A DNA stretch of 22,476 nucleotides from IMG/VR virus record IMGVR_UViG_2541047936_000005, one strand, 5' to 3'. This DNA comes from a virus. Its lineage: Duplodnaviria; Heunggongvirae; Uroviricota; Caudoviricetes. Positions 1 through 22,476 of this stretch are shown here, piece after piece (position 1 is the first letter of the stretch; the number at the start of each line of letters is the position of its first letter). Below the pieces are notes generated by a model. It was not told the DNA's origin. It saw only the letters and a program-made list of their open reading frames with translations, and did not search any database. Both the position numbers and the translations under genes were made by a program.

Positions 1-7741: not shown

Positions 7742-9592
7742 TTATGCTGCCGGTGCATTTATCTCCAGCATCAGACTTTCTATCTCAACGCCATACGCTG
7801 CATTTTTTGTAACATCCGTCAGCGTCAGCGCATTCAGTCCCAGTGTCAGACTGTCTTTTATAACCTGGAATGCCGGGCCAGCCACTCCATTCAGTTTCGG
7901 AGTAACCGTGGCACTGCCGGCGGTGAACACCAGCTCCAGCGTCTGCCAGTCGTTACCGTAATCGCCGAACTCCCCCAGCTTCGTGTTTCCGGCTTTCCTG
8001 TGATGCATCAGATTCACTCTGCCGTCAGTGGTCTGAGTGAAGTACGACATCAGGAACGGATTACCGGTACCCGTCATCGCCACACCATCAGGAACGGGAG
8101 CATCCGTATACAGATAAATCCCCAGCCCGAACTGATTGTTGGTCAGTGCGCCTGACAGGCGGAACTTACAGGTCAGTCTGCCGCCCTGTGTCAGCAGGGT
8201 AATTGCGTCATCCACCGGATGCGTCAGGGACCAGGTTTTATTGCTCTGCTTGGTGATCTTAAATACACCATCTGACAACTGAATTCCGCCATCCTTAATG
8301 CTCCAGCCCTGCGCAGCAGCCTCTCCGGCTGCCGGCAGCAGGGAGATTGTGCGAACGGACGTATCTGCAGACGGACCCGATGGCGTGTTGCCGCCGGGCG
8401 AGGGTTTGATTTCCGGTGCCTTACCACTGATGAAGGCTGAGGTGCGCCCGGCTGCGTTCAGAATAGCGGTTGCCAGACGATCCGGAATAATGCTCCTGCG
8501 CGCCCATGAACTGAAATGTGTCGGGCGGTTTGATGATACCTGGTTTCCATTCGTTCTCGATGCCGCACCGTAATATCCTGATGCCGGAATATCCGGATCT
8601 TCTGCCGGCGCGTTAGTGGCGGTATTGACGCCGTTACCATCTGTCATGAAGGGCACAAAATAAACGCCCTCACTCTCCCTGTTTTTATACCCGCCGTACA
8701 CGGTGTCGTACTGGGTAGCGTATGTATTTTTCCAGTAATACGTCGTGTCACCACAAACCCACGGCACATCTGCAGCACTGCCACCATGGCACTGCGCGTT
8801 AAACACGGAGAGGTCAGCACGAAACTGTGTCAGCATGGCTGTAAACAGCGCAGGTTGCTGTGCGTGGGTGGCGGCGCTCATGTCAAACTCACCCTGCATC
8901 CAGCAGACGGCCAGCAGAACGTTTTTGGGATTTTTCTGCAATGCCGCTTTTGTGCGGGAAATCAGATCCTGATATAACGGCTTGCCCACCCCCCAGCGTG
9001 CCGAATCCTGACTGGCCCCCGTGGACTCGCTGAATGTCCCCTCCGCGCCCTGGGTAAATGCCGAACCACCACGACAGCATGGTACCAGCAGGATCCCCGC
9101 GTTATTCGGGATATACGGGAGCAGTTTTTTGGCAATATGTAAACCCTGACCGACACAGCCGTACTGCCCTTTGCTCAGGTCAGCCCTCGGATGATTCAGC
9201 GTACTCATATCCTGCACATCATGCAGACAGTGGTCAGCCGGAATAATATCGTTATATCTGCAGGCAGCCCCGCCCGGCGTCACTGTACTGCGGCGCGCCA
9301 GCTGTTTAATGCGCGGATCCGGAGCATCGTATGAATCCGGCAGCGGAAGCCCTTCACCGTAAGCCATGGCATTGGACTGCCCGGCCAGTACGATGACGTA
9401 GTACCAATCCGGCTCAGATGAAGGGCCGACCTGTGGCTCTCCTTCAATAGCCACCGCCTGCATCAGTGTGTACGGCGTAATGGCAACCGGTCCGCCGTAT
9501 GGCTGCCAGCCCTCTTTCAGTTTGTGTGTCAGCTTTTCCGCAAGGTCTGACGGCGACGCCGCCCTGACAACATCGTAATGTTTAATCGACAT
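7742..9592 (-). CDS. nanS: Prophage NanS-p-type sialate O-acetylesterase (616 aa)
   Basis: GQSNAMAYG motif typical of SGNH/SASA esterases after an N-terminal domain; size and position immediately upstream of S-R-Rz match NanS-p genes of EHEC lambdoid prophages. Confidence 0.75.
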   Translation of the reverse strand: MSIKHYDVVRAASPSDLAEKLTHKLKEGWQPYGGPVAITPYTLMQAVAIEGEPQVGPSSEPDWYYVIVLAGQSNAMAYGEGLPLPDSYDAPDPRIKQLARRSTVTPGGAACRYNDIIPADHCLHDVQDMSTLNHPRADLSKGQYGCVGQGLHIAKKLLPYIPNNAGILLVPCCRGGSAFTQGAEGTFSESTGASQDSARWGVGKPLYQDLISRTKAALQKNPKNVLLAVCWMQGEFDMSAATHAQQPALFTAMLTQFRADLSVFNAQCHGGSAADVPWVCGDTTYYWKNTYATQYDTVYGGYKNRESEGVYFVPFMTDGNGVNTATNAPAEDPDIPASGYYGAASRTNGNQVSSNRPTHFSSWARRSIIPDRLATAILNAAGRTSAFISGKAPEIKPSPGGNTPSGPSADTSVRTISLLPAAGEAAAQGWSIKDGGIQLSDGVFKITKQSNKTWSLTHPVDDAITLLTQGGRLTCKFRLSGALTNNQFGLGIYLYTDAPVPDGVAMTGTGNPFLMSYFTQTTDGRVNLMHHRKAGNTKLGEFGDYGNDWQTLELVFTAGSATVTPKLNGVAGPAFQVIKDSLTLGLNALTLTDVTKNAAYGVEIESLMLEINAPAA

Positions 9593-9676
9593 CGAATTTC
9601 TCCCGTGTAGAGGAACAGAGTTAAAAAGCCGGAAGCGGAATCAAATCACAGGATGACCATCTGCCAGTGGCAGGTC

Positions 9677-9703
9677 ATAAAAAAAAGGCTGCGCAATGCG
9701 CAG
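9677..9703 (-). terminator. Rho-independent terminator (tR'-like), GGCTGCGC-AAT-GCGCAGCC followed by U8 on the - strand
   Basis: Perfect 8-bp stem with 3-nt loop and an 8-nt A-run on the + strand (U-run in the - strand transcript). Confidence 0.6.
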
Positions 9704-9857
9704 CCAGAACTCACAAGGAAAATGATAAAAGGAATAACACTAGTGATGTACGCATGGCGCCTCCCGCTAAGTTCTGCAATGATCAAACAGAACTCGCTAC
9801 GTGCCCTTAAAACTCGATCATTTAGCCCCTCCAAGGAGGATTCACCATGCGGTTGAT

Positions 9858-9887
9858 TTTTTAATAAACAGTAAACAAAAAAGTCAA
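9858..9887 (-). promoter_or_regulatory. Sigma70-like promoter on the - strand (TTGACT-N17-TTAAAA), candidate pR'-like late promoter
   Basis: The -35 TTGACT is at 9887-9882 and an AT-rich -10 at about 9864-9859; lies about 160 nt upstream of the terminator at 9677-9703, like the pR'/tR' arrangement of lambdoid phages. Confidence 0.35.
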
Positions 9888-9890
9888 GAA

Positions 9891-10001
9891 TTATTCATTC
9901 TGTTCTTTCATCATCGGCCACAGCAATACCACAATGCCGCAGACCAGAGCGCCATCAGTCAGTACCAACATTATCCTGCTGGTGAAATCCATCATCACCA
10001 T
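9891..10001 (-). CDS. Small hydrophobic peptide (36 aa from ATG, longer if an upstream GTG/TTG is used)
   Basis: MVMMDFTSRIMLVLTDGALVCGIVVLLWPMMKEQNE, predicted single or double TM; directly downstream of the 252-aa membrane protein gene; too short for the ORF track. Confidence 0.3.
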   Translation of the reverse strand: MVMMDFTSRIMLVLTDGALVCGIVVLLWPMMKEQNE

Positions 10002-10134
10002 CACTAAAAGCAGGATCACAACAGCAAGCAGACACAGTTTATAAAACAATGTTCAGAAAACGCATTCAGCATGCCTAAGGTTCTATTCCTACGAATAGCC
10101 AACTTGCAACTTAAAATATTATTTATGCAGCCAA

Positions 10135-10893
10135 TTAAATTCTGGTCCTTACAATATCAACCTGAAGATTCTTATCTTGTGCTGATTGATAAATGACAAA
10201 CCTTTTACTACCTGCATTGAAAGAAGTAGACAAAACCAGACAATTATCATAACGAGCAAGAACATAATACCAACCATCATTATAATTAATCATTTCATAT
10301 TCTTTCTTAAACTGTGGTTTGTAATATCCTGTCAGAAATGAAAAAAGCCAAAAATATGCCACAAAAGCAATCATCACAATCTCAAAAAAATGTTTTTTTA
10401 TAAATGGCTTATCATAGAAGCATGATACCGATAAAAATCGCCCATAAGATCTTATCGAAATTGTAACCGCCAGCGCAATCGCTGCTGACAGTAGCAAAAG
10501 AGGTACCTGAATCTTCTGTCTCAATATAGAAAACTCAATAATTGCCGGCACAAACAATAATTCCACAGCAAAATAAAGGCGAAATACATTTAGCTCTTGC
10601 ATAGAATGTTTTCTTTTCACTGCGAAAAAGAATACAACACCAATACCCCAACCGATAAGAAATATAGCAATGACGATAACTGCAAAAAATAAACTTCTGG
10701 CAACATCATCAACACCTGCACCTACAATCCACCATGGGAAGCCGTAGTAAAAAGAAGTACCCCATCCATAGAAATAAGCACTCCCCCATCCAAGGCATCC
10801 CATGTAGGCAATAAAAAGTGAAGAACTCCTGAGCAGCGCACCATCCTTCATAACCACCCCAATACAAGATGATAACATTGGCTTACAACTCAT
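10135..10893 (-). CDS. Multi-pass integral membrane protein with C-terminal soluble domain (252 aa), function unknown
   Basis: Long ORF in very AT-rich DNA with several hydrophobic segments rich in aromatic residues; no family recognised. Confidence 0.55.
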   Translation of the reverse strand: MSCKPMLSSCIGVVMKDGALLRSSSLFIAYMGCLGWGSAYFYGWGTSFYYGFPWWIVGAGVDDVARSLFFAVIVIAIFLIGWGIGVVFFFAVKRKHSMQELNVFRLYFAVELLFVPAIIEFSILRQKIQVPLLLLSAAIALAVTISIRSYGRFLSVSCFYDKPFIKKHFFEIVMIAFVAYFWLFSFLTGYYKPQFKKEYEMINYNDGWYYVLARYDNCLVLSTSFNAGSKRFVIYQSAQDKNLQVDIVRTRI

Positions 10894-11214
10894 AACAAAA
10901 GCAATTCAATGCCGTCAAGAGGTTACAGGCTAAAAAAACTCTATTACATAGCAGCCAGCATGTTTACCGTACAAGTACAACTCAGGGCATAAAAACTACT
11001 CGGCGGCAGGTTATTGAGACTCATCAATGACATGTAAAAAACGCCCATTATTGGTGTCAAGTTTCCCCAAAGTTATTCAAAAAGTCAATATTATGCCGTT
11101 AATATGTTGCCATCCGTGGCAATCATGGCGCTAACGTGTGATCGCATTCAAAATGTTGTCTGCGATTGACTCTGAACCGCCCCGGGTTTCCTGGAGAGTG
11201 TTTTATCTGTGAAC

Positions 11215-12105
11215 TCAGGCTGCCAGATCATCGTTTCCGATGGAAGCATAATAAGCTTTTTCTGCTTCTGCCGGAGGAGTATGGCCCAGCCTTTCCAGCA
11301 ATCGTCGATTGTTATACCAGTCCACCCACGTGAGTGTGGCCAGTTCCACTTCTGCACGGTTTTTCCAGCTCTTACGGTGTATTACCTCCGCTTTGTAAAG
11401 ACCATTGATGCTCTCCGCCATCGCGTTGTCATACGAGTCGCCTGTACTTCCTGTTGATGCCAGTAATCCGGCTTCCTTAAGCCGCTGTGTGTAGGCCAGC
11501 GATACATACTGAGAACCTTTATCACTGTGATGGACCGTGCCGGACGGTCGACGGGCCCATAACGCCTGCTCCAGTGCATCCAGCACGAATGTCGTTTCCA
11601 TGGACGATGAGACCCGCCACCCCACGATGTATCCGGCAAACACATCAATGATGAACGCCACATAGACGAAGCCCCGCCATGTGCTGACGTAAGTAAAATC
11701 AGCCACCCACAGCTGGTCAGGTCGTTCTGCCACGAACTGACGGTTTACGCGGTCGCCTGCGGCAACGGCTTTCCGGCTGATGGTCGTACGGACCTTTTTA
11801 CCCCGGAGAACACCGGCAAGTCCCATAACCGCCATGAGGCGCGCCACTGTACATCTGGCCACCCTGATTCCTTCCCGTAACAACTGACGCCAGACTTTAC
11901 GCACACCGTACACCTGATGATTTTCATCGTATACGCGCTGTATCTCTCTCTTCAGCCAGTCATCGTGCTGCGCACGGGCACTGCGTTTATCCGGATGATG
12001 TCGCTGTTGCTGACAATGGTAATACGTTGACGGGACAATATGCAGTTCGCTGCATACCGGTCCGACCCCGTACTGCTCACGCAGCTTATCCAGCAGTGGC
12101 ATCAT
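11215..12105 (-). CDS. IS629 transposase OrfB (DDE integrase domain)
   Basis: 296-aa translation matches IS629 OrfB; overlaps orfA at an A6 slippery run consistent with a -1 frameshift. Confidence 0.9.
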
Positions 12106-12428
12106 TTTTTCCAGAGGCGGTCGAACTCCGCCTTCGCAAAATAAGCGGAAGCCTGGCGAAGGATATCGTTACTGCGGCGCAGTTCACGATTTTCACGTTC
12201 CAGCTCTTTCAGACGCTGACGTTCAGCGCTGGTGAGCCCACCATCACCGCCCCCGGTATCCCGCTCATGCTGGCGAACCCAGACACGCAGAGTCTCCGGC
12301 GTACAGCCAATCTTTGGGGCAATGGAACAAATTGCCGCCCACTGTGAGTCATATTCATCCTGACTTTCCAGAACCATACGGACTGCCCGTTGACGGACTT
12401 CGGGGGAAAAACGAGTATTTTTAGTCAT
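12102..12428 (-). CDS. IS629 transposase OrfA (helix-turn-helix and leucine zipper)
   Basis: 108-aa translation [22 protein letters not shown] matches IS629 OrfA. Confidence 0.9.
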
Positions 12429-12482
12429 CCTGTTTACCTCTTTCTCAGGAAGTTTAGTCTCCAGGATTCCCGGGGCGGTTCA

Positions 12483-12893
12483 ATCCCCCAATTTGAGGGA
12501 TGTTTTATCCCTCGTTTTAGGGGATTTTCCCTCGTTTTGAGGGATACACCATTCTGAGATGTTTTTATTTGGTCCAAACATGCCGCCTTGCTGCTTGATA
12601 ATATTCATTCTGACGAGTTCTAACTTGGCTTCATTGCACCGTTTGACAGGTAACTTTGTAATCTCGCTAAGTTGAGAATCGGTGATTCTGTCCATTGGTT
12701 TATTCCACCCATAGGTTCTACGCAGAATGGCAAGCAGCACTTTAAACTGTCGCTTGGTCAGATCTGCGCCTGAATAAGCCTCAAGCAGCATATTTGATAG
12801 TCTGGCGTAACCATCATCGAGATCTGCCACATTACGCTCCTGTCCGGCAAAGTTACCTCTGCCGAAGTTGAGTATTTTTGCTGTATTTGTCAT
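12483..12893 (-). pseudogene. O: Lambda replication initiator O, truncated after about 136 codons by IS629
   Basis: N-terminus MTNTAKILNFGRGNFAGQERNVADLDDGYARL matches lambda O (299 aa in lambda); the reading frame runs into the IS terminal repeat and stops. Confidence 0.85.
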
Positions 12894-12903
12894 AATGACT
12901 CCT

Positions 12904-12980
12904 GTTGATAGTTCCAGTAATAACCTCAGAATTCCATCTGGATTTGTTCAGAACGCTCGGTTGCCGCCGGGCGTTTTTTA
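12904..12980 (+). ncRNA. oop: oop antisense RNA with its terminator
   Basis: Sequence GTTGATAGTTCCAGTAAT...GTTCAGAACGCTCGGTTGCCGCCGGGCGTTTTTTATT matches lambda oop, antisense to the cII 3' end; a CATAAT -10 lies 7 bp upstream. Confidence 0.8.
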
Positions 12981-13219
12981 TTGGTGAGAATCGAAGCAAC
13001 TTGTCGTGCCAATCGAGCCATGTCGTCGTCGACGACACCCCATTCAAGAACAGCAAGCAGCATTGAGAACTTTGGAATCCAATCCCTCTTCCACCTGCTG
13101 ATCTGCGACTTATCAACTCCCACAGCTTCCGCTGTCTTCTCAGTTCCAAGCATTGCGATTTTGTTAAGCAACGCACTCTCGATTCGTAGAGCCTCGTTGC
13201 GTTTGTTTGCACGAACCAT
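12926..13219 (-). CDS. cII: Transcriptional activator CII (97 aa)
   Basis: MVRANKRNEALRIESALLNKIAMLGTEKTAEAVGVDKSQISRWKRDWIPKFS matches lambda CII. Confidence 0.9.
   Translation of the reverse strand: MVRANKRNEALRIESALLNKIAMLGTEKTAEAVGVDKSQISRWKRDWIPKFSMLLAVLEWGVVDDDMARLARQVASILTNKKRPAATERSEQIQMEF
13197..13210 (+). promoter_or_regulatory. pRE -35 region with CII-binding direct repeats TTGC-N6-TTGC
   Basis: TTGCGTTTGTTTGC as in lambda pRE, overlapping the cII start; drives + strand transcription toward cI. Confidence 0.7.
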
Positions 13220-13298
13220 ATGTAAGTATTTCCTTAGATAACAATTGATTGAATGTATGCAAATAAATGCATACACCATAGGTGTGGTTTATTTTGAT

Positions 13299-13330
13299 GC
13301 CCTTTTTCAGGGCTGGGATGTGTAAGAGCG
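13299..13330 (-). promoter_or_regulatory. nutR (boxB GCCCTGAAAAAGGGC and boxA CGCTCTTAC on the - strand)
   Basis: boxB reverse complement at 13299-13313 and boxA reverse complement at 13322-13330, between cro and cII. Confidence 0.75.
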
Positions 13331-13338
13331 GGAATGTC

Positions 13339-14691
<1,353 letters not shown>

Positions 14692-14741
14692 TCCCCACCT
14701 CAATCTCGATAACAAAAAAACAAACTATTTTCCGTTTAAAA

Positions 14742-14814
14742 ACAATGGAGTTTGTTTTTCACGCCCCTTTTTACAATATTTCTTGTTTACAACATACAAT
14801 CTTCCTTGTAATTT
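14742..14814 (+). promoter_or_regulatory. Left operator OL3-OL2-OL1 (434 type) overlapping promoter pL
   Basis: ACAA-N6-TTGT sites at 14742-14755, 14773-14786 and 14796-14809; -35 TTTACA (14786-14791) and -10 TAATTT (14809-14814) with 17-bp spacing; transcript start near 14821 (ATCAGCAGGACGCACTGACC as in the lambda pL leader). Confidence 0.8.
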
Positions 14815-14854
14815 TAAGCCATCAGCAGGACGCACTGACCACCATTGAAGGTGA

Positions 14855-14885
14855 GGCTCTTAAAAATTAAGCCCTGAAGAAGGGC
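14855..14885 (+). promoter_or_regulatory. nutL (boxA-like GGCTCTTAA and boxB GCCCTGAAGAAGGGC)
   Basis: boxB hairpin at 14871-14885; boxA-like sequence at 14855-14863. Confidence 0.8.
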
Positions 14886-15042
14886 AGCATTCAAAGCAGA
14901 AGGCTTTGGTGTGTGTGATACGAAACGAAGCATTGGCCGGAAGTGCGAATCCGGATTAGCTGCCAATGTGCCATTGCGGGGTGTTTTCGTTCAGGACTAC
15001 GACTCCCACACACAACCAAAGCTAACTGACAGGAGAATCCAG

Positions 15043-15366
15043 ATGGATGCACAAACACGCCGCCGCGAACGTCGCGCAGAGAAACAGGCTCAATGGAAAG
15101 CAGCAAATCCCCTGTTGGTTGGGGTAAGCGCTAAACCAGTTAACCGCCCTATTCTCTCGCTGAATCGCAAACCGAAATCACGAGTAGAAAGCGCACTGAA
15201 TCCGATAGACCTTACGGTGCTGGCTGAATACCACGAACAGATTGAAAGCAACCTGCAACGTATTGAGCGCAAGAATCATCGAGTTTGGTATAGCAAGCCA
15301 GGTGAGTTCGGTATAACTTGTCAAGGAAGACAAAAGGTTAAAGGGGAATCCATTCCATTGGCATGA
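15043..15366 (+). CDS. N: Antiterminator N (107 aa)
   Basis: MDAQTRRRERRAEKQAQWKAANPLLVGVSAKPVNRPILSLNRKPKSRVESALNPIDLTVLAEYH matches lambda N; the listed ORF starts upstream at a GTG. Confidence 0.95.
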   Translation: MDAQTRRRERRAEKQAQWKAANPLLVGVSAKPVNRPILSLNRKPKSRVESALNPIDLTVLAEYHEQIESNLQRIERKNHRVWYSKPGEFGITCQGRQKVKGESIPLA

Positions 15367-15374
15367 GGTACGTA

Positions 15375-16244
15375 ATGAAGAAGATTGATTACAAGTCCAT
15401 ACCAAAACCAATAGACTCAGCATCAGAGCGAAAAAAACACAAAAAAGAGGCTGAAAAATTAGCAAATTATATCAGTTTTATTAGAAACAATGCTCACGGC
15501 GATGGCGACAAGAAGTTGCTTTCAGATGCTCGGACCCAAGCGTTCGGTATACTTCGTAAGCAGATGCAATATCGTCTTCATCCTGGCTACATAATTGAAA
15601 TTCGCCCTACTGAAAGACAATTGTTCTTATTAAACTCTGTCTTTGACTTTGTAAACGTAGTTGGAGATCTTATCGACAGGTCTGTAGATAAGGATCCTGA
15701 TACAAATAGTTTTCTTCTAACAAATAAAGAATACTTATATGGTAAATTCGGTATAAACGGATGGCAAAAATATGTACGCTTCTTACGTGCATTCGTTGAT
15801 GCGTATAAAAATTCCGACATGATTTATACATATTTGCCTGGTGGTGATAATTGTACGCTTTCGGCAGACAATAGAATATTCATACCTGTACTTGGTCTTG
15901 GGCTGATTAATGCAGTAAATGAAAAAGATGTTATAATTGTTAAGCAGTGGCGAAAATATGAGGGATATAGATATCTGCCATGCTTTGATATATTAAAAAT
16001 ACAGAATAAATTCTATGTAAAAATTAAATATAAAGAAGATATTTTCTTCCTCAGAAAAAACATAGATCTTTTACAAGAACTTTCTGGTACAATAGATGTC
16101 ATCTTAGGTTCTAGGTTTATAAAAGAACTGAAAGAAAGCAGGTCTTTCTCTCGTGTAGAGATAAGCGAGTCAGAGTTATGGGGTATATCAAATAATCCTG
16201 TAAACCACGCTCACCAACGAAACCCAAACAAAAAGTGGTCATAA
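15375..16244 (+). CDS. Uncharacterised 289-aa protein in the ral/sieB position (pL operon accessory gene)
   Basis: ORF overlapping or abutting the N stop (ATG at 15363 or 15375, the latter with GAGG 6 nt upstream); AT-rich; Lys-rich N-terminus; no recognisable motif; lambda ral and sieB are absent. Confidence 0.55.
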   Translation: MKKIDYKSIPKPIDSASERKKHKKEAEKLANYISFIRNNAHGDGDKKLLSDARTQAFGILRKQMQYRLHPGYIIEIRPTERQLFLLNSVFDFVNVVGDLIDRSVDKDPDTNSFLLTNKEYLYGKFGINGWQKYVRFLRAFVDAYKNSDMIYTYLPGGDNCTLSADNRIFIPVLGLGLINAVNEKDVIIVKQWRKYEGYRYLPCFDILKIQNKFYVKIKYKEDIFFLRKNIDLLQELSGTIDVILGSRFIKELKESRSFSRVEISESELWGISNNPVNHAHQRNPNKKWS

Positions 16245-16386
16245 CCCGCTCAGGCGGATTTCATTTTCACGCAAACAACAGAATAAACACAGCGCTGTGT
16301 ATTCATTCCAACGAGTGAATACACGGAGCAATGTCGCTCGTAACTAAACAGGAGCCGACTTGTTCTGATTATTGGAAATCTTCTTT

Positions 16387-16413
16387 GCCCTCCAAGATGA
16401 GGGCGATTTTTTA
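16387..16413 (+). terminator. Rho-independent terminator upstream of ea10 (GCCCTC-CAAGAT-GAGGGC then T-tract)
   Basis: 6-bp GC stem followed by GATTTTTTA. Confidence 0.45.
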
Positions 16414-16432
16414 TCTGTGAGGATATGAACAG

Positions 16433-16801
16433 ATGTCAAACATCAAAAAATACATCATTGATTACGACTGGAAAGCATCAATAGAAATTGAAATCGACCA
16501 TGACGTAATGACAGAGGAAAAACTTCACCAGATTAATAATTTCTGGTCAGACTCTGAATACCGACTCAATAAACACGGCTCTGTATTAAATGCTGTATTA
16601 ATCATGCTGGCGCAACATGCTCTGCTTATAGCAATTTCAAGCGACTTAAATGCATATGGTGTTGTGTGTGAGTTCGACTGGAATGATGGAAATGGTCAGG
16701 AAGGATGGCCTCCAATGGATGGTAGTGAAGGAATAAGAATTACCGATATCGATACATCAGGAATATTTGATTCAGATGATATGACTATCAAGGCCGCCTG
16801 A
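16433..16801 (+). CDS. ea10: Ea10 (122 aa)
   Basis: Translation MSNIKKYIIDYDWKASIEIEIDHDVMTEEKLHQINNFWSD matches lambda Ea10; length and spacing to cIII as in lambda. Confidence 0.9.
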   Translation: MSNIKKYIIDYDWKASIEIEIDHDVMTEEKLHQINNFWSDSEYRLNKHGSVLNAVLIMLAQHALLIAISSDLNAYGVVCEFDWNDGNGQEGWPPMDGSEGIRITDIDTSGIFDSDDMTIKAA

Positions 16802-16873
16802 GCGCGGCGTTACCGCATACCAATTACGCTTCACTCGAGGCGTTTTTCGTTATGTATAAATAAGGAGCACACC

Positions 16874-17038
16874 ATGCAATATGCCATTGCAGGGTGGCCT
16901 GTTGCTGGCTGCCCTTCCGAATCTTTACTTGAACGAATCACCCGTAAATTACGTGACGGATGGAAACGCCTTATCGACATACTTAATCAGCCAGGAGTCC
17001 CAAAAAATGGATCAAACAATTATGGCTATCCAGACTAA
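16874..17038 (+). CDS. cIII: CIII (54 aa), inhibitor of FtsH-mediated CII degradation
   Basis: [54 protein letters not shown] matches lambda CIII; below the ORF-track size cut-off. Confidence 0.9.
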   Translation: MQYAIAGWPVAGCPSESLLERITRKLRDGWKRLIDILNQPGVPKNGSNNYGYPD

Positions 17039-17150
17039 ATTCACTATCGCCACTTTTATTGGCGATGAAAAGATGTTTCGTGAGGCCGTCGACGCTTATA
17101 AAAAATGGATATTAATACTGAAACTGAGATCAAGCAAAAGCATTCACTAA
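17007..17150 (+). CDS. kil: Kil (47 aa), host cell-division inhibitor
   Basis: [47 protein letters not shown] matches lambda Kil; overlaps cIII and gam as in lambda. Confidence 0.9.
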
Positions 17151-17521
17151 CCCCCTTTCCTGTTTTCCTAATCAGCCCGGCATTTCGCGGGCGATATTTT
17201 CACAGCTATTTCAGGAGTTCGGCCATGAACGCTTATTACATTCAGGATCGTCTTGAGGCTCAGAGCTGGGCGCGTCACTACCAGCAGATAGCCCGTGAAG
17301 AGAAAGAGGCAGAACTGGCAGACGACATGGAAAAAGGCCTGCCCCAGCACCTGTTTGAATCGCTATGCATCGGTCATTTGCAACGCCACGGGGCCAGCAA
17401 AAAAGCCATTACCCGTGCGTTTGATGACGATGTTGAGTTTCAGGAGCGCATGGCAGAACACATCCGGTACATGGTTGAAACCATTGCTCACCATCAGGTT
17501 GATATTGATTCAGAGGTATAA
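17105..17521 (+). CDS. gam: Gam (138 aa), RecBCD inhibitor
   Basis: Matches lambda Gam, including the internal GamS start [21 protein letters not shown]. Confidence 0.95.
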
Positions 17522-17526
17522 AACGG

Positions 17527-22476: not shown

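Follow-up and report, generated by a model that had tools for sequence, protein, structure and literature searches.

The minus-strand segment 9887–9679 of the window, by which we mean the whole 22,476-nucleotide stretch of DNA analysed here, very probably encodes PasD2, a prophage sRNA of the PasD/STnc100 lineage that depends on Hfq and acts by base pairing. The gene closes a cassette of cargo genes in a prophage whose antiterminator gene Q has been lost to an insertion sequence (IS). The first-pass annotation of this DNA had recognized a TTGACT-N17-TTAAAA promoter on the minus strand and a strong terminator behind it, and both are present, at 9887–9859 and 9705–9679. It had interpreted the pair as the pR'/tR' layout of a lambdoid late region, with a membrane-protein gene in the place of Q. 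We found that the promoter, the short leader and the terminator are all real, but that they make up an sRNA gene that has already been described: the unit is 100% identical to pasD2, and the real pR'/qut lies further upstream, at 11088–11053.

PasD1 and PasD2 are abundant, Northern-validated RNAs of 172–173 nt in EPEC O127:H6 E2348/69, and their stability depends on Hfq (Pearl Mizrahi et al. 2021, PMC8550237). Table S6 of that study places PasD2 at NC_011601 741157–741328, a length of 172 nt, between E2348C_0687 and E2348C_0688. Positions 9900–9660 of the window are 100% identical both to this pasD2 locus of E2348/69 (PP2) and to phage 434. The published 5' end of PasD2, which in E2348/69 is based on RNA-seq coverage and Northern size and not on a primary-transcript method, maps to G9850, 7–8 nt past the -10 element, and the published 3' end falls on the final T of a T8 run, at 9679. 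A transcript start near 9850, on which the first-pass annotation had staked its interpretation, thus coincides with the 5' end of a known RNA. Furthermore, the published Northern probe CATGCGCAGCCAGAACTCACAAGG has a single mismatch to the window, the same one reported for PasD2, and the synteny is that expected for PasD, namely a lambdoid prophage, near Q, upstream of a sialate esterase and a holin. Identity with the validated E2348/69 locus shows that a 172-nt Hfq-dependent RNA is made from sequence identical to 9850–9679. The EHEC homologue of PasD is EcOnc13 of Tree et al. 2014, as cited in PMC8550237; our literature search for EcOnc13 found nothing.

The pasD promoter (9887–9851, minus strand) is recognized from its sequence, from a block conserved in relatives and from its position relative to the PasD2 5' end. 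Its -35 element is TTGACT (9887–9882), followed by a 17-nt spacer and by TTAAAA (9864–9859), the -10 hexamer of the first-pass annotation. In an alternative register the -10 hexamer is TAAAAA (9863–9858) and the spacer is 18 nt. The usual final T is missing from the -10 hexamer, and a generic promoter scan did not list the promoter because TTAAAA lacks A2 and T6. The block is kept across diverged relatives (48 distinct upstream sequences) with the consensus TTGtcT-N17-(TG)TTAAAA...GCA at fixed spacing, and this conservation indicates that it is more than chance. It is also present in copies that have no tciB upstream, for example behind a DNA methylase. In the mechanism we propose, a sigma-70-type promoter would start PasD2 transcription at G9850.

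The RNA itself (9850–9679, minus strand; 172 nt) consists of a structured 5' domain, the seed UGUGAG (9715–9710) and an intrinsic terminator. The assignment draws on the identity to the E2348/69 locus, on a match to the STnc100 model, on the fold, which beats shuffled sequences (z = -2.9), and on the terminator. The seed matches the published one and sits just 5' of the Rho-independent terminator and its U tract. The terminator stem (9705–9687) has 8 bp, seven of them G-C pairs, and runs into the T8 stretch (9686–9679, U8 in the RNA); it lies about 145 nt past the promoter and has a folding energy of -16.8 kcal/mol (z = -4.4). PasD2 would present a folded 5' domain, a single-stranded seed and a U8 terminator tail that serves as the Hfq site. 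From the RIL-seq motifs in EPEC (PMC8550237), PasD appears to pair through UGUGAG with CUCACA(GG) sites, and PasD2 would be expected to act in trans on mRNAs that carry such sites, from core as well as from accessory genes; the targets all come from RIL-seq in EPEC.

In a permissive scan, the Rfam STnc100 model (RF02076) matched 9880–9676 over its full length (model positions 1–206) at 41.4 bits (E = 3.9e-7), which falls below the gathering threshold of 47 bits. The RNAs at the corresponding position in PPyecE_EH1910, Evi and JLK-2012 score as genuine STnc100 members, at 145, 120 and 107 bits, respectively. PasD and STnc100 share an ancestor and are treated as related but separate (Zhu, Shabalina and Storz 2026). 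We collected the family from viral contigs through its invariant 5' motif GCATGGTGAATCCNCCT, and found it to be modular, with a conserved 5' domain and a variable 3' seed and terminator. RNAalifold on 23 representatives gave a closing helix and the helices P2, P4 and P5. Helix P4 has compensatory changes in three pairs; the closing helix could show no covariation because the search pattern had fixed its 5' strand. PasD has the closing helix, P2 and P4, and is without P5. A DUF3927 ORF ends 32–118 nt upstream of the sRNA in 75 of the 137 family copies (55%), indicating that tciB and the sRNA often travel together. The same sRNA unit is found downstream of stx2, methylase or tciA cargo as well, and in Stx2 phages one family copy lies 75 nt after stx2. 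Among the 62 loci with a locatable Q, which represent four Q types, the distance from the Q stop to the sRNA ranges from 411 to 3,378 nt. As it is never shorter than 411 nt, in no case is the pasD unit the first transcript made from pR'. We had also considered the STnc100 family as the pR' initial transcript of some phage, and this was ruled out by the same minimum distance.

What became of Q is recorded at the upstream end of the cassette. An IS629/IS1203-type element of the IS3 family (12482–11173, minus strand; 1310 bp), annotated IS1203/IS629 in matching records, joins a truncated O gene to a stump of Q. It has the terminal repeats TGAACCGCCCCGGG at both ends, an orfA of 108 aa, an orfB of 296 aa and an ALIL frameshift pseudoknot, a -1 frameshift signal, at 116.9 bits; there is no target duplication in the flanking triplets gat and gag. 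Directly abutting it are the last 13 codons (ESIADNILNAITR) and the stop codon of a lambda-type Q (11172–11131, minus strand), identified by alignment with the Q genes of 2B8 and mEp234 and annotated as an antitermination protein in matching records. On its other side lies the N-terminal remnant of the replication gene O (12893–12483, minus strand), identified by its identity to 434. The remnant ORF has 137 aa (12480–12893), and its stop codon falls just inside the IS. The region 12480–17500 is 99.9% identical to phage 434 and includes the 434 immunity region; O is the replication initiation protein there. With the O N-terminus on one side and the Q stump on the other, the IS stands in for about 6 kb of a 434-like phage, comprising the O C-terminus, P, the nin region and Q. 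Hence Q was lost through the IS629-type element, and the first-pass annotation was right to consider a loss of Q. The element appears to have taken the place of all sequence between the middle of O and the last 13 codons of the lambda-type Q. The IS::Q junction occurs in 0 of 5,426 complete E. coli genomes, and the O::IS junction gave three full-coverage matches in E. coli, each made up of two separated pieces and none contiguous.

Just past the Q stump, the window retains a lambda-type late promoter pR' with a qut-like spacer (11088–11053, minus strand). The first 180 nt after the IS are 91–92% identical to the Q-3'/pR'/qut regions of HK022, HK97 and mEp234, in which promoter and qut are annotated, and their matches are to the 3' end of Q genes of the lambda/HK022/HK97/P22 type; the pR' region is identical to that of phage 2B8. 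The promoter has the -35 element TTGACT (11088–11083), the spacer TTTTGAATAACTTTGGG (11082–11066), the -10 element GAAACT (11065–11060) and a start site at about 11053. The spacer resembles lambda qut TATTGAATAAAATTGGG, from which the pasD promoter spacer TTTTTGTTTACTGTTTA differs. This pR' lies 43 nt past the Q stop, whereas the pasD promoter lies about 1,240 nt and the pasD start 1,280 nt past it. Since the Q remnant and pR' are upstream of the membrane-protein gene, that gene is downstream of Q and pR' and does not stand where Q should be, as had been proposed; its slot is the one in which other phages carry stx, tciA-tciB or a methylase. The Q remnant, the pR'/qut and the IS had all gone unnoticed in the first pass.

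The stretch between pR' and the late genes differs among these phages in its terminators. In 434 and mEp234, a tR' hairpin follows pR' (-13.7 and -16.6 kcal/mol, respectively). The counterpart of the 434 tR' in the window and in 2B8 is degenerate, at -2.2 kcal/mol, which is no better than shuffles. A search of the pR'-to-cargo leader for structure found none (z = +1.3), and a custom terminator scan from pR' to the cargo found a hairpin inside an ORF only. The tR' hairpin is missing in 8 of 8 lambda-Q loci and present in most 434-type loci, the E2348/69 copy being unscored in that scan. In the lambda-Q arrangement, then, polymerase leaving pR' meets no strong terminator before that of pasD, which may act there as the de facto tR'. 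A further proposal concerns the whole lambda-Q (2B8-type) cassette. PF27470, TciB and PasD could be read together in lysogens as one long leader transcribed constitutively from pR'. PasD would then have two sources, pR' and its own promoter, and the pasD terminator, about 1.37 kb past pR', would be both the late operon's first effective terminator and the Q-controlled gate to nanS-p and lysis. We put this forward tentatively and consider it somewhat unlikely on the sequence at hand. If it is true, this Q-less prophage would have the cassette locked on and the lysis genes off.

These results bear on the view that 9887–9679 is itself a pR'/qut/tR' and that its short RNA is a Q-regulated late leader like lambda 6S RNA. 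The order of promoter, short terminated RNA, nanS-p and lysis genes is indeed lambda-like, there is no other strong terminator between the real pR' and the pasD terminator in the lambda-Q arrangement, and the pasD terminator may be the first barrier for Q-modified polymerase. However, a separate lambda-type pR'/qut lies directly after the Q stump, the spacer of the pasD promoter is unlike the lambda Q-binding element, the unit is found behind stx2, methylase and tciA cargo alike, and its distance from the Q stop, spanning 411–3,378 nt behind four Q types across the 62 related loci, is 1,280 nt here and 1,281–1,294 nt in 7 of 7 other lambda-Q loci. The late-leader view is therefore highly improbable. 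A different origin would be 3'-end processing, by which PasD would be made mainly from a longer PF27470–tciB mRNA begun at pR' or at a cargo promoter, with the promoter-like hexamers playing a minor part. The genes share an orientation with no terminator between tciB and pasD, the tciB gene precedes more than half of the family copies at the short distance given above, and no tR' intervenes between pR' and the cargo here. Against this, the -35/-10 block keeps a fixed distance from the RNA 5' end, also behind methylase or stx, RpoD binding has been reported at STnc100 promoters in Salmonella, and PasD abundance in EPEC is very high (PMC8550237). We regard processing as an improbable main source of PasD, although, given that no terminator separates tciB from pasD, part of the PasD RNA could come from longer transcripts in this way.

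The third alternative is that the region encodes a protein and the transcript is a small mRNA. Phage 434 carries the annotation 'putative membrane protein' (CPT_434_70) for a 62-aa ORF with a TTG start (9834–9646, minus strand), which has one hydrophobic stretch; of the STnc100 copies in EDL933, 11 are transcribed and some show ribosome footprints. The ORF overlaps pasD, and its reading frame continues across the pasD terminator. Five of nine close PasD-type variants have frameshifts in it that change the hydrophobic part, and relative to Evi and JLK-2012 it has indels that are not multiples of 3. It has no match in Pfam or PHROG and only a far sub-cutoff match in NCBIfam, and RefSeq makes no call of it in E2348/69. 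We judge it to be a non-gene, since a 62-aa membrane protein has very little probability on this evidence, and the phage 434 record probably contains a mis-annotation at CPT_434_70, with an ORF in place of the sRNA. The right label for the segment is pasD2, an sRNA of the PasD/STnc100 lineage, and neither a late-promoter leader nor a 62-aa membrane protein.

The cassette that pasD2 closes contains two membrane-protein genes. The larger one (10851–10135, minus strand) encodes a PF27470 ('TfpB'/STM1630-family) inner-membrane protein, assigned from homologue labels and hydropathy. Its longest ORF reaches 10893 and would encode 252 aa, the size given in the first-pass annotation, but translation most likely starts at 10851, which yields the 238 aa seen in nearly all homologues. 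The description as a multi-pass membrane protein holds: hydropathy indicates about five TM helices, followed by a C-terminal beta-rich domain of about 55 aa (AF2 secondary structure, pLDDT 59). All 108 of 108 homologue matches carry the precomputed label PF27470, with the Pfam name TfpB, the origin of which our literature search did not trace; in PHROG the protein belongs to family 1521, 'unknown function'. An exhaustive profile search of 1.84 billion proteins yielded only 75 cluster representatives, all of about 240 aa and with no fused domains. The family is thus small and is confined to enterobacteria. Members are also found in Yersinia prophages, about 280 nt past Q, and STM1630 is a solitary copy adjoining sseJ in Salmonella. 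In the papers covered, which report no phenotype for it, STM1630 figures only as a member of motility-mutant panels and as a gene up-regulated in macrophages without an intracellular-replication phenotype. Pfam, NCBIfam and PADLOC gave nothing on the function of the protein, a profile search of PDB sequences gave no match, and a Foldseek search of BFVD with the AF2 model, which is poor (pLDDT 59), gave no match at E ≤ 0.001; ten remote family members had no significant Pfam match.

The second cargo gene is tciB-like (10049–9891, minus strand) and encodes a 52-aa DUF3927 protein from a TTG start, with two hydrophobic TM helices by hydropathy. The first-pass annotation had called a 36-aa hydrophobic peptide here. 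The assignment to PF13064 has E = 3.4e-14 (53 bits against a cut-off of 25), and PHROG 1470, 'TciB-like', matches at E = 2.5e-17. The name is taken from phage P1 tciB, a gene without an assayed function. The AT-richness noted for these upstream genes is borne out, with a GC content of 36% as compared with 45% for the window and 56% for nanS-p. The suggestion of a new cargo module at the late junction was half right. The pair is cargo, but it is not new, as PF27470 and TciB are a known late-leader cargo that is 100% identical in phage 434 and occurs in phage 2B8 and in about 680 complete E. coli genomes. In intact 434/2B8-type phages, the cassette PF27470–DUF3927/TciB–pasD lies between Q–pR' and the first late genes.

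Directly after the pasD terminator, as the first-pass annotation had stated, come a nanS-p-like gene and the lysis cassette. The first late gene is the nanS-p-like esterase (9592–7742, minus strand), with the domains DUF1737, SASA and DUF6645 by Pfam and with corresponding annotations in 434, 2B8 and E2348/69; it is followed by a class II holin, an endolysin and Rz. Between esterase and holin, a PasA-like sRNA (7508–7592, plus strand) lies antisense, as found by alignment with E2348/69 pasA, the coordinates of which are given in table S6 of PMC8550237. The mean column identity is 97%, with an identical 3' half and a variant 5' portion of about 40 nt, and a second terminator at 7719–7742 matches the published 236-nt minor form of PasA. 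The arrangement PasD2–esterase–PasA–holin has been described by Zhu, Shabalina and Storz 2026.

Taken together, the prophage is best read as a 434-like remnant from which the IS629-type element removed Q. It is cut off again after Rz, carries nleB2, nleH and cif, and has no tRNA genes in the window. The pR'/qut at 11088–11053 survives without its antiterminator. From this anatomy, polymerase started there or at any cargo promoter (a candidate is TTGTTA-N18-TATCAT at 10898–10869) should, without Q, stop at the pasD terminator. The nanS-p and lysis genes beyond it should then be largely silent, while pasD would stay expressed through its own promoter. This decaying prophage keeps two sRNAs, two small membrane-protein genes, a sialate esterase and T3SS effectors.

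The cassette can be compared with several known systems. Among the late-region morons of phage 434 (Feiss et al. 2022, PMC9119081), positions 42053–43488 are 100% identical to 10995–9560 of the window, where the identity to 434 runs from 10995 onward, and share the membrane protein, TciB, the terminator and the esterase. Phage 434 differs in having a third small ORF annotated instead of the sRNA and in carrying a Q82-type Q, whereas the window, like phage 2B8, keeps the 3' end of a lambda-type Q. In E2348/69, the entire 172-nt PasD2 RNA, its promoter and its flanks are identical to the window, and the neighbours are the same: a DUF3927 gene upstream, a SASA esterase downstream, and PasA between esterase and holin. 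In both E2348/69 and 434, the cassette follows an LpxR–YlcG–Q82-type module with its own tR'; in the window it follows a lambda-type pR' whose Q gene an IS deleted. STnc100 (RF02076), an sRNA that prophages of Salmonella and EHEC carry in multiple copies, occupies the same late-leader place as PasD, after the cargo and before nanS-p or holin. The two have in common the promoter block, the 5' sequence GCAUGGUGAAUCC and, among the helices, the closing helix, P2 and P4, but helix P5 (CCGGG...CCCGG) of STnc100 is missing in PasD, and the 3' seed and terminator differ. Lambda 6S RNA (pR'–tR') and StxS of Stx phages, the latter also an Hfq-dependent sRNA, have their start at pR', right behind Q, and include qut. 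Like PasD, they are short terminated transcripts encoded ahead of the lysis genes in the late region; PasD differs from both in having its own promoter 1.28 kb further down, behind the cargo genes.

The PasD2 gene is accompanied by a second small RNA gene in the same prophage, as we found a PasA-like sRNA gene (7508–7592, + strand) lying in antisense orientation in the interval between the esterase and holin genes. The 3′ half of this RNA is identical to PasA of E2348/69, and its first ~40 nt are variant and resemble the published PasA-2 class. It has a TTGACA promoter element (7474–7479, +) and a second terminator (7719–7742, +) that is consistent with the 236-nt minor form.

Two copies of the STnc100-type sRNA, a relative of PasD2, are present on each of several viral contigs (L011, L014, L023, L024, L032, L038, L045, L072, L077, and L087). 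The spacing within a pair is typically 230–480 nt but reaches about 2.1 kb in L038, and the two copies differ in their internal hairpins and 3′ tails. In the prophage PPyecE_EH1910 (L006), the gene for the anti-sRNA AgvB (2858–2919, − strand; 96.5 bits) directly follows the STnc100 copy on the opposite strand, and multiple sRNA genes are therefore grouped at that junction. The RIL-seq targets of PasA include the mRNA of the PF27470 membrane-protein gene, E2348C_0686 (about 10690–10720 in the window), and those of PasD2 include lpxR, E2348C_0684 (PMC8550237), which hints that the cassette sRNAs regulate adjacent cargo genes.

In the phage 434 record (L001), pasD and its terminator are overlapped by CPT_434_70 (3662–3850, equivalent to 9834–9646 in the window), a GenBank "putative membrane protein". 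Because this reading frame is frameshifted in close relatives, CPT_434_70 is probably a mis-annotation. The PF27470 gene has a chromosomal homologue of 46% identity on a Salmonella contig (L128, 4001–4717), at the STM1630 position adjoining sseJ. This homologue is solitary, accompanied by neither tciB nor the STnc100/PasD-type sRNA gene, and has the look of a phage cargo gene that the host has domesticated.

The prophage itself is a stripped remnant carrying effectors: in the region after Rz (1–6150, − strand), all that precedes the T3SS effector genes nleB2 (4656–5636, −), nleH, and cif is a remnant of a tail-fibre gene. On the other side of the cargo, an IS629-type element (11173–12482) is flanked by a truncated O gene and by the last 13 codons of Q, with no target duplication at its ends. 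The junction between the element and Q was found in none of 5,426 complete E. coli genomes, and for this reason the O-to-Q deletion looks lineage-specific.

The early and immunity region (12480–17500), including the 434 cI and cro genes, is 99.9% phage 434, and its early-left operon contains the lambda cIII thermoregulator element (16861–16919, +; Rfam RF01804, 88.5 bits). The Q stump and pR′ (11044–11172) are of the lambda/2B8 type; the Q of 434 is of the Q82 type. Phage 434 has a tR′ hairpin, AACCCGCTGCCGAGTGGG-T8, whereas its counterpart in the window (10985–11025, −) and in phage 2B8 is the degenerate AACCTGCCGCCGAGTAG-T5 (−2.2 kcal/mol), and the window has no terminator between pR′ and the cargo genes. 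Upstream of the LpxR-YlcG-Q82 insert, phage 434 itself retains the N-terminal part of a lambda-type Q, and the arrangement in the window may therefore reflect the state that predates the arrival of that insert.

Follow-up and report, generated by a model that had tools for sequence, protein, structure and literature searches.

An IS629-bounded deletion between O and Q in a lambda-like effector prophage at torS/torT of Escherichia coli

In the window analysed in this study (the whole 22,476-nucleotide stretch of DNA), a complete IS629/IS1203-type element connects a truncated replication gene O with the last codons of the antiterminator gene Q. Comparison with an intact relative confirms, at the level of sequence, that this arrangement is an IS-bounded deletion of about 4.7 kb and not a simple insertion. 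As the decisive evidence for deletion we take the separation of the two flanks of the element by 4,711 bp in the intact relative. The earlier note on this DNA had read the locus as an IS-mediated deletion or a recombination between two IS629 copies rather than as a simple insertion, and the flank separation bears out that reading.

Results and Discussion

The segment missing from the window

The intact relative used for comparison is the prophage of E. coli 2014C-3061 (locus L016), in which the genes are ordered O-P-ren-ninB-methyltransferase-ninE-ninF-ninG-Ser/Thr phosphatase-Q, followed by the same post-Q genes as in the window. The window up to position 11172 corresponds to L016 up to 1712, and the window from 12483 onward corresponds to L016 from 6424 onward. 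Both flanks are collinear with 2014C-3061, in the same order and orientation, and the rearrangement is therefore a deletion, not an inversion or a translocation. The deleted segment, for which the earlier note had recommended comparison with intact relatives, was thereby defined as the 4,711 bp between the two flanks, and it includes iteron 4 of the origin, the AT-rich region, the 3′ part of O, P, ren, ninB, the methyltransferase gene, ninE, ninF, ninG, the Ser/Thr phosphatase gene, and Q except for its last 13 codons. The previously noted losses of P and the nin region are thus real, while that of Q is incomplete, as a 13-codon stub survives.

The same junction mapping was obtained with the prophage of E2 (locus L002), of which the right flank is 100% identical to the window over 8,260 bp. 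The size of the gap depends on the reference, being 4,711 bp against 2014C-3061, approximately 3.74 kb against E2, and 0.82 kb against Z1323HEC0011. Both deletion endpoints agree to the base with the termini of the IS, the only ambiguity being a chance overlap of 1 bp (T) at one end and 2 bp (CA) at the other. Because both endpoints coincide with the IS termini, the deletion is ascribed to the IS.

Structure and boundaries of the IS element

The element consists of the following parts, identified by comparison of the terminal repeats, open reading frames, Pfam matches and identity to known copies.

11173..12482, minus strand: IS629/IS1203-type element of the IS3 family, complete at 1310 bp
12458..12482: left inverted repeat, at the end proximal to orfA
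11173..11197: right inverted repeat, at the distal end of orfB and next to the Q stub
12102..12428, minus strand: IS orfA, 108 aa, HTH_Tnp_1 domain, open frame
11215..12105, minus strand: IS orfB, 296 aa, HTH_21 and rve catalytic core, open frame

The terminal inverted repeats are 25 nt each, imperfect and 92% complementary, and the element starts and ends as TGAACC...GGTTCA. A run of six A residues lies at the 3′ end of orfA, within the overlap of the orfA and orfB frames; a programmed frameshift is annotated in near-identical IS copies of complete genomes, and the gene caller of the source assembly called a fused transposase of 404 aa. The transposase has the orientation of O and cII. The length of about 1.3 kb, the repeats of about 25 bp beginning with TG and ending with CA, and the orfA/orfB frameshift layout are those of IS629 within the IS3 family, in agreement with the earlier description of a full-length copy with intact terminal repeats. 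Nucleotide identity was 97.3% to the copy in O157:H7 F6294 (annotated as IS1203 family), 97.8% to that in strain 2013C-3264 (annotated as IS3 family) and 98.3% to those in FY26 and FDAARGOS_1301, all above the approximately 95% used for assignment to IS629/IS1203, the comparison being made with copies annotated in genomes.

The left flank runs into the element as ...GATTGACTC and the right flank leaves it as ATCCCCCAATT. After exact re-assessment of the boundaries, a target-site duplication was found neither at 3 bp (CTC and ATC, the difference already noted) nor at 4 bp (ACTC and ATCC). As controls, two simple insertions of the same IS, each checked against available uninterrupted sequence, carry clean 3-bp duplications, the duplicated bases being CCT for the insertion in the methyltransferase gene (strain 2013C-3264) and CTA for the one in O (O157:H7 F6294). 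The boundaries are secure because the same ends carry these clean duplications in both insertions. The F6294 copy, considered as a possible instance of the same insertion, was rejected, as it lies at a different site in O and has a normal duplication. A missing duplication alone is not unusual, because duplications were found at only 21 of the 47 IS629 sites in four O157 genomes (PMC3271280); in the window its absence reflects the deletion, and is no argument against the identity of the IS.

Truncated O and the replication origin

On the right of the element, the following features of the lambda-type replication region remain.

12480..12893, minus strand: truncated O (O′), 137 native codons, N-terminal Phage_rep_O domain only (Pfam match, E = 2e-36)
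12484-12501: ori iteron 3
12508-12525: ori iteron 2
12528-12545: ori iteron 1

The stop codon of O′ is supplied by the IS itself, of which the terminal TCA reads TGA on the minus strand, so that 137 of the 299 aa of the full-length O in relatives are retained. The origin is cut after iteron 3. The earlier note had considered the origin region as removed; this is right for iteron 4 and the AT-rich region, but iterons 1 to 3 remain (12484..12545).

The origin of lambda lies inside O and contains four iterons and an AT-rich region; this AT-rich region is the unwinding region, and the C-terminal part of O works with P. The window shares with lambda the N-terminal Phage_rep_O domain and lambda-type iterons within the O coding sequence, and differs from it by the lack of iteron 4, the AT-rich region, the C-terminal half of O, and P. 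The combination of four iterons, an AT-rich region and full-length O, which makes a functional lambda-type origin, is not present.

The Q stub and the genes downstream of Q

On the left of the element O does not resume, as had been stated, and the flank consists of the Q stub and the post-Q genes.

11131..11172, minus strand: Q stub, comprising the C-terminal 13 codons and the stop codon of the 207-aa antiterminator (ESIADNILNAITR*), identified against the full Q of Z1323HEC0011 and 2014C-3061
10135..10893, minus strand: TfpB/STM1630-family gene, 252 aa, function unknown, first gene downstream of Q (Pfam and gene order in relatives)
7742-9592, minus strand: nanS-p-type esterase
7088-7294, minus strand: holin
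6591-7088, minus strand: lysozyme
6157-6594, minus strand: Rz

The stub corresponds to codons 195-207 of Q, and with 13 codons left of this 207-aa protein a Q-dependent late switch is not present. The 252-aa open reading frame at 10135-10893 is not Q, since it gave no Q-family Pfam match and lies downstream of Q in relatives. The encoded protein is widespread (19,053 index blocks), and the usual place of its gene is just after Q. Downstream follow a DUF3927 gene, the esterase and then the lysis genes, as in many lambda-like prophages, the retained late genes occupying 6157..9592. As a side observation, the holin, lysozyme, Rz and esterase genes have stayed intact in spite of the loss of Q; the terminators of the nin region were also deleted, and one may speculate that N-modified transcription from pR might cross the IS into the lysis and esterase genes.

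Source and distribution of the junctions

Scaffold KE702336.1 of GCA_000461215.1, on which int adjoins torS, matches the window with 100% identity over 19,997 bp. The exact 137-aa O′, which is possible only with the junction of the window, is present in some 20 public contigs, four of which continue into the IS; all those examined showed an identity of 99.97% or more to the window. The presence of the O′/IS junction in about 20 near-identical contigs indicates that the scar is fixed in a clonal lineage. The whole IS and the left junction are spanned by the single draft scaffold, the other O′ contigs ending at or within the IS.

The left junction was absent from the set of 5,426 complete E. coli genomes, and so was the right junction apart from three near-misses in which the IS lies deeper in O, by 31 bp or 139 bp. 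Intermediates with a single insertion at the O or the Q site were likewise absent from the 5,426 genomes. In exact-pattern scans, such O-site or Q-site intermediates were found in neither the metagenome nor the species-representative collections. Copies of IS629-type elements are themselves numerous in such genomes, the median being 4 matching places per genome and the maximum 52.

Deletions in sister prophages and other IS-linked losses

Two sister prophages, those of Z1323HEC0011 (locus L005) and E2, are 99.6-100% identical to the window in the aligned blocks. That of Z1323HEC0011 shares with the window the torT/torS site and both late-region deletion junctions, which go with the loss of all terminase, head and tail genes; E2 is without those junctions. 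In Z1323HEC0011, codon 140 of O is joined by an IS-free deletion to the 3′ part of the phosphatase gene, within a 5-bp GGATA common to both ends (L005 23712-23740 against L016 2513-2540 and 6416-6430); it is located 8 bp from the O-side IS junction of the window, inside ori iteron 4. In E2, the genes from O through ninG are kept, and 964 bp from ninG to the middle of Q were lost, again without any IS, the aligned blocks overlapping by 5 bp at the junction (L002 13922-13926 against L016 2066-3029). We also considered the possibility that Z1323HEC0011 is an IS-excision product of a window-like ancestor, and this was rejected: native bases are kept on both sides of the window junction, and the join is in GGATA.

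The sister deletions affect the O-to-Q interval of the same family of prophages, each leading independently to loss of replication, nin or Q functions, but their junctions are IS-free with 5 bp common to the ends, whereas those of the window are IS termini with 1-2 bp of chance overlap. The gap of the window encloses both sister deletions, and therefore the IS-linked step may have removed anything from 0.82 kb to 4.71 kb, that is, 0.82 kb if the ancestor was Z1323HEC0011-like and otherwise up to 4.71 kb. Together with its sisters, the window offers a clear small example of parallel decay, by one IS-bounded and two IS-free routes. In addition, E2 carries an insertion of ISVsa5 (IS4-like) in the NleC fragment (L002 4235-5562) that is not present in the window, adding to the independent decay.

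A nested pair of IS-linked losses was found in finished genomes. In both FY26 and FDAARGOS_1301, the same IS3-family copy (3750-5060 in both loci) has a truncated O at one end and nin or Q-upstream DNA at the other, and FDAARGOS_1301 differs from FY26 by the further loss of 807 bp next to one end of this IS and of 108 bp next to the other. Both losses of FDAARGOS_1301 start at the IS ends, and neither copy is flanked by a duplication. The two genomes form a natural nested series, and provide a precedent for serial IS-anchored loss. Besides, in GCA_015687575.1 (L022 303-1831) an IS3-family copy directly joins the prophage int to a ren fragment and ninB, another large IS-bounded loss, again from the early region of a lambda-like prophage.

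Formation of the scar

The favoured explanation, which we consider probable though far from assured, is an insertion followed by adjacent deletion anchored at the IS ends. A lambda-like prophage at torS/torT, already carrying effector genes, would have received an IS629-type element at some point between O and Q, and one or two adjacent deletions, each anchored at an IS end, would then have removed the DNA between the IS termini and the present flanks. These deletions would be driven by the transposase, possibly with the help of an IS-excision enhancer protein. IS3 is known to make adjacent deletions of various lengths with preservation of the IS (PMC8860574).

The same final structure would be generated if two direct copies of IS629, one at the iteron 3/4 site with the duplication ATC and the other near the 3′ end of Q with CTC, had looped out 4.7 kb by homologous recombination and left one hybrid copy. 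The abundance of IS629-type copies in E. coli genomes and the finding that a related prophage has this IS, oriented as here, within the methyltransferase gene of this very module are in line with such a pathway. It requires, however, two nearby insertions plus a recombination step, neither parental insertion was detected among the 5,426 complete genomes or by the scans of the other collections, and the FY26/FDAARGOS_1301 series would call for these events to have happened twice, once at each end of the IS. We consider recombination between two copies rather unlikely, and as the sub-mechanism we infer adjacent deletion. Collapse by the draft assembler of two IS629 copies around an intact segment from the 3′ end of O to Q would also leave a single IS; the span of the whole IS by only one draft scaffold (GCA_000461215.1 KE702336.1) and the absence of both junctions from every complete genome of the collection would fit such an artefact. 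Yet no N occurs in the window, an assembler would normally stop at a repeat instead of dropping 4.7 kb of unique DNA, scars of the same type exist in finished genomes, and real deletions occurred in the same interval of the sister prophages, all of which makes an assembly artefact very improbable. For a simple insertion with a duplication since mutated or with misread boundaries, nothing speaks beyond the shortness of 3-bp duplications; this reading is practically untenable and already refuted, since the flanks are Q codons 195-207 and ori iteron 3, 4,711 bp apart in the intact relative, and the inverted repeats together with the two control insertions leave no doubt about the boundaries.

Beyond adjacent deletion as the favoured mechanism, the lambda-type origin in O could be a preferred landing or breakage site of IS629-type elements, and serial IS-anchored deletions a recurrent, possibly selected route by which effector prophages are locked, losing replication and Q but keeping their cargo. 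We hold this broader idea to be distinctly unlikely. The search was biased toward events near the site of the window, and the hotspot is a lead rather than a result; within about 250 bp of the iterons lie several independent events, namely those of the window, of FY26 and FDAARGOS_1301, the F6294 insertion, and the IS-free deletion ending 8 bp away, and the three independent deletions in the same interval among the sister prophages provide a further lead.

The deletion as such has parallels among the IS629/IS1203 deletions in O157 and other attaching-effacing E. coli, some of which are promoted by the enhancer: the type of IS, its location in a lambda-like prophage, the lack of a duplication and the deletion from an IS end are all alike (PMC9943667, PMC3271280, PMC8860574). 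Against those documented cases, the instance in the window, with an effector prophage at torS/torT and an end between iterons 3 and 4, is absent from the 5,426 complete genomes. It is an ordinary instance of a known process of E. coli prophage decay, and as such matters little beyond annotation and raises no new question.

Functions retained and consequences for the prophage

The genes for immunity, recombination and integration are retained as follows, identical proteins being annotated as intact in relatives.

12926..14290: intact immunity region
12926-13219, minus strand: cII, open and full length
13339-13554, minus strand: cro, open and full length
13658-14290, plus strand: cI, LexA-like repressor with S24 peptidase domain, open and full length
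17225..22476, plus strand: intact block from gam to int, open frames
17527-18312, plus strand: bet, intact
18309-18989, plus strand: exo, intact
21207-21425, plus strand: xis, intact
21403-22476, plus strand: int, intact

The N gene is also open and full length, with an identical protein annotated in relatives. The statement of the earlier note that int, xis and the Red functions stay intact is correct, as int, xis, exo, bet and gam are all open and full length. Terminase, head and tail genes, on the other hand, are all absent and were removed by other deletions: Rz is followed by a 148-bp fragment of J (tail tip; 5885-6032), a C-terminal fragment of a tail-fibre gene and then the effector genes (window 5885-6156). 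The effector cargo block (582-5636) contains the following genes.

582-1193: DUF1076 protein, of the kind annotated as NleG family in E2
2061-2909: Cif
3133-4023: kinase NleH
4332-4622: N-terminal fragment of NleC
4656-5636: NleB2

Between the effector genes are remnants of tail-fibre assembly genes and a fragment of an integrase pseudogene (approximately 1425-1951, annotated in relatives).

By analogy with lambda, we infer loss of replication and silence of the lysis genes from the late promoter. The prophage is predicted to be unable to replicate because the C-terminal part of O, the AT-rich region and iteron 4 of the origin, and P are all missing; and since Q is gone, the intact holin, lysozyme and Rz genes would not be switched on from the late promoter. 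The replication- and late-gene-defective state attributed earlier to the IS event is supported by the truncation of O and of the origin, the loss of P and that of almost all of Q, but other events also helped to disable the prophage, the terminase, head and tail genes having been deleted separately. With cI, N, int and xis intact, SOS induction should lead to excision without replication or particles. The prophage at torS/torT may accordingly be regarded as a carrier of the type III effector genes nleB2, nleH and cif that is locked and does not replicate; it probably can still be excised on SOS induction, and lost, with no phage production.

A similar degraded state is known for the defective prophages of O157 Sakai such as Sp3, which is without repressor and replication functions, has disrupted integration and morphogenesis genes, and was not seen to circularise (PMC2669165). 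The window resembles these prophages as a degraded lambda-like prophage with essential functions lost, still carrying nleB2, nleH and cif. Unlike Sp3, however, it has intact genes for the repressor, N, the Red functions, Int and Xis but no morphogenesis gene at all, and excision without replication is predicted.

Three accessory genes are located at positions typical of lysogen-expressed cargo.

14287-14691: accessory gene next to cI
15375-16244: accessory gene next to N
20155-20757: accessory gene in the exo-xis region

A scan of the window for promoters and terminators gave nothing decisive. When the accessory genes were compared with models of defence systems and phage families, matches were obtained only to phage families of unknown function and none to a defence system. 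In the accessory protein of 289 aa, the last 20 residues at the C terminus gave a weak Nun-like match.

Follow-up and report, generated by a model that had tools for sequence, protein, structure and literature searches.

The Nun protein of phage HK022 has so far been treated as a single textbook curiosity, a small protein that turns the lambda antitermination signal into a stop. It is addressed by an arginine-rich helix, which binds the boxB hairpin in the nascent nut RNA of a rival phage. In the cryo-EM structure of the Nun-elongation complex, residues 87–109 alone are ordered; this stretch holds all known arrest determinants and follows a path past three elements of β′ (zipper, lid and rudder) to a pocket that lies between the hybrid and downstream DNA (PMC5386594). 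Removing the last 13 residues of Nun abolishes polymerase binding, and N97, H98, H100, R102, K106, K107 and W108 contribute to arrest, whereas N103 does not (PMC5386594). H93 and R94 contact the upstream DNA, with the R94A substitution weakening binding, and at high concentration in vitro Nun arrests all complexes (PMC5386594).

TldR proteins, which are nuclease-dead and in some cases phage-encoded, retain the overall TnpB fold and a guide RNA. TldR and dCas12f-sigmaE are exaptations of the TnpB/Cas12f lineage into bacterial transcription regulators, in temperate phages of the Enterobacteriaceae. TnpB itself is a transposon nuclease from which Cas12 descends, and the WED and REC domains of these proteins grip the TAM or PAM duplex together with a portion of the RNA scaffold.

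We analysed a 22,476-nucleotide stretch of DNA (the window) that represents the early-left region of a prophage of the phage 434 type, its letters read along the direction of pL transcription. Directly after the N gene lies a gene for a 289-residue protein that ends in the C-terminal peptide of Nun and has a body with a predicted TnpB-like fold. We propose, with a probability of about 0.6, that its product arrests transcription in the manner of Nun but is directed to its targets by a domain of a new kind. As with HK022 nun, the gene is the first after pL/putL or stands directly after N and is followed by a terminator, and in both proteins a disordered, acidic region precedes the tail. Unlike Nun (109–112 residues), the 289-residue protein lacks the arginine-rich boxB-binding motif, and its body is predicted to be a folded TnpB-like module with a helical hairpin. 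In 434, the gene also coexists with a lambda-type N and nut, which canonical Nun attacks. Prior notice of the gene consists only of a GenBank product name ('Nun C-terminal peptide-containing protein', in the phage 434 record); the phage 434 genome announcement does not mention it, and our literature search found no paper linking TnpB with Nun or discussing the gene. What the present analysis adds is the predicted TnpB-like fold, selection on the tail throughout the family, the recognition that the gene occupies the counterpart of the nun slot, and the use of the tail as a module.

The gene, its family and its genomic slot

The window carries, in order, 434 cI, hex (in the rex slot), pL/nutL, N, the 289-residue ORF, ea10, gam, bet and exo. 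The pL promoter and nutL drive and modify leftward early transcription. Their positions were moved from the annotation of phage 434 (OL657226), where locus position + 10362 gives the window position, at 99.9% sequence identity. The features of the locus are:

13658–14290, 434 cI
14808–14813, + strand, pL −10 element (from OL657226 by coordinate offset)
~14821, + strand, pL transcript start (from OL657226 by coordinate offset)
14870–14886, + strand, nutL stem-loop (from OL657226 by coordinate offset)
15044–15366, + strand, N antiterminator gene, lambda type (TGA stop 15364–15366)
15365–15369, + strand, Shine-Dalgarno GAGGT, 5 nt before ATG 15375 and overlapping the N stop codon
15375–16244, + strand, coding sequence of the 289-residue protein (MKKIDYK...; stop codon 16242–16244)
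16245–16267, + strand, hairpin CCCGC-TCAG-GCGGA (16245–16258) followed by TTTCATTTT, directly 3′ of the stop codon
16385–16416, + strand, terminator-like hairpin (16385–16406) and T-run before ea10
16433–16801, ea10

A reading made earlier from the sequence alone (the sequence-only reading) had described a single, AT-rich early-left ORF immediately after N, and this description is borne out: the ORF is intact, occupies 15363–16244 on the + strand (293 codons counted from the first ATG), and its GC content (34.6% for the 289-residue gene) lies below that of the window (44.7%) and of N (48.9%). The start was said to overlap the N stop codon, which is true of the first ATG (15363, overlapping TGA 15364–15366) but not of the likely start. 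Translation almost certainly begins at ATG 15375, with ATG 15363 probably unused, because the GAGGT sequence lies 5 nt before it, phage 434 is annotated with this start and every homologue begins there. The product is basic (pI 9.5).

The ORF is 99.7% identical to phage 434 gene CPT_434_48 and is found full-length, at ≥97.6% identity, in 83 of 5426 complete E. coli genomes, where it is always annotated as hypothetical. Since the near-identical IMG/VR copies are intact in 20 of 22 cases, the 83 genomes carry it at full length and the reading frame is kept in diverged homologues, the ORF is a real, intact gene and not a decaying pseudogene, an outcome that the sequence-only reading had allowed for. 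Lambda-type phages match the window only to the end of N and then again from ~16273; because they match the flanks and not the interior, the gene is a cassette between lambda-like flanks, in agreement with the swap proposed earlier. The terminator then placed upstream of ea10 corresponds to the terminator-like hairpin at 16385–16406.

The gene had gone unrecognised, and family databases agree: the protein has no Pfam, NCBIfam or PADLOC match, falls in an unannotated family in PHROGs, and a Pfam scan of all 12 family members returned one chance match only. Relatives are few: an exhaustive search of 5.8 billion proteins yielded four clusters, and one of 1.84 billion yielded 13 representatives. 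The family is old. Six phage lineages (434, L004, L036, L037, L038/L002 and L040) are 36–68% identical overall, and in more distant relatives, a plasmid clade, this body is joined to another conserved tail (...GGLPSLGKRRR). The neighbours of the plasmid-clade homologues gave no Pfam matches.

The gene lies directly 3′ of an N-type gene in 434, L004, L036, L037 and L040, and these N genes are of four types (434/L004, L036, L037 and L040) with four different arginine-rich motifs. In L002/L038 there is no N; here a cI-like repressor precedes the gene, as does a leader with HK022-type operators and a putL ~95% identical to that of HK022, and this is the exact place of nun in HK022. The L002 leader, a candidate guide RNA that we rejected, proved to be this HK022 putL, and its RNA folding was not exceptional. 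In E. coli prophages, canonical nun is likewise found behind an N gene, one of non-lambda type, at a distance of 3 nt. The sequence-only reading had assigned the ORF to the ral/sieB slot of lambda; because canonical nun and a homologue of the gene occupy the position after N or putL elsewhere, it is better described as the nun slot. Like ral and sieB, the gene is an accessory, non-essential cassette in the early-left interval between N and ea10, but the protein has no sequence or predicted structural relationship to Ral or SieB and a different predicted mechanism.

An intrinsic terminator directly follows the gene in all lineages. In the window this hairpin (16245–16258 with TTTCATTTT) is weak, and the hairpin upstream of ea10 less so. 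The hairpin in the same place is a strong intrinsic terminator in all diverged relatives, with compensatory changes in its stem, and the 434 copy is a weakened version that is shared with nun. Our terminator scan found no terminator-like site from pL to the gene, the first hairpins lying 3′ of it, and for this reason the gene is probably carried, together with N, on the N-independent immediate-early pL transcript. Early expression from pL, as previously suggested, thus fits, while the N antitermination invoked alongside it would probably not be needed. No separate promoter was seen before the gene in a consensus pattern scan (an insensitive one, which missed pL too), and none is annotated there in the phage 434 record.

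This position could also suit a protein with a less discriminating action, in which the tail would arrest any unmodified elongation complex, whether of the host or of a rival, the body would add non-specific affinity for DNA or RNA, and phage complexes modified by N or put would be spared. The gene would then be an immediate-early host shut-off or selfish-transcription device, and not a sequence-targeted excluder. Several observations fit such a takeover: the gene always comes straight after N or putL, both antitermination devices, and ahead of the first terminator, the protein is basic, Nun itself arrests all complexes in vitro when concentrated, put-modified polymerase resists Nun, and our searches found neither a target motif for the protein nor a guide RNA. 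We consider it unlikely, however, as canonical nun sits in the same slot and yet is sequence-targeted, lambdoid phages need the host polymerase throughout and are not known for host shut-off, and a conserved, folded 150-residue module (as predicted here) exceeds what unspecific affinity needs.

A role in self-regulation is less probable still. The protein would arrest or terminate the phage's own early transcription at defined sites, acting as a timer, as a brake on pL/pR or as a competitor of N, and this agrees with the tight linkage to several N types (whose near-contiguous or abutting gene ends could permit translational coupling) and with the terminator directly 3′ of the gene. Yet N is wholly absent in L002/L038, the N-terminal basic helix is unlike the arginine-rich motif of the neighbouring N, and both lambda and lambda imm434 thrive without the gene.

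The C-terminal tail

The protein and the DNA at its 3′ end divide as follows:

15375–15581, + strand, residues 1–69, basic (pI 10.1) N-terminal extension with two long predicted helices, phage clade only
15582–16034, + strand, residues 70–220, predicted TnpB/Cas12-like WED+REC module
16035–16199, + strand, residues 221–275, low-confidence linker with one predicted helix (232–258)
16200–16241, + strand, residues 276–289, tail VNHAHQRNPNKKWS, identical to Nun residues 96–109
16199–16311, + strand, 113-nt block (tail codons, stop, hairpin and ~65 nt downstream), 94.7% identical to the nun 3′ end and downstream DNA of O276

The sequence-only reading had recognised no motif in the ORF, but one is present at its end, as the GenBank name already indicates. 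The last 14 residues (VNHAHQRNPNKKWS) are 100% identical to the C-terminus of HK022 Nun, translated from the nun gene of the HK022/lambda hybrid O276, and include all residues shown to matter for arrest; this is the segment with which Nun invades RNA polymerase and stops translocation. BLASTP with Nun limits the similarity to this tail, and the PHROG family of Nun-like termination factors (PHROG 5632) matches residues 274–293 of the 293-residue ORF.

Across the six lineages, the tails end in V-N-H-A-H-x-R-[ND]-[PH]-x-K-K-W-(S). The residues relevant to arrest in Nun are invariant, while the position of the dispensable N103 varies. Selection was measured from Nei-Gojobori codon counts over the six lineages, the tail contributing 14 codons. 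For the tail, pS was 0.34–1.14 (mostly saturated) and pN 0.00–0.15; for the body, pS was 0.76–0.95 (saturated) and pN 0.20–0.47, so that pN in the tail is ~3-fold below that of the body. Between L036 and L038, the 14 tail codons differ by eight synonymous and no non-synonymous changes. With synonymous change mostly saturated, pN low, the arrest residues invariant and the N103 position varying, the tail is a part of the protein under purifying selection.

At the DNA level, identity to nun is 94.7% from the tail through the stop codon to ~65 nt beyond it, which shows that a recent exchange with nun took place at the tail joint. This exchange, and the distant plasmid clade with the same body on a different tail, would fit a tail that was acquired by recombination and is irrelevant, leaving a TnpB-like body to act alone as a repressor, an anti-defence decoy or a Ral-like agent of restriction alleviation. 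We give such a passenger little credence: all six phage lineages have retained the tail although its synonymous change is mostly saturated, its pN is below that of the body, and its functional Nun residues stay fixed while a position known to be dispensable does not.

We scanned IMG/VR for the coding pattern of the tail, which gave at least 119 matches. Among the matches listed, 87 complete ORFs encode proteins of 83–123 residues with diverse basic, arginine-rich N-termini, which by eye resemble the motifs of lambda N, phage 21 and P22. A further 22 complete ORFs and one 41-residue fragment belong to the family of the 289-residue protein, one match is spurious and the remainder run off the contig end; no third architecture bearing the tail occurs among the matches listed. 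This distribution suggests that the arrest peptide is a portable effector with interchangeable targeting modules, one of which appears to be a much reduced TnpB. Wherever such proteins have been characterised, addressing is the task of the portion that precedes the tail, and this argues for the TnpB-like module as the addressing part here.

The junction itself differs from that of Nun. The pre-tail D-x-M-x-[R/K]-V motif of Nuns with an arginine-rich motif (D-x-M-H-R-V in HK022 Nun, including H93 and R94) is kept in most variants of that type but is absent from the family, where these positions are variable (NNP, NSP, GQA, DKA, VSI). A DNA- or RNA-binding domain might stand in for the missing H93/R94 contact with upstream DNA.

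The predicted fold of the body

The structure of the protein was predicted with AlphaFold2 from a shallow, 12-sequence family alignment. The pLDDT of the model is mostly ~72–92 over residues 10–220, and the last ~30 residues are disordered. The central block comprises a strand at residues 72–77 (YIIEIRP), helices over residues 80–145 and strands over residues 152–217; after residue 220 the model has one helix and disorder only. The linker carries a conserved acidic motif, ESRSFSRVEISE (residues 254–265), which is shared with the plasmid clade (ES.aYsRVDF). The N-terminal basic helix showed no significant similarity to the arginine-rich motifs of N or Nun. We also rejected the possibility that this helix imitates the arginine-rich motif of the adjacent N and thereby targets the phage's own nut: cognate pairs scored no better than shuffles (z −0.7 to 2.1).

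Foldseek on the predicted model, a check that the sequence-only reading had proposed, ranked ISDra2 TnpB first with a probability of 0.99. The match spans residues ~70–220 and takes in the strand, the helical bundle and the β-barrel. We take this order to correspond to WED strand 1, the REC domain and the WED barrel of TnpB structures. The body is thus predicted to have a TnpB/Cas12-like WED+REC fold, resembling TnpB (IS200/IS605, ISDra2; PDB IDs: 8H1J and 8BF8) and miniature Cas12 proteins (Cas12n and Cas12f) in its predicted WED barrel with an inserted REC bundle and in the same order of strand 1, helices and barrel.

At the level of sequence the relationship is faint. We compared the family by hhalign with ISDra2 TnpB (100% identical to 8BF8_A) and with a 93-sequence alignment of TnpB N-termini, and the match to TnpB was not significant (E = 0.024, probability 2%), though three WED elements are collinear: residues 72–92 pair with TnpB 7–27, 168–180 with 133–145, and 211–222 with 164–175. 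Weak motifs collinear with TnpB are h-x-h-x-P-x-x-x-Q...L...F and I-x-I-P-x-L-G. As the hhalign match is this weak, we do not claim homology to TnpB at the sequence level. The family profile found nothing among PDB sequences at E ≤ 10.

The remainder of TnpB is missing. The RuvC domain and its D-E-D triad are absent (no PF01385 match, and the protein ends ~70 residues past the WED barrel), as is the zinc-finger/TNB domain (no PF07282 match and no Cys/His cluster); PF12323 likewise gave no match. The gene has neither an omega-RNA region nor transposon ends, TnpA or a CRISPR array beside it. What it would share with TldR and dCas12f-sigmaE is the recruitment of this lineage into transcription regulation, but TldR has a near-complete TnpB fold with an inactivated RuvC, whereas this protein has lost more than half of the fold, lacks an evident guide and ends in a polymerase-entering peptide. 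With RuvC, zinc finger, guide RNA and transposon context all absent, the protein is neither a TnpB nor a TldR. We know of no WED+REC module without RuvC that has been shown to bind nucleic acid alone.

It is highly improbable that the module binds a guide RNA, base-pairs with DNA and so brings the Nun tail to programmed sites: although the predicted fold derives from an RNA-guided family and phage-encoded TnpB derivatives (TldR) are RNA-guided transcription regulators, the protein lacks the entire RuvC lobe, which forms the heteroduplex channel and much of the surface that binds the scaffold, the gene has no conserved non-coding flank (upstream is N or putL, downstream the terminator), the post-terminator sequence is unrelated between lineages or common to lambda, which lacks the gene, and the homologue loci of L002 and L004 have no Rfam match. 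The sole conserved RNA structure at the homologue loci is the terminator hairpin.

Proposed mechanism and implications

In the Nun-type arrest that we favour, the 289-residue protein would be made with N from the immediate-early pL transcript. Its disordered 14-residue tail would insert itself into the active-site cleft of E. coli RNA polymerase during elongation, in the way shown for HK022 Nun, and the body would decide which polymerases are hit, the WED+REC-like module replacing the boxB-binding motif of Nun as the targeting part. Because the point of entry of the Nun tail into the elongation complex lies next to the upstream duplex and the RNA exit channel (PMC5386594), a domain ~55 residues before the tail would be placed on upstream DNA or on the nascent RNA, where it could read a feature. 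More tentatively, the module may read a TAM-like duplex motif behind the polymerase, or structured nascent RNA, and so deliver the Nun peptide.

The phage's own transcription would have to escape, either by the absence of the target or by the resistance of N- or put-modified polymerase to Nun-type arrest. Put-modified polymerase reads through Nun-dependent termination (PMC8632103), and lambda N crosses the hybrid cavity and binds upstream DNA (PMC9378689); both findings are consistent with the modification route of self-immunity.

From the position of the gene, an anti-defence or exclusion role had been suggested, of which exclusion is plausible, as is competition: the protein would probably help the phage to compete with other phages or mobile elements, or to exclude them. 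Classical exclusion needs expression in the lysogen. For 434, lysogen-expressed exclusion in the manner of HK022 Nun is not supported, because 434 uses a lambda-type N and nut and no separate promoter is evident in the phage 434 record or in the insensitive pattern scan. The hypothesis of Nun-type arrest is open to the existing Nun assays and to Nun-resistant polymerase mutants, and the gene is present in phage 434, a founding model phage, whereas the classical lambda imm434 hybrid is without it.

If the proposed reading is true, fusion of an RNA-guided nuclease remnant to a polymerase-invading peptide would have produced a natural brake on RNA polymerase that is addressed by sequence. The plasmid relatives (...GGLPSLGKRRR) would then be a sister system, with the same addressing module and a second effector peptide. 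The family would also represent a third route by which the TnpB/Cas12 lineage was recruited into transcription control, after TldR and dCas12f-sigmaE, and the first such recruitment with the nuclease lobe entirely deleted. Should the module prove sequence-specific, it would offer a compact, 289-residue natural tool for site-directed transcription arrest.

Nun-type tails on other short proteins

The 14-residue Nun tail that ends the 289-aa protein also ends a wide variety of short proteins with dissimilar basic N-terminal motifs (among the matches listed from IMG/VR, L043–L156). Proteins of this kind are found, for example, at loci L070, L046, L058, L059 and L106, the last of which has two tail-bearing short genes spaced about 300 nt apart. 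Judged by eye, some of the N-termini resemble lambda N itself (MDAQARRREKRKEKQEEW...), and others resemble the motifs of phage 21 or P22. This variety of basic motifs on proteins sharing one tail suggests a whole set of Nun variants, each directed at different nut sites.

Relatives of the TnpB-like body in phages and plasmids

Two phage-clade homologue loci (L002:2840-3110 and L038:3703-3973) have pL operators of the HK022 type together with a putL antiterminator RNA, which is ∼95% identical to that of HK022; where HK022 has nun, both have a 290-aa TnpB-like gene. A distant clade shares the same predicted TnpB-like body (proteins P0010–P0017, 213–314 aa, 18–27% identical) and is encoded on plasmids, among small unannotated genes:

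L006–L011, small plasmid-like contigs
L013:4824-5768, Burkholderia conjugative plasmid
L014:4911-5693, Burkholderia conjugative plasmid

On the small plasmids, a 108-aa ORF adjoins the gene. Unlike the phage-clade 289-aa protein, these proteins have neither the Nun tail nor the helices at the N-terminus, and terminate instead in another conserved peptide, ...EG(R/K)xVxGG(L/A)PxxGK(K/R)R. The TnpB-like module may thus carry a second kind of effector peptide in this clade.

Inactivated and rearranged copies, and the relation to phage 434

Inactivated copies of the 289-aa gene are encountered occasionally. At L039:4001-5202 the match is spread across ∼1200 nt, with a premature stop at codon 110. 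At L035:4001-4866 the premature stop is codon 29, as would fit a frameshift. The E. coli protein P0008 (96 aa) is a rearrangement or deletion product in which Bet residues 1–23 are joined to the last 73 residues of the 289-aa protein.

Only 73% of the window can be aligned to phage 434 (at 97.3% identity), leaving positions 1–3014 and other segments unaligned, so by this comparison the window is not phage 434 itself but a relative with 434 immunity, and probably a prophage. Residue 230 of its 289-aa protein is isoleucine, where the common allele is lysine.

Possible transcript ends and the hex–oL interval

Three further features of the window are:

14215–14691, 434 hex gene (repressor protection), in the rex slot
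14717–14762, inverted repeat AAACAAACT...AGTTTGTTT with a short T-run after it, between hex and oL
16245–16267, degenerate hairpin 3′ of the 289-aa gene's stop codon

This hairpin and that of nun are both degenerate, with GCGGA and a T-run broken by CA; in every diverged relative the GC stem at this position is perfect and the T-run is T7–8. The effective end of the 434 immediate-early transcript may be the terminator at 16385–16416 instead of the post-stop hairpin. The hex ORF called mechanically is 158 aa, starting upstream of the annotated start, and a GenBank note describes the published start codon as wrong. The inverted repeat beyond hex may terminate the pRM (immunity) transcript, and if it does, the unit formed by N and the 289-aa gene would stay silent in lysogens.
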